A DNA stretch of 64,000 nt, taken from positions 13,836 to 77,835 of the forward strand of contig JBGSBR010000004.1 of the NCBI GenBank assembly GCA_041730495.1, given 5' to 3'. The position numbers and the translations under genes were made by a program. Positions 1-64,000 of this stretch are shown in pieces (the stretch's first letter is position 1; each line of letters opens with the position of its first letter). This DNA is from Weeksellaceae bacterium. Lineage in GTDB: Bacteria; Patescibacteriota; Microgenomatia; UBA1406; GWC2-37-13. The notes beneath the pieces were generated by a model. It was not told where the DNA came from. It saw nothing but the letters and a program-made list of their open reading frames with translations, and did no database searches.

Positions 1-1
1 A

Positions 2-403
2 AATACAAAAAAAGTTTCATCACAGTATCTACTGCGTAACAAAGAGTTAGAACAAAAAATAGAGTTCTTTCTTTATAAATATAATTTGCTTAAAACGTAT
101 CTCGAAGATGATGCTGAGGTATATAGCTATTACAATTTGCTACTCACATTGCTCACAACTATTGAAGTAGATGCTACGCTGACACAGTTTAATATGGATT
201 CTACAAATCTTGCCAACTTCTCCTTGACGTTTGATTCGTATGAAGATGCGATCAAGTTTGTCGATTTAGTCGAGTCACCTGCCTTTCTCAATTATTTTGA
301 AACATTACAGTTAAATAATTTTGCCTTTAACTCAAGCACGACATCATATGATTTAGTGTTGATCGGTCAGTTTAAAGCTATAGAAAACAATGAAAATCAG
401 TAA
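2..403 (+). CDS. PilN-like pilus assembly protein, 5' end cut by the window edge
   Basis: The frame of the 86..403 ORF stays open back to base 2 with no stop, so the gene starts upstream of the window. It overlaps the following PilO-like gene by 14 nt. There is no diagnostic motif; the call rests on context only. Confidence 0.3.
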   Translation, partial: NTKKVSSQYLLRNKELEQKIEFFLYKYNLLKTYLEDDAEVYSYYNLLLTLLTTIEVDATLTQFNMDSTNLANFSLTFDSYEDAIKFVDLVESPAFLNYFETLQLNNFAFNSSTTSYDLVLIGQFKAIENNENQ

Positions 404-1007
404 ACTTGCCATCCAATCAGTGATTCATAATAGTTATTTCGTGACGACGAGTATTGTGACGTTACTTGCACTGATACTGGTCGGTAGTACTATTATGCTT
501 TCCAAGAGTTTATATGATACTTACTCAGAAGCGCAGCTATTACAAGCTGATGTCGATGAAACTCAAAGACAGGTGGACATCGTCAAAAAGAATAAAGATT
601 TAATTGAAACAAATGTCGATGAGTATAATGCCGCTTTGGAAAAATTGATTCCAGATGATGAAAGTTACTTTTTAGTAATCTCTGCTTTAGAACAACTTGA
701 GCAACAAACTGGGATTACGATCAAAGAATATAATATCGATCTGGCCGCCACGACGCAGGAGAAGCTATCATTGACGGTCAATACACAGGGTGATATCAGT
801 TCGATCGACAGATTTTTGCAGAACTACAAATTTATTAGTGGTCGATTGATCACCAACGAAAGTTTGATTATCTCTCCTCAACAACTTGAAAGTGTCGCTT
901 TCTCTCTCAATTTTTATCATTCTCCGTATGTCCCAGGTAGTGTTCAAGCTTCTACACTCACAGAAGCAGATATACAGTATGTTACGGATATTATTAGCCA
1001 GCTATAA
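390..1007 (+). CDS. PilO-like type IV pilus assembly protein
   Basis: Architecture is a short N-terminus, one TM helix (YFVTTSIVTLLALILVGSTIML), a coiled-coil stretch and a C-terminal alpha/beta domain. This is the typical PilO layout. Confidence 0.45.
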   Translation: MKISKLAIQSVIHNSYFVTTSIVTLLALILVGSTIMLSKSLYDTYSEAQLLQADVDETQRQVDIVKKNKDLIETNVDEYNAALEKLIPDDESYFLVISALEQLEQQTGITIKEYNIDLAATTQEKLSLTVNTQGDISSIDRFLQNYKFISGRLITNESLIISPQQLESVAFSLNFYHSPYVPGSVQASTLTEADIQYVTDIISQL

Positions 1008-1019
1008 AGGAGAAGTTAT

Positions 1020-1274
1020 TTACTCAGTGAAGTTTACGTTCTTAGGATTTTTGAGAAGTTTACCTAAACCTTCAGAGATTTGTGCACCTTTTTCAGTCCA
1101 GTAATCAAATTTCTTTTTTTCGATGGTGATTTCTGCAGGATCTCGCATTGGATTATAGGTACCCACTTTTTCGATATAAGCACCGTCTCTTTTTTTACGT
1201 TTGTCGATAGCGACAATGCGATAAAAAGGACTCATTTTTTTTCCGAATCTCATTAATCTAAGTGTGACTGCCAT
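1020..1274 (-). CDS. rpsP: 30S ribosomal protein S16
   Basis: MAVTLRLMRFGKKMSPFYRIVAIDKRKKRDGAYIEKVGTYNP is the canonical S16 N-terminus. Confidence 0.95.
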   Translation of the reverse strand: MAVTLRLMRFGKKMSPFYRIVAIDKRKKRDGAYIEKVGTYNPMRDPAEITIEKKKFDYWTEKGAQISEGLGKLLKNPKNVNFTE

Positions 1275-1312
1275 ATATTCAATTGCGAACGATTTAAAAG
1301 GTAATTATAACG

Positions 1313-2002
1313 CTACTTTCTCAATAATTCCAGTGCATTTTGAGCAGCTTGTTCTTCAGCTTGTTTTTTGGAAGCTCCGGTACCTTGAGCCAGCTGTTTG
1401 TTATGGACGATGACGGCGATAGTAAACATCTTATCATGCTCAGGACCGGTTTCTTCGAGGATGATGTATTCAGGTAGTTCTTTGTACTTAGCTTGAGTTA
1501 TTTCTTGAAGATAGCTTTTTGGTGAAAGGTAGAGTTTATTTTTGACGATATAATCAAGTTTATCGGTGAAAAGATATCGTACGATAAAGTTGTAGGCTAC
1601 TTCGAAGCCTTGATCGATGAAAATTGCGGCAATAAGCGCTTCAAAACAGTCAGCGAGGATATTTTTCTTATCACGACCTTTACCTTTTTCTTCACCATGT
1701 GACAGTTGCAGATATTGTCCGAGGTTTAGATTTTTTGCAACTTCAGCGAGGCTCTCAGTACGGACGATCGAGGCTTTGATATCGGTATAATCGCCTTCTG
1801 CTAGGTGCGGATAATGTCGATAGAGATAGATTGAGGTTGTCAGTGACAATACACTATCTCCTAGAAACTCTAGTTTTTCGTTTGAAGGCAGATGAAAGGT
1901 GCGATGTTCGTTGAGATATGATCTATGGATAAAAACATTTTCCAGTAATGTTTTATCTTTAAACTCAATTGCGATAGTTTTTTCAAGTTGTGGAAGGTTC
2001 AT
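1313..2002 (-). CDS. rnc: Ribonuclease III
   Basis: Carries the RNase III signature EKLEFLGDSVLSL and a C-terminal dsRBD (KKQAEEQAAQNALELL). Confidence 0.95.
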   Translation of the reverse strand: MNLPQLEKTIAIEFKDKTLLENVFIHRSYLNEHRTFHLPSNEKLEFLGDSVLSLTTSIYLYRHYPHLAEGDYTDIKASIVRTESLAEVAKNLNLGQYLQLSHGEEKGKGRDKKNILADCFEALIAAIFIDQGFEVAYNFIVRYLFTDKLDYIVKNKLYLSPKSYLQEITQAKYKELPEYIILEETGPEHDKMFTIAVIVHNKQLAQGTGASKKQAEEQAAQNALELLRK

Positions 2003-2378
2003 TTTTGGTTTCTGAGTTAAATTCTTCTAATATTGATCCGAGTACTGCATTCACAAAGGCAAATGAGCGTTCGTTACCCATCTCTTTGGCGAGTTCAACA
2101 GCTTCGTTGATGATGACTTTGGGTGGTTCCTTTTTATCGTACATTAGTTCATATACTGCAAGGCGTAAGATACTGACGTCGATCCGGGCGACATTGTCGA
2201 GTGGGTACTTGGGTGCGTGTCGAGTGATTGTCTCATCGATAGCAGTTACATATTTTTGGATCTCAGGGGTGACTGGCTCTTTTGGATGAGGTAATTTGTG
2301 GCGTTGATCAGGAGCACTAAACGATGTAGCAAATAAATTCTCGATTATATTAACGCGCTCTTGGTGTCGAGGATCCAT
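1983..2378 (-). CDS. nusB: Transcription antitermination factor NusB
   Basis: NusB-like pattern LRLAVYELMY...INEAVELAKEMG...FVNAVLG. Overlaps rnc by 20 nt. Confidence 0.9.
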   Translation of the reverse strand: MDPRHQERVNIIENLFATSFSAPDQRHKLPHPKEPVTPEIQKYVTAIDETITRHAPKYPLDNVARIDVSILRLAVYELMYDKKEPPKVIINEAVELAKEMGNERSFAFVNAVLGSILEEFNSETKNEPSTT

Positions 2379-2398
2379 AAATGGTGCACAGAAGCGGT

Positions 2399-2554
2399 TT
2401 ATTTACCGCAATACTTACATTGTCGATGAGGAAGTTTCTTTTTTCCACATTCTTTACAAACAATGAGATTTGGCAATACTGAATCAAGTTCTCGTTGATT
2501 GAGTCTTTTACCTTTACGAGCTTTGGAATGTTTTCTTTTTGGTAGTGGAGCCAT
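2399..2554 (-). CDS. rpmF: 50S ribosomal protein L32
   Basis: Not in the ORF track because it is under 60 aa. Reverse-strand ATG at 2554 to TAA at 2399 gives MAPLPKRKHSKARKGKRLNQRELDSVLPNLIVCKECGKKKLPHRQCKYCGK (51 aa). It has the L32 basic N-terminus and a CxxC...CxxC knuckle. Confidence 0.85.
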   Translation of the reverse strand: MAPLPKRKHSKARKGKRLNQRELDSVLPNLIVCKECGKKKLPHRQCKYCGK

Positions 2555-2659
2555 GGTTCGTGTTAAAACTTTATTCTGTAATTATAGAACAATTTAATGT
2601 TTCAATAATATCATGGAGCGTAGGATTTATCAATTACGAATTATTTAGATTATGTCTCT

Positions 2660-2746
2660 GCAATAGATTCTGTCAGTCGGCTTTACCCGTAAGTGCTCAC
2701 TGTTCGTTGCGCGCTTACGTGTCCCTTTCCTCCTGACACCTATTGC
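2660..2746. repeat. 87-bp intergenic hairpin repeat, copy 1
   Basis: 81/87 identical to 56059..56145 in the same orientation. Has terminal inverted ends GCAATAG/CTATTGC and a central stem of about 13 bp (ACCCGTAAGTGC...GCGCTTACGTGT). Lies between the recG stop and the rpmF start. Confidence 0.7.
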
Positions 2747-2756
2747 AGATTACTAT

Positions 2757-4820
2757 TTAATCGCGTGCAATTTGGTGTAACTGATACTTCTCTATCCGTT
2801 TCTGCAGCTGCGGAAACCTATCAACCCGGTATTTAGCTGTAAATGCTTTGAGTGCTTTTTGGACTGATTCGATAAGTACTGTATCACCGAGGTTGGCAAA
2901 CTGGAGATCAGTATAGCCACTTTGTTGGGTGCCATAGATATCTCCAGGTCCACGATGCTCGAGATCGTACTGTGCCAGCTCCATACCTGAGTTGGTGCTT
3001 GAGAAGATCTTTAATCGCTCATTAGCCTCAGCTTTTTGGGTTGTTGCCATCAGGAAACAGTATGATTGCTTGTCTCCTCGACCCACTCGTCCTCGCAGCT
3101 GATGTAGCTGAGCTAGTCCGAATCGTTCCGCGCCCTCGATCATCATTATGGTCGCGTTTGGCACATCGATACCGACCTCGACGACAGCTGTGGTGACCAG
3201 AACATCATATTTTTTATCTTTGAAATCTTGCATGACCTCATTTTTCTCTTTAGGTTTCATGCGGCCATGCAGCAGTGCGAGTCGGTAATTTTTGAAGACA
3301 TCATTTTTTAGATGCTCAAACTCTATGGTGGCGGCTTTCACCGTTTGCATCGACTCAGCTTCAGAAGCTTCGACGAGCGGACAGACTATAAATACTTGTA
3401 TTTTGTCATTTTTGATCTGTTGTTTGATCCATTCATATGAGCTATCACGTTTGCCTTGTGGCACGACATGCGTTTTGATTGGCAGTCTGCCTTTGGGCAT
3501 CTCATCGATCACTGATAGATCGAGTTCACTGTAAATGGTAAGAGATACAGTACGTGGTATCGGCGTAGCCGTCATGGTGAGTAAATGAGGATTTAAACCT
3601 TTATCTTTCAAGATCGCTCGTTGTCTGACGCCGAAACGATGTTGTTCGTCGATGATCACGAGGCCGACTTTATCAAGTTTGACATGCTGAGTGAGTAGAG
3701 CATGAGTACCGATCATCACATCGACGTTTGAGATCTCAGGATTGTTTTTCTTGATTGCTTTCACAGATCCAGTTTGTAGTCCGACGGTGATACCCATCGG
3801 CTCAAACAGCGTCTGCATCGTGCGATAATGTTGTTGGGCCAGAATCTCAGTCGGTGCCATGACAAAGGTTTGGAAGCCGTGCAGGTATGCGGCATACGAG
3901 GCAATTGCGGCTACCACTGTTTTACCAGATCCGACATCACCTTGGAGAAAACGATTCATCGGTACGGTGCGTTTTAGATCTGACAAAATATCTACAACTA
4001 CTTTTTCTTGTGCTTGAGTGAGCTGGAATGGTAGATTTGCGATAAACGTTTCTATTTTTTGTTGTGCTTCATTATCAAACGCAAACGCATGAGTAATACT
4101 TTCTTTTTCCCATGATTGACGGACCATCTGTGAAGACAGCATCCTGACGAAAACTTCATCAAACGATAGTCGCTTGCGAGCTTCGACCATCTGTGCCGGA
4201 GTCTCAGGAAAATGAATATGGATCAGTGCTTGCTTAAGTGCGATAAACTGAGTTTGCTTCAGTACATCGGTCGGATAAAGCTCGATCTCTGACTGATCAT
4301 CTTTCAGTTGATTCACCACATGCCACATTTTTTCTCGCAACGTCTTGGTCGACATGCCATATGACTGCGGATAAACTGGCACAAATCTACCTGTGTGGAT
4401 TAAGTTACCATCTGGTCGTATTTGTTCGTACTTGACTGGTTTCATCGATCGCTTAGAACCTTCGAGTTCGACTGTGCCAGCGACTGCGACTTGCATATCT
4501 TTTTTCAAGATGCTGAGTAAGAAGCGTTGGTTGAACCACATCAAATCCATAGAGCCTGTTTCATCGGTGAGCGTAGCAATCTGAATCATCATGCCGCGTT
4601 TCGAGCGCCGTTGGGCTAGCTTAGTGATAGTGCCTTTGATAGTGACTGTTTCGCCAGGTTGAGCGCGAGCTATGGTTGAGATGATATTAAGCTCTTCATA
4701 GCGAAACGGAGGGTAATACAATAGATCTTCAAAAGTCTGAATATTTAAATTCTTGAGTTTCTTGATCGTGACTGGACTTGTACGAGGGAGAGTCTCGATT
4801 GCTTGATCTAACATACCCAC
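2757..4820 (-). CDS. recG: ATP-dependent DNA helicase RecG
   Basis: N-terminal wedge/OB region, Walker A GDVGSGKT, DEQHRFG, and a helicase C domain ending QLRGRVGRG. The start is either GTG 4820 or ATG 4814. Confidence 0.95.
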   Translation of the reverse strand: MGMLDQAIETLPRTSPVTIKKLKNLNIQTFEDLLYYPPFRYEELNIISTIARAQPGETVTIKGTITKLAQRRSKRGMMIQIATLTDETGSMDLMWFNQRFLLSILKKDMQVAVAGTVELEGSKRSMKPVKYEQIRPDGNLIHTGRFVPVYPQSYGMSTKTLREKMWHVVNQLKDDQSEIELYPTDVLKQTQFIALKQALIHIHFPETPAQMVEARKRLSFDEVFVRMLSSQMVRQSWEKESITHAFAFDNEAQQKIETFIANLPFQLTQAQEKVVVDILSDLKRTVPMNRFLQGDVGSGKTVVAAIASYAAYLHGFQTFVMAPTEILAQQHYRTMQTLFEPMGITVGLQTGSVKAIKKNNPEISNVDVMIGTHALLTQHVKLDKVGLVIIDEQHRFGVRQRAILKDKGLNPHLLTMTATPIPRTVSLTIYSELDLSVIDEMPKGRLPIKTHVVPQGKRDSSYEWIKQQIKNDKIQVFIVCPLVEASEAESMQTVKAATIEFEHLKNDVFKNYRLALLHGRMKPKEKNEVMQDFKDKKYDVLVTTAVVEVGIDVPNATIMMIEGAERFGLAQLHQLRGRVGRGDKQSYCFLMATTQKAEANERLKIFSSTNSGMELAQYDLEHRGPGDIYGTQQSGYTDLQFANLGDTVLIESVQKALKAFTAKYRVDRFPQLQKRIEKYQLHQIARD

Positions 4821-4825
4821 CTATT

Positions 4826-4939
4826 TTACATGAAAAACAAAGGTGTGAAGCTAGTGATGAGCAAGAGTAATGTCGCGATAATGATGATAAAGCGAACAAT
4901 GTTGCGTGGTTCAAATACTTTTTTGATTTTTTTCATCAT
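4826..4939 (-). CDS. Candidate 37-aa membrane peptide
   Basis: Not in the track. ATGATG at 4939 to TAA at 4826 gives MMKKIKKVFEPRNIVRFIIIIATLLLLITSFTPLFFM: a basic N-terminus followed by one hydrophobic helix. It ends 6 nt before the recG start. No homology evidence. Confidence 0.3.
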   Translation of the reverse strand: MMKKIKKVFEPRNIVRFIIIIATLLLLITSFTPLFFM

Positions 4940-4972
4940 ATTTTTATAGTATATCAATACTTAGTCACAAAG

Positions 4973-5000
4973 TTGCAATAATTAGATTTTTCTCTACAAT
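4973..5000 (+). promoter_or_regulatory. Sigma70-like promoter directly abutting the PBP1A start (leaderless)
   Basis: TTGCAA (4973..4978), 16 nt, TACAAT (4995..5000), 6 nt, ATG 5007. No SD. Confidence 0.5.
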
Positions 5001-5006
5001 TAACTC

Positions 5007-7496
5007 ATGGCATATATCCCTCGTAGGCGGCAGAGTCGCTCATTTGGTATCACAATCCCCGGTCTTGGTAAGCTTAATAAGCAAAAACTCGGCATGTATG
5101 TGGGCGTGGGACTCGTGGGTATGATTATCTTTGGCTTTGTGTGTGCCTTCGGATTATTCGCATGGTATGGTCGTGATCTGCCCCAGCCTGGTAAGCTCTC
5201 TGAAGCAAGAGGTAGTTCGACTGTTTTCTATGATCGTGAAGGCGAGATTATCTATGAAATGTATAAAGATAAAAATCGAATTCCGGTTGAAGGTGATGAA
5301 ATCCCAGAGATGCTTAAGCAAGCTACTGTAGCAATTGAGGACAAACGATTTTATGAACATAAAGGTGTTTCAGAGTTTGGTATTTTACGCGCTTTCTTCA
5401 ACAATTATGTGCTCGGCAATCCTCAGGGAGGATCCACTATTACACAGCAATTGATTAAAAACGTATTACTGTCATCTGAGCGCACACTTCCTCGTAAGAT
5501 CAAAGAAGCTATCCTTGCCTTTGAGGTCGAAAAACGCTACACCAAAGATGAAATCCTTACCATGTATCTCAATGAGAATCCGTATGGTGGTAGTTTCTGG
5601 GGAGTTGGTTCTGCTGCTCGTGGATACTTCAATAAAGACCCGAAAGAGCTGACACTTGTTGAAGCTGCAATACTTGCTGGATTACCACAGAGTCCCAGTC
5701 GTTATTCTCCATTCATCGGTGAAGAAGGCGCATGGAAAGTACGTGCTACAGATGTGCTGCGTCGCATGGAAGAAGATGAGTATATAACCGAAGATCAAGA
5801 AGAAGCTGCAGTTAAACAGCTCGATAAAGTCAAGTTTTCTTCAGAACAACTGAGTATTACCGCTCCGCATTTTATTTTCTATTTACGTAATCAGATCGAA
5901 GAAGAGTTTGGACCTGCAGTACTCAATCAAGGTATTGAAGTCAAAACCACTCTTGATCTAGAGATGCAAAAGAAAGCTGAGAAAATCATCAAAGACGAAA
6001 TTGAAGATCTAGAAAAATATGATGTCGGAAACGGTGCATTGGTTGCTCTGGATCCCAAAAATGGTGAGATTATATCCTACGTCGGATCCTATGATTACAA
6101 CAACGAAGCATATGGTAAGTTTGATGTCGTTTCACAAGGTAATCGCCAGCCAGGATCAACATTGAAGCCAATTGAGTATGCGACTGCTTTTGAAAAAGGC
6201 TATACACCAGCCACAGTACTGATGGATGTCGAAACGACATTCCCCAATCAAGGTGGCGATGATTATGTACCCAAAAATTATGATGGAAAGTATCATGGTC
6301 CAACACAGATCCGTTTTGCATTGGGTAACTCTTTCAATGTCCCTGCTGTGAAAATGCTGGCGATGATTGGCCTTCGCGACTTTCTCCAACAATCGTATGA
6401 CATGGGTCTCACCTCGCTTGAGCCAACTCAAGAAAACATTGATAATTTAGGACTTTCAGCCTCACTCGGTGGTGGAGAGACTACATTACTTGAGCTGGTG
6501 TCAGCATATAGCGTCTTTGCTAATGAAGGTACAAAAACAGAGATTCAAGGAATCCTAGAGATCAAAGATCACAACGGTAAATCAATCTATAAAAAGAAAA
6601 AACCAGTTGAGAAAGAAGTGTTATCTCCTGAGATTAGTTTCTTGATTTCACATATTTTATCTGACAATAATGCTCGTGTTGCTACATTTGGTACAGGTTC
6701 ATATCTCCAAGTCCCGGGCAAGACGGTAGCGGTCAAAACAGGTACCACAGATGACAAGAAAGATAACTGGGCAGTCGGTTATACCAACGGTATTACACTC
6801 GGCGTATGGGTCGGAAACAACGATGGTCAGGTCATGAATCCAGCTATTGCATCAGGTGCGACAGGTGCATCTCCAATCTGGCACAATTTCATGGTAGAAC
6901 TTCTCAAGAAATATGATGACGGTATCATGGAAAAACCCGATGATGTCGAAGCAGTGACGATTGATGCCTATCTAGGCGGTCTTCCCAAAGATGGCAATCC
7001 CACTCGTTCAGAATACTTTATTAAAGGCACTGAACCGACAGATATTTCACCGTACTATAAAACCTTTGATGGCAAAGAATATATCGTAATCAACGAGACA
7101 GATCCAATCTCGACAGATGGCAAGAATCGTTGGCAAGAAGCGATTGATGCCTGGGCAGCGAGTCAGTCTGATGAGCGATTCAAAAACGCTGGTGACAAAG
7201 TGAAAGCTGAGTCAGAAAACATCTCACTTTCGATCAAATCACCAGGAAATGAAACTACAGTCAATACTAATGATGTCGAAGTGAAAGTAAAGATTAGCAC
7301 TGACTCGACGGTCAAACGCGTGCGTTTCTGGATCAATGATGAAGAGAAAAAAACCTTGGAAACAGATAGTAAAGATATCACTGAAAAGTTTAATCTCCCA
7401 GATGGTAAATATACAATCAAAATCCAAGCCTGGAATGATAAAGATAAAAGCAGTGATTCTTCAATCAAGATCGGTGTGAACCAACCCTGGAACTAA
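5007..7496 (+). CDS. Bifunctional class A penicillin-binding protein (PBP1A-type) with an Ig-like C-terminal extension
   Basis: GT51 motifs EDKRFYEHKG, GGSTITQQ and RKIKE. Transpeptidase motifs STLK (SxxK), SFN (SxN) and KTGTT. N-terminal TM anchor and about 100 extra C-terminal residues of beta-sandwich character. Confidence 0.95.
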   Translation: MAYIPRRRQSRSFGITIPGLGKLNKQKLGMYVGVGLVGMIIFGFVCAFGLFAWYGRDLPQPGKLSEARGSSTVFYDREGEIIYEMYKDKNRIPVEGDEIPEMLKQATVAIEDKRFYEHKGVSEFGILRAFFNNYVLGNPQGGSTITQQLIKNVLLSSERTLPRKIKEAILAFEVEKRYTKDEILTMYLNENPYGGSFWGVGSAARGYFNKDPKELTLVEAAILAGLPQSPSRYSPFIGEEGAWKVRATDVLRRMEEDEYITEDQEEAAVKQLDKVKFSSEQLSITAPHFIFYLRNQIEEEFGPAVLNQGIEVKTTLDLEMQKKAEKIIKDEIEDLEKYDVGNGALVALDPKNGEIISYVGSYDYNNEAYGKFDVVSQGNRQPGSTLKPIEYATAFEKGYTPATVLMDVETTFPNQGGDDYVPKNYDGKYHGPTQIRFALGNSFNVPAVKMLAMIGLRDFLQQSYDMGLTSLEPTQENIDNLGLSASLGGGETTLLELVSAYSVFANEGTKTEIQGILEIKDHNGKSIYKKKKPVEKEVLSPEISFLISHILSDNNARVATFGTGSYLQVPGKTVAVKTGTTDDKKDNWAVGYTNGITLGVWVGNNDGQVMNPAIASGATGASPIWHNFMVELLKKYDDGIMEKPDDVEAVTIDAYLGGLPKDGNPTRSEYFIKGTEPTDISPYYKTFDGKEYIVINETDPISTDGKNRWQEAIDAWAASQSDERFKNAGDKVKAESENISLSIKSPGNETTVNTNDVEVKVKISTDSTVKRVRFWINDEEKKTLETDSKDITEKFNLPDGKYTIKIQAWNDKDKSSDSSIKIGVNQPWN

Positions 7497-7835
7497 TTAC
7501 TTTTCTGGAGGTTCTTTGAAGAGAAAATCTACGACTATTTTGGCCAGACCGAGTACTTCGACGAAGCTACCTGCGATAATAATTCTGACTAGCCACTCAT
7601 CCATAAATGACAACCAGCCGAGTCCAACTGCGATTAAAAACAAAGCTGTAAAAACAACTATAAAAACTACTAAGTAAAGTAGATTACGTGACCATTCTTT
7701 ACGAAACGATAAGAAATCGGTTTTTTCTCGAAGTCTCAGCTCTTGCAGCTGCAGCTCCCATTTTGCCCGTTCATCACGGCTCTCTTCGATGATCGTTTCT
7801 TCGATAGCCGGCAGGTTAGCTTTTTGATCTACCAT
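7497..7835 (-). CDS. Hypothetical two-TM membrane protein
   Basis: Charged coiled N-terminal half, then two hydrophobic helices. Starts 1 nt after the stop of the ImmA-like gene, so they probably form an operon. Confidence 0.45.
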   Translation of the reverse strand: MVDQKANLPAIEETIIEESRDERAKWELQLQELRLREKTDFLSFRKEWSRNLLYLVVFIVVFTALFLIAVGLGWLSFMDEWLVRIIIAGSFVEVLGLAKIVVDFLFKEPPEK

Positions 7836-7836
7836 A

Positions 7837-8442
7837 TTAAAACAACTTTTTTTCTAACTCATATTCTTGCCAGACTTCAGGATGTTCTTTTTTGAAAGTC
7901 TTGAGTCGGATGCGTAATGCTTCATCACTGACACCAAACATTTTGACGAGTGCTTTGATGATCTCTTCTCCCCCAGTCATCAGTTTTGTATAACTCAGTA
8001 CTGTGGTAATGTCTTTATCTGGCATGAGTAAATAAGCCGCAAAATAATTTGCTTCTGCTTCTTGTGTGTCTCGTGGAGTGAGTATATCATGTCTCATAAA
8101 GACTGAGCGTTCATATTTATGGAGATCATGATGCAAGAGTTTGTGACCGATCTCATGTGCCATCGTGAAGCGTTTACGCGTCATTGGTTGAGTTTCGTTA
8201 TTCAGTAAAATTGACTCTGTTTTTAGATCATAATACCCAAGTACATCTTGCCAGTTGGTGACTTCGTCTTTGGATTTCGGATCACGTTTTATGACTGCGG
8301 TTTTCAGTTCATTCGTGGTGCAGGTCTTCCAGCTGATACCGAGTAAATCAGCCAGTTGAAAGACATGAACTGGGATAGTGAGTGCATATTTCTCGATCAG
8401 TTCTTCTGCAGTCGATTTCAGTTTCTCTAGATTCGTATTCAT
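7837..8442 (-). CDS. ImmA/IrrE-family (DUF955/COG2856-like) zinc metallopeptidase
   Basis: HEIGHKLLHH (an HExxH zinc site) in the sequence context typical of this family. Confidence 0.7.
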   Translation of the reverse strand: MNTNLEKLKSTAEELIEKYALTIPVHVFQLADLLGISWKTCTTNELKTAVIKRDPKSKDEVTNWQDVLGYYDLKTESILLNNETQPMTRKRFTMAHEIGHKLLHHDLHKYERSVFMRHDILTPRDTQEAEANYFAAYLLMPDKDITTVLSYTKLMTGGEEIIKALVKMFGVSDEALRIRLKTFKKEHPEVWQEYELEKKLF

Positions 8443-8464
8443 ACGTATCTATTGTAGCATATTG

Positions 8465-9394
8465 TTATTTAGACAGCCATGAAGCCATTATGTCACCTAA
8501 ATCTTCTTGAAAACCATCGAATCCATGATTTGCTTCTGGGATAATCTGATACTCGAAGTTAGGTTTTTTACCGATATATGTTTGCAAAATCTTGACACAC
8601 CCATCCACATTTCCGTAACAGTATTCATCGTGTTCACCATAGATTACCAAGGTTGGTTTAACGATTGATTCAACTTCACGAAATAGTTTTTTTGTGCCAA
8701 GTCTTTGATCTTGAATGACTTCGTAGTATGGGAAAATATTGTAATCACCATCGGGGTTCAATGTATCGTAGAGTGCTTGATAAGTGTATGGTTGTGGATA
8801 CAAAGATTTTGGGACAGTTTTCATTCCATTGCCTTTTTCGATCTCTGTTTTACTGCGTTTGATCGCTTTCCAGAAGTTGTCTTCTCCCATCGCATCACAG
8901 TTCAGACCAGTATCATCGCCACCGGCAAGTAAGATGTATTTCTCTACTTTATTGTCTTGTTTGTAGTAGTTATAGATTGCAATTTTGTTGGCTCCAGTGG
9001 AGTGCCCGATTAGATAAAAATGTTTATAGCCCTTGGTTTCCAGGAAATTAATCGCACCTTCTATATCTAGCTCACATTCTTTGATGAGTTCGATATAGCT
9101 ACCATACGTCACACGTTCTCCAGTATTTGTTTCAGAGTTAATACGTTTCAGGGATTTTGTATACAATGCTCCCCTATTATTGAATGCAAAAAAACTGATA
9201 TTTTGATCAGTCATACTTTTGCCTAGAGCATTGGTCATGCTGCTATAAAAGACTGAAGAGCTGCCATTGCCATGTAAAAAAAGAGCCACTGCATCAGTGG
9301 GTTTCTCTGGTTCATAGAGCAATCCAGGAAGTTTAAGATTGTCGATGCTATGGAAATGTTGAAGACTTAGTTTTGCCATAGTGTTATTCCACAT
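8465..9394 (-). CDS. Alpha/beta-fold hydrolase
   Basis: Nucleophile elbow GHSTGA (GxSxG), an HGNG oxyanion-type motif and a late HG. An alternative ATG at 9379 would remove the 11-nt overlap with the upstream gene. Confidence 0.7.
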   Translation of the reverse strand: MWNNTMAKLSLQHFHSIDNLKLPGLLYEPEKPTDAVALFLHGNGSSSVFYSSMTNALGKSMTDQNISFFAFNNRGALYTKSLKRINSETNTGERVTYGSYIELIKECELDIEGAINFLETKGYKHFYLIGHSTGANKIAIYNYYKQDNKVEKYILLAGGDDTGLNCDAMGEDNFWKAIKRSKTEIEKGNGMKTVPKSLYPQPYTYQALYDTLNPDGDYNIFPYYEVIQDQRLGTKKLFREVESIVKPTLVIYGEHDEYCYGNVDGCVKILQTYIGKKPNFEYQIIPEANHGFDGFQEDLGDIMASWLSK

Positions 9395-10802
9395 TCATGA
9401 AATACAGATTCGCATCTACACCGAGTGTTCCGATGATAATGCCATGCTTTTCTGTCCAATAATGGATGAGATATGGCTTTTCAGTCGGACTTTCTGGAAA
9501 TGTATAGATCAGCTCCCAGGTACCACTGCCAGGTGTTTGTGAGAGAGCATACCGATAAACACCATTATTATCCCCAATCGTGTAAAGATACTTATTATCA
9601 GTAGTTAGGCCATTATATTTGTAATAATTTGCTTCTGGTCCTTGATGATATTTATACCCAACGGTAAAACCAGTGAATGGTATAAAAGCCATCGTATTAT
9701 CATTCATCAGCTTTACTACATTTGAGCCACGATAATCGACATAGTAGCCAGTTTCTTCGTTGATCGTGACTGGTGCAATATTCGTATGTGGTGCAGCCAG
9801 CGGATCAATATTGAGTCCACTCCATTGTGTGCCGAGTGTAGCACTGCGTTCATTGCTATAAAATATTTTGTTGGCTAGCTGTGAGTCTGGATTATTGTAT
9901 TGTGTGATTGAGTACAGTTGATATTTATCTGTGTTTTGCGGGTCTTTTAAAGCAAATAATTGTTTTGATCGAATATAAGTAGTGTTTGGAAAGGTATATA
10001 GTCGTTCCCAACTTTTACCAGCGTTGGTGCTTCCCCAAATCTCAGGTTTGGCGGTGTTTCCACTTGGAGTACTGCCTCCTAGATAATAGCGATTGCCGAT
10101 CTGTGTACTGCCAAAGAAATGAACGATATTTGGAAATACTTCTGTGTCTGCTTCACAATCACCTGTATTTGGCCCTGTGCTACAACGCACCTTAAGTAAG
10201 TGATTCGCATCAGTATTTTTATCAAGCCAGTAGATATTGCCGCCGTTCCAACCATCAGTAAAACCAGGATCAGTTCCTGGTACGATAAGTCTGGATTTGG
10301 TTTCATCCGTCCAATCCAATGCATGGATGCCATTATCATCTAAGTAATCTTGATAGGCAGGAATAATGCCAGAGTTGTCAACGATGGCTACAGTGCCAAG
10401 AGGAAGTTTTTGTCCCAGGGGTTGATCAACATCAATTTTCGTAACAGTGGCTACTGCATCACCTGCTGGTAGATTACTGGCAAGTCCGAGATAGATAGCA
10501 TTGTTGTCTGTCGCGATTGCCCATGGACCAAACCACTGACCAATCTGTGTTTCAGTTACTACGTCAGTTGTTTGGCTGAGAAACCAATGTTTCAAAGTTT
10601 CAATGCCGCTTTTCGAGATGAGTGTCAGACTTTGAGGTGTTGAGAAGGAATTAGAATTTTTCGATTTTATGAGAGATGCGAGAGTTTTCGCACTTGCATC
10701 GGGAAGATTAGAAAAGATTATGGCTGAAAAAAATAAAGCACTAATTAAACCTAAATAAAATTTCATTGATATGTTGTTATTATTTTTCTTTTTTGTTTTC
10801 AT
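9384..10802 (-). CDS. Secreted hypothetical protein, possibly a beta-propeller
   Basis: N-terminal signal-like segment (FYLGLISALFFSAIIFSNLPDASA) and one Asp-box-like motif (STNAGKSW). No assignable family. Confidence 0.55.
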   Translation of the reverse strand: MKTKKKNNNNISMKFYLGLISALFFSAIIFSNLPDASAKTLASLIKSKNSNSFSTPQSLTLISKSGIETLKHWFLSQTTDVVTETQIGQWFGPWAIATDNNAIYLGLASNLPAGDAVATVTKIDVDQPLGQKLPLGTVAIVDNSGIIPAYQDYLDDNGIHALDWTDETKSRLIVPGTDPGFTDGWNGGNIYWLDKNTDANHLLKVRCSTGPNTGDCEADTEVFPNIVHFFGSTQIGNRYYLGGSTPSGNTAKPEIWGSTNAGKSWERLYTFPNTTYIRSKQLFALKDPQNTDKYQLYSITQYNNPDSQLANKIFYSNERSATLGTQWSGLNIDPLAAPHTNIAPVTINEETGYYVDYRGSNVVKLMNDNTMAFIPFTGFTVGYKYHQGPEANYYKYNGLTTDNKYLYTIGDNNGVYRYALSQTPGSGTWELIYTFPESPTEKPYLIHYWTEKHGIIIGTLGVDANLYFMNVE

Positions 10803-10823
10803 AAAAAAAATTATATAAAGTAT

Positions 10824-11462
10824 TTAATCTTTATTAACTATATCTAAAAATTCTTGAAAATGCTTCACTGTATAATCTGGTTTTAAGTGAGAAAAATGAT
10901 TATCTGCAAAGAAAGTTTCATTTGCTACAGGATGATACCAGACACTCGTAATCCCAGCTTGTTGTGCAGCAATGATGTCAACATCAGAGTCACCGATCAT
11001 GATACTGGTTTTTTTATTTCCACTTAGACGTTTGATTGCTTCAAGTACAGGTTCTGGATCAGGTTTATTAGTTTCTGTATCTTCCCAAGCCATCACGACA
11101 TCGAAATAATCTAAAATCTTTTGGGACTCTAAAATAGAAAGTGCAGTTTCACGTGTGGACGAAGTGACGACACCAATTGATTTACCAGCGGCTTTTAGTT
11201 GTTTAAGAGTTTCGGGTACGTATTCATGAAGTTCAAGTAGATCATGATGTGTGCGATATCGTGTATATACTTTTGTGGAAAATTCTCTGGGATCATCGAC
11301 CTCTGTGTCTGCTTCGTGATCGAAGTGATACAAAGCATGCACAATTTCTGCTTCAGTTTTGGTGATCTTATATTCAGCGTATGTCTCCGTGAAGCTAGTT
11401 ACCCATGCAGGAAGTGAGTGGACAAGGCAGCCATCGAGGTCAAAAAGGATAGTTTGATACAT
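10824..11462 (-). CDS. HAD-IA family hydrolase (phosphatase)
   Basis: Motif I FDLDGCLV, motif II VVTSS, motif IV GDSDVD. Confidence 0.85.
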   Translation of the reverse strand: MYQTILFDLDGCLVHSLPAWVTSFTETYAEYKITKTEAEIVHALYHFDHEADTEVDDPREFSTKVYTRYRTHHDLLELHEYVPETLKQLKAAGKSIGVVTSSTRETALSILESQKILDYFDVVMAWEDTETNKPDPEPVLEAIKRLSGNKKTSIMIGDSDVDIIAAQQAGITSVWYHPVANETFFADNHFSHLKPDYTVKHFQEFLDIVNKD

Positions 11463-11515
11463 AGTTCGAGTTCAATATTCTAGAACTTTTCAGTATAAAA
11501 TGCAAATAGTTAGCC

Positions 11516-13504
11516 TTAAAGCAGTTTTTCAAGTTCTTCTTTTGCTTCTTTCTCGGTGATATTTCGTTCAGATGAGCTGAAGTAAAAACGGAGTGTCAAA
11601 CTATCTTCATATTGCGAGATCATTTCAATATTTTCGAGTAGCTTACTTTTTTTCATTGCAGCTTCTGTAATCTCGGCATATGTGCGCTCACCTGGCTTAA
11701 TGGTCGCATCAAGTTTGATGACGGCGAACTGCGCTGGCTGCTGGTATTTCGTTACAACTCGTGAGTGCTCAGCTAAGTAATGGAAGTCGAGCTCTACAGC
11801 ACTCACCTGTCCTTTAAGACCTAATTTTTGCATAAGTGGAAGTGATAAAGAGCCCATCAAACCAATTTGATTGCCCTTTGCATCAATGATGCCCGCTTGC
11901 AGTTGTGGTGAGAAAAGTTTAGAAACATGTTTCTTTTCGAATGTTATATCAGTCAGATTTAGCTCTTGTAGTAAAGCTTCGATTACACCTTTTAGTTCGA
12001 AGAAATCACTGTTCATGGCAATACTTAGTTTGTACTGTTCATCAGGTAACTCTGTTGTTTTAGGATACACTTTAGAGATCTCGAAGAAGCTAAGTTTCTC
12101 TCTTCGACCTTGGTTATCTTGAATATTTTTGATCAACGATGGCAATAGTGATAATCGCATATACTCGATCTCAGTCGAGATCGTATTGGCAAGTTTGAGA
12201 TGTTTTTCTTTCGACCAACCGAGACTATCGATCAGATCTGCTGAGATCATAGAGTAGTTCATTACTTCATGGAGACCAAGATGTTTCAAGAACGTTTTCG
12301 CTTTGTTTTGCATGGTGAAAAGCACCTCAACATCATGTGGTTGCTTGATATAAACCATAGGGACGATGCTGTTGGGAAGATTGAAATACCCATATACACG
12401 AGCGACTTCTTCGATGATATCTTGTTTGATCTCGATATCAGCTGCACGGTATGAAGGTACGGTGATTTTGTATGAATCCGCTTTAGCAGCCACAGTAAAT
12501 CCGAGATCTTCAAGGATCGTTTTGACATCTTCATGGCTGATCTCAATACCCATCAGTTTTTGTACGTCTTGCAATGTGACATTGATAGTTTTGATTTCTG
12601 TTTTTTGTGGGTAGATATCGATTAGCTCTGAATCAGCAATACCACCAGTCAATGCATTGATGAGATCTACACCATAGACGAAGGCTGTCTCTACGCGCTC
12701 TGGATCGAGATCTTTTTCGAAATATGTCGCGGCGACAGTACGCTGACCTGTGACCATTGAGGTATGTCGGATATGTCTTTTGTCATAGTGTTGGGCGAAG
12801 AAAACAATCGTTTCGGTATCAGCACTGATGGCACTATTGGCACCACCCATGATGCCACAAAGATCGATAAGTCTACCATCACCATCTTCGATCACGATAT
12901 CACCGCCTGGCAAGATTACTTCTTTATTATCAAGTGTGACAAGTTTTTCACCTTTTTTACTTTCTCTCAGTGTCATTTTCGCGTCTCGGATCTGATCATA
13001 ATCAAACATGTGGATTGGCTGGCCAAGTGCGAGCATGATGTAATTTGAGATATCTACGACATTATTGATGCTTTTGATATCACACATCTCAAGTCTTCTT
13101 TTGATTACTTCTGGTGCGGGTTTGATCTGAACATCAGAGAAAACCATAGCAGTAAAGCGTTTATTGAGTTTAGTATCGGTTTTTACATCAAGAGGTTTAC
13201 GATCATGTGGCTCTGCTTTGAGATTATCGAAGGTATAGGTTTTGAATGGATTGAGTTTCAAACGTGCTTTGATGCCGAAGCGAGGTAAGATAGCTTGAGC
13301 TTCTTGGGCGATACCGAAGACACTTGCCATATCGATACGATTTGAGGTGATTTCGATATCAAGTGAGTAATCATCATCGGCTTCAAATTTTTCGATACGT
13401 TCTACTCCGGGTCCACAAAGTGACAGATACTTCTGTAGCTCATAAGGAGTAGCCTCTGTGTCGAGGTATTCCAACAGCCATTTATAAGTGATTTTGATAT
13501 TCAT
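11516..13504 (-). CDS. pheT: Phenylalanine--tRNA ligase beta subunit (short form)
   Basis: Typical N-terminus MNIKITYKWLLEYL, B3/4 and B5 regions and the C-terminal FDX-ACB-like domain. The OB-fold tRNA-binding insert seen in E. coli PheT is absent. Confidence 0.9.
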   Translation of the reverse strand: MNIKITYKWLLEYLDTEATPYELQKYLSLCGPGVERIEKFEADDDYSLDIEITSNRIDMASVFGIAQEAQAILPRFGIKARLKLNPFKTYTFDNLKAEPHDRKPLDVKTDTKLNKRFTAMVFSDVQIKPAPEVIKRRLEMCDIKSINNVVDISNYIMLALGQPIHMFDYDQIRDAKMTLRESKKGEKLVTLDNKEVILPGGDIVIEDGDGRLIDLCGIMGGANSAISADTETIVFFAQHYDKRHIRHTSMVTGQRTVAATYFEKDLDPERVETAFVYGVDLINALTGGIADSELIDIYPQKTEIKTINVTLQDVQKLMGIEISHEDVKTILEDLGFTVAAKADSYKITVPSYRAADIEIKQDIIEEVARVYGYFNLPNSIVPMVYIKQPHDVEVLFTMQNKAKTFLKHLGLHEVMNYSMISADLIDSLGWSKEKHLKLANTISTEIEYMRLSLLPSLIKNIQDNQGRREKLSFFEISKVYPKTTELPDEQYKLSIAMNSDFFELKGVIEALLQELNLTDITFEKKHVSKLFSPQLQAGIIDAKGNQIGLMGSLSLPLMQKLGLKGQVSAVELDFHYLAEHSRVVTKYQQPAQFAVIKLDATIKPGERTYAEITEAAMKKSKLLENIEMISQYEDSLTLRFYFSSSERNITEKEAKEELEKLL

Positions 13505-13635
13505 AGTTTGTTTTTTTACTCAAATAAAATTTTATACATTCCTCAAGTTGAGGGAGTAAACCTCATTATTCCACACGTGGTGCCGAGCAACCAGTGAGAA
13601 ATGTACAAAATTTCATTCCTCGTAAATTAATATTC

Positions 13636-14706
13636 TTAAAATTGTTCCAAAAATCTGATATCACCACTGTATAAGACACGGATATCATCGATTTTCAAAC
13701 CTTGCTTCATCATAAATACACGCTCAACGCCGAAGCCAAACGCCCAGCCTGAGTACACATCTGGATCGATGTTGGCGGCTTTCAGCACATTGGGGTGGAC
13801 CATACCGGTGCCTCCAAGCTCTAGCCAGCCAGATTTACATAGTTTACATTTTTTATTGTCTACGAGACCAGTACCACCACAGACATCACAGGTGATGTCG
13901 ACCTCAAACGAGGGCTCGGTAAACTGGAAATGAAATGGTCGGAGTCGTGTTTCACGCTCTTCGCCGAAAAATTGCTTAGCGAAGTAATCAATAGTTCCCT
14001 TAAGATGCGTAATATTGATACCTTTATCGACACAAAGTCCTTCAAACTGATGAAACATCGGTACATGTGAGGCATCCCAGTTTGGTCGATATGTTTTACC
14101 GATATTGATCATCCTGATAGGTGGCTCGCCCAGACGCATCATCTCTCTGTTTTGACCAGATGAGGTATGCGGGGTGAGGACCATCTTCCCATACTCTTTG
14201 TGTGGGTCATGTTCGATGAAGAATGTCTCAAAATCATCACGAGCAGGGTGCTCAGGTGGCATGTTGAGTGTCTCAAAGGCAAAATGTTCCCACTCTACCT
14301 CAGGATATGACATGCGGATGAAGCCAATTTTCTCGAAAATACGGCTAATCTCGTTGATTGCATGAGTGACGATATGGAGACTTCCTGTTGGATGCTTGGT
14401 ACCTGGGAGTGTGACATCTATCGTTTGTGAAGCTTCTGTTTGTGACATCAGCTCGGTTTTTTTCGCTGCAAGATCGGCTGTTATCTGCACTTTGAGTTGA
14501 TTTATCTGGCTTCCGAGCTCTTTTCGAGCTTCTGGAGCTGCATCTTTCATGGTTTGCAGTAATGCATTGATGTGACCGTTTCGTCCTAGATATGAGGTTT
14601 CAAGTTGTTGGAGAGATTCAAGAGTGGTAGTAGCTTTAAGCTCAGTAGTAAATTGGTGCTGTAGGTTTGTATGATTGGTCATCGGATCGATTCGTAACTC
14701 GTGCAC
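13636..14706 (-). CDS. pheS: Phenylalanine--tRNA ligase alpha subunit
   Basis: Class II core FQFTEPSFEVD...GWLELGGTGMVHPNVL...GFGVERV, with the CxxC..CxxC insertion found in many PheS proteins. The start is GTG 14706 or ATG 14682. Confidence 0.95.
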   Translation of the reverse strand: MHELRIDPMTNHTNLQHQFTTELKATTTLESLQQLETSYLGRNGHINALLQTMKDAAPEARKELGSQINQLKVQITADLAAKKTELMSQTEASQTIDVTLPGTKHPTGSLHIVTHAINEISRIFEKIGFIRMSYPEVEWEHFAFETLNMPPEHPARDDFETFFIEHDPHKEYGKMVLTPHTSSGQNREMMRLGEPPIRMINIGKTYRPNWDASHVPMFHQFEGLCVDKGINITHLKGTIDYFAKQFFGEERETRLRPFHFQFTEPSFEVDITCDVCGGTGLVDNKKCKLCKSGWLELGGTGMVHPNVLKAANIDPDVYSGWAFGFGVERVFMMKQGLKIDDIRVLYSGDIRFLEQF

Positions 14707-14746
14707 ATTGCTTGATTGTACCTCTCAAAAGAGATAAATACAATGA

Positions 14747-15094
14747 TTATGCTTTGATGTGCTTGATAAATGCATCGAAGGCTTGAGGAACATCAAGTGC
14801 CATTCGTGCCATTACCTTACGATCGAGACCAATATTCTTTTTCTTAAGAAGATTGATGAAGGTGCTATATGTTAAATCGTTTTGTCGTACAGCTGCGTTT
14901 AAGCGGACAATCCAAAGGGATCTCATGTCTCTTTTGCGATGTTTGCGACCAGCGAATGCGTATTCACCAGCATGCAAAACAGCTTCTTTAGCTTTTTTGA
15001 TTTGTTTTCCACGAGATTGCCAGTATCCTTTTGCGAGGTTTAAGATTTTCTTATGTTTACGATTTGTTGTTACTCCACCTTTAACGCGTGTCAT
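14747..15094 (-). CDS. rplT: 50S ribosomal protein L20
   Basis: MTRVKGGVTTNRKHKKILNLAKGYWQSRG is the canonical L20 N-terminus. Confidence 0.95.
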   Translation of the reverse strand: MTRVKGGVTTNRKHKKILNLAKGYWQSRGKQIKKAKEAVLHAGEYAFAGRKHRKRDMRSLWIVRLNAAVRQNDLTYSTFINLLKKKNIGLDRKVMARMALDVPQAFDAFIKHIKA

Positions 15095-15111
15095 ATTTGT
15101 TTATGAATGAT

Positions 15112-15315
15112 TTATGATCGACCTAATAATCTTCTTAATTTTTTTGCCATATCGCCTTCAACCTCTTTCATCTGTAAGAGACTACGAAGTTGTCGTTTAC
15201 TTTTACTTGAACGTAAATGTCGGATTTTCTGTGATCTATGTAATAACTTTCCAGATCCAGTGACCTTGAAACGTTTTGATGCGCCTTTGTGTGTTCTAAT
15301 TTTTTGCTGTGCCAT
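15112..15315 (-). CDS. rpmI: 50S ribosomal protein L35
   Basis: The internal ATG at 15315 gives MAQQKIRTHKGASKRFKVTGSGKLLHR. The 17 extra residues of the tracked ORF are not L35-like. Confidence 0.9.
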   Translation of the reverse strand: MAQQKIRTHKGASKRFKVTGSGKLLHRSQKIRHLRSSKSKRQLRSLLQMKEVEGDMAKKLRRLLGRS

Positions 15316-15396
15316 GTTTATGTCTATTAAAAAAACAATTATATCATTTGTCTCAAATATTGTCATGCCGAACTTATCTGAGCCTCAAAATCTAGG

Positions 15397-15936
15397 TTAC
15401 TTCTTTTTTGCGACGACTGCTCGCACGACTCTACCCTCAAAACGAGGTTCTTTAGAGATGTTGACGTCGCCAAGTTGCTTGATATAGTTATGGATCAACT
15501 CCATTGCCATATCTTTTTTGACGATCTCTCGACCTTTCAATGCAAGGTTTAATCGTACTTGATTACCATCATCGATAAATTCGCGTGTTCGATTGATCAT
15601 ACGTTCGAGATCAGCTGTTGCGATAAACAATGAGATTTTGATATCTTTCACTGTACTTTTTTTCGCACCTTTTTTCGCTTCTTTCAGCTTCTTTTCTTGT
15701 TCATACATGAACTTCTTGAAGTCAGTAAGTTTAGCTACAGGTGGGACAGCTTTGGGAGCGATAAGGACGAGGTCAAGACCTTGTTCTTGGGCTTTTGCCA
15801 ATGCTTCTTCACGAGTAAGTACACCAAACTGTTCTCCATCAGAGCCAAGAACACGAAGTGAAGCTTCTTGTATACGGTTATTCACAAAGAAAAACTGTTT
15901 AGGTGATCTTTGTTGTGGTCGGTAGTTGTTCCTCAA
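15397..15936 (-). CDS. infC: Translation initiation factor IF-3
   Basis: INNRIQEASLRVLGSDGEQFGVLTREEALAKAQEQGLDLV plus the C-terminal domain. The tracked start is TTG; the true (possibly atypical) start is uncertain. Confidence 0.9.
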   Translation of the reverse strand: MRNNYRPQQRSPKQFFFVNNRIQEASLRVLGSDGEQFGVLTREEALAKAQEQGLDLVLIAPKAVPPVAKLTDFKKFMYEQEKKLKEAKKGAKKSTVKDIKISLFIATADLERMINRTREFIDDGNQVRLNLALKGREIVKKDMAMELIHNYIKQLGDVNISKEPRFEGRVVRAVVAKKK

Positions 15937-16003
15937 GTAAAAAATTCAAACTTATTGCAATTCATCATTATAATGGCTCTATAGGCCTTTTTCAAGCTGA
16001 CAA

Positions 16004-17746
16004 TTAGGCTCTTTTAGTGATATCTTGCACTATTTGAGTCTTAAATGTGTCAAAAGCAACAGTTTCACTATTTCCATCACGCTTACGGATACTGATATTG
16101 CTGTCTTCGATCTCTTTATCACCCATGATACCCATATAAAAGACTTTTTCTTTTTGAGCGTTGCGGATTTTCTTCTGCATCGATTCATTCTGACTATCGA
16201 CATCGACACGGACACCAGCTTGGCGCAGCTCAGCGGCCATCTTTTCAGCTGCTTCTACATGACGCTCGGCGATTGGGATGAGCTTCATCTGTACTGGCGT
16301 GAGCCATAGTGGGAATGCCCCAGCATAATGTTCGATCACAAATGCCATGAATCGCTCATGTACAGATAATGGAGCTCGGTGGATGACGAAAATTTCATTA
16401 TTGTCCTGCCCCGCTTCGTCGGTATATCTGAGATCAAAGCGCTTTTTGGCTGCGAAATCAAGCTGGATTGTCGACATTGTCTCTTCACGGCCGATAGCTG
16501 ATTTGAACTGTACATCGACTTTTGGTCCATAAAATGCTGCCTCATCATCAGCTTCACGATACTCAACATTCATCTCTTGCAGTACTTCCCTCAACACCTG
16601 TTCAGAGTACTCCCAGTTTTCAGGTTCATCGAAGTATTTCTCAGTGTGTTTTGGATCCCATTTCGACAATCTAAACCAGTAGTCCTTCAAGCCAAAGATC
16701 GCAAAATACTCTTGAGTGAGCTTGATGACGGCTTTGAATTCGTCTTTGATCTGATCTTTACGACAGTAGATATGAGCATCATTCATCGTCATGCCGCGTA
16801 CACGCAGTAAGCCTGCAAGTGTACCTGAGAGCTCATTGCGATAACACGTACCGTATTCAGCTAGTCTCAGCGGTAATTCACGGTAACTTCTAGGTTTATA
16901 GTTATAAATCGTATGATGATGTGGACAGTTCATCGCCTTGAGATAATACGTGGCATCATCCATCTCCATCCCAGGGTACATTGATTCTTTATAGTACGGT
17001 AGATGTCCAGAGCGCTCAAATAGCTCTTGTTTGGCGATATGAGGTGTGACTACGCGGACATAGCCATATGCAGCTTCTTTCTCTAGTGCGAGTTTCTCGA
17101 TTTCGTTACGCACTATCGTGCCATTTGGGAGCCACATGACGAGGCCTTTGCCGACTGTTTCATCGATGAAGAATAAATCTAATTCTTTCCCAAGTTTACG
17201 ATGATCACGTTTTTTTGCCTCTTCGAGCTGATGCAAATGCTCTTCAAGCTCTTCTTTGGTGGCGAAAGCCGTGCCATAGATGCGCGTTAGCATCGTGTTT
17301 TTCTCATCTCCACGCCAGTATGCACCAGCGACGGATAATAATTTGAAGTGCTTGAGCTCTTCTTTTGGATTTTCGACATGGCCACCTTTACACAGATCCC
17401 AGTACTCACCAGATTTATAGAAGCTCAGTTTTTCACCATTTTTACTAAACTCTTCGATCAGCTCATGTTTATATTCATTATCTGGGTATTCCTTTTTAGC
17501 ATCTTCTGCACTAAGCTCATGTTTTTCGAAGCTTTTCCAGCTTTTCACAATTTCACGCATTTTCTGCTCCATGCGAGATAGATCAGCATCAGAGATTGGC
17601 TCTTTGAATTCGAAATCGAAATAAAAGCCAGTATCGATGGCAGGACCGATCGTACGCTTCGTTTCAGGCCAGATCTGCATGACAGCAGCAGCGAGTAAAT
17701 GAGCTGCACTGTGTCTGAGGTTATCGAGATGTTGTTGTTTATCCAT
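16004..17746 (-). CDS. thrS: Threonine--tRNA ligase lacking the N-terminal TGS domain
   Basis: Begins at the editing/SAD region (RHSAAHLLAAAVMQIWP). Has the class II core and an anticodon-binding domain. Confidence 0.95.
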   Translation of the reverse strand: MDKQQHLDNLRHSAAHLLAAAVMQIWPETKRTIGPAIDTGFYFDFEFKEPISDADLSRMEQKMREIVKSWKSFEKHELSAEDAKKEYPDNEYKHELIEEFSKNGEKLSFYKSGEYWDLCKGGHVENPKEELKHFKLLSVAGAYWRGDEKNTMLTRIYGTAFATKEELEEHLHQLEEAKKRDHRKLGKELDLFFIDETVGKGLVMWLPNGTIVRNEIEKLALEKEAAYGYVRVVTPHIAKQELFERSGHLPYYKESMYPGMEMDDATYYLKAMNCPHHHTIYNYKPRSYRELPLRLAEYGTCYRNELSGTLAGLLRVRGMTMNDAHIYCRKDQIKDEFKAVIKLTQEYFAIFGLKDYWFRLSKWDPKHTEKYFDEPENWEYSEQVLREVLQEMNVEYREADDEAAFYGPKVDVQFKSAIGREETMSTIQLDFAAKKRFDLRYTDEAGQDNNEIFVIHRAPLSVHERFMAFVIEHYAGAFPLWLTPVQMKLIPIAERHVEAAEKMAAELRQAGVRVDVDSQNESMQKKIRNAQKEKVFYMGIMGDKEIEDSNISIRKRDGNSETVAFDTFKTQIVQDITKRA

Positions 17747-17760
17747 AAGTATTTAGTGAA

Positions 17761-17789
17761 ATTATATATCCTCCTTCACCTGCGGTAAA
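17761..17789 (-). promoter_or_regulatory. Possible proximal thrS promoter
   Basis: Minus strand: TTTACC (17789..17784), 17 nt, TATAAT (17766..17761), 14 nt, ATG 17746. Confidence 0.3.
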
Positions 17790-17854
17790 CTCAGGTTTCG
17801 GCGGGATTTCGTTTTGTTATTTGGTATTGCTAATAGTTTATATTAAAAACTCAT

Positions 17855-17877
17855 AAAAAAACCCGCCTGAGGGCGGG
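17855..17877 (-). terminator. Intrinsic terminator inside the thrS leader (attenuator segments 3:4)
   Basis: Minus strand CCCGCC-CUCA-GGCGGG followed by seven U (17861..17855). Confidence 0.7.
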
Positions 17878-17909
17878 GTCTGTAATAAACACTACAAAAC
17901 CACGCCCTG

Positions 17910-17954
17910 TCAGGCGGTTGTAGTGGTAATGATGTTAGCTTTGTATACGAACAT
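17910..17954 (-). CDS. thrS leader peptide candidate MFVYKANIITTTTA
   Basis: ATG 6 nt after a -10 box. Carries four consecutive Thr codons ACC ACT ACA ACC, and its stop lies in the loop of a hairpin upstream of the terminator. Confidence 0.6.
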   Translation of the reverse strand: MFVYKANIITTTTA

Positions 17955-17960
17955 ACTGCA

Positions 17961-17989
17961 ACTATATAAGATTACTGAATGATTGTCAA
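17961..17989 (-). promoter_or_regulatory. Promoter of the thrS leader
   Basis: Minus strand: TTGACA (17989..17984), 17 nt, TATAGT (17966..17961). Confidence 0.6.
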
Positions 17990-17996
17990 CATAGGC

Positions 17997-18024
17997 TTGA
18001 AAGCTGTTAAATATAGGGTATAAT
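17997..18024 (+). promoter_or_regulatory. Divergent promoter abutting the lipoprotein gene (leaderless)
   Basis: TTGAAA (17997..18002), 16 nt, TATAAT (18019..18024), 6 nt, ATG 18031. Confidence 0.5.
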
Positions 18025-18030
18025 ATTACT

Positions 18031-18891
18031 ATGGGATATAAAGAACAAGTTGTAGGTCTCGCATTTGTATTAGGTCTAACTGGCTGTTCAGGGCTACCAC
18101 CTGAACAAAAGTCTCCTTTAGAACCTTTTGAAAACAAAAATACTCCTGTTCTTACGACACCAACCTCAGAAGCAGTGATTGATCCTTTTTGTAGTCCAGT
18201 TGTTGAATCTGGTACTCAATCCATAGAAGATAGTATTGTTTTCACTACAGACGATATTCCTTACTATAATCTCAATACTGCGAATGTTGCTACACTCGTC
18301 TCTACAATTCAAAGTGATATGAAAGATGGACTTATATATGGATATATACAACATCAAGCTAGTTCTACCAATGTAAGTAGTACTCCAATAAACTATTCTG
18401 AGTTTCAAACTGCACCACGTCAAGTAGAAGCTTTAGCCATAAATGTCGGGGTATTTTGTAATCATAATGGTTTACCTGCAGATAAAACTACTAGAAATGG
18501 TCTTGTTAGTTTGAACTACAGCGATAAAGCCTTTACGATTATTGCTGAACCTCCTGCTAATGTACAAGGGGTTGAAAACGATATTCTTGCCCAACTGAAC
18601 CAAGGAATGGTGGAAATGATGGTAAATGCTCATTTACAAAGTGGTCGCTATACAGATCAAGAAATTCAAGATATATCTTATGCATATGGGTTAAGTTATT
18701 TTTTGATTCGAAATGTAGGTATTGAAACCCATCAAGATTATGTGCGATATGTACAAAATAGTGTGAATGGGGACTCCACAGTTGAGGAAGGATTATCGAT
18801 TCCTATAATATCTTCCAATGCTTTTACGCGCATGGTACAGGTAGTAAACGATGGTGATATCATGACGTATACCCCTATGGATCAGTATTAA
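18031..18891 (+). CDS. Hypothetical lipoprotein
   Basis: Signal peptide with the lipobox LGLTGC (Cys19). No family assignable. Confidence 0.6.
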   Translation: MGYKEQVVGLAFVLGLTGCSGLPPEQKSPLEPFENKNTPVLTTPTSEAVIDPFCSPVVESGTQSIEDSIVFTTDDIPYYNLNTANVATLVSTIQSDMKDGLIYGYIQHQASSTNVSSTPINYSEFQTAPRQVEALAINVGVFCNHNGLPADKTTRNGLVSLNYSDKAFTIIAEPPANVQGVENDILAQLNQGMVEMMVNAHLQSGRYTDQEIQDISYAYGLSYFLIRNVGIETHQDYVRYVQNSVNGDSTVEEGLSIPIISSNAFTRMVQVVNDGDIMTYTPMDQY

Positions 18892-18913
18892 AAGCTAATT
18901 GCTTGTTTAACTT

Positions 18914-19774
18914 ATGATTATTCTTCATCCAGAAAACTCTGAGTCTTCTGAAGTTATGTTGCCCGAATTAATTGCTCCTTTTGGTCCATTAACTATAAAA
19001 GAGGAATTTAAAAAAAATAAAGTACATCTTGTGCATTATGCAGATAGAAATATCCGTCCACACAACTTAGGAGTTTGGCCCGCTGGGTCAAGATTTAATG
19101 ATACTTTCCCACCTCAACCGAGCAAGTGGCATATTGCGCCTCCTCCAGATCAACCATTAGTACTTAAATGTGATAATTTCACCGATGCCATGGAAGACGA
19201 ACGAGGCATTATGATGTCCGCAAGTAGTATCTTTCCTGAAGGCAGTAAAGTACGTTTACCCTACTTATATGGTTATGGAAGTATTAATAGTGCAAGATAC
19301 TTACTTCAAGAATATATTGAGCCGTCTTTTCGGCCTCTGAATCAATATATTGACGATAAACAGCAAATACCAGTGGAAGAAGCTTTTGAAATCGGCATAT
19401 TGATAGCAGATTTACTCACACAGATGCATGTACATGGCATGACCCACGGAGATATGTGTGGATATTTCCCAGACGAAGCCAGCGGGATGGGGCATGTTCT
19501 ATGGAATCCAGATACGAAAGAGATGAGAATCATAGATTGGGGTGAGGGTCGGAGTCATAGACATATTAATTTAGAATATAAAGATGGTCTCTATATGCAT
19601 GATCATATTGGGATAAGATCTACTCTGCGAATGCTGTTAGGCACAACCTCACAAGGAGCAGACATAAAAGACATGGTTCCAGTTCTTACCCGATACGCTA
19701 AAAATGGCTATGGAACAGCGCAATTGGCTGAAGATTTACGTGATTTATCTGTGAAATTAGGTTTTTCTATCTAA
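18914..19774 (+). CDS. Hypothetical protein with protein-kinase-like C-lobe motifs
   Basis: Hinge-like LLQEYIEP, catalytic-loop-like HGMTHGDM...N, and a DFG-equivalent IIDWGEG. No glycine-rich loop could be recognised. Confidence 0.45.
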   Translation: MIILHPENSESSEVMLPELIAPFGPLTIKEEFKKNKVHLVHYADRNIRPHNLGVWPAGSRFNDTFPPQPSKWHIAPPPDQPLVLKCDNFTDAMEDERGIMMSASSIFPEGSKVRLPYLYGYGSINSARYLLQEYIEPSFRPLNQYIDDKQQIPVEEAFEIGILIADLLTQMHVHGMTHGDMCGYFPDEASGMGHVLWNPDTKEMRIIDWGEGRSHRHINLEYKDGLYMHDHIGIRSTLRMLLGTTSQGADIKDMVPVLTRYAKNGYGTAQLAEDLRDLSVKLGFSI

Positions 19775-20760
19775 ACACCTACAGCTCTTCTGACAGTTTT
19801 GAGGGTAGCTTCGGCGATTTCGTTCGCTTGTTTGGCTCCACGAGCTCGTAGCTCATGTAAGTAGTCTCTATTTCCATCAAGTTCCGCTCGTTTCTTACGG
19901 ACATCGGCAAAATACTCCATGAAATGACCGAATAACTGCTTTTTGATCTCGACATCTCCGATTGTCCCTTGTTTATACTGCTCTTTCATGTCAGTGACTT
20001 TTGCAGCATCATACCCTAGTAATTCAAGGTACTCAAAAGTGACATTCTTCGCTGGATCACCAGGATCTGTCGGGTGAATACGTGCAGGATCTGTGGTGAT
20101 TGACATGATCTGTTTTTTGATCACTTCTTCTGGTGCAAAGATCGGTATGTCATTTCCTAGAGATTTACTCATTTTGCGCTCTCCATCAGTGCCTTTGATA
20201 CGGGCTGTTTCTTTGGTCAAATATACTTCTGGGATCTTGAAAACTTCGCCATAGCGATTGTTGAACGTGCGAGCGATCTCACGCGCCAGTTCGACGTGTT
20301 GTGCTTGATCTTGTCCGACTGGGACATAATCAGGATTGCTAAACAAAATGTCAGCTGCCATCAGCACTGGATATGAGAAAAGTCCCATACTGATACTATC
20401 TGCTGCCACATCATTTTGAAGTTTATCTTTGTAAGCATGCATGAGTTTGAGCTCAGAGACAGTCACTACATTATTCAAAATTGTTTGTAGATAGGGTACA
20501 GCTGGCACATCACTTTGGACGAAGAAAAGTGTCTTGGTCGGATCTAAGCCAAGCGCTAGGAACTCCATAAACACTTGTTCAGTATTTGTTTTAACCTCAA
20601 TAGGATCATAGACGGAGTTTAATGTATGGAGATTGGCGATGAAATAGATACAGCTTCCTTTGTCTTGGAAATCGAGCGCTGGTTTGGCCATGCCGAAGTA
20701 GTTGCCTAGATGTAATCCTTTGGTGGAGCTTGGATTAATACCGGAAAAGTAGGTTTTCAT
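19771..20760 (-). CDS. trpS: Tryptophan--tRNA ligase
   Basis: HIGH-type motif GLHLGNYFG, KMSKS, and an overall TrpRS pattern. Confidence 0.95.
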   Translation of the reverse strand: MKTYFSGINPSSTKGLHLGNYFGMAKPALDFQDKGSCIYFIANLHTLNSVYDPIEVKTNTEQVFMEFLALGLDPTKTLFFVQSDVPAVPYLQTILNNVVTVSELKLMHAYKDKLQNDVAADSISMGLFSYPVLMAADILFSNPDYVPVGQDQAQHVELAREIARTFNNRYGEVFKIPEVYLTKETARIKGTDGERKMSKSLGNDIPIFAPEEVIKKQIMSITTDPARIHPTDPGDPAKNVTFEYLELLGYDAAKVTDMKEQYKQGTIGDVEIKKQLFGHFMEYFADVRKKRAELDGNRDYLHELRARGAKQANEIAEATLKTVRRAVGV

Positions 20761-20768
20761 AAGTGAAA

Positions 20769-20845
20769 TGGTGCGCGCGCCTGGACTTGAACCGGGGACC
20801 TTTGCAATGTCAATGCAATGCTCTAGCCAACTGAGCTACGCGCGC
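20769..20845 (-). tRNA. tRNA-Val (anticodon GAC), CCA encoded
   Basis: Cloverleaf GCGCGCG/CGCGCGC acceptor, anticodon arm TTGCA-TTGACAT-TGCAA, TTCAAGT T-loop, 3' ACCA. One C-A mismatch in the T stem. Confidence 0.85.
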
Positions 20846-20972
20846 AATCTTTAAACTGAGGCAATTATAGCAAAAAAGATGACAGAAAAACTAGAGCGTG
20901 AATTTCTGTACTCTTGCGACTACACTAGTAGTAAGCGTCACTAATCACAATTTTATCAATTTACATCTGTTT

Positions 20973-21917
20973 ATGAAAAAAATACTGGTAACAGGAGCAT
21001 TCGGGCTCGTCGGTACAGAGCTTGTTGCTGAGTTACAAAAAATGCATGGTAAAGAAAATATTGTGGCGCTTGGTAATAAACGAATTCCTGAGAACTTCGA
21101 TGGGATCGTCGAGCAGACAGATGTTCGTGATGCTGCCAAACTCGAAGAACTGATCACTAAATATGATGTTGATACTGTGTATCATCTCGCTGGCCTACTG
21201 TCTGTCGGTGGTGAAAAGAATCCTGATCTTGCCTGGGATGTGAATGCAAATGGACTAAAACTTGTGCTTGATCTTGCTGTAAAACATAAACTCAAAGTTT
21301 TCTGGCCAAGCTCAATTGCTGCCTTCGGACCGACAACTCCGAAACAAAATACACCACAACATACTGTACTTGAACCATCGACGATCTATGGAGTGACGAA
21401 AGTTGCTGGTGAACTGATGTGTCAGTATTACAATCAACGTTATGGAGTCGATGTCCGTAGTCTGCGCTACCCTGGTCTGAATGGCTGGAAAGCTGATCCA
21501 GGTGACGGCACGACTGAGTATGCAATCCATATTTACTATGCTGCACTCACTGATAAACACTATGTATTGCCTCTCAAAGATGACACAGTGCTCCCGATGA
21601 TGTATATGGATGATGCGATCAAAGGAACGATTCAGATCATGCAAGCTCCAGCAGAGAAGATTACAGTCCGTATGGGATACAATTTCAGTGCGATCAATTT
21701 TGCGCCCAAAGATATCGTGGCATCAATCCAAAAAAAGATTCCAGATTTCACTGTCGTCTATCAGCCAAATCATACGCAAGCTATCGCTGATAGCTGGCCC
21801 AAGACGATCGATGACTCTGATGCACGACGTGATTGGGGTTGGGAGCATGAGTTTGACCTTGATCGTATGACTGAGGTGATGCTCGAAAATATACAAAAAT
21901 ATAAATTACACAAATAA
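20973..21917 (+). CDS. tdh: L-threonine 3-dehydrogenase, SDR/epimerase type
   Basis: Starts MKKILVTGAFGLVGTEL (Rossmann GxxGxxG) at the internal ATG 20973 and has the YxxxK pattern (YGVTK). Sits immediately upstream of kbl. Confidence 0.75.
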   Translation: MKKILVTGAFGLVGTELVAELQKMHGKENIVALGNKRIPENFDGIVEQTDVRDAAKLEELITKYDVDTVYHLAGLLSVGGEKNPDLAWDVNANGLKLVLDLAVKHKLKVFWPSSIAAFGPTTPKQNTPQHTVLEPSTIYGVTKVAGELMCQYYNQRYGVDVRSLRYPGLNGWKADPGDGTTEYAIHIYYAALTDKHYVLPLKDDTVLPMMYMDDAIKGTIQIMQAPAEKITVRMGYNFSAINFAPKDIVASIQKKIPDFTVVYQPNHTQAIADSWPKTIDDSDARRDWGWEHEFDLDRMTEVMLENIQKYKLHK

Positions 21918-21919
21918 CT

Positions 21920-23152
21920 ATGGCCAAAGCAGCATTTATCGATATCTTAAACCAAGAAGTAGCCCGTATTGACGGTGTAAAAACCTCGAAACGTAATGAA
22001 CGTATTATCGAAGGTTTTACTGACGAAGCGTCTCCAAAAGCTCTTATTGAAGGCAAAGAGTTTCAAGTATTTAACTCTAATGATTATCTGGGCTTACGAC
22101 ACAATCCTATGCTCAAAACAGCTGAGCATGAAGCCTCACAAAAGCTAGGATCTGGACCTGGTGCCGTCCGTTTCATCTCTGGTACCCTCAAAGTACATCG
22201 AGATCTCGAAAAAGCTGTCGCCAAATTTCATGGAAGAGACGACGCAATTGTTTTTTCATCTGCGTTTGCGACCAATCTGGCAGTGCTTTTCACTCTCAGT
22301 GCAGGTCAAAACAAAGATTCATTAGTCACTTCTGAGGTTTTGGTGCTCTCAGATGCTCTCAATCATCGCAGTATCATCGATGGTATACGACTCGCTAATC
22401 TCCCGAAAGAACAGCGCAAAGTCTTCAAACATCTGGATATGGAAGATTTCCGTCGCATACTCGAAGAAGGCAAAGGTCAGTACAAACGGATATTAGTTGT
22501 CACTGACGGCGTATTTAGTATGCTCGGCGAGTATCAAAAGCTGAAAGAAATGCGAGAAATCATCGATCAATATGATGCTGAGTATGAACAAGGAATCTTG
22601 CTTGTCGTCGATGACTGTCATGGCGTCGGTATCGCTGGTGAGACAGGTCGTGGAGTCGAAGAAATTGAAAATGTTCATTCAGATGTACTCGTAGGTACAT
22701 TTGGTAAAGCGTTTGGTGCAGATGGTGGATATGTAGTTGCGAGTCAGCAGATTATCGATTATTTGCGTGAATCCTCTGCCACCTATATTTACTCAAACTC
22801 GGTATCTCCTGGTACAGCCGGAGCAGCACTTGCCGCAGTCGAGCTCATCGACACTCCAGAAGGAGCTGAGTTACTCGCAAATTCACGTAAAAATACGGCA
22901 TATTTCAAAGAACAGATGACAAAAGCTGGTTTCGAGTTTGCCGCAGAGTCAGCACATCCTATACAACCTGTGCTTATCGGTGACCCAATCAAAACTCGTG
23001 CTATCGTCGATAAACTCTATGACAATGGCGTCTTGGTGACTAATATCAGTTACCCAGTCGTACCCAAAGGTAGAGATGAGATCAGAGTGCAAGTTTCTGC
23101 TGTGCATACTCAAGGTGATATAGATTACCTTATCGAGCAGTTTCAAAAGTAA
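21920..23152 (+). CDS. kbl: Glycine C-acetyltransferase (2-amino-3-ketobutyrate CoA ligase)
   Basis: Alpha-oxoamine synthase pattern with the PLP lysine in GTFGKAFG, NHRSIIDG and DDCHGVG. Confidence 0.85.
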   Translation: MAKAAFIDILNQEVARIDGVKTSKRNERIIEGFTDEASPKALIEGKEFQVFNSNDYLGLRHNPMLKTAEHEASQKLGSGPGAVRFISGTLKVHRDLEKAVAKFHGRDDAIVFSSAFATNLAVLFTLSAGQNKDSLVTSEVLVLSDALNHRSIIDGIRLANLPKEQRKVFKHLDMEDFRRILEEGKGQYKRILVVTDGVFSMLGEYQKLKEMREIIDQYDAEYEQGILLVVDDCHGVGIAGETGRGVEEIENVHSDVLVGTFGKAFGADGGYVVASQQIIDYLRESSATYIYSNSVSPGTAGAALAAVELIDTPEGAELLANSRKNTAYFKEQMTKAGFEFAAESAHPIQPVLIGDPIKTRAIVDKLYDNGVLVTNISYPVVPKGRDEIRVQVSAVHTQGDIDYLIEQFQK

Positions 23153-23154
23153 GC

Positions 23155-23343
23155 TCAGTTGTTACTATGATTTTGACGATTCCGGGACTTATTTTGATTG
23201 TATTCGGAGTCTTTGAAGCTCTCGAAATACAACTTATAAGACAATACCAGTATGAAAACAATGACTAACAGTACTATTTCATAGCCTCTGAGGATGGGCA
23301 TATGGATAGTTTGAGGTAGATTGTTTTGTAATGTTTCTAACAT
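23155..23343 (-). CDS. Hypothetical small membrane protein
   Basis: Single hydrophobic helix (IVLLVIVFILVLSYKLYF). No other support. Confidence 0.3.
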   Translation of the reverse strand: MLETLQNNLPQTIHMPILRGYEIVLLVIVFILVLSYKLYFESFKDSEYNQNKSRNRQNHSNN

Positions 23344-23409
23344 GCCCCAACTTTAAACCAGCAGGGTCACTTTTACTACAGAAATACGTAAGAAAAATGT
23401 AAAAGTAGA

Positions 23410-24453
23410 TTATTTGGCGTATTCTTTCAACAAAGTCCAGGTAGCAAACTCATCTTTTGGCAGATGTTCTTTGGTCGTATACCGCTCATATGACTCGATA
23501 AAATGAGGAATAAGCACCTTTGCTTGATACGTGGTAGTGACTGTCGGATGGATATAGTAACTACGGCAGACTGCAACAGTGTTTCTCAGGTGTTTAGCTA
23601 CCTCTTTCACAGCTTGAGTGACATTCTTTTGAGCTAGTTTTTTCGTATCAAATGGTCCAATTGTATTCAGAGTATCAGCCGCAAGTACAGTACCACCCCA
23701 GGTACGGAAGTCTTTGGCGGTTATATCTTCACCTGTGATTGCTTTCAGATAATCATTTACTTCTTGTGAGTCGACAGCATGACGTTTACCCTCGTCATCG
23801 AGGTACTGGAAAATCTCGTAACCTGGTAATTCGACGATTTTACGTAATGTTTGAGCTACTTTTTTGTGCCTGACGTCGATATCATGGAAAACACCACTTT
23901 TGCCTTTGAACTGAAAATGAATCGTATTACCCTCAAAATCGAGGTGTTTCATGCGCATTGTGGTGAGCCCGTAAGACTGGTTTTCTTTGGCATACTCTTC
24001 GTTACCCACTCTGATAAGCGTGTTTTCAAGCAGCCAGACTACGGTAGCTAGTACTCGTTCCTTCTGCAAACCTGTTTCGTTCATATCTGAGCGTATTTTA
24101 CGGCGCAAGGTCGGCAAAAACTCACCAAACTCAATCATTCGGTTAAACTTAGTTTGCTGCTGTAATTTATGCCATTCTTCATGATACAGGTACTGTTTAC
24201 GGCCTTTAGCATCATATCCAGTCGCTTGCAAGTGACCCTCTGGACGATCGCACAGCATCACTTTTTCCCATGCAGGAGGGATTCGCAGCTTATCGAAGCG
24301 TTCTAGCACCTCAGGATCCTTGATTTCCTTGCCATCTTGGTCTAAATAAGCGAATTTCTTGCCTTTTTTCACTCTCGTGAAGCAAAAAGACTCTGGATCG
24401 ACGTATCTGATGTGAAATTTCTTGAGTTCTTGAGGAGTGGGTAATTGAGGCAT
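23410..24453 (-). CDS. Type IB DNA topoisomerase (poxvirus-like bacterial TopIB)
   Basis: Pattern YLDQDGKEI...PPAW...GYDAKGRKQY...LIRVGNEEYA...FRTWGGT...CRSYYIHP, with a C-terminal catalytic Tyr context. Confidence 0.8.
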   Translation of the reverse strand: MPQLPTPQELKKFHIRYVDPESFCFTRVKKGKKFAYLDQDGKEIKDPEVLERFDKLRIPPAWEKVMLCDRPEGHLQATGYDAKGRKQYLYHEEWHKLQQQTKFNRMIEFGEFLPTLRRKIRSDMNETGLQKERVLATVVWLLENTLIRVGNEEYAKENQSYGLTTMRMKHLDFEGNTIHFQFKGKSGVFHDIDVRHKKVAQTLRKIVELPGYEIFQYLDDEGKRHAVDSQEVNDYLKAITGEDITAKDFRTWGGTVLAADTLNTIGPFDTKKLAQKNVTQAVKEVAKHLRNTVAVCRSYYIHPTVTTTYQAKVLIPHFIESYERYTTKEHLPKDEFATWTLLKEYAK

Positions 24454-24565
24454 GTTTTTAGTTATAAATTCTCAGTTGTAAGTTAATAGTTTACTCTTTA
24501 ATACATAAAAATATACTACAAAAACTAACTAGGTCTGCTATAATTTCTTATTCCTTACAGCTTAA

Positions 24566-24641
24566 GGACGCGTGGTGTAGCCTGGCTTAACACACTTCCC
24601 TGTCACGGAAGAGATCGCGGGTTCGAATCCCGTCGCGTCCG
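24566..24641 (+). tRNA. tRNA-Asp (anticodon GTC)
   Basis: Acceptor GGACGCG/CGCGTCC, anticodon arm CTTCC-CTGTCAC-GGAAG, TTCGAAT T-loop, discriminator G. No encoded CCA. Confidence 0.9.
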
Positions 24642-24794
24642 CATTTACTTCAAAATACTTCATTTTCTTCTTTAAACGTAAACTTACTCTGAAATCTTAC
24701 ATAAGGGCTCCTATGTGTTTAGGTTGTCACAACAATGCTTATATGTAATTTATTTGTCCTATTATGAAGGCTATATAAATACTCATACATTTAC

Positions 24795-24823
24795 TTGACA
24801 AACCTATAATAATAGATTATACT
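24795..24823 (+). promoter_or_regulatory. Sigma70-like promoter
   Basis: TTGACA (24795..24800), 17 nt, TATACT (24818..24823). Confidence 0.5.
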
Positions 24824-24832
24824 TATCGTTAG

Positions 24833-24877
24833 GTCCTAAGGTTTTTCCCCTTTTATGAAAAGCTTTAGGACTTTTTT
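24833..24877 (+). terminator. Terminator-like hairpin with T6 in the 5' leader of the GH73-like gene
   Basis: GTCCTAAGG pairs with CTTTAGGAC (9 bp including one G-U). An inner CTTTT/AAAAG stem has an ATG loop. Followed by TTTTTT (24872..24877). Confidence 0.45.
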
Positions 24878-24901
24878 ATTGGCAAAAATTGATTCAATTT
24901 T

Positions 24902-25465
24902 ATGAAACATATTTTCCATAAAACTATTCTTATAGCATTACTGATTATGTCAGTTTTATTATTACCGTTGCCTGTGCAAGCTCGCTCAGAAGCAGGAACA
25001 TCGGCTGCTCTCCTCTCTGCTCCAAAATCAGCTACAGCTGAAAATGTACTCTTGAAACGTTTAGTTATCAAAGAGGTTTTAGAGCGTTACAACTCACCGC
25101 TTATCGCTGATGTGGATTCATTTATGAAGACATGTACAGCTCACGAGCTGGATTGTTACTTGTTGCCTTCTATCTCAGGTGTCGAATCTACTTTCGGTAA
25201 ATTTCTGATGCCTGACTCACATAATCCCTTTGGTTGGGGTGGTGGTCACATCTATTTCGATACATATGAAGATGGTATTGAGGCTGTTGGAAGTGGACTG
25301 CGTAATAACTATATCAATCGTGGAGCACATAGTATCGATGAAATCGGTGCTATCTATGCTGGAAGTAAAACATGGCCTACGAAAGTGAAGTTCTTCTTGG
25401 GTGTCTTCGAGCAAGCAGAAGCTGAAAAGCGTATGCACTTCAGTCAGCTTGCTGTTGAGCTGTAA
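24902..25465 (+). CDS. Secreted GH73-like peptidoglycan hydrolase (glucosaminidase family)
   Basis: Signal peptide. SGVESTFGK, HNPFGWGGG and FDTYEDGIEAVGSGL resemble the ESGWG / NNxFGIK / Y..S..D pattern of FlgJ/LytD-type glucosaminidases. Confidence 0.5.
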   Translation: MKHIFHKTILIALLIMSVLLLPLPVQARSEAGTSAALLSAPKSATAENVLLKRLVIKEVLERYNSPLIADVDSFMKTCTAHELDCYLLPSISGVESTFGKFLMPDSHNPFGWGGGHIYFDTYEDGIEAVGSGLRNNYINRGAHSIDEIGAIYAGSKTWPTKVKFFLGVFEQAEAEKRMHFSQLAVEL

Positions 25466-25494
25466 GTATAATAAAGGGTAAATCTTCGTTCATA

Positions 25495-25586
25495 TATGTC
25501 TGTTCGCTAACTTCAAGCAGAGGAAAGTACCTTTTTTTACATATAGAGTCTTTTTCTGCACGTGAAATCAGTTCATATCCACATAT
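25495..25586. repeat. Intergenic repeat family 2, copy A
   Basis: Core TTCGCTAACTTCAAGCAGAGG (25503..25523) matches 43189..43209 at 20/21. A second similar block begins with CGTGAA at the same 58-nt offset. Confidence 0.45.
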
Positions 25587-25613
25587 TTACTCGTAAGTAT
25601 TGAGTTTCTGCAT

Positions 25614-25642
25614 TTGTCATATTGAGCTTCGTTTACTATAAT
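25614..25642 (+). promoter_or_regulatory. Candidate tig promoter
   Basis: TTGTCA (25614..25619), 17 nt, TATAAT (25637..25642). Confidence 0.4.
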
Positions 25643-25652
25643 AGCGTTATTA

Positions 25653-26537
25653 TTGAGTATTAAAACTATGCACACATACAAACGCACAAATAAACCACAT
25701 AACACGGTTGAATTACTTATCAAGATCCCTTGGAAACAGGTCGAAACTGCTTATGCTACCTCATTTGAAAAGCTTCGCAAGGACCTAGAAGCTGAAGGCT
25801 TCCGCAAAGGAAAAGTACCAAAAGATGTCGCTGAAAAGCGTATTCGTCGTGATGATGTCTATCAAGACCTCATGCAAGCTATCCTCCCTGAGATCTATAG
25901 TGATATCGTGCAAAAAGAAGCTATTAAACCTATCGTTTCTCCTAAAATTGAGCTTGTAACAGCCAAAGAAAACGAAGATTGGGAGCTCAAGATGACTACA
26001 GCTGAAAAACCTGAGATCAAACTCGGTGATTACAAGAAAAAAGTCCAAGAAGCCAAAAAAGAAGCTCAAAAAGCTGATATTTGGGTCCCAGGTAAAGACA
26101 AAGAGCCTACTGAAGCTGATAAAGAACGTCAACGACAAGCTGCTTTCCAAGCTGCACTCGATGCATTGCTTAAAGAAGCTACAGTCGAAGTATCTGAGAT
26201 GATCATCGAAGAGGATGTAAATCAACGTCTTTCACGCTTAGTAGACGATGTACAACGCATCGGTATGACCATGGAAGCTTATCTGAAGTCCAAAAATACG
26301 ACTCAAGAACAGCTCATGGAGCAGTATAAAAAAGAAATAGTCGAAAACTATAAGCTCGAGTTCTTATTGCAAGAAATCGCAGATGCAGAAAAGATCACGG
26401 TAGAACAGTCTGAACTGGACACTGTCTTCTCTGGCATCAAAGATGAGAAGCAAAGAGCAGCAGCACAGCAAAATGGGTATTATTACGCCACACTGCTCCG
26501 TAAGCAGAAGGTTCTTGATTACCTAAATAGCCTGTAG
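25653..26537 (+). CDS. tig: Trigger factor lacking the PPIase domain
   Basis: N-terminal ribosome-binding domain with GFRKGKVP, then directly the C-terminal arm domain. Only about 290 aa. The start is TTG 25653 or ATG 25668. Confidence 0.75.
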   Translation: MSIKTMHTYKRTNKPHNTVELLIKIPWKQVETAYATSFEKLRKDLEAEGFRKGKVPKDVAEKRIRRDDVYQDLMQAILPEIYSDIVQKEAIKPIVSPKIELVTAKENEDWELKMTTAEKPEIKLGDYKKKVQEAKKEAQKADIWVPGKDKEPTEADKERQRQAAFQAALDALLKEATVEVSEMIIEEDVNQRLSRLVDDVQRIGMTMEAYLKSKNTTQEQLMEQYKKEIVENYKLEFLLQEIADAEKITVEQSELDTVFSGIKDEKQRAAAQQNGYYYATLLRKQKVLDYLNSL

Positions 26538-26543
26538 TATAAT
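26515..26543 (+). promoter_or_regulatory. Promoter abutting the next ORF (leaderless)
   Basis: TTGATT (26515..26520), 17 nt, TATAAT (26538..26543), 6 nt, ATG 26550. Confidence 0.5.
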
Positions 26544-26549
26544 TAGATC

Positions 26550-27203
26550 ATGGCATTTCATGGTCTAAGTTCACACAAAAAGAGTATGAAACAGCATGTT
26601 TCAGACAGTATCGAAACCGAAAAAGCTCAATCAATCGGAGATACTTTCTCTTCTTTGGGCAAAGACACAGCCAAAAAAATCGGTGATGGATTTGCCGATA
26701 TCGGTAAGGGTATTTTTGACCAACTTCTGGGTACTTCTTCATCTGAACAACAGTACAACTCACGTGAAACCCAAGGTATGGGTAAACAACCAGAACAAGA
26801 TCCTAAGCAGTTTCGCACTGAAGGTGGAAACGTGTTTAGCTTCCGTCGTATCGAAGAAGATCGTCAGATGAATGAGATCAAAGAACTCATTCAAGCAATC
26901 AAACAAGAGGTAGAGATGATCAAAAAGGCTGATTCTTCACTTATGGGTGAGGTCTCAGATATCGAAAAACTGACAATTAATAATATGCCAGATAAACCTG
27001 GTATTTATCATGTGCGTTTCCTCGAAATTGTACTCAAGGTACTTCAAGGCTTACGAGCCAAAATCGGTGAATCAAACACCTGGATGCAGGCACTTCAATC
27101 CAAAAAGAAAGCCAGAGGATCTGCTTTTGCTGCCAATAGTAAGAAAAAAGGTACGCAGTATTCTATGTCTGAAGAGCTCAAAGCTACACGTGCTGTGCAA
27201 TAA
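26550..27203 (+). CDS. Hypothetical protein
   Basis: Long ORF with protein-like composition. Disordered G/D/K-rich N-terminal half and helical C-terminal half. No family recognised. Confidence 0.55.
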   Translation: MAFHGLSSHKKSMKQHVSDSIETEKAQSIGDTFSSLGKDTAKKIGDGFADIGKGIFDQLLGTSSSEQQYNSRETQGMGKQPEQDPKQFRTEGGNVFSFRRIEEDRQMNEIKELIQAIKQEVEMIKKADSSLMGEVSDIEKLTINNMPDKPGIYHVRFLEIVLKVLQGLRAKIGESNTWMQALQSKKKARGSAFAANSKKKGTQYSMSEELKATRAVQ

Positions 27204-27289
27204 ACTTCGTAAACCAATGGTTAAATTGTTTAATTGATAAATTGTCTTCCAATAGCAATTTAACAGTTTGACAATAGAGCAATTTAGAT

Positions 27290-27865
27290 TTACTCCAGCA
27301 CTTCTAAGAAGGTATTTACTCCGTTTGCCCAGCTTCCGGTCGAGCTTGGATTGTATTTACTCATAATCTGTTCAGTAGTTGTCAGGCCTTTGTCGATATA
27401 ATACTTCTTCAATCCTCGTGCTACAGTATCAATTGCTTCAGGATATGACTCAAATCTCGTTACAGTATTGCCGTATATCCCCCATCCCCAACAGTTATGT
27501 GAGTTTTTGGGTATATATTTACATGCACCTGATTCTTGCATCGAGATTGCGGGGATAAGACGGTAGTCGAGGCCATTCGTATCAGACGTAGCTACGAGAA
27601 ACTCTGCGTGATCATAGAGTGGCGAGTCATGGCGGCGGAAGAACGCTTTGAGTACTGCTACTCGTTTGTCTTTATTTTCATCATCGACATAGAAATCTAC
27701 ATCTTCAAACACGACGTCATCGGCACTAAGTGTCTCAATTTCATCGAGGATGAAGGTAATCTGTTGATCACGCTCTGATTTAGCGTAGATTCGCGTGGCA
27801 AGCAGGATATTTGATATGAAAACCACGATAAACAGACCGAGTAAAATTGCTATCTTCTTATGCAT
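27290..27865 (-). CDS. Secreted GH73-like peptidoglycan hydrolase, paralog of 24902..25465
   Basis: Signal/TM segment. ISMQESGACK, HNCWGWGIYG and FESYPEAIDTVARGL align with the other copy. Confidence 0.5.
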   Translation of the reverse strand: MHKKIAILLGLFIVVFISNILLATRIYAKSERDQQITFILDEIETLSADDVVFEDVDFYVDDENKDKRVAVLKAFFRRHDSPLYDHAEFLVATSDTNGLDYRLIPAISMQESGACKYIPKNSHNCWGWGIYGNTVTRFESYPEAIDTVARGLKKYYIDKGLTTTEQIMSKYNPSSTGSWANGVNTFLEVLE

Positions 27866-27908
27866 CCCTCAGTGTAGCTTATTTGAGGTCAAAGTGTCAA
27901 ATTGTTTC

Positions 27909-28274
27909 TCACATCCACTTCGCATCATTTTCTCGCACATCCCAGACTCGGTGTCTGGCAATTTTCTCGATCAGCTCTGTAGGAATGGGTTTGTCGTATG
28001 GAAGTTGCACTGAGCCTTGGCCTGTCTTATATCCTTGTAACTCATCTGTAAAAGGTGCAAGTGAGCTTGGATGAGGCATGAAGTTCATATGATCTTTATA
28101 CGCTGCATATGCAAAAAGGATCCGTTTTTCCTCAAAAACGGGACTTCCCCATTTCATAGCTTCTGTAGCGTCAGGTGCAATTTCTTTCAGTATAGCTCGA
28201 AGCTCACGAAGCTTGGCTTGTATATTTTCTGGAAAGCTGTCGATGTATTCGTCGACTGTAGTTGGTTTGGACAT
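27909..28274 (-). CDS. DUF1801 (YdhG-like) domain protein
   Basis: The N-terminus TVDEYIDSFPENIQAKLRELRAILKEIAPDATEAMKWGSPVF matches my recollection of this family. Confidence 0.6.
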   Translation of the reverse strand: MSKPTTVDEYIDSFPENIQAKLRELRAILKEIAPDATEAMKWGSPVFEEKRILFAYAAYKDHMNFMPHPSSLAPFTDELQGYKTGQGSVQLPYDKPIPTELIEKIARHRVWDVRENDAKWM

Positions 28275-28275
28275 A

Positions 28276-28593
28276 TTATTGCATTAAGTCAAAAGCTTTG
28301 TGTAACCATTTAATTAGTTCATCATCAATATCTTCAGCCTTTTCTATTTTAAGTTCATTATGAAATCTACTTTTTGAGACTTGTTCAGTTTTCATGATAC
28401 GAGGACTGACAATTGGTTCAGAAGATACAATGTTGAGGATCAGGTAACTTTTGCGCGGGTGTACTCCTGCGAAAGCAGCTCTATTTTTGAGGTGAATTGA
28501 TGTTTTCTTTTCCTCAATTATTATATTGCCGAAGATGTCGATATCATTGAGTAGTTGCTGATATAAGGCTTTAACTTCCAATGTCATTTCCAT
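28276..28593 (-). CDS. Hypothetical protein
   Basis: ORF separated from the next gene by 1 nt. No family recognised with confidence. Confidence 0.45.
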   Translation of the reverse strand: MEMTLEVKALYQQLLNDIDIFGNIIIEEKKTSIHLKNRAAFAGVHPRKSYLILNIVSSEPIVSPRIMKTEQVSKSRFHNELKIEKAEDIDDELIKWLHKAFDLMQ

Positions 28594-28629
28594 AAATAGA
28601 TTATAACAGAACCGTCATAAATCAATAAT

Positions 28630-29184
28630 TTAATTAGAGATCTTGTAATAATACGTCGTAAACCGTTTCCCTTTATATTTCTTAAATAAGAATTTTTCAA
28701 AATACTTGATCTGAAATCCGCGCGAAATAATTATTGCTTTATTATGTAACGCTTGTTCAAGCTGAGGTTGCAGTTTACGTAACAAAGCTGGGAAAAGAAA
28801 GATATAAACATAATTTGCCTGAGACACATCTACATCAAAGATATTTTTTACTTCAAATCTGACATGTTGCGCAGTCCCATCTAGTTTTGCACGTAATCGT
28901 GCCAGCCATACCAACGTAGGATTAATCTCAATGCCAAGTCCTTGTACTTCATACTCTTTTGCTGCATAACGTACAACTCTGCCATCACCACAGCCTAGCT
29001 CTACAAAAGTACTATTTTTTTTGATAGATATTTCATTCAGAATACCTTGAATTTCACTTCTCGATGTAGAAACATAAGGTGCTCCTCTGAGCCAGGAGTA
29101 GATCATGCTCATAAGGTAGACACAGACGGAAAAGAGAACTAAAACTTCCAAAAAAAGGATTATGATTATAAAGATTTCATTCAT
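28630..29184 (-). CDS. Class I SAM-dependent methyltransferase with an N-terminal TM helix
   Basis: Motif I VELGCGDGRV and the downstream acidic residue pattern. Confidence 0.8.
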   Translation of the reverse strand: MNEIFIIIILFLEVLVLFSVCVYLMSMIYSWLRGAPYVSTSRSEIQGILNEISIKKNSTFVELGCGDGRVVRYAAKEYEVQGLGIEINPTLVWLARLRAKLDGTAQHVRFEVKNIFDVDVSQANYVYIFLFPALLRKLQPQLEQALHNKAIIISRGFQIKYFEKFLFKKYKGKRFTTYYYKISN

Positions 29185-29239
29185 GAGTGAGTATAGTATA
29201 ATAAAGAATCATTCTGGCTGTCATAGAGCGTGATAAACA

Positions 29240-29311
29240 GCCCTTATAGCTTAATGGATAGAGCTCTGGTCTTCGGAACCAGTGATGGGGGTTCGATTCC
29301 CTCTAAGGGCG
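29240..29311 (+). tRNA. tRNA-Arg (anticodon TCG)
   Basis: Acceptor GCCCTTA/TAAGGGC, anticodon arm CTGGT-CTTCGGA-ACCAG, TTCGATT T-loop. Confidence 0.9.
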
Positions 29312-29362
29312 CCCTTCGACTTTCGAGCTTGCTCGAATTGCTCAGGGTAATAACATCGGTCA

Positions 29363-29434
29363 GGATCTGTAGCTCAATGGTAGAGCAGTAGCCTCTTAAG
29401 CTATTGGTTGTGGGTTCGAGTCCCACCGGATCCA
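29363..29434 (+). tRNA. tRNA-Lys (anticodon CTT)
   Basis: Acceptor GGATCTG/CGGATCC (one G-U), anticodon arm GTAGC-CTCTTAA-GCTAT, TTCGAGT T-loop. Confidence 0.9.
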
Positions 29435-29445
29435 CATTATTTTAT

Positions 29446-30345
29446 ATGAATAATCCTCTCTTATCAGTACTCCCTGTCATCCTCACCTTCCTCACAGGTT
29501 ACCTACTCAAACGACTTAATGTTTTCAAAAAAGATGACGGTGATTTACTGTTAAAACTTGTCTTTTATGTCGGTGGACCTGCAATTATCTTCCAATCGCT
29601 TGTGAGTGTCAAGCTTAATGCTGATTTATTGGTCTATCCACTGACTGGTGCGATTATTATGATCAGTAGTTTTATTTTTGCTTCATTATTTGAGCATTCA
29701 TTTAAACTCCCTAAAGCTTCTCGTGGCGTTTTCATGATCGCTTCTATGATTGTAAATACTGGTTTTACACTTCCCTTTTTATTAAGTACCTTTGGTGAAA
29801 TCGGAGTTGTACGTTATTCTTTGTTTGGGCTTGTAGCAGACACTTTGGTCGTCAGTTGGGTCTATGCTATAGCTTGTCAACACAATCCAGCAAATCAAAG
29901 TCATAAAACAATTATTTCTAAACTTTTCAAGTCACCACCGGTTTGGGCAACGGTGCTTGGTCTGATGTGTAATCTTTTGCAGCTCACGCCTCCTGACGTG
30001 GTATTGGCTTTTGCCAAAAATGTCGGAAGTATAGTAGGTCCTTTGATTATGCTATCTCTTGGACTATATTTTCAGCCAAAGATCGTCCGTATTGCGCCAA
30101 CTGTTGGTGCAATATTGATTCGTATGCTTTTGGGCACAACTGTCGCTATTTTGATTACTGCTTTCATGGGTGTGACTGGCGTAGATCGCAAAATATTGAT
30201 TTTGCTTGCTGCTTCACCTGTCGGATTCAATACTATCACTTATTCGTCACTCGAGAATTTAGACAAAGAACTCGCTGCAAGTATCGTCTCAATTTCAATC
30301 TTAATTGGGCTTGTTTTGACACCTATTTTGCTTCTATTTCTTTGA
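29446..30345 (+). CDS. AEC (auxin efflux carrier) family membrane transporter
   Basis: About 10 TM segments and a typical size. The tracked start lies inside tRNA-Lys, so the ATG at 29446 (MNNPLLSVLPVIL) is used instead. Confidence 0.7.
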   Translation: MNNPLLSVLPVILTFLTGYLLKRLNVFKKDDGDLLLKLVFYVGGPAIIFQSLVSVKLNADLLVYPLTGAIIMISSFIFASLFEHSFKLPKASRGVFMIASMIVNTGFTLPFLLSTFGEIGVVRYSLFGLVADTLVVSWVYAIACQHNPANQSHKTIISKLFKSPPVWATVLGLMCNLLQLTPPDVVLAFAKNVGSIVGPLIMLSLGLYFQPKIVRIAPTVGAILIRMLLGTTVAILITAFMGVTGVDRKILILLAASPVGFNTITYSSLENLDKELAASIVSISILIGLVLTPILLLFL

Positions 30346-30364
30346 TGCAATGCATCTGAAAATC

Positions 30365-30385
30365 ATGTACAGTAATACTGTACAT
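30365..30385. promoter_or_regulatory. Perfect 21-bp palindrome (candidate operator)
   Basis: ATGTACAGTA-A-TACTGTACAT ends 2 nt before the histidine kinase ATG. Confidence 0.4.
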
Positions 30386-30387
30386 CT

Positions 30388-33099
30388 ATGAAAGAAAAAC
30401 CATCCACCGTACCACTTGTTGCTGCATTTCTAGTTGCTGTAATCGGAATCCTTAGTCTAGTCGGATGGGCTACTTCAAATCCATATCTCATGCGAATGAT
30501 GCCTGAGCTGCGACCAATTAATCCTATGGCGGCAGTTGGATTGTGTGTCATAGCAGTAGGGTATGTGGCTATCTATATGCGTAATCAAAGTGTGCGATTT
30601 ATCATGGGTGGATTGACTTTATTGTTAGGTATATTGGCCATAACATCAGTACCAATTGACACTTTACTTTTTGCTGAGAAAATTCAAAGTATTGGAGAAC
30701 ATACAGCTATAGCTGATAGTGCGGCAATCTGTTTTATCTTCGCAGGAGTATTATTTCTTCTGCATAATCAGACCAATAAATCAATTACGTTTTTGAAGCA
30801 TATTCTGAATATATTGTTAGTAGTAATCTCATGGGTCAATATTTTTGGTCCGCTCTATGCATATGATTCGGTCTACGGATACTCATCAGACTTTGTGATG
30901 GCCATGCAGCTTGCGATAGCATTTAGTTTTGTAGCATATACCTCTATTTTTTTGGTACATCAGAAAAAAATTACGGCTATGTTGGGGACGGTAAATATAA
31001 TTGGATGGATGATTATTGCATCAATTATTTTTATCCAATCAGCCACTTATGGAGCGTGGCGTCAAGCTACTGATGATAATCGTGAAGATTCTGAAGAAGC
31101 ATTTGTGACTTACTCAGAAGGCATAAAAAATAATATGTTGGATAGAATCAGTATTTATGAAAATGCACTATACGGTTTTCGCGGTTTGTTTGAATCGAGT
31201 GATAGTGTCAGTCAGGATGAGTTTAATACGTATTTCGAGTCATTAGATTTGCTTAATCGTTATCCAGGTTTACGCACGATATCCTATACGTCTAAAGTCT
31301 CTGAAGCTGATCTGCCAGAGTTTATAGAGACTATAAGAGAGGATGATAGTATTCGGCCTGCAGGTAATCCTACATTTACTGTATCACCCAAAAATGACGT
31401 ACCCGTGCATTATATATCAACATATGCGTACACGACTTTGATCGGCAGTGCTTTACCTGGTCGAGATCTATCTACAGATAGTGCTCGTCTAGCAGCTTAT
31501 CAGCAAGCTGAACGCACGAATAAGTTTGCAGCATCAGATCCAATTACTATTACAGCAAATGGACCATTGCAAGAGATGAAAGGTTTCACCGTGACACTTC
31601 CGGTTTTTGATAAAAATACTGACAAAGTAGTTGGATTGATAAACTCTTTGTATGGCTATCCCCTTTTCTTTGATGAAGTAAAGAAAAATTTCAATTTTCG
31701 AGATAATACATATTTGAAGGTTGTTGATGTCAAGTCAGGTGATATTATCTATGAATTTGAAGAAAATCATACAGCTGAACATAAGCTGAAAAGTACACAG
31801 ATCTTAACTATCGCTGATCGGACATGGGAGATGACAGTCGAAGCGCCAGAAGATTATGGTATCAATATTAATCAAAAGAATTTACCACCCATTATTTTAT
31901 TAGGAGGTCAGTTATTTTCAGGTCTTATTGTCGTGATATTTATCATGTTGATACGTGGTCGTCAAGAAGCAGAAGAGCTTGTCAAGAAACGAACACAAGA
32001 ACTTGAAAAACTTATTCAAGCATTACCACTTGGTGTTTCTGTCGCTGAAGCGCCTTCTGGTAAACTGACTCTCATAAATGAAGCTGGAATAAATATATTA
32101 GGACGTGGGGTCGCACCTAATGCAACTAAAGAAGATTATGGACAAGCGTTTGATGTCCTAAGAATTGATGGTACTCCATATCCGCCCGCAGAGATGTCAC
32201 CGTCGATTGCCATGAAAACAGGAGAAATTACTACCAAAGATGATATTATAATCCGTCGACCGGATAAATCATTGATTCATCTAAAAGCGACGAGTGTACC
32301 GATTAAAGATAGCCAAGGATTAGTAGTAACTATAGTGAGTGTCTTTGAAGATGTGACTAAAGAAAAAGAGATTGATCGTATGAAAACTGAGTTTATATCT
32401 CTTGCTTCGCATCAACTCCGTACTCCTCTATCCGCGATGAAATGGTTCCTGGAGATGCTGATAGCTGGTGATGCCGGCAAACTTAACAAAGAGCAGCAAG
32501 AGTATGCACAAAATGTGTCTCAGGCGAATGAGCGTATGATTACTTTGGTAAATTCTCTTCTCAATATTTCACGTATCGAATCAGGCAGACTCATCGTAGA
32601 TCCACAACCGACTGATCTGAAAAAGCTTGCAGAGACGGTGATTACTGAACTACAGCCAAAAATCAAAGAAAAAGATATTTCGATGATTGTCAGTGTGCAC
32701 GATAAACTGAGTACAATTAATGTTGATCCGAAGCTCGTGACAGAGGTGTATACAAATCTACTTACGAATGCCATCAAGTACACTCCTAACAGTGGTGAGA
32801 TTTCACTCTTTATATCAGAAAAAAATGATGAGATCATAACTCAAGTGTCTGATACTGGTATGGGTATCCCGGAAGAAGAACATGATAAAATTTTCACTAA
32901 GTTTTACAGAGCATCCAATGTAGTGAAAGCTGTGCCAGAGGGTACAGGCTTAGGACTATACATGGTAAAATCAATTATAGAATCCTCAGGAGGTAAGCTG
33001 TGGTTTACTTCTGGTAAAGATAAAGGTACATCATTCTGGTTTAGTTTACCTAAAACTGGTATGCAAGCCAAGAAAGGTGAGGTCTCAATTAATAGTTAA
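30388..33099 (+). CDS. Sensor histidine kinase: polytopic N-terminus, CHASE-like extracytoplasmic domain, PAS, HisKA, HATPase
   Basis: About 7 N-terminal TM helices. The CHASE-like stretch is ENALYGFRGLFESSDSVSQDEFNTYFESLDLLNRYPGLRTISY...VHYISTYAY...GRDLSTDSARLAAYQQAERT. H-box SHQLRTPLS, N-box LLTNAIKYT, G-boxes DTGMGI and GTGLGL. Confidence 0.85.
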   Translation: MKEKPSTVPLVAAFLVAVIGILSLVGWATSNPYLMRMMPELRPINPMAAVGLCVIAVGYVAIYMRNQSVRFIMGGLTLLLGILAITSVPIDTLLFAEKIQSIGEHTAIADSAAICFIFAGVLFLLHNQTNKSITFLKHILNILLVVISWVNIFGPLYAYDSVYGYSSDFVMAMQLAIAFSFVAYTSIFLVHQKKITAMLGTVNIIGWMIIASIIFIQSATYGAWRQATDDNREDSEEAFVTYSEGIKNNMLDRISIYENALYGFRGLFESSDSVSQDEFNTYFESLDLLNRYPGLRTISYTSKVSEADLPEFIETIREDDSIRPAGNPTFTVSPKNDVPVHYISTYAYTTLIGSALPGRDLSTDSARLAAYQQAERTNKFAASDPITITANGPLQEMKGFTVTLPVFDKNTDKVVGLINSLYGYPLFFDEVKKNFNFRDNTYLKVVDVKSGDIIYEFEENHTAEHKLKSTQILTIADRTWEMTVEAPEDYGININQKNLPPIILLGGQLFSGLIVVIFIMLIRGRQEAEELVKKRTQELEKLIQALPLGVSVAEAPSGKLTLINEAGINILGRGVAPNATKEDYGQAFDVLRIDGTPYPPAEMSPSIAMKTGEITTKDDIIIRRPDKSLIHLKATSVPIKDSQGLVVTIVSVFEDVTKEKEIDRMKTEFISLASHQLRTPLSAMKWFLEMLIAGDAGKLNKEQQEYAQNVSQANERMITLVNSLLNISRIESGRLIVDPQPTDLKKLAETVITELQPKIKEKDISMIVSVHDKLSTINVDPKLVTEVYTNLLTNAIKYTPNSGEISLFISEKNDEIITQVSDTGMGIPEEEHDKIFTKFYRASNVVKAVPEGTGLGLYMVKSIIESSGGKLWFTSGKDKGTSFWFSLPKTGMQAKKGEVSINS

Positions 33100-33108
33100 G
33101 AGAATAAT

Positions 33109-33513
33109 ATGAATACAACACATACTGTGATGATCATCGAAGATGAAGATTTGTTATTACAAGCGATTAGCAAAAAATTTGAAAAAAACGGTGTTAAAAC
33201 TGTCGGTTGTACATCAAGTAGTCAAGCATTAGATTACCTCAAAAGCATGCCACAGCTTCCTGATGCAATCTGGCTTGATTATTACCTCAAAGATGGTAAT
33301 GGTCTGGAGTTTATGCAGCAAATGAAATCAGATCCGAAACTCGAAGCCATACCTGTAATTGTAGTCTCAAACTCAGCGAGTGATGACAAAGTAAAAACAT
33401 TGCTAGCACTTGGTGTCCAAAAGTATTTTTTGAAAGCTGAGCATCGTCTTGATGAGTTGATCGATGAACTTAAACAGTTTATTGATGAAGATAAAGCTAC
33501 TGCGAAACAGTAA
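33109..33513 (+). CDS. Stand-alone receiver (REC-only) response regulator
   Basis: IIEDEDLL, phospho-acceptor context AIWLDYYL, VVSN, K in the LKA motif. No output domain. Confidence 0.85.
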   Translation: MNTTHTVMIIEDEDLLLQAISKKFEKNGVKTVGCTSSSQALDYLKSMPQLPDAIWLDYYLKDGNGLEFMQQMKSDPKLEAIPVIVVSNSASDDKVKTLLALGVQKYFLKAEHRLDELIDELKQFIDEDKATAKQ

Positions 33514-33934
33514 TCGTTTCACCATTTTGTGCATATGGCGCTGACACTGTAATCCTGCCGTTTGCATTGCGACTGATACGATATCCACTGCTATTTCCGC
33601 TTCCATTTGTCGGATCTTGAGGTATTTTGATCAGGTATTTTTCATTAGTTGTCAGCACACTGAGATCGATTAGTCCGGTACATGTGCCACCTGTACGACA
33701 GACTTCTGTTGGCGTGGTGCTTATAGCTGCAGGAAGCGTTCCGTTATTATCAGACGCATACTGATATACGGCATTTGCAAGAGCATTTATATCTACTTTA
33801 CGTTGTGCATTATTTGAGTTAGCTATTTGCTTGCTTGGATTGATCGCGACAATGACGATGCTCATGAGTACACTCAACATACCGATTGTTACCAGCAGTT
33901 CAATCAACGTAAAGCCTTTTTTATGTGATGTCAT
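33497..33934 (-). CDS. Type IV pilin (likely the major pilin)
   Basis: Class III signal KKG/FTLIELLV with Glu5, a hydrophobic alpha1 helix and two Cys in the C-terminal region. Last gene of the pilus operon. Confidence 0.85.
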   Translation of the reverse strand: MTSHKKGFTLIELLVTIGMLSVLMSIVIVAINPSKQIANSNNAQRKVDINALANAVYQYASDNNGTLPAAISTTPTEVCRTGGTCTGLIDLSVLTTNEKYLIKIPQDPTNGSGNSSGYRISRNANGRITVSAPYAQNGETITVSQ

Positions 33935-33974
33935 ATTGCTTATTCTAGGTAACTATGCATCTTGATGCAAGGGA

Positions 33975-34391
33975 TTAAAAATCTGCTACTTCTTGCCAGC
34001 TATCGTATATTAATTTTGCTTGTGGCACAGAAAATCTTACATTTGTAATCAAAACTTTGCGTACCGTATTTTGAACTGTTCCAGTGGCCTGGATATTTTT
34101 ATTTGTTAGATCCGCAGCTGTTACTGTGTAAGTGCATGATCCGTTTCCAAGTGTTTGATTTCCTGTTCCTGTATAAGAATTGTTTAAGGCAATTTGTCTC
34201 AAGGCTATTTCAGCACATGTATTGGCAAGTGCTTTGGTTTGTTGAGACTGTATGACGGTGATACTCGTTTTTGTTTGGATCACTCCGGTTGTTATGACAG
34301 ACATAGCAATTGATAAACCGACTACAGCTACGATGAGCACCGTAATCAATGTCATAAAACCTGATCTGTTATCTGATACTTGCTGTTGCAT
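33975..34391 (-). CDS. Minor pilin-like (PilX-like) protein
   Basis: RSG/FMTLITVLIVAVVGL N-terminus lacking Glu5. Lies within the pilin array. Confidence 0.5.
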   Translation of the reverse strand: MQQQVSDNRSGFMTLITVLIVAVVGLSIAMSVITTGVIQTKTSITVIQSQQTKALANTCAEIALRQIALNNSYTGTGNQTLGNGSCTYTVTAADLTNKNIQATGTVQNTVRKVLITNVRFSVPQAKLIYDSWQEVADF

Positions 34392-34881
34392 AAAAGGTTT
34401 TGGAATAATTGTATTCTTGTCTTCCCGATGGATTATTGTATGTCAATGTAAACTGCATTTTGACGCTTCCTGGTGTGGAAGCTCGAGATAAATTTATAAA
34501 TTGCACATTTGATGCAGTCACTGTGTTTGAGTGCAGTGCAGTAGCTGCACCTGCGCCAGCTGTCAGCTGTAGGATGCCATTGTTTAGATTGAATACTGTA
34601 GGATTAGTCGCGGGTGTTACTGTCTGTACAGATAATGAGGTGGCTGTCACTCCTGCAGCTGGGGTATTTATTTGTCTGGCATTTCGTACTGCCTGAGTAA
34701 TTTGTTGCAACACTTGTACACCTTGAGTCTCGACCTGTGATGCCACTCTATTGCGCGCTTGAGTCTGGAGCATCGAGATAATGAAAAACGAGGCTGTCGA
34801 GATGATCACAGTGGAGATACCGAGATATAACAGTATCTCTACTAACGTGAAGCCTGATTTATGAGAGTTTTGTATTTTCAT
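34369..34881 (-). CDS. Minor pilin with a prepilin-type N-terminus
   Basis: KSG/FTLVEILLYLGIS. Confidence 0.7.
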   Translation of the reverse strand: MKIQNSHKSGFTLVEILLYLGISTVIISTASFFIISMLQTQARNRVASQVETQGVQVLQQITQAVRNARQINTPAAGVTATSLSVQTVTPATNPTVFNLNNGILQLTAGAGAATALHSNTVTASNVQFINLSRASTPGSVKMQFTLTYNNPSGRQEYNYSKTFYATASIR

Positions 34882-34883
34882 AG

Positions 34884-35642
34884 CTATGGTTTACAGCAAC
34901 AACTATCAGCTGAAGCTCCGCCGGTACAATAAATATTTCCTCCTGAACGATATATCTCACCATTACTTGTACATTGGCTTGAGTTAGCTCGACATGTGCC
35001 AGTGGTATTTTTGAACATTTGCTGACAATATAGTGCACAAGTGCCGATCGTTGGTGTAGGTGTACGGGTAGGTGTTGGAGTACGAGTTGGCGTAGCTGAT
35101 GGAACTGTTGGAGTTGGTGTACGGGTCGGTGTGGGCGTGGCTGATAGTGCAATAGTTGGTACCGGTGTTGCTGTGGGTATAAGAGTGGGTGTTGGTGTAG
35201 GGGTCCAGGTAATACGCCAGTTGGTGAGATACTCGACTACTTCCACTGACCCTGCTCGTTGTGCATTTTGTTGCCAGGTGACACGGGAGGTAATCTGCTT
35301 TGTTTGTGTATCTATCGGTGTGATCAGTATCTGACGAGTGTATTGAGCAGAGCTATCTGAAGTACTGCTGAAGACCCATTTACTGCCGTCACTACTGACA
35401 CCATGTGCGCCATCGGTGAGATTGGTAAACTGATCATCTCTGATATTTCTGGTGGCTTCAAGTCCTTCTTCTGCGAGGAAAACAGCTCTCTCACGATCAC
35501 CCGTCACTGTAGTGGATTGATGACCATATGAAGTAGCACCCATGTATGTCGTCACGACCAATCCAAGAGTCGCGGCTGCGATTAGTACTTCGACGAGTGA
35601 AAATCCTGATGTTTTCATATTACTGGATTGTGATTGTGCCAA
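34884..35642 (-). CDS. Pilin-like protein with a Pro/Thr-repeat linker and a Cys-rich C-terminal module
   Basis: TSG/FSLVEVLIAAATLGLVV N-terminus and a pilin-size globular part. This is followed by about 55 aa of (T/S)P(T/R) repeats and a 52-aa tail with 9 Cys. Confidence 0.7.
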   Translation of the reverse strand: MAQSQSSNMKTSGFSLVEVLIAAATLGLVVTTYMGATSYGHQSTTVTGDRERAVFLAEEGLEATRNIRDDQFTNLTDGAHGVSSDGSKWVFSSTSDSSAQYTRQILITPIDTQTKQITSRVTWQQNAQRAGSVEVVEYLTNWRITWTPTPTPTLIPTATPVPTIALSATPTPTRTPTPTVPSATPTRTPTPTRTPTPTIGTCALYCQQMFKNTTGTCRANSSQCTSNGEIYRSGGNIYCTGGASADSCCCKP

Positions 35643-43305: not shown

Positions 43306-43378
43306 TGTCATTCCGGACTTGATCCGGAATCTAGTTCAGAAATATTGTACTGGACCCCCGATCGCAGTCGGGATGACA
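43306..43378. repeat. Double-hairpin palindromic element
   Basis: TGTCAT ... ATGACA outer inverted repeat encloses hairpin ATTCCGGA-CTTGA-TCCGGAAT (43310..43330) and hairpin CCCGA-TCGCAG-TCGGG (43357..43372). Confidence 0.45.
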
Positions 43379-43386
43379 TTCTTAGC

Positions 43387-43419
43387 AAAAAAAAACAGCC
43401 TCCCATTGCTGAGAGGCTG
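43387..43419 (-). terminator. Intrinsic terminator of the cupredoxin gene
   Basis: Minus strand CAGCCTC-loop-GAGGCTG followed by nine T. Lies 23 nt downstream of the stop at 43442. Confidence 0.6.
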
Positions 43420-43441
43420 ATTAATAGTTGTTATACTATTT

Positions 43442-43990
43442 TTATTTCACGGTAAGTGTGCCGACCATACCCATCTGACGATGTTGTCCGACACTGCAGT
43501 AGTATTCGAAACTACCAGTCTTGTCTGCTACGAACTCGACAGTTTCTGATGCGCCAGCTTGGATCTGTGCTGTGGCGACATCGAATTCATCAATCACAAG
43601 ATCATGAAAACCTTCTGTGTTTTCAAATGTAATACGAACAGTGTCACCTTTATTTACAGTCATTGTATTTGGTGCAAAAGTAAATTCATCACCTTTGACA
43701 GTAAATTCTTTGACTTCACCTTCTGTTTCATTTTCCATTGTGCCTGATGGAGCCATTTTTTTCTCATCGGCTGTCATAGCATCATCTGAGGCTTCCATAG
43801 CACCAGAAGGAGTCATGCTCTCATCTGAGGTGGCTTCATTGGTGATCTCAGTACCATTATTAGTGGTCTGTGATGAGTTGCGATTCATCGCAAGATATAC
43901 GACTGCGCCAGCAAGAAGTAAAATGACAATAAGCATCATGATTGAGCGGTTTCCGTTGGATGCCGCTTGTTGTGTCTGTGTTTCTTCCAT
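43442..43990 (-). CDS. Membrane-anchored cupredoxin (type 1 blue-copper) domain protein
   Basis: N-terminal TM helix. Copper-ligand pattern FH...YYCSVGQHRQMGM (His, Cys-x4-His-x4-Met). Confidence 0.75.
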   Translation of the reverse strand: MEETQTQQAASNGNRSIMMLIVILLLAGAVVYLAMNRNSSQTTNNGTEITNEATSDESMTPSGAMEASDDAMTADEKKMAPSGTMENETEGEVKEFTVKGDEFTFAPNTMTVNKGDTVRITFENTEGFHDLVIDEFDVATAQIQAGASETVEFVADKTGSFEYYCSVGQHRQMGMVGTLTVK

Positions 43991-44040
43991 AGTTAATTAA
44001 TACTTATAACAGTACTTTATACCATGTTTTGAGCTGCGGT

Positions 44041-45081
44041 TCAAGTTTGGGCAGTATATGGAGCGAGAATCCGACGCACATCGTCAAGACTATTCATCTG
44101 CATGAGCTGTGCTCGTACTTCGGCTGCATGTGGGATATTCTTGCAGTACCAAGCCATATGTTTACGGAGAGATATGAAATGACCATCAGGAAGTAATCGT
44201 GTAAATGATTCTACATGTTTATATGTCGCTTCGAATCGTTCAGCTGTAGTCGCTTCATGTTCCTTGAAAAACCAGGGATTGCCAAATGTAGCTCGACCAA
44301 TGAGTACTCCATCGACGTTGTAATCATTGATACGATCTCGTGCCTCTGGCATTGATTGGATATCACCGTTACCAAGTAAGATTGTTTTTGTTTTATGTGC
44401 GAGCTCAGCTGCTTTGCCGATCTCATCCCAGTCTGCACGACCAGTATACATCTGCGCAAGCGTGCGACCATGTAGCGTGATTGCCACGGGCTCCATTTCG
44501 AGTAAATTTGCAATCCATGCTTCTGTGACCGGCACCTCGACTCCGATACGTGTTTTTACGCTTACGGGTAAAATCTGTCTGGTAGTGATTATATTATGAG
44601 TTTTCTTAAATGTTTGTACCCAGTTGATGATTGACTCAGCTACTTCGGCTTCTTCGATAGTTTTACCTTCTGACCAATCCTTGATTGCCGTTTTGACTGT
44701 TTTTATGATTTCTTGCGCATGCTTCGGCTGTAGTATCAGTCCAGCACCAGCACCACGTTTGGTTATCGTTTTATCAGGGCATCCCATATTGATATCCACG
44801 CCATCAAATCCTGCTTCACAAGCGACAAATGTAGCTTTGTAGTAAGCAATTAGATCTGTACCATAGATCTGTGCAATAGTTGGTGTCTCGGTTTGATGAT
44901 AGACGAAAGAATGCAGCACTTTTTCTGCTCCATGTGCGATAGCTTCAACTGGCACAAATTCGGTTAACAATACATCAGGTTTACTATACGTATCGACCAT
45001 ATAACGAAATGCGGCATCAGTGACACCGTCCATGGGTGATAGACCAAATATGGGTTTTTTCTGTTCTGACCAGTTAATCAT
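44041..45081 (-). CDS. tRNA-dihydrouridine synthase
   Basis: Dus pattern LSPMDGVTD, GFDGVDINMGCP, SVKTRIG, HGRT. Confidence 0.9.
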   Translation of the reverse strand: MINWSEQKKPIFGLSPMDGVTDAAFRYMVDTYSKPDVLLTEFVPVEAIAHGAEKVLHSFVYHQTETPTIAQIYGTDLIAYYKATFVACEAGFDGVDINMGCPDKTITKRGAGAGLILQPKHAQEIIKTVKTAIKDWSEGKTIEEAEVAESIINWVQTFKKTHNIITTRQILPVSVKTRIGVEVPVTEAWIANLLEMEPVAITLHGRTLAQMYTGRADWDEIGKAAELAHKTKTILLGNGDIQSMPEARDRINDYNVDGVLIGRATFGNPWFFKEHEATTAERFEATYKHVESFTRLLPDGHFISLRKHMAWYCKNIPHAAEVRAQLMQMNSLDDVRRILAPYTAQT

Positions 45082-45103
45082 ATGAGTCTTTATTATATAA
45101 TGC

Positions 45104-45109
45104 TATAAT
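45104..45109 (+). promoter_or_regulatory. -10 box abutting the next ORF (leaderless)
   Basis: TATAAT, 6 nt, ATG 45116. Confidence 0.45.
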
Positions 45110-45115
45110 TGATAT

Positions 45116-45619
45116 ATGGCAGATACTGATAATATAAAAGGAACAATCTATATAAGTGATACCGCTGCAAATAACGAAGCTAAAAATCCACAAACAATAC
45201 AAGAAACTAAAGCTCAAGTCGAAAAAATTGTATCTGCAGGACAAAAAAACATCTTCTATTGTAAAAGTGTCTTTCCGTTTGATTTCTTCCCCGATGTCAT
45301 CACTATAGATCTTAATAAAATTGATATTGATCGAGGTATATTTTTTTTTACACGACAACGGATATCTATACCATTTGCAACTATAATTGGTGTGACTGGT
45401 ATCAATGATATTTTATTCGGCAGTGTTGTAATCGAAACTACAGGATTTGAGGAAACACATGTCCAGATAAAAAAGCTTTGGCATAAAGATGCTATCAAAG
45501 CTAGACGTATCATTGCAGGCGTCCTAGCTTGTATCAAAGATGGTGTTGATCTGGGTCAACTGGATGCAAAATATGTAACTGAAAAAGTCGAAGAGATTGG
45601 AAGAACAGCTACGGGATAA
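45116..45619 (+). CDS. Hypothetical protein
   Basis: ORF with protein-like composition. No family recognised. Confidence 0.5.
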   Translation: MADTDNIKGTIYISDTAANNEAKNPQTIQETKAQVEKIVSAGQKNIFYCKSVFPFDFFPDVITIDLNKIDIDRGIFFFTRQRISIPFATIIGVTGINDILFGSVVIETTGFEETHVQIKKLWHKDAIKARRIIAGVLACIKDGVDLGQLDAKYVTEKVEEIGRTATG

Positions 45620-45727
45620 CTACTTAAGCTACTTAACTTCTTTACTTTTATGCTATAATCAATTATAGTAAATTTGTATTAATAATCATGAATAGGAATA
45701 GCGAATTATTAGTTATCTCAAATACTT

Positions 45728-46279
45728 ATGAATAAAAATATAATTTTTGCATGCATCTTAATTGTCCTTATTAGTAGTGCAAGCTATATCGTTTACACAA
45801 CAAGTCAGTCATCGTCTGATCGATCAGGTATGACTGATAAAGAAACAACGATGCCAAACGAGAATACTCCACAGATTGAAACTGAAACAACTACAGATGA
45901 ATCAAATAAGATTTATTCTGGTCAACAAATTGCAGGTACTGTCTCTCCATACATAATTTTCAATAATCAAGATTACAAGCAGGCATTAGCAGAAGGTAAA
46001 ACAGTGTTTCTAGAGTTTTATGCAAGTTGGTGTCCAGTATGTCGTGGTGAGGCACCAGATATTGAGGCGGGATTTGATCAACTTAATGATCCAAACATTG
46101 TAGGATTTCGTGTTAATTACAATGATCCTGATACAGATGAGACAGAAAAGGCACTTGCTCAAGAATACGGTGTAACGTATCAACATACCAAGGTGCTTAT
46201 TAAAAATGGTGAAGTTGTTTTGAAAAATGGCGAGGTTTGGGATACTGAACGATTCTTAAATGAAATAAAAAGCAATTAA
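45728..46279 (+). CDS. Membrane-anchored thioredoxin-like (TlpA/ResA-type) thiol:disulfide oxidoreductase
   Basis: N-terminal TM helix and active site WCPVC in FYASWCPVCRGE. Confidence 0.85.
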   Translation: MNKNIIFACILIVLISSASYIVYTTSQSSSDRSGMTDKETTMPNENTPQIETETTTDESNKIYSGQQIAGTVSPYIIFNNQDYKQALAEGKTVFLEFYASWCPVCRGEAPDIEAGFDQLNDPNIVGFRVNYNDPDTDETEKALAQEYGVTYQHTKVLIKNGEVVLKNGEVWDTERFLNEIKSN

Positions 46280-46295
46280 TTATTAATACCTTATT

Positions 46296-48038
46296 ATGAC
46301 AATACTTCTCGCTTTCGCTTTTGTATCAGGATTGATTACAATCTTTGCGCCATGTATCTGGCCACTGCTTCCAATCATCTTATCTTCAGGTGCGACTGGA
46401 GGGCATCGTAAAGCTTTTGGTATTACTCTTGGTTTGATGATTAGTTTTGCCGTCTTCACTCTCACACTTTCGTATATTGTGAGTATCATACCATTTGATC
46501 CAAGTAGCTTACGTTATGTAGCTGTCGTGATTATTGGCTTTTTAGGGCTTACATTATTAGTACCCAAATTATCACAATTACTTGAAGGATATGTCAGTCG
46601 ATTTAGTGGAAAAGTTGGTTTAAAACAGCAACAAAATGATAGTTTTAGTTCGGGACTTCTTACTGGTGCTACTCTAGGTATCATCTGGACACCATGTGCG
46701 GGTCCTATCTTAGCGACGATTGCGACACTTGCTGCGACACAAGCGGTAAACTTCCAGTTAGTGCTTGTAACTCTCGCCTATGTCACTGGCGTCGGTATTC
46801 CCCTCTTTATTTTTACTATTCTAGGTCAACGACTATTTACGCGTACACGTGCACTCAATAAATACACTGGTCGTATCCAACAGATATTTGGATTGATTAT
46901 GATACTGACTGCGCTTACGATAGCGACAAATTATGACAAAGTACTGCAAGTGAAGTTGCTTGATGCTTTTCCATCATATGCTCAGTTTATAAATGATTTA
47001 GAAAGCAATGATAAAGTACAAACAGAGCTCAATAAACTCAAAGGTAATAATACAACAGATGCTGAAATGCGTTTCCCAAGCTCAAAAGGTGAGCTGGAAA
47101 ACTTCGGACCAGCACCTGAGCTGACAGGTATCAGTGGATATCTCAATACAGATGGTAAACCAGTGACACTGGCTGAGCTCAAAGGAAAAGTAGTTTTGAT
47201 CGATTTCTGGACTTATACCTGTATTAACTGTATTCGCACATTACCGTATGTCACCAGTTGGTATGAAAAATACAAAGATGATGGATTTGTAGTAGTCGGT
47301 GTGCATACTCCAGAGTTCGTGTTTGAACGTAAGCAAGAAAATGTAGAAGCTGCAATAAAACAATACAATATTACCTATCCAGTGGTTCAAGATAATGATT
47401 ATGAAACCTGGAATGCATATGAAAATCGTTACTGGCCAGCACACTATCTAATCGATGCCAAAGGTAATATCAGATATGTCCATTTCGGCGAAGGAAGCTA
47501 TGATGTGACAGAGAATGCAATTCGTACTTTGCTTGAAGAAGCAGGTAATGATCTGACTGGTTCAAAGACTGATATGCCAGATGAAGCACGCAATACTGCA
47601 CGTACTCCTGAGACATATCTCGGCTATGCCCGAGCCCGCTATATGGCTGATCCTTCACAGTTTAAATCCGGTACAAATAATTATACGTATCCTGCTGAGA
47701 TACCTATAAATACGTTTGCATATGAGGGTCAATGGACAGTGGATGATGAGTTTTCGAAGGCAGGCGAAGGTGCGCATCTGAAGATGCATTTTCAGGCAAA
47801 CAATGTCTTTCTCGTCATGCATCCACCCGAAGGTAAATCCGTAGATGTTCGTATCACACTTGACGGTAAGCCTATATCAGCAGCCGATGCCGGAGCTGAT
47901 GTAAAAGATGGCATTATTACGATTACTCAACCCGATTTATACGAAATCGTACGAATCGAAGGTGAAACCAGTAATCATATACTAGAGATAAAATTTCTAG
48001 ACGATGGTGCTGAAGTGTACGCGTTTACGTTTGGTTGA
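46296..48038 (+). CDS. DipZ-like fusion: CcdA/DsbD transmembrane electron-transfer domain, thioredoxin-like domain and C-terminal beta domain
   Basis: CcdA cysteines in FAPCIWP and TPCAGP. Redoxin motif WTYTCINCIR. Confidence 0.8.
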   Translation: MTILLAFAFVSGLITIFAPCIWPLLPIILSSGATGGHRKAFGITLGLMISFAVFTLTLSYIVSIIPFDPSSLRYVAVVIIGFLGLTLLVPKLSQLLEGYVSRFSGKVGLKQQQNDSFSSGLLTGATLGIIWTPCAGPILATIATLAATQAVNFQLVLVTLAYVTGVGIPLFIFTILGQRLFTRTRALNKYTGRIQQIFGLIMILTALTIATNYDKVLQVKLLDAFPSYAQFINDLESNDKVQTELNKLKGNNTTDAEMRFPSSKGELENFGPAPELTGISGYLNTDGKPVTLAELKGKVVLIDFWTYTCINCIRTLPYVTSWYEKYKDDGFVVVGVHTPEFVFERKQENVEAAIKQYNITYPVVQDNDYETWNAYENRYWPAHYLIDAKGNIRYVHFGEGSYDVTENAIRTLLEEAGNDLTGSKTDMPDEARNTARTPETYLGYARARYMADPSQFKSGTNNYTYPAEIPINTFAYEGQWTVDDEFSKAGEGAHLKMHFQANNVFLVMHPPEGKSVDVRITLDGKPISAADAGADVKDGIITITQPDLYEIVRIEGETSNHILEIKFLDDGAEVYAFTFG

Positions 48039-48040
48039 GA

Positions 48041-48619
48041 TTAGCCACTTAAGTCCCCTGGCCAGTAACCCATTTTACGAAGAGCTATGTATGTGGGTAA
48101 AATATACTCGAATAATCGTACTATACCTCCCTCAATGTCATTTCTTGAAGCATGTAACGCGATAAATGTGTCTAAGTCTCGACCAGTTTCTGCAAATACT
48201 GTATCTAATGTATCATACCATTGCTGATGGGTTTGACTGCGAAACAAAGGACTATGATAGTGATCTGCACCAGTTAGTTTCTCTTGTAATTTCTCTTCTA
48301 CAAACGATCGGTATGTTTCATTTTTTTCATGTCCTGGATAATTTAAGCGTTTTGCAGGTAAAAAACGAGCATGAAAATTATTAAAAGCTCTTGCATAGCC
48401 TAAATCTGCTACTTGTGTATCAGTAAGTGCACGGAGTCTTGTAATCTCAGCTGCAGGATCAATCCAAAGATCAGGCTTATTCAGTACATCATCAATTTGG
48501 CGTTGCCGTTCTGTATCAACTGTATCTTGTAGATCACGCATGATTGCGTCTTCGACTGTTAAACCAACATAGTGCGTTTCTTCAGGTAAAGAGTGATTAC
48601 GTCGTTCTGGAGGATTCAT
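48041..48619 (-). CDS. Hypothetical protein
   Basis: Soluble, charged ORF. ATG 48619 (MNPPERRN) is preferred; the tracked GTG 48673 would overlap the upstream gene by 43 nt. Confidence 0.45.
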   Translation of the reverse strand: MNPPERRNHSLPEETHYVGLTVEDAIMRDLQDTVDTERQRQIDDVLNKPDLWIDPAAEITRLRALTDTQVADLGYARAFNNFHARFLPAKRLNYPGHEKNETYRSFVEEKLQEKLTGADHYHSPLFRSQTHQQWYDTLDTVFAETGRDLDTFIALHASRNDIEGGIVRLFEYILPTYIALRKMGYWPGDLSG

Positions 48620-48630
48620 AAGAGTAGTTA

Positions 48631-50268
48631 CTATATAATTTCTTCTTTTTTGAGTCTGACGAAGCTGATCCACTCCTCTATCACCTCGATGATGAGCTTA
48701 AATGGTGCTTCGATGATGAAATCAAAGATCAAGATAAAGAAGTTGATACGTGACACTCCTTCACTGAAAATTTTACCTAGTGAAAGAATCGGCATGAAGA
48801 AAAAATCGACAACAGGTGAATACACAGTTTCTTTCAATGTCAGACGATAACGATTGGAAAGCTGTTTGATACGGTATGCGAAAAATGCAACAACACTGAT
48901 AAAGAAGATGAATAATGCTTGACTTAAGATATTAAACTCAAATGCTGAGAGTACTTCGTAGATCAAAAATAATGTCACGAGGAATGTCAGTGTATACAAA
49001 ATACTGAAACCAAAGACAAGTACTGGTCTCTTGTACTTCACTTCACGACTGATGAGCGCAACGGTTTTCTCGAATGTCGGATCAGCATCGATGATATCTA
49101 AGATACGGAAAAAGATACGTTTAGTATTGTCTTCACCTGGTACAGAAACAGTCAGAATAATCAGCAACATGAAGATGGGTGGTACGATACTGTTGATGCC
49201 GATAGCCCAGTAATTAACATGGTTATAAATAAGTTGTGAAACTGGTACTTCAAGGATCAAAGCAAATAACATCTTGGTCACAAAAATATAGATTAAACTG
49301 CGTACTGCTAAGTTGTTTAAGCGAGCTTTGACATTTGCATATTTTTCACGACAGATTTCATCCACTTGAGTCCACAAGGCACGTTTATCAGCAAGTATTG
49401 CTGCTGCGTTTGTTCGATTTCTACGTAGGATTGAAAATAAGATGAGAAATGGTGGCAGTTGACGTCGAGTGAAGCGAATCATTTTCTCGACAGTAGTGTT
49501 TGTCATCAGATCATCAATTTTTTTGGCGATTGCGGGAAGCTTGGTGATGATATCTGGTAACTCTTCCTCACTCATGCGTGAGAGAGGTTTATAAAAAAGA
49601 GTGAATAAATGATAGCGCTGATAAGCTCGGTCACTTTTACGATATGCATTTTCGATTGCTACAAACAAGAATGTATCTTTATCTTTTTCCTCCACGCCTT
49701 CAAGTTTTACTTTGTCTTTCAGGATTTGATAGATGAAGTATGTAAAATCTGATTCTTGTTTGGATTCGGTGATGTTAAGTGTTTCTTCAATCTCAGCTGT
49801 AATCAGATCGGTGAGAGCATCATTGAGATACTGTTTATTCTTGTTGTTACGGCCAGTTAGTAATTTCTTTTTAATGAGAAGATATTTATCGATGATTTTT
49901 TGGATCAGATCGATATCATATTCACCGAGAGAGCCATTGGGAAAGTAACGTGCCCACATCAGCTCTCGTAGTACATTCTCAGCTTCATTCTTGCCTTGTG
50001 GATTTAGTGCAAGTCTGCGTTTTAAGATACGCTCGATTGCTGCACGTCGGATCAGATGGTCTTCACGATACTCAATCGCATTACGTACTTTTTCATAGAC
50101 GAGAGCAAGGAAGGATACCGTTTGTGAAACAGTAAGTTTGGTATAGTCGTCAGTAGGAGCTTTGGGTTTCAGAGATGCCAAAGCTTGGAGTAATTTATCT
50201 GTTACTTTAGACAAAACAATTTTCTCGTTGTTTTTGATACTCGTAGCTGGATCTGGTTGCTCAGGCAT
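48631..50268 (-). CDS. Hypothetical membrane protein (soluble N-terminal domain of about 320 aa plus about 6 TM helices)
   Basis: Long ORF. ATG 50268 sits 7 nt after a minus-strand TATAAT (50281..50276). The tracked TTG start is at 50319. Confidence 0.55.
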   Translation of the reverse strand: MPEQPDPATSIKNNEKIVLSKVTDKLLQALASLKPKAPTDDYTKLTVSQTVSFLALVYEKVRNAIEYREDHLIRRAAIERILKRRLALNPQGKNEAENVLRELMWARYFPNGSLGEYDIDLIQKIIDKYLLIKKKLLTGRNNKNKQYLNDALTDLITAEIEETLNITESKQESDFTYFIYQILKDKVKLEGVEEKDKDTFLFVAIENAYRKSDRAYQRYHLFTLFYKPLSRMSEEELPDIITKLPAIAKKIDDLMTNTTVEKMIRFTRRQLPPFLILFSILRRNRTNAAAILADKRALWTQVDEICREKYANVKARLNNLAVRSLIYIFVTKMLFALILEVPVSQLIYNHVNYWAIGINSIVPPIFMLLIILTVSVPGEDNTKRIFFRILDIIDADPTFEKTVALISREVKYKRPVLVFGFSILYTLTFLVTLFLIYEVLSAFEFNILSQALFIFFISVVAFFAYRIKQLSNRYRLTLKETVYSPVVDFFFMPILSLGKIFSEGVSRINFFILIFDFIIEAPFKLIIEVIEEWISFVRLKKEEII

Positions 50269-50275
50269 GGGTGTA

Positions 50276-50281
50276 ATTATA
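50276..50281 (-). promoter_or_regulatory. -10 box abutting ATG 50268
   Basis: Minus-strand TATAAT, 7 nt, ATG. Confidence 0.4.
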
Positions 50282-50321
50282 CTTGAAACACCACAAAATA
50301 GCTTAGTTCCTGCGGGCAACT

Positions 50322-51725
50322 TTACTCTTTCAGTTCTGCACCAGTTTTGACGATCATTGTTTGTAGCTCAGCGACTTTTTCTTTGACTATTTCAGCTGTG
50401 TTTCCCTCTATATTCAAGCGTAATAGTGGCTCAGTATTGGATGTACGAATACTGAAACGCCACTCTGGAAAGTCGATTGCTAAACCGTCAAGTTTTGAAA
50501 CAGTGCCTGCTGAATACGTTTCTTCGATCTGCATCAGGAAACCAGGCATATCTAATCCATGTGGAAGCTCATAATTAAACTCGCCAGATTCGATAGATGT
50601 ATGTACGGATTTGAGAATCTCTGAGATTGGTCTTTGCTCTCTTGCTAAGACTCTTAACACATAAAGAATTACACGGATTGTACTCTCACAACCGCCCATT
50701 TCTTTGAAGTAATAATGTCCAGAAGACTCACCTGCGAACTGTCCGTTGCCTTCATTCATCTGCTGTGTGATAAATGCGTGGCCGATTTTGGTGTATTCAG
50801 TGATACCCCCAAGTTCCTTGACTGCATTTTCGACACTTCGTACATAGCGGATATCGACAAGGATAGTAGCACCAGGATGGTCCATGAGTACTTCTTTGGC
50901 AATTAAAGCCGTGATCAAGGTAGCTGGGATTATGTCACCTTTTTCATCGATGAACATGGCACGATCTGCATCACCATCAGTACAGATTCCGAGATCTGCT
51001 TTCATCTCGACGACTTTGTCTTGAAGTTGACGCAGTGTCTTGTGCTGCAATGGATCTGCTTGATGTGCTGGAAAGGTACCATCGAGTGTGTCATTGATCA
51101 TGGTAAGCTTGGCATCGAAGCGACTAAATAACTCTTTGACGGGTGGAATACCCATTGAGTTAGCAGGATCTGATACGATGTTTAGCATACTTACATCACC
51201 AGGATTGATGGTTTCGATAGCTTCGGTTACTTCTTCTGCAACAATATTTTCGATTACTTTTTCGGTTCCGTCATGAGTGAAATCCAGGAACTCTTTGCGC
51301 AGAGTGATATCTTTGATATCTGGCATACCGGTGTTTTTGCCAATCTTGACGAGCTTTTCACCTTCTCGCACTGCCATTTTGACACCGTTGTACTCTGCTG
51401 GATTATGTGAAGCACTGATCTGGATTCCGACATCATATCCATATTTTTTGAGCGTGTAATAGACAGTAGGTGTAGCTACCAGTCCGATATTGATGACATG
51501 TGCACCAGAATCAATGAGTGTTTGGCGCATGACTGCAAAAAGAGATGGTGATGAAAGACGCATATCACGACCGAGGACGATTGTAATATCACGTTTATTC
51601 AGTCGTTTACTAAGATATGCATATACGCCACGTGCTACATCGGCAATAACTTCTTCGTTGAGCTCTGTTGGGTAAATAGAACGGATATCGTAGGCTTTGA
51701 AGATGGCTGGGTTTACGGTTGTCAT
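50322..51725 (-). CDS. Phosphomannomutase/phosphoglucomutase
   Basis: Active-site loop SASHNPAEYNG, metal loop TDGDADR, sugar loop GESSGH. Confidence 0.9.
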   Translation of the reverse strand: MTTVNPAIFKAYDIRSIYPTELNEEVIADVARGVYAYLSKRLNKRDITIVLGRDMRLSSPSLFAVMRQTLIDSGAHVINIGLVATPTVYYTLKKYGYDVGIQISASHNPAEYNGVKMAVREGEKLVKIGKNTGMPDIKDITLRKEFLDFTHDGTEKVIENIVAEEVTEAIETINPGDVSMLNIVSDPANSMGIPPVKELFSRFDAKLTMINDTLDGTFPAHQADPLQHKTLRQLQDKVVEMKADLGICTDGDADRAMFIDEKGDIIPATLITALIAKEVLMDHPGATILVDIRYVRSVENAVKELGGITEYTKIGHAFITQQMNEGNGQFAGESSGHYYFKEMGGCESTIRVILYVLRVLAREQRPISEILKSVHTSIESGEFNYELPHGLDMPGFLMQIEETYSAGTVSKLDGLAIDFPEWRFSIRTSNTEPLLRLNIEGNTAEIVKEKVAELQTMIVKTGAELKE

Positions 51726-51760
51726 AAAATTGTATAAATGTTAATTGCTATGTCTGTATT

Positions 51761-52459
51761 TTACCTTAAAAAATAGCAAGCGAGTACCTCAATTGAGTCT
51801 GCTTGCGAAAATACTGAAGCACTTGTTTTGAGACGAATATCAATTCTTGTTAATCCTTCATAAAAATCGACCAAGCGTTTATCTTGCCAGCTGCGAGCTT
51901 GCGCTTGCAGTTTACCTTTTTGCCATGGTGCAGTGCCGGCAGGTAATATCCCTTCAGAAACCAGTATCAGTTTACGGATATGCTTCCACAGCATCGCAAA
52001 CACAAAGCCCTCATCTTGAATGGTTGTCAGTGTTCGCAAAGTTTGTAGGAAGACATTTAAGTTACCTGGATAACAGGTTTCTTGCAGCTGAAAGATTGTC
52101 GCTGATAGTTTGTATTCTTGAAAGCTTGAAGCGAGTTTTTTGAGAGATGTCAGCTCATAAGCTGATTTCTCTTCTTCCCAATCGATGAGGATGATATTTT
52201 TATCTTTGGCAAGCTCCTCTACTGCAGTTTTAGCAGCAGTTTTAGTACGCCCTTTATAAAGTTTAGATAAGTTTTCAACTATGTATACAGATTGAGCAGC
52301 AAATAAACTCATCACCCCTGCTCCATTTTTATGCAGTTCAATCACTTCAGGTAAAGCAACCTGTTGGATATGAAAACCTTTTTGATGATAGCTTTTGCGG
52401 AGTTCGTTGAGATGGTTGCGTGAGGCAGCACTATCTTCACCACAGATGATCGTCAGCAT
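51761..52459 (-). CDS. holA: DNA polymerase III delta subunit-like protein
   Basis: Short HolA-like pattern (ICGEDS..., LF...VYIVEN, IFQLQE..., MLWKHIRKLILV, RIDIRLKTS). Weak. Confidence 0.45.
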   Translation of the reverse strand: MLTIICGEDSAASRNHLNELRKSYHQKGFHIQQVALPEVIELHKNGAGVMSLFAAQSVYIVENLSKLYKGRTKTAAKTAVEELAKDKNIILIDWEEEKSAYELTSLKKLASSFQEYKLSATIFQLQETCYPGNLNVFLQTLRTLTTIQDEGFVFAMLWKHIRKLILVSEGILPAGTAPWQKGKLQAQARSWQDKRLVDFYEGLTRIDIRLKTSASVFSQADSIEVLACYFLR

Positions 52460-52508
52460 GTGGTTATTGTACTAGAAAACGGGTGTTTTTTCTGCCCAGA
52501 GGTTTATG

Positions 52509-52514
52509 TATACT
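52509..52514 (+). promoter_or_regulatory. -10 box abutting the PfkB kinase start (leaderless)
   Basis: TATACT, 6 nt, ATG 52521. Confidence 0.4.
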
Positions 52515-52520
52515 GAATAG

Positions 52521-53438
52521 ATGCTTGATCTGATTTCTATTGGTACGGTGACAATTGATCTTTATTATAAAGGTGAATCTTTGACACATACTAAAGATCG
52601 CTTCGAGCTTGCAGTGGGAGGTAAATATTTTTCTGAGATCTTTTATCAAGGTCTTGGCGGCGGTGGCGCCAATGTAGCGATCGGTGTAGCGAAACATGAT
52701 CTCAAGACAGCACTTGTCGCACATATCGGTGAAAATCCTTTCAAAAAAATAATTCAAGATAAACTCGAAGCGGAAAAAGTCCGTTACGATGCATTTTGTT
52801 CGTACCATCAAGATTATTTAAACATCTCTTCAATCTTACTGACTGAAAAAGGAGAAAAAACGATTGTAAACTACCGTACTCCTCATCAACATATTGTGAC
52901 CTGTGATGCTGATTATGAACTGTTTTTGAAAAGTAAGGCAATCTATTTAGCTAGCTTATCTTCCGTGGCGCTCACTGAGCGCATCAATGTATTGCAGTTT
53001 GCTCAGAAGCATAATGTGCAGACTTTTGCGAATCTCAACGTCACGGATTGCCGCAGACCACTGAATCAAATCACTGATTTTCTCAAGCATGTCGATGTTT
53101 TCATCATCAACTCACATGAGTTTGCAGATATCGTGAAAACGACCCATACGGCAATTGATTTTCATACTAATTTGCACAAGAAATTCGCATCTATTTTCAG
53201 TGAGCGTCAGATCGTCGTGGTCACTGCTGGTAAGAGTGGCAGCTTCGCGTACACGAGTGAAAAAATGTATCACGAACCCGCTGTGAAGGATGTGCAAGTA
53301 GATGATACCACTGGTGCGGGTGATGCCTTTACAGCCGGATTTATCAGCTCATACCTCAAGAACCAAGATCTTCAAAAAGCACTTCATGATGGCGCTGCAT
53401 ATTCAGTCAAAATTTTGACGAAGTTGGGGGCGAACTAA
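52521..53438 (+). CDS. PfkB-family carbohydrate kinase
   Basis: GG motif LGGGGANVA and C-terminal DTTGAGDAF. Confidence 0.85.
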   Translation: MLDLISIGTVTIDLYYKGESLTHTKDRFELAVGGKYFSEIFYQGLGGGGANVAIGVAKHDLKTALVAHIGENPFKKIIQDKLEAEKVRYDAFCSYHQDYLNISSILLTEKGEKTIVNYRTPHQHIVTCDADYELFLKSKAIYLASLSSVALTERINVLQFAQKHNVQTFANLNVTDCRRPLNQITDFLKHVDVFIINSHEFADIVKTTHTAIDFHTNLHKKFASIFSERQIVVVTAGKSGSFAYTSEKMYHEPAVKDVQVDDTTGAGDAFTAGFISSYLKNQDLQKALHDGAAYSVKILTKLGAN

Positions 53439-54722
53439 TTACGGAAGTAGTGAACGAAAGAAGAGTTTCAGTTTATCTACAAAATCCTCGTTAACAAGCT
53501 GCATCTCTACGTGTCCTAGATCAGTATCTGCTTCTTTGAGTGTGACAACCCGTTGTGAGTAATCATCTTTCATGATAGAGATCTCATAATCTTCGATAAC
53601 AGGGATAGCAAATAAACCATCTTTATCAGATTTTACATGGCGTTTTTGAGTCATGATTGTCATGTCACCGATACCATTTCCATTGATATCTACGATTTTT
53701 CCAGTGATCATACGGGGTTTGAAGTATTTGCGCAGTACTGCGACACCAGCTTTTGGAGTTGCATCATCAGACCAAAGTTCAGTACTACCACCACGACTGA
53801 CCCAGTAATTGATAGCTTCGATATTTTCATTATCTTTCAGTAAATCAAAGGTTTCTTCGAGATAATCTGCTTGTTCTTCTGGTGTCATTTCACCATGAAT
53901 ATCAGGTATTGGTGCGCCCCATTCACCGAGTACGACTTTACCACCACTTTGACGTGCGTAATCATCGATGTCTTCGACAAGTTGCTGAGGTGATTTCACA
54001 TAATGATCGACTGCAATGATGCCATCTAGTTGTTTGGTGGTTTCTTTATCCATGATAAGTCGTGCGACATCACCATTTGTCGAGTAGTAATTAGCTATCA
54101 CAGATTTATTGATATCTTTGAAGGCTTGTTTGACGACTTTGTATTCATTGATGATAAAGCTGCGATAGCCTTCGGTGTCTTGAGTCATACGAGGATCACC
54201 TGGTCCTCCGTTTTCGCACTCTGGACAAGATACGAAGATATCGCCATCCTCAAACAATGTTGGATTTTCTAAGATGAAGTCTTTGACTGACTGTGTATGG
54301 ACTGTGCGATCGATACGAGGATACTCAAACCAGCCTTCCCAGCCAGCCATGTTACCTCGGAACCAAACCTTCAGTTTATACTTGCGAGCAGCTTCGATCC
54401 ATTTACTCATATAAGGGATAAACTCGGCATCATATGGCGTACCGATGGCGACGTGAGTCGCGCCAGTTTTGGCGATCTCGCGGACTTGATTATCTATTAG
54501 GATGTCAAATTCAGGATTATTCGCTCCTTCGCGTGCGGCATCGCGTGAGTATTTCATGGTATCGATACTTTGCACTGGCCAGTAAGCACTTGGCGCTGCA
54601 GGTGTGCCCAGTGGATCAAGTACGAGTTTGTGTCTGAAGCTTAAGATCAGAAGTGCTGTGATACTGACGATTATTGCAAAAATAGTATAGAGACGCAGTG
54701 GTGTTATCTTGCGGACTTTCAT
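53439..54722 (-). CDS. Membrane-anchored putative glycoside hydrolase-like TIM-barrel protein with a C-terminal beta-sandwich
   Basis: N-terminal TM helix, a GEWG nucleophile-like motif, and a C-terminal GKIVDINGNGIGDMTIM segment resembling carboxypeptidase-regulatory-like domains. Low certainty. Confidence 0.35.
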   Translation of the reverse strand: MKVRKITPLRLYTIFAIIVSITALLILSFRHKLVLDPLGTPAAPSAYWPVQSIDTMKYSRDAAREGANNPEFDILIDNQVREIAKTGATHVAIGTPYDAEFIPYMSKWIEAARKYKLKVWFRGNMAGWEGWFEYPRIDRTVHTQSVKDFILENPTLFEDGDIFVSCPECENGGPGDPRMTQDTEGYRSFIINEYKVVKQAFKDINKSVIANYYSTNGDVARLIMDKETTKQLDGIIAVDHYVKSPQQLVEDIDDYARQSGGKVVLGEWGAPIPDIHGEMTPEEQADYLEETFDLLKDNENIEAINYWVSRGGSTELWSDDATPKAGVAVLRKYFKPRMITGKIVDINGNGIGDMTIMTQKRHVKSDKDGLFAIPVIEDYEISIMKDDYSQRVVTLKEADTDLGHVEMQLVNEDFVDKLKLFFRSLLP

Positions 54723-54729
54723 AGGTGTA

Positions 54730-55995
54730 TTATACCTGTTTATAGACCAAAATGGTTGGCTTATTGTACCGAGCTAATGTGATAGTTTTGTAGGTTGTAG
54801 TATCATATGCAGCGGATAGTTTATATCCTAGTATTTCTGTTGATTGAGATGTCGGATCAGGCAGGTACTTTACTAATTTATTACCACAGATACCTGAGAT
54901 TGGTTGCTCTCCTTCACGGAAATTGATCCAGGATTCTTTAAACTCGCTTTCAAGCCACTGTTTCGCTTTACCTAGTGATACGGCACCTGGGTACTCTAGC
55001 GACTCTTTCCAATATGATTCTCCCCAATGTTGCATGAAATTATCATGGTCGGCAAACTGCCAGATGCCATGTGCACCATAACAATGACCAGCAGCTCCAG
55101 CAAAGATACTTTGCCAAAACGCTGATTGTTGAAGAGTGATATCAGTTTGATTCATAATCCCTTCATACAATGGCTCAAGGTTTAGATATGGTTTATTCCC
55201 TAGTTTTGCTTTTGTGAAATTACGATTCATATTCTCGTCTCCTTGCTGCGGACTATGGCCTGACTGGAAGGTATCGATATCGATCCAGCTCGTATCCGTA
55301 AATAGCTCTGAAGCTAGTTTGGCGGCATGTGGATGTACCATCAGTGGATGATGAGCTTTATTTAGTTTTTGGATCTGTTTTGCGATCTGCTGCCAGCTAG
55401 CTAGTCGGATACCAAGTAACCCTTGATTTTGAAATTTGCGAGATAGTGAATGCGCTTTGCGCAGTGGTGTGATTTTGTGAAGAAGCTTCATTGCGAAAGA
55501 AGTTTTCAGCTCTGGATTTACGGGGAAAATATCGACTTCACCAGTAACTGAGTAAATCGCTGGATATTTTTGTGTCATTTTGATAATTTGTTGCCAAAGT
55601 TGCAACATACCTGTCTCACCTACTATATCGATATGATTCCCCCACGAACCATAGATAATGGGTACGAGTTGATGTTTGATCAAGATCTCAAGTTTAGGTT
55701 GAATATCGGTGAAATAAGCAGGGTTTACAGTACAATCTTTGTGAAATGGAAGTACACCATTGGTACTTCTCGCATTGTCATCGACAACTGATGTCTCAGG
55801 TGGAGGGCCGACGACTAGTTGGATTGCCGTGAATCCTTGGGCTTTGCGTTTTTGTATGATTGTTTCGAAATCTTTTAAACTTACCCGTTTAGTAAGTCCA
55901 TACCAGAAGGTATCGGCGAGAAGGAAAAAAGGGGTGTTGTTTTCCCAGAATAAATGATTGTTCTTAATCTGCAGTTTTTTACCAAAATAAGCCAT
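54730..55995 (-). CDS. DUF4038/GH140-like glycoside hydrolase-fold protein
   Basis: The N-terminus NNHLFWENNTPFFLLADTFWYGL...GFTAIQLVV matches my recollection of the DUF4038 family. Confidence 0.5.
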   Translation of the reverse strand: MAYFGKKLQIKNNHLFWENNTPFFLLADTFWYGLTKRVSLKDFETIIQKRKAQGFTAIQLVVGPPPETSVVDDNARSTNGVLPFHKDCTVNPAYFTDIQPKLEILIKHQLVPIIYGSWGNHIDIVGETGMLQLWQQIIKMTQKYPAIYSVTGEVDIFPVNPELKTSFAMKLLHKITPLRKAHSLSRKFQNQGLLGIRLASWQQIAKQIQKLNKAHHPLMVHPHAAKLASELFTDTSWIDIDTFQSGHSPQQGDENMNRNFTKAKLGNKPYLNLEPLYEGIMNQTDITLQQSAFWQSIFAGAAGHCYGAHGIWQFADHDNFMQHWGESYWKESLEYPGAVSLGKAKQWLESEFKESWINFREGEQPISGICGNKLVKYLPDPTSQSTEILGYKLSAAYDTTTYKTITLARYNKPTILVYKQV

Positions 55996-56058
55996 AGTTT
56001 ATTATAGCTGGATATTCGTTTGACACCATCTTTTTCACTCCTGTAGGAGTACAAAACA

Positions 56059-56145
56059 GCAATAGATTCTGTCAGTCGGCTTTACCCATAAGTGCTCGCT
56101 GTTCGTTGCGCGCTTATGGGTCCCTTTCCTCCTGCCACCGATTGC
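56059..56145. repeat. 87-bp intergenic hairpin repeat, copy 2
   Basis: 81/87 identical to 2660..2746. Perfect central stem ACCCATAAG/CTTATGGGT. Lies between the stop of 56172..57416 and the start of 54730..55995. Confidence 0.7.
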
Positions 56146-56171
56146 TGATCAAGATAAATTATCAATTCTTA

Positions 56172-57416
56172 TTAAATAGATTGTTTGATTAGTCGTGTAG
56201 CAGCATTATCTGGAAGTTCGACATCAGCAAGTGAGATTTTTTGGTCGATTGCGATATCATTTTTGAGTACTGCTCCGTGTCCGAGACCGGCTGGGAGCAT
56301 CATTGCGTTTTCATCTTCACGACAAATATCACCACGCATTGTGTCTCCACCGATACCATCAAGTATCTCCCCTGCTTTAAGATCGCGTTTTGCATAGGTT
56401 ACGGTGCGCATACGAGGTGCAGTTGAGTTATTGATGATGGGTTGTTTGAGAGTGACGAGTTCAATGATACTTTGGGCAACTTCTAAGTGACACAAGTGAT
56501 ATGGCTCAAATAGTGCATATCGAGGACCTTCACCAAGACCGAGATATCTCAGATATTTTTGTTGATGTGGTGATGTGTGCTCGACGAGACAGAAAACTCC
56601 AGGAAATAATCCAAGTCCTAGTCCGTAATCGACGATACCATTTTCAGGAATTTTTTCATCTGTAAATGCAGTATTTGCTTCTTTGATATCATTGATCATC
56701 GCACCTTTCATGCCTTCTTTCAAAATATCGAAACCAAAATAATTAGCAACGAGATTCATCTCAATAGCTTGTTTGGTACCATCAGTGAAAGATACTGTTT
56801 GACGTACGGCAAGACCTTTGTCATCTGCCCATGGCTGCATCTTTGCTTGTGTCGCATAATTATCACGATAGCGTTTCATATTTCCAGCAACCAAGATCTT
56901 GAATCCCATCATGCGTGAAGTAGTCAGTAATCGTGCTAGACTCCCTGGTTGATCACCATAGACATCACTGATCATCAGTCCTTTAGTATCAGTGAGTTTC
57001 TTTAGCTCTGTGCCGACTGTTACTTGAAGCTCAGGATTCATAGTCAAGATATGCTTGCCGCCTTCGATGGCTTTTAGCACTACTTCGGTACCATAAGCGA
57101 CTGTGCCAGTGACTTCGAGTAAGATTTCGTTTGGAAAATCTCTGACGAGATCAAGATTGTCAGAAACTGAGATGATATTTTGTACTTTATTGGATTGGAT
57201 CTCAGCTACTGTATCGACGACAGCTGCTTTGAAACCATATTTTTCGAGATATGCGACACTTTCTCCAGGTCTACGACTGACGACGAGTGCTATACGTAAG
57301 TTGGGTAAATTACGTGAGCCATCGATGAAGCCAAAACCCATAAAACCCAGACCACTGACGATGACATCAATTGGTTCTGTTCTGTTTTCAAGTGTTTTTA
57401 AAAGATATTGGTGCAT
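56172..57416 (-). CDS. NAD(P)-binding oxidoreductase with a C-terminal SAF domain (COG4091-like)
   Basis: N-terminal Rossmann VIVSGLGFMGFG and a C-terminal RDLKAGEILDGIGG SAF-like segment. Confidence 0.55.
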   Translation of the reverse strand: MHQYLLKTLENRTEPIDVIVSGLGFMGFGFIDGSRNLPNLRIALVVSRRPGESVAYLEKYGFKAAVVDTVAEIQSNKVQNIISVSDNLDLVRDFPNEILLEVTGTVAYGTEVVLKAIEGGKHILTMNPELQVTVGTELKKLTDTKGLMISDVYGDQPGSLARLLTTSRMMGFKILVAGNMKRYRDNYATQAKMQPWADDKGLAVRQTVSFTDGTKQAIEMNLVANYFGFDILKEGMKGAMINDIKEANTAFTDEKIPENGIVDYGLGLGLFPGVFCLVEHTSPHQQKYLRYLGLGEGPRYALFEPYHLCHLEVAQSIIELVTLKQPIINNSTAPRMRTVTYAKRDLKAGEILDGIGGDTMRGDICREDENAMMLPAGLGHGAVLKNDIAIDQKISLADVELPDNAATRLIKQSI

Positions 57417-57417
57417 A

Positions 57418-59028
57418 TTAGTTTTGGTCTGGGAATACCTCTGTGGTATTCAACTGATCTAAGTACTTGTCATCGAGTTGATAGATGTCAGCAAACGGAT
57501 ATGTTTTTATAAGCTTATATCGTTTAAAGCCAGGTGTGTTTTTGATAAGTCGGAATGTTTGATCATTGTCATCATTTGTACGCAAGATGATCCAACGTGC
57601 CCATCGATCTGGTGATGCAATTGCACTATCCCAGTAATCACCCGTACCTTCATGGATGAATTTTTTCATTGGAAGTCCTGATGAGAACAAGATGGCATCA
57701 TGTGATGCTGCAGAGATCAAGATAAATCCCTCTTTGTCTTTTGCATTTTCAGCAAGCCAGCCACTGACCTCAGTGACGTTTTTCTGACTTGATCCGACGC
57801 GACCGTCATCGATAGTGACTGCATCATAGCTGACAAATGAGAATAGTAAGACAAAACTCAAAGCAACAAGCAGCGGAATACGTACTGAAGCACGAGCTCG
57901 ATCTAATAAATAGCCAGCGAAGATGGCGATACTTGGCACCAACATGATACCGTAGCGGACGTTGAACCAACTATTACCACTGATACCTTGAACGAAAAGT
58001 ACTGAGTGACCAAAGTACAATGCAATGACATTGAAAACAAGTGGTGCAAATAATGCAATTGTACCTAGTTTAATTTTAGATTTTAGTTTTTTGTCGAAAT
58101 ATAATACGACTGCTCCCGCTAGTCCAAGAAGCGTGATAAACATATTTGAGTTGTAAATCAACGCATAGAGATATATTTTGATTGAAAGTGGCAGATTGTG
58201 TTCGGTGGCAAGGATACCGGCGTCGGCCAGCTGTGTTTGTTGAGCATGTGCAGAGTATGGTCCAAACGCAAAGTACAATGGATCACCGAAAATGATCAAG
58301 TTCCAAAGTAACCATAAGATGACTCCAAATCCACCAAGAGTACAGAATAGTAAGAATGTACCTTCAGCAGCTTTGTAACCAGATTTTTTCCAGATGAAAA
58401 TAGTGACAATCATCGCAGTCACAAAAAGCAAGAACCAACCATCATAACGGATTAGTGTTGCAAGCATGACAAAGAATGATGTACGAATGAAATCAACCAT
58501 TTGCTGTTTTTCGATCCAGACGAGCAGATAGTATGATGCTGCAGTCATGGTCGCAATCAACAGAAGTTCTGTCATCGCGGTAGACTGAAGATACAAAATA
58601 TTGATGTTGGTGATGAATATAAGCACACCCATTAGTCGTCCAAATATAGAGACGCCTAAGTGTTGTAAGAATCGATAGATCAGATATGCAGTAGCTATAA
58701 ATGCAATCATAGATTGCAATGCACCGGCAAGACCGGTATGCCACATAAAATCATTCCAGATAGTTGGAATCATCAGCACGTGTGGCAGTGGTAGCCAAAC
58801 AGAACCGATCTGAGCAAAGCCAGGTTTCAAGCCTTCGACGACACGGCGACCGATATTGAGATGTGAACGAGCATCATTGTAAGCCAGTCCCAGTCCATTT
58901 TGCAAGAAATGCACGAAACAATAGACTGATATCACTGTAACCAAAAACATCAGAAGATGCAGATGGTATTTGATAAACCATTGTTTGATTCGTTCTACGG
59001 CATTGGTAGGAATTGAGATATTAAACAT
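57418..59028 (-). CDS. Polytopic GT-C-fold glycosyltransferase (ArnT/PMT-like)
   Basis: At least 10 TM helices followed by a soluble C-terminal domain. ATG 59028 is used because the tracked start overlaps the upstream gene by 74 nt. Confidence 0.55.
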   Translation of the reverse strand: MFNISIPTNAVERIKQWFIKYHLHLLMFLVTVISVYCFVHFLQNGLGLAYNDARSHLNIGRRVVEGLKPGFAQIGSVWLPLPHVLMIPTIWNDFMWHTGLAGALQSMIAFIATAYLIYRFLQHLGVSIFGRLMGVLIFITNINILYLQSTAMTELLLIATMTAASYYLLVWIEKQQMVDFIRTSFFVMLATLIRYDGWFLLFVTAMIVTIFIWKKSGYKAAEGTFLLFCTLGGFGVILWLLWNLIIFGDPLYFAFGPYSAHAQQTQLADAGILATEHNLPLSIKIYLYALIYNSNMFITLLGLAGAVVLYFDKKLKSKIKLGTIALFAPLVFNVIALYFGHSVLFVQGISGNSWFNVRYGIMLVPSIAIFAGYLLDRARASVRIPLLVALSFVLLFSFVSYDAVTIDDGRVGSSQKNVTEVSGWLAENAKDKEGFILISAASHDAILFSSGLPMKKFIHEGTGDYWDSAIASPDRWARWIILRTNDDNDQTFRLIKNTPGFKRYKLIKTYPFADIYQLDDKYLDQLNTTEVFPDQN

Positions 59029-59029
59029 A

Positions 59030-60574
59030 TTATGCGTTGTGACGTTTCCACATCGTAACTGAGTAATATCCAGTGATAAGGATGATGATGCCTGTGATGA
59101 CACTACTTTCGATGATCCACATTGTTTTAGCTGGTGTATCTTTCAAAAGATAGGTATTTATCAATGAATAACTTTGATTGTTCTCAATCAGTTGATAATT
59201 ATATTCATAAGTGTATGGGATTTTTGTTGACAGATTTTCTGCTTCTTGTTTTGGTGGGATTCCAGTTGTGGTCGCTGCACCAAGCATACTGACGAATACG
59301 CTGTACCCAATAAGAATGGCTGTAATGAGCAACATAATGATATTTTTACGCCATTTAACGATAGCAAACGGGATAAAGAGTGCTACCATGGCTGCACCCG
59401 GTATCAAGTAGCGAGCACCAAATGACCAACCACCCCAGTGATCACCGAACATACTGTAAAGCAAGATGTTTATCAAAACGACACTCAGTGGCACAGTTAA
59501 AATCTCATTCAGATCTTTGTTTTTATATACAAAGTACATGCCGATGATACCAATAAGTAAGATTGGTGAGTAGTACATCCAACCACGTTCGTCACTGATA
59601 AGTAAGATGTATAAACCATTTAACATGAGCCGAGTAACAAATGGTGAGTTATCACCAACATCATCAAACTTTTCAGCTTCTTTTTTTACTACTGGTTGAG
59701 GTGTATCGACGGTTTTCTCTACTTCTATAGTACGACCGACAAACTGTGGAGGTAAGGTAGGATTTCCAGTTAGATCCTTGTTGTAATATCCGAAGAACAT
59801 TAAGAGCGGGATCAGTCCGACGAGCATTGCAACAAAAATAAATCGCATATTAATTTTGAAATATTCTTTTACATGAGTGACTGAGAAATGTCGGAAGAAC
59901 TGATACACCACAATTGGTAGCATCAAAAATGCGTTTGGTACATCGATAAGTAAACCGGCACCAAACAGTAAACCAAGTAAGATATTACGAATAATGTTGG
60001 GTTTGTAGAGCGTAATCAAAACGCCAGCTAACACACAGAATGTACTCATGATATGTTGTGTCAGATAGAGTGAATAGACAACTGCATTGGTTGCAAATAT
60101 ATATGTAAGTCCTGCGACAATTTGCATACTAAGCGGTAGTCCATAACGACGGGTTATCGCCATAATAAGAGCTAAACATCCTATTGCGAAGATCACATTT
60201 AATAGATATGTTGTAAATTGCTCATAACCAAACATTGATCCCAGCATATACAACGGATACCCAGCCATGGATACACCTGGTGCGAAAATCGTGTAGTATC
60301 TTCGATCACTGCCGCCGACATCAGGACTGGCGAAACTAGCAAGTGTTTTATCGAAGTAAAAAGTTCCGTTTTCAGCCAAAGCTTGTACCAGTGCGTAGCG
60401 TGATGTACTTCCCGATGATTCAAATGGTCCGCCCACATGACGATCTTGGACTACTTGGTAGTAAGGTACTCCTTGAGGATGTACTTTCATATTTAGTACA
60501 AGAGCCACAACAGCAAATGCTAGTACAAAAAGTACAGCAAAAAGATTACGAATTGTGATCAGATGTTTTTTCAT
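59030..60574 (-). CDS. Polytopic GT-C-fold glycosyltransferase (ArnT/PMT-like), tandem partner
   Basis: At least 10 TM helices and the same general architecture as the adjacent gene. Confidence 0.55.
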   Translation of the reverse strand: MKKHLITIRNLFAVLFVLAFAVVALVLNMKVHPQGVPYYQVVQDRHVGGPFESSGSTSRYALVQALAENGTFYFDKTLASFASPDVGGSDRRYYTIFAPGVSMAGYPLYMLGSMFGYEQFTTYLLNVIFAIGCLALIMAITRRYGLPLSMQIVAGLTYIFATNAVVYSLYLTQHIMSTFCVLAGVLITLYKPNIIRNILLGLLFGAGLLIDVPNAFLMLPIVVYQFFRHFSVTHVKEYFKINMRFIFVAMLVGLIPLLMFFGYYNKDLTGNPTLPPQFVGRTIEVEKTVDTPQPVVKKEAEKFDDVGDNSPFVTRLMLNGLYILLISDERGWMYYSPILLIGIIGMYFVYKNKDLNEILTVPLSVVLINILLYSMFGDHWGGWSFGARYLIPGAAMVALFIPFAIVKWRKNIIMLLITAILIGYSVFVSMLGAATTTGIPPKQEAENLSTKIPYTYEYNYQLIENNQSYSLINTYLLKDTPAKTMWIIESSVITGIIILITGYYSVTMWKRHNA

Positions 60575-60577
60575 GGG

Positions 60578-61717
60578 TTACAGTAATTCTTTCATAAATG
60601 AAACAAGTTTGTTGGCGACTTGTTCTGGTTTAAACTCTTTTTTGAAAAGGTCATTCCCCGACTCTGCAATATGTTTACGCAGTGTTGGATCATTTTTCAG
60701 CTCAAGTACTGCATTAGCGAGTGCTTGTGGATCTGCTGGTTTGACGAGATACATATTTTCTTTGTGTTTGAAAAGTGATCGAGTGACTGCTGCATCCGCG
60801 GTAAGTACTACTTTATTTAATGCCAGACCTTGATAGATTTTGTTTGGGATGATACGGTCCACACTAGGGTGTTTCTCGAGGAATCCGAGGAAAATATCAC
60901 CTTTTTCGATGATTGCTGGATGCTGATCAAGAGGTGTATTTGGATAAAACACACAGTTTGTCAGACCATATTTTTGCGCTTTGTCATAGTTGCGTTGGAA
61001 GGCGTTACCATTTCCGACGAAGGTAAAGACAATATCTTTATCAGCTTTCAAGATGCGAGCCGCTTCGATGATGTAATCGACACCATGAATTGGACTATAT
61101 AAACCATAGTACACCACATTAAGTTTCTTATCTTTGTTGGTATACGGAGTATATCGATAATAACTATCATCGGCACCAATAGGTAAGACTCTAATTTTTT
61201 CTTTTTTGACATTAAGTTGTTCGATCAAGAATGTTTCTTGAAGAGGTGTATCCGCAAAAACCATATCACAGATGTTGTAAATCAATGACTCTCCCCATTT
61301 GGCAGCACGCCCCATGAAGGATTCTTTGTTCAGTATTCCCTGCTCTTCGGCAAAGCCAGTATAGAAAATCAGCTGAGGATTGAACACTAGTTTGATACCA
61401 AGAATTTTGGCCAGTGGCCATGCGATGAAGACATCGAAATGTCCAGGATAACCGACATAGATTACATCACATGTTTTGAGCTCTTTCCAGTGTTTGGCGA
61501 TCTCAGTAAAGATACGATATTTACGTAAAATACGCATGATAAAATTGCCCCAGTTCATCTCTTTTTTAGTATCCAGACGGGTGACTTTGATTTCTGCATT
61601 AACTTCGATTACTTTTGCATTGATTTTATGCAGTGCTTCAAGCATCAGTTTATTTGACGTAAAGCTACGGTCATAGGTACCGAAGAAACAGATTGTTGGT
61701 TGTTTTTGAGTGTTCAT
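60578..61717 (-). CDS. GT-B-fold glycosyltransferase (GT4-like)
   Basis: Size and a C-terminal nucleotide-sugar-binding region pattern. Confidence 0.7.
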   Translation of the reverse strand: MNTQKQPTICFFGTYDRSFTSNKLMLEALHKINAKVIEVNAEIKVTRLDTKKEMNWGNFIMRILRKYRIFTEIAKHWKELKTCDVIYVGYPGHFDVFIAWPLAKILGIKLVFNPQLIFYTGFAEEQGILNKESFMGRAAKWGESLIYNICDMVFADTPLQETFLIEQLNVKKEKIRVLPIGADDSYYRYTPYTNKDKKLNVVYYGLYSPIHGVDYIIEAARILKADKDIVFTFVGNGNAFQRNYDKAQKYGLTNCVFYPNTPLDQHPAIIEKGDIFLGFLEKHPSVDRIIPNKIYQGLALNKVVLTADAAVTRSLFKHKENMYLVKPADPQALANAVLELKNDPTLRKHIAESGNDLFKKEFKPEQVANKLVSFMKELL

Positions 61718-62610
61718 AGTTTAGATGATGTCGCAACTTCCCACTGAGCTTTTTGTTTAGGATTAATTAATGTCTTGAATTTAATATAACTCAGTAACCC
61801 GACATATGCGGTCATACTGACTGGATGCTTCAATACTGATTGCACAAGATGCTTCATTACTAGATTACGAGGAATGGTATATTCTTGCTTTAATACTTCG
61901 GATGATACATATTTAGTTAACTGTTTTTGTGATCGATAAAAGCGCATGCTTTGTTTCATATGATCTCCCACTGTTTGTGGTAGTGTATAAAACACTTTGG
62001 CAGATTGCACATATTGATAAGGCAGCTTCAATGATTTAGCAGTGAGATAAGCCCATGCATCGTCTGCGATAATATCTTTGTACTCGATTTTTTGATAGAG
62101 CTTACGACTCATACAAAGTGCTCTTCCATGACAGGTATACAGATTATTACCTGTATTCCATGTTTCATACATCGCAAGTTTAAACTCAGTCGATTTATCA
62201 AGGATCTTCGTAAAAAGATTTGTAGGTTTGAGTGCTACTACCTGAGCTGTAGTCAGATCAGCTTTTCCTGCTGCTATTGGTGCTACAAGTTTATCGATAA
62301 AAGATGTGTCTTTGATCGTAATATCTGCATCACAGACGATGAGAGCATCTGCTGTAGCCTTACTCACAATCTGATCTAAGACGGTTGCTTTACCTTGACG
62401 GTTTTTGTTGACGATGAGTACGAGGTTTTTGAGTTTTAGCTCTCTTAGTTTTGTTTCGGTCTGATCTGTACAGCCATCGAGAGCGACGATGATTTTATCT
62501 AGTTGATAGATTGCATTTTTTTGCGCTACGATAGCTTTCACCAATCGAGTGATAGTTTTTTGCTCGTTGTAAGCTGGGATGCCGATGTTGATAGTTAAAA
62601 GATTTTTCAT
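61714..62610 (-). CDS. Family 2 glycosyltransferase
   Basis: INIGIPAYNE start and the DxD-type motifs DGCTD and CDAD. Confidence 0.85.
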   Translation of the reverse strand: MKNLLTINIGIPAYNEQKTITRLVKAIVAQKNAIYQLDKIIVALDGCTDQTETKLRELKLKNLVLIVNKNRQGKATVLDQIVSKATADALIVCDADITIKDTSFIDKLVAPIAAGKADLTTAQVVALKPTNLFTKILDKSTEFKLAMYETWNTGNNLYTCHGRALCMSRKLYQKIEYKDIIADDAWAYLTAKSLKLPYQYVQSAKVFYTLPQTVGDHMKQSMRFYRSQKQLTKYVSSEVLKQEYTIPRNLVMKHLVQSVLKHPVSMTAYVGLLSYIKFKTLINPKQKAQWEVATSSKL

Positions 62611-63542
62611 AGTATGATTGCAGCTTTTGACGATGCTGTTGATTCCCAGATGCCTTGCATCACTTCGTGATGTTGATATGGGTAAATGCGGATTACGATA
62701 TTCATAAGTACTGCACCAGCTGTGTAAAACGGTTGTTTAAACATCCAATGTAACAGTGCCATAAGTAAATATTTGCGTGGCATCGTATATTCACGCATCA
62801 AGGTTTCTTTGCCAAAATGTTCTTCGACACTAGCTTTGTCTCCACGGACAGATCTTACACTTAGTACGAGCCAGTCATTAAATGTAGTGACAGTACGGAA
62901 AACGACGTGTGCTTCTTTTACTAAATCAAATGAGTTTGCTTGTAATTTTTGTGCTGTTAGATAAAGATAATTCTGATCAGAGATAACAGATTTTGGATAC
63001 TTAAATGATTTATATAGTTGTTTGCGAATCATACTGCAACAACCCATCAGTGCATAAATATTATGTCCGTTATGTAGTTTCAAGATTGCTTCTTCAAAAA
63101 AGAGATATGAATACACTGCGAATTTACCCATAAGTGTATTAGCTTTAAGAGGTACATAACGTGGACCCACCAGTAATAACTCTTCATTTTCGAGCATACG
63201 TTGAGCCATGAGATCAATATCATTTTTATTTTCAAACACTACATCTGCATCGATTGTGATGAGAGTATCAGTTGTCGCTAGTTTTGTAATCATATTGAGG
63301 CGTGTAGCTTTGCCAGTGCGTTTACCATCATTTAGAAGCACTATATTTTTAGTTTTATGTTTCTTGATAAAACTTTCAACAATCGCGGCAGTATTATCAG
63401 TACAGCCATCACACACAACATAGATTTTTTTCAAATCAAAGTTAGTTTGTTTTTGTTTCAAAATAGTTAACAATAACTGTTTTATATTTTGCTCTTCATT
63501 ATGAGCTGGGATGCCAATAGTTAACGTTAATTTGTTTTTCAT
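62607..63542 (-). CDS. Family 2 glycosyltransferase, paralog
   Basis: LTIGIPAHNEE, DGCTDN, IDAD. ATG 63542 forms an ATGA overlap with the upstream stop. Confidence 0.85.
   Translation of the reverse strand: MKNKLTLTIGIPAHNEEQNIKQLLLTILKQKQTNFDLKKIYVVCDGCTDNTAAIVESFIKKHKTKNIVLLNDGKRTGKATRLNMITKLATTDTLITIDADVVFENKNDIDLMAQRMLENEELLLVGPRYVPLKANTLMGKFAVYSYLFFEEAILKLHNGHNIYALMGCCSMIRKQLYKSFKYPKSVISDQNYLYLTAQKLQANSFDLVKEAHVVFRTVTTFNDWLVLSVRSVRGDKASVEEHFGKETLMREYTMPRKYLLMALLHWMFKQPFYTAGAVLMNIVIRIYPYQHHEVMQGIWESTASSKAAIIL

Positions 63543-64000: not shown

Follow-up and report, generated by a model that had tools for sequence, protein, structure and literature searches.

A putative threonine-codon leader-peptide attenuator upstream of thrS and its counterparts in CPR bacteria

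On the minus strand of the DNA analysed here (a stretch of 64 kb, hereafter the window), the region upstream of thrS very probably holds a ribosome-mediated transcription attenuator that tunes this gene to the supply of charged tRNA-Thr. This reading draws on the sequence elements themselves, on the alternative pairings found in silico, on the geometry of the codons, and on conservation and co-variation in relatives. From these we infer a transcription start, translation of a small ORF (sORF), premature termination and a response to threonine. An initial annotation of the same DNA had already proposed such an element, and all of its coordinates are confirmed on the minus strand, base for base (Table 1).

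Table 1. Positions, in window numbering, of the features upstream of thrS and of the gene itself
Feature	Position	Strand	Basis or remark
P1 -35 hexamer TTGACA	17984..17989	minus	sequence read and promoter scan
P1 -10 hexamer TATAGT	17961..17966	minus	6 nt 5' of the sORF ATG (17954-17952)
Leader sORF, 14 codons plus UGA, product MFVYKANIITTTTA	17910..17954	minus	sequence read
Regulatory codons ACC ACU ACA ACC (Thr, codons 10-13 of 14)	17916..17927	minus	sequence read
Hairpin 1:2	17890..17925	minus	constrained fold
Antiterminator (upper hairpin)	17870..17908	minus	folding, -20.4 kcal/mol
Intrinsic terminator CCCGCC-CUCA-GGCGGG plus U7	17855..17877	minus	terminator scan and folds
Candidate second promoter P2, TTTACC-17-TATAAT	17761..17789	minus	promoter scan, 10/12
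thrS, 580 aa, without N-terminal TGS domain	16004..17746	minus	Pfam

The ORF at 16004..17746 is assigned to thrS by the Pfam domains tRNA_SAD, tRNA-synt_2b and HGTP_anticodon, and the gene order continues with infC, rpmI, rplT, pheS and pheT. Homologues of this ThrS at 67-78% identity are all from CPR bacteria wherever they are named. The promoter P1 has the layout that had been described for it, TTGACA-17-TATAGT-6-ATG, and with a spacer of 17 nt and a score of 11/12 it is the top match of a 7-kb promoter scan. The sORF behind it reads ATG TTC GTA TAC AAA GCT AAC ATC ATT ACC ACT ACA ACC GCC TGA, with the stop at 17912-17910; UGA ends 6 of the window's 51 ORFs, which means that the genetic code in use is the standard one. 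Two Ile codons (17928-17933) stand directly 5' of the Thr run, as they also do in several relatives, and nowhere else on the window's minus strand do at least four ACN codons follow one another. Neither pheS nor the gene for the Trp/Tyr-type synthetase in the window has a comparable leader, and no Phe leader stands before pheS. An Arg-codon sORF followed by a terminator at 42151-42024 was considered as well and set aside, as its folding gave no clean switch.

The RNA of the leader can pair in several ways. The arms of hairpin 1 are CACUACAA (17925-17918), which lies in the Thr codons, and UUGUAGUG (17897-17890); an inner CGCC/GGCG helix puts the UGA in the loop, where it had been expected, and the terminator scan also lists this inner hairpin, at 17916-17903. 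Hairpin 1:2 would act as a protector and possibly also as a pause hairpin. Between segment 2 (GGGCGUGG, 17907-17900) and segment 3 (CCCCGCCC, 17878-17871) a pairing of 7/8 had been claimed, and the predicted fold indeed gives 7 pairs with one bulged U. In the antiterminator, AGGGCG-GG-UUUGUAGU pairs with AUUACAGA-CC-CCGCCCU, by which the terminator 5' arm is sequestered. The short terminator hairpin has -12.1 kcal/mol, and its end is 108 nt away from the thrS ATG; strong perfect GC hairpins followed by a U-run number only two on this strand of the window. A basal helix of CCGCCUGA (17917-17910) and UCAGGCGG (17870-17863) adjoins the U-tract, so that the long hairpin of the untranslated leader is itself terminator-like. 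On the whole, the leader folds with -37.9 kcal/mol (z = -4.9 vs shuffles), and its hairpin loops, UUUA and CUCA, are not anticodon-like. The 146-nt spacer at 17862-17717, which runs from the terminator into the beginning of thrS, shows no significant structure, with z = -1.3.

Minimum-energy folds of the leader, with a ribosome footprint masked at successive codons, show how these pairings are predicted to exchange. Without a ribosome the minimum is one long hairpin reaching to the U-tract, with -37.2 kcal/mol, and with the ribosome on Ile8 a long hairpin of this kind forms at -35.5 kcal/mol. An untranslated state of 1:2 plus 3:4 had been assumed in the initial annotation; such a state exists at -30.0 kcal/mol, but the long hairpin is the minimum. 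When the A site is on Thr11, the antiterminator forms alone (about -20 kcal/mol) and the GGCGGG arm is left unpaired. The same holds on Thr12 for footprints that extend 11 or 13 nt to the 3' side, and on Thr10 with the widest footprint, while under narrower ones the basal helix partly persists. Once the A site has moved to Thr13, Ala14 or the stop, it is the short terminator that appears. The masked folds agree with the earlier claim that a ribosome at the stop leads to the terminator, and the companion claim, that one on the Thr codons leads to the antiterminator, is upheld for codons 10-12. For the homologues, transcripts were ended before the terminator 3' arm and the pairing probabilities of the 5' arm were taken under ribosome masks. 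In 12 of 12 homologous leaders this arm is 50-100% paired until the ribosome clears the Thr run, and its pairing falls to 0-about 37% with the ribosome at the last codons or the stop. Full-length minimum-energy folding gives a clean switch in about 7 of the 12 homologues, with states that are noisy under masks; the remaining ones need a kinetic, co-transcriptional argument.

The mechanism we propose would run as follows. Transcription from P1 would begin at or adjoining A17954 of the ATG, implying a leaderless mRNA from which the leader would be translated. If Thr-tRNA is plentiful, the ribosome would reach codons 13-14 or the UGA and cover the G-rich strand 17908-17900, leaving the C-rich strand 17877-17872 free to pair with GGCGGG at 17867-17862, and the terminator hairpin with U7 would stop transcription at about 17855. 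When Thr-tRNA runs short, the ribosome would instead stall with Thr codons 10-12 in the A site, and the G-rich strand, being free, would capture the newly made C-rich strand. In that case the antiterminator 17908-17870 would form with no terminator, and RNA polymerase would continue into thrS and probably also into infC-rpmI-rplT. In a leader that is not translated, either the long hairpin or 1:2 plus 3:4 would form, and both would terminate.

Translation of the leader from a leaderless transcript had been suggested at the outset. The start format fits this suggestion, but it is by no means peculiar to the thrS leader. Among the 51 ORFs of the window, 14 have a -10 box 5-8 nt 5' of the start, while the proportion for all ATG triplets is 2.7%; the -10-to-ATG spacing of 6 is the modal value among the real genes of the window, and a Shine-Dalgarno site is present in only 2 of the 51. 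Judged from the sequence, the leaderless start is the usual start format of the source genome. For the homologous leaders, of which 17 were scored, the best -10-like hexamer (at least 4/6 matches, with A at position 2 and T at position 6) lies 6-8 nt 5' of the sORF start in 13. TTGACA-like -35 boxes also precede the homologous leaders, and the equivalents of P1 are strong (10-11/12) in 10 of the 17.

The initial annotation had proposed to look in related thrS upstream regions for the Thr run, the position of the stop and the alternative pairings. The whole layout, consisting of a Thr-run sORF, its stop, a G-rich strand able to pair with the 5' arm of the terminator, and the terminator itself, is found again before thrS at about 20 CPR loci. 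Runs of at least four ACN codons are found in 10 of 45 thrS upstream regions vs 0.45 expected (Poisson P 6e-11), and the opposite strand of these 45 regions has no such run. Of 40 terminators that precede thrS in CPR bacteria, 18 have a Thr-rich sORF ending 20-40 nt on their 5' side, vs 2 of 178 other terminators of the same loci, which were taken as controls (Fisher p 1.8e-13). Within the last 12 sORF codons the share of Thr is 28.9% vs 4.9% in controls, and no other amino acid is enriched in these codons. The position of the stop is kept too, as 24-37 nt lie between the stop codon and the terminator arm, and in 15 of 16 leaders the sORF has a length of 11-21 codons. In the leader peptides the Thr run alone is conserved, the remaining peptide sequence not.

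As to the pairings, the terminator stems vary by locus (CCCGCC, CCCUCC, ACCCCGC, CGCAAAGACCUCUUC and others), and at each locus the strand 3' of the Thr run nearly copies the terminator 3' arm of that same locus. We measured this co-variation by per-locus duplex energies and a permutation test; the mean is -13.5 kcal/mol for cognate duplexes vs -10.0 kcal/mol for non-cognate ones (permutation p 2e-5, n = 18 leaders). An alignment of 10 leaders by MAFFT and RNAalifold is out of register at the hairpins and gives only 3 consensus pairs. The leaders of CPR bacteria form a family in which 3-7 Thr codons are combined with a canonical terminator and a co-varying antiterminator.

The distribution of this family is patchy. 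In 25 non-CPR thrS loci (Acidimicrobiia and others) there is no Thr run of at least four codons and no comparable leader, and a three-Thr sORF occurs in 2 of them. The closest ThrS relatives (77-78% identity; loci L008, L011 and L099) are without the leader and have another RNA element upstream, or have thrS within an operon. Of P0002 and P0004, which also count among the closest relatives, one has thrS 34 nt after another synthetase gene, and the other has a Thr-containing leader followed by a 124-aa ORF and thrS. Sister CPR lineages carry a conserved non-coding element 5' of thrS, with an invariant ACCAA and two UGGA motifs, which is carried at L005, L008, L011 and L014 and is not present in the 64-kb window.

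Other explanations for the leader have to be weighed against attenuation by Thr codons. The promoter-like matches of the scanned region (19 vs 18.7 in shuffles) would suit a mere chance co-occurrence of promoter-like site, short ORF and terminator. Such a coincidence is effectively excluded by a Thr run and a strong terminator that are each unique or near-unique on the minus strand, by the recurrence in relatives (p ~1e-11 to 1e-13) and by the co-variation of the pairings. It is also improbable that the unit is a stand-alone small gene, for an sRNA or a 14-residue peptide, with thrS transcribed from 17789-17761 and its linkage either positional or due to an RNA acting in trans, as attenuator-derived RNAs can elsewhere (rnTrpL, PMC6614838). 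The candidate P2 does lie between the terminator and thrS, 14 nt 5' of the thrS ATG, and in several relatives -10-like hexamers recur 8-14 nt 5' of thrS; these proximal sites are however mostly without a -35 box and score 6-9/12, and at one locus (L095) the gap between U-tract and thrS ATG is only 12 nt. Moreover, the peptide outside the Thr run is unconserved, the unit invariably precedes thrS in the same orientation, Thr-rich sORFs are near-absent before other terminators, and an antiterminator co-varying with the terminator would serve no purpose in such a gene. For the attenuator itself, the candidate P2 could feed thrS independently, and its effect could in this way be reduced or bypassed.

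The leader may also be an attenuator that is not specific for Thr, reporting general translation capacity, such as any delay of the leader ribosome or a failed leaderless initiation, or working via Rho or mRNA stability instead of the intrinsic terminator switch. A stall anywhere in codons 10-12 yields the same structure, two Ile codons stand ahead of the Thr run, and since the fold predicts termination without translation, the efficiency of initiation also matters. We consider this unlikely in view of the specific enrichment of Thr, of the gene being always thrS, and of the Thr codons standing exactly where stalling frees the antiterminator. Very improbable, finally, is a sensor made of RNA only, being T-box-like or a ThrRS-binding mimic of the tRNA-Thr anticodon arm, in which the sORF is incidental. 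Control of thrS of this kind exists in Bacillus and E. coli, and the ACCAA/UGGA element of the sister lineages could be taken as a further instance, but that element is absent from the window, the leader has a mere 100 nt and no anticodon-like loop, and the start geometry of the sORF and the position of its Thr run are conserved. Neither a T-box nor another Rfam family was found at permissive thresholds: a scan of 17000-18600 (E <= 10) has no match to the T-box (RF00230), tRNAs alone pass the gathering score in the whole window, and 24 related thrS loci have no T-box.

Very little has been described so far of gene regulation in CPR bacteria, and the leader, being defined by its sequence, offers a regulatory switch recognisable in many of their lineages. 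If the mechanism works, these organisms monitor charged tRNA-Thr and adjust the synthetase to match, their transcription stays close enough to translation for attenuation to operate even with a leaderless mRNA, and leader-peptide control of aminoacyl-tRNA synthetases, known from Proteobacteria, Actinobacteria and a few Firmicutes, reaches a fourth deep lineage. Since attenuation of this type is classical, the conceptual surprise is moderate. The Thr-run sORFs are likely missed or mis-annotated, and the family could enter RNA or leader databases. More tentatively, and with considerable doubt, we suggest that CPR bacteria widely use leaderless-mRNA attenuation on ThrRS as one of at least two interchangeable types of thrS leader, the second being the unclassified ACCAA/UGGA element of the closest relatives, which might sense tRNA. 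If true, this would mean a tight coupling of transcription and translation with 70S-type leaderless initiation in CPR bacteria, and sensing systems that were switched repeatedly on one gene.

The Rfam families closest to the leader all stay below their thresholds. Thr_leader (RF00506) scores 17.2 bits (E 3.5) against a gathering score of 55, and L21_leader is also sub-threshold. The top sub-threshold match is P9 (RF00624), with 26 bits and E 0.0055 against a gathering score of 43, so that the leader is a member of neither RF00506 nor RF00624. P9, a Pseudomonas sRNA, resembles the leader in an AUU AUU ACC-type stretch, a small hairpin and a CCCGCC/GGCGGG terminator, and its covariance match here is driven chiefly by the terminator. 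In PAO1 it is located at 1,436,491-1,436,618 between genes of 510 nt and 405 nt, and the table listing it shows no link to thrS (PMC1524904, Table 1).

Among the systems known to control thrS are a translational operator in E. coli and a T-box in Bacillus. Both act, as proposed here, on the same gene through its 5' leader by the status of ThrRS or tRNA-Thr, but they sense the ThrRS protein or uncharged tRNA directly and without a leader peptide; set against the E. coli operator, the present leader ends 108 nt from the thrS ATG and has no anticodon-like loops. The E. coli thrL leader is similar in that its Thr codons stand in a run next to Ile codons, with a terminator behind them, and stalling is sensed likewise. 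It controls the biosynthetic thrABC operon, while the CPR leader precedes a synthetase gene. CPR bacteria are generally held to be tiny-genome symbionts without amino-acid biosynthesis.

A leader-peptide attenuator on thrS had been called unusual in the initial annotation. This has to be qualified by precedents in pheST, trpS/leuS, hisS and thrL-thrS of S. lividans. Classical attenuators are predicted for trpS/leuS of Streptomyces (PMC1262725) and are known or predicted for the hisS paralogues of bacilli (PMC2965389). In S. lividans TK24, leaderless thrL-thrS and alaL-alaS have been reported, the thrS case being proposed from RNA-seq (PMC8079986). The Streptomyces leaders share with ours a leaderless sORF immediately 5' of the synthetase gene; S. 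lividans thrL, MKRVRPFLETTPGFVPAR, differs in having two Thr codons only and no clear intrinsic terminator (PMC8079986). Our search of the literature on leader peptides or attenuation in Patescibacteria/CPR and on threonine codons at thrS gave nothing relevant, and as far as this literature goes a thrS leader-peptide attenuator is new for CPR bacteria. With pheST (pheM) of E. coli there is no sequence similarity; that system belongs to another phylum, joins Phe to pheST where here Thr is joined to thrS, and has a Shine-Dalgarno-led leader instead of a leaderless one. Nevertheless, it is likewise a leader-peptide attenuator on a synthetase operon with feedback on charged tRNA (PMC1262725), in which cognate codons clustered in a leader of ~14 codons are followed by antiterminator and terminator alternatives, and the gene neighbourhood thrS-infC-rpmI-rplT-pheS-pheT is found both there and in the window. 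Because charged tRNA-Thr depends on the activity of ThrRS, the device proposed here would be a feedback loop on the enzyme, just as in E. coli pheST.

On the minus strand, the leader elements and coordinates of the initial annotation (promoter, short ORF, pairings and terminator) all agree with our reading of the strand, as listed in the table.

Features of the thrS leader and of the alternative element upstream of thrS in related loci
Feature	Position	Strand	Remarks
P1 (leader promoter) -35, TTGACA	17989-17984	minus	read from strand; 17-nt spacer to -10
P1 -10, TATAGT	17966-17961	minus	six bases, then ATG of the short ORF
Leader short ORF, 14 codons	ATG 17954; UGA 17912-17910	minus	peptide MFVYKANIITTTTA
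Hairpin over Thr codons		minus	CACUACAA pairs with UUGUAGUG
Alternative pairing	17907-17900 opposite 17878-17871	minus	GGGCGUGG opposite CCCCGCCC
Terminator	17877-17855	minus	CCCGCC-CUCA-GGCGGG + U7
Promoter-like site	17789-17761	minus	TTTACC-17-TATAAT; 10/12; between terminator and thrS
thrS	16004-17746	minus	
Alternative element, locus L005	~2090-2210		
Alternative element, locus L008	~2130-2250		
Alternative element, locus L011	~200-335		
Alternative element, locus L014	~2080-2200		

P1 is the top-ranked promoter of the consensus scan (11/12), which also lists the terminator, and the predicted folding energy of the leader is -37.9 kcal/mol (z = -4.9). The next gene, at a distance of 108 nt, is identified as thrS by Pfam tRNA_SAD, tRNA-synt_2b and HGTP_anticodon, and is followed by infC, rpmI, rplT, pheS and pheT (window 11516-17746, minus strand), an order identical to that of E. 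coli. No Phe leader is found before pheS: only 40 nt separate it from the preceding gene, and TACAAT stands 8 nt ahead of the GTG start; the infC start is TTG in the mechanical ORF call. Because the upstream neighbour is divergent (start 18031, plus strand), the leader hairpin cannot terminate a preceding gene. On the minus strand of the window the four consecutive ACN codons are unique, and just one other terminator there is comparably strong. On the 3' side of the terminator, CCCGCC-GAAAC-CUGAG (17790-17805, minus strand) is the reverse complement of CUCAGGCGGG (17871-17862, the terminator loop and 3' arm) except for 5 inserted nt; in read-through transcripts it could base-pair with the 3' arm once this is free, or it could be left over from a duplication.

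Shine-Dalgarno sites are nearly absent from the window (2/51 ORFs). A TATAAT-like hexamer lies 5-8 nt ahead of the start codon (mode 6) in 14 of the 51 ORFs, against 2.7% of all ATG triplets. First genes here thus have leaderless mRNAs as their standard format, apparently the default at the head of operons. The leader ORF has a start format identical to that of these leaderless-type ORFs, which makes its translation credible. The leaderless feature proposed in the initial annotation, with the -10 box 6 nt before the ATG, thereby loses its unusual flavour. UGA is the stop in 6 of the 51 ORFs. A second leaderless short ORF is seen at 42024-42151 (minus strand), with TTGACA...TATACT/TACTAT, then ATG, and a strong terminator (CCCCCGG-AUAAUA-CCGGGGG + U8); its peptide, MIHLSIVIDVRRRTLRRDSMCYGLQA, has 5 Arg codons among 7. 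Ribosome-masked folding gives no clean switch for it. Downstream of it come two ORFs, at 41581-41997 and 40848-41324, that Pfam does not recognise, then one S-Me-THD-like and one LOG-family gene.

The 100-nt leader was folded with the ribosome footprint forced single-stranded. With no ribosome, or one still upstream, it forms one long hairpin (-37.2 kcal/mol without ribosome), in which the helix at the base, CCGCCUGA/UCAGGCGG, lies directly against the U-tract, and termination is therefore expected; the hairpin over the Thr codons plus the terminator is an alternative at -30.0 kcal/mol, likewise terminating. With the A site on Thr10-12, the sole remaining structure is the upper hairpin 17908-17870 (-20.4 kcal/mol), in which the 5' arm of the terminator is taken up and GGCGGG stays single-stranded, so that read-through is expected; this antiterminator-only fold needs the widest footprint at Thr10 and, at Thr12, holds only with the two narrower footprints. 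Once Thr13, Ala14 or UGA occupies the A site, the ribosome covers the G-rich strand, and what forms is the short terminator (-12.1 kcal/mol). The proposed switch between termination and antitermination is thus recovered in these folds, with one refinement: the ground state of the untranslated leader is predicted as a single extended hairpin, the upper portion of which is the antiterminator. When homologous transcripts are cut short ahead of the 3' arm, the 5' arm remains sequestered up to the point where the ribosome clears the Thr run, in 12/12 homologues; full-length minimum-energy folding alone gives a clean switch in only ~7/12.

We then present the leader in related genomes and metagenomes, based on 98 thrS loci from ThrS scans of genome and metagenome collections and three more from closest-relative look-ups. 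On the whole, about 20 distinct loci of candidate-phyla-radiation bacteria (CPR, Patescibacteria) have a Thr-run short ORF and then a terminator upstream of thrS. The peptides are MEIVRCITTTKTTA (L001), MEKVQCIITTKSTA (L095), MKKIVRLTTTTTFS (L006), MKFVMAATATTTTIPG (L009), MDRNIFKTTAATTTTSP (L010), MQLQTTTTTAL (L015), MAFVTTTTTTP (L022), MVFVTTTTTTTS (L033), MKFLVRTTTTTTTIPAGE (L049), MKRDCFLTTTTTIPAGE (L068), MQQYITTTTSTMAP (L078) and MKINSVLVITLVTQTT (L100), with additional loci L004, L021, L059, L067, L074, L091 and L097; their conservation is limited to the Thr run. Of 45 thrS upstream regions, 10 have a run of at least 4 ACN codons, with 0.45 expected (P 6e-11); the opposite strand has none. 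Among 40 distinct terminators ≤700 nt upstream of thrS, 18 have a Thr-rich short ORF 20-40 nt before them, against 2 of 178 other terminators from the same loci (Fisher p 1.8e-13). The last 12 codons are 28.9% Thr (controls 4.9%), with no other residue enriched, and the distance from stop codon to terminator arm is restricted to 24-37 nt. A P1-type promoter (10-11/12) ends 6-8 nt before the ORF start in 10/17 leaders. Among 25 non-CPR thrS loci none has a run of at least 4 Thr codons, and two have a three-Thr short ORF.

The pairings recur as well. Terminator stems vary from locus to locus, and each locus has, directly behind the Thr run, a strand that complements its own terminator 5' arm and is therefore a near copy of the 3' arm; the clearest co-variation is in L010 (GAAGAGGCCUUUGCG vs GAAGAGGUCUUUGCG). 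Cognate duplexes average -13.5 kcal/mol vs -10.0 for non-cognate ones (permutation p 2e-5, n = 18). Individual loci show further arrangements. In L006 (Microgenomates, 2140-2361), the Thr leader begins 10 nt past a tRNA gene 3' end with no recognisable promoter of its own; it may share a transcript with the tRNAs upstream and be exposed when these are processed. The CPR loci L091 (1085-1098) and L096 (920-933) have a common motif, AACCGCGGU(A/U)CGGC, just upstream of thrS, within an imperfect long hairpin without U-tract; L091 has in addition a Thr-run leader (MNKKRLTTTTTITQ...) and terminator 351 nt upstream, with a small ORF in between.

ThrS has at least 8000 homologues, and the best 120 are 67-78% identical; the named ones among these 120 are all CPR (Woesebacteria, Microgenomates, Pacebacteria, Levybacteria, Dojkabacteria/WS6). 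The sole identical ThrS (P0001) is labelled by NCBI as a 'Weeksellaceae bacterium' MAG, a label that is probably a binning error affecting the contig. The promoter and start-site style of the window is not Bacteroidota-like, and many related MAG records titled 'uncultured Gammaproteobacteria/Pseudomonadales' likewise look mislabelled.

The leader distribution is patchy, and thrS lies within an operon in many CPR loci. The closest ThrS relatives, L005, L008, L011 and L014, have no Thr leader and show a distinct common element of ~130 nt. Its ACCAA (Thr codon ACC + A) is invariant; a 5-bp hairpin co-varies, and so does a long hairpin, AAGACCACC...GUUGGAACGUUUGGAAC...GGUGGU, which has GUUGGAACGUUUGGAAC as its apical loop and is followed by U8. 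The element has no match in Rfam, T-box included, at E <= 1. Its two UGGA motifs could pair with a tRNA 3' end, which makes it a candidate for a novel thrS leader that senses tRNA or ThrRS. As to the promoter-like site before thrS, the attenuator would govern just part of thrS transcription if that site is active; in relatives, -10-like hexamers recur 8-14 nt before thrS, mostly without a -35 box and scoring 6-9/12, vs 10-11 for P1.

Rfam gives no family at threshold for the leader (P9 scores 26 bits against a threshold of 43, Thr_leader 17 against 55), and no T-box match is found in the leader region or the window. The P9 family itself (RF00624, a Pseudomonas 'sRNA') has a consensus that opens with AUU AUU AUU ACC and closes with a terminator, and in PAO1 is followed, 44 nt downstream, by a 405-nt gene in the same orientation (PMC1524904, Table 1); P9 may be a leader-peptide attenuator instead of a trans-acting sRNA.

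The thrS leader shows every sequence-level feature of classical leader-peptide attenuators, among which E. coli pheST is an example on a synthetase operon. The feature is real and the initial attenuator interpretation is supported: the evidence argues for an attenuator on thrS that works through a Thr-codon leader peptide, is predicted to be translated from a leaderless mRNA and is shared by deep CPR lineages. We found no reports of such attenuators in CPR in the literature. Leader-peptide attenuators are known or predicted for Streptomyces trpS and leuS (PMC1262725) and for hisS paralogues of bacilli (PMC2965389), and for S. lividans thrS RNA-seq led to the proposal of a leaderless 'thrL', which has two Thr codons but lacks a clear terminator (PMC8079986). 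The two-element pattern of CPR thrS resembles the switching between sensing systems already known on synthetase genes (PMC2965389), and it indirectly supports a regulatory role of the thrS leader region. The mechanism is textbook; what is new and testable is its phylum, how broad the family is, and the RNA element of the sister loci.
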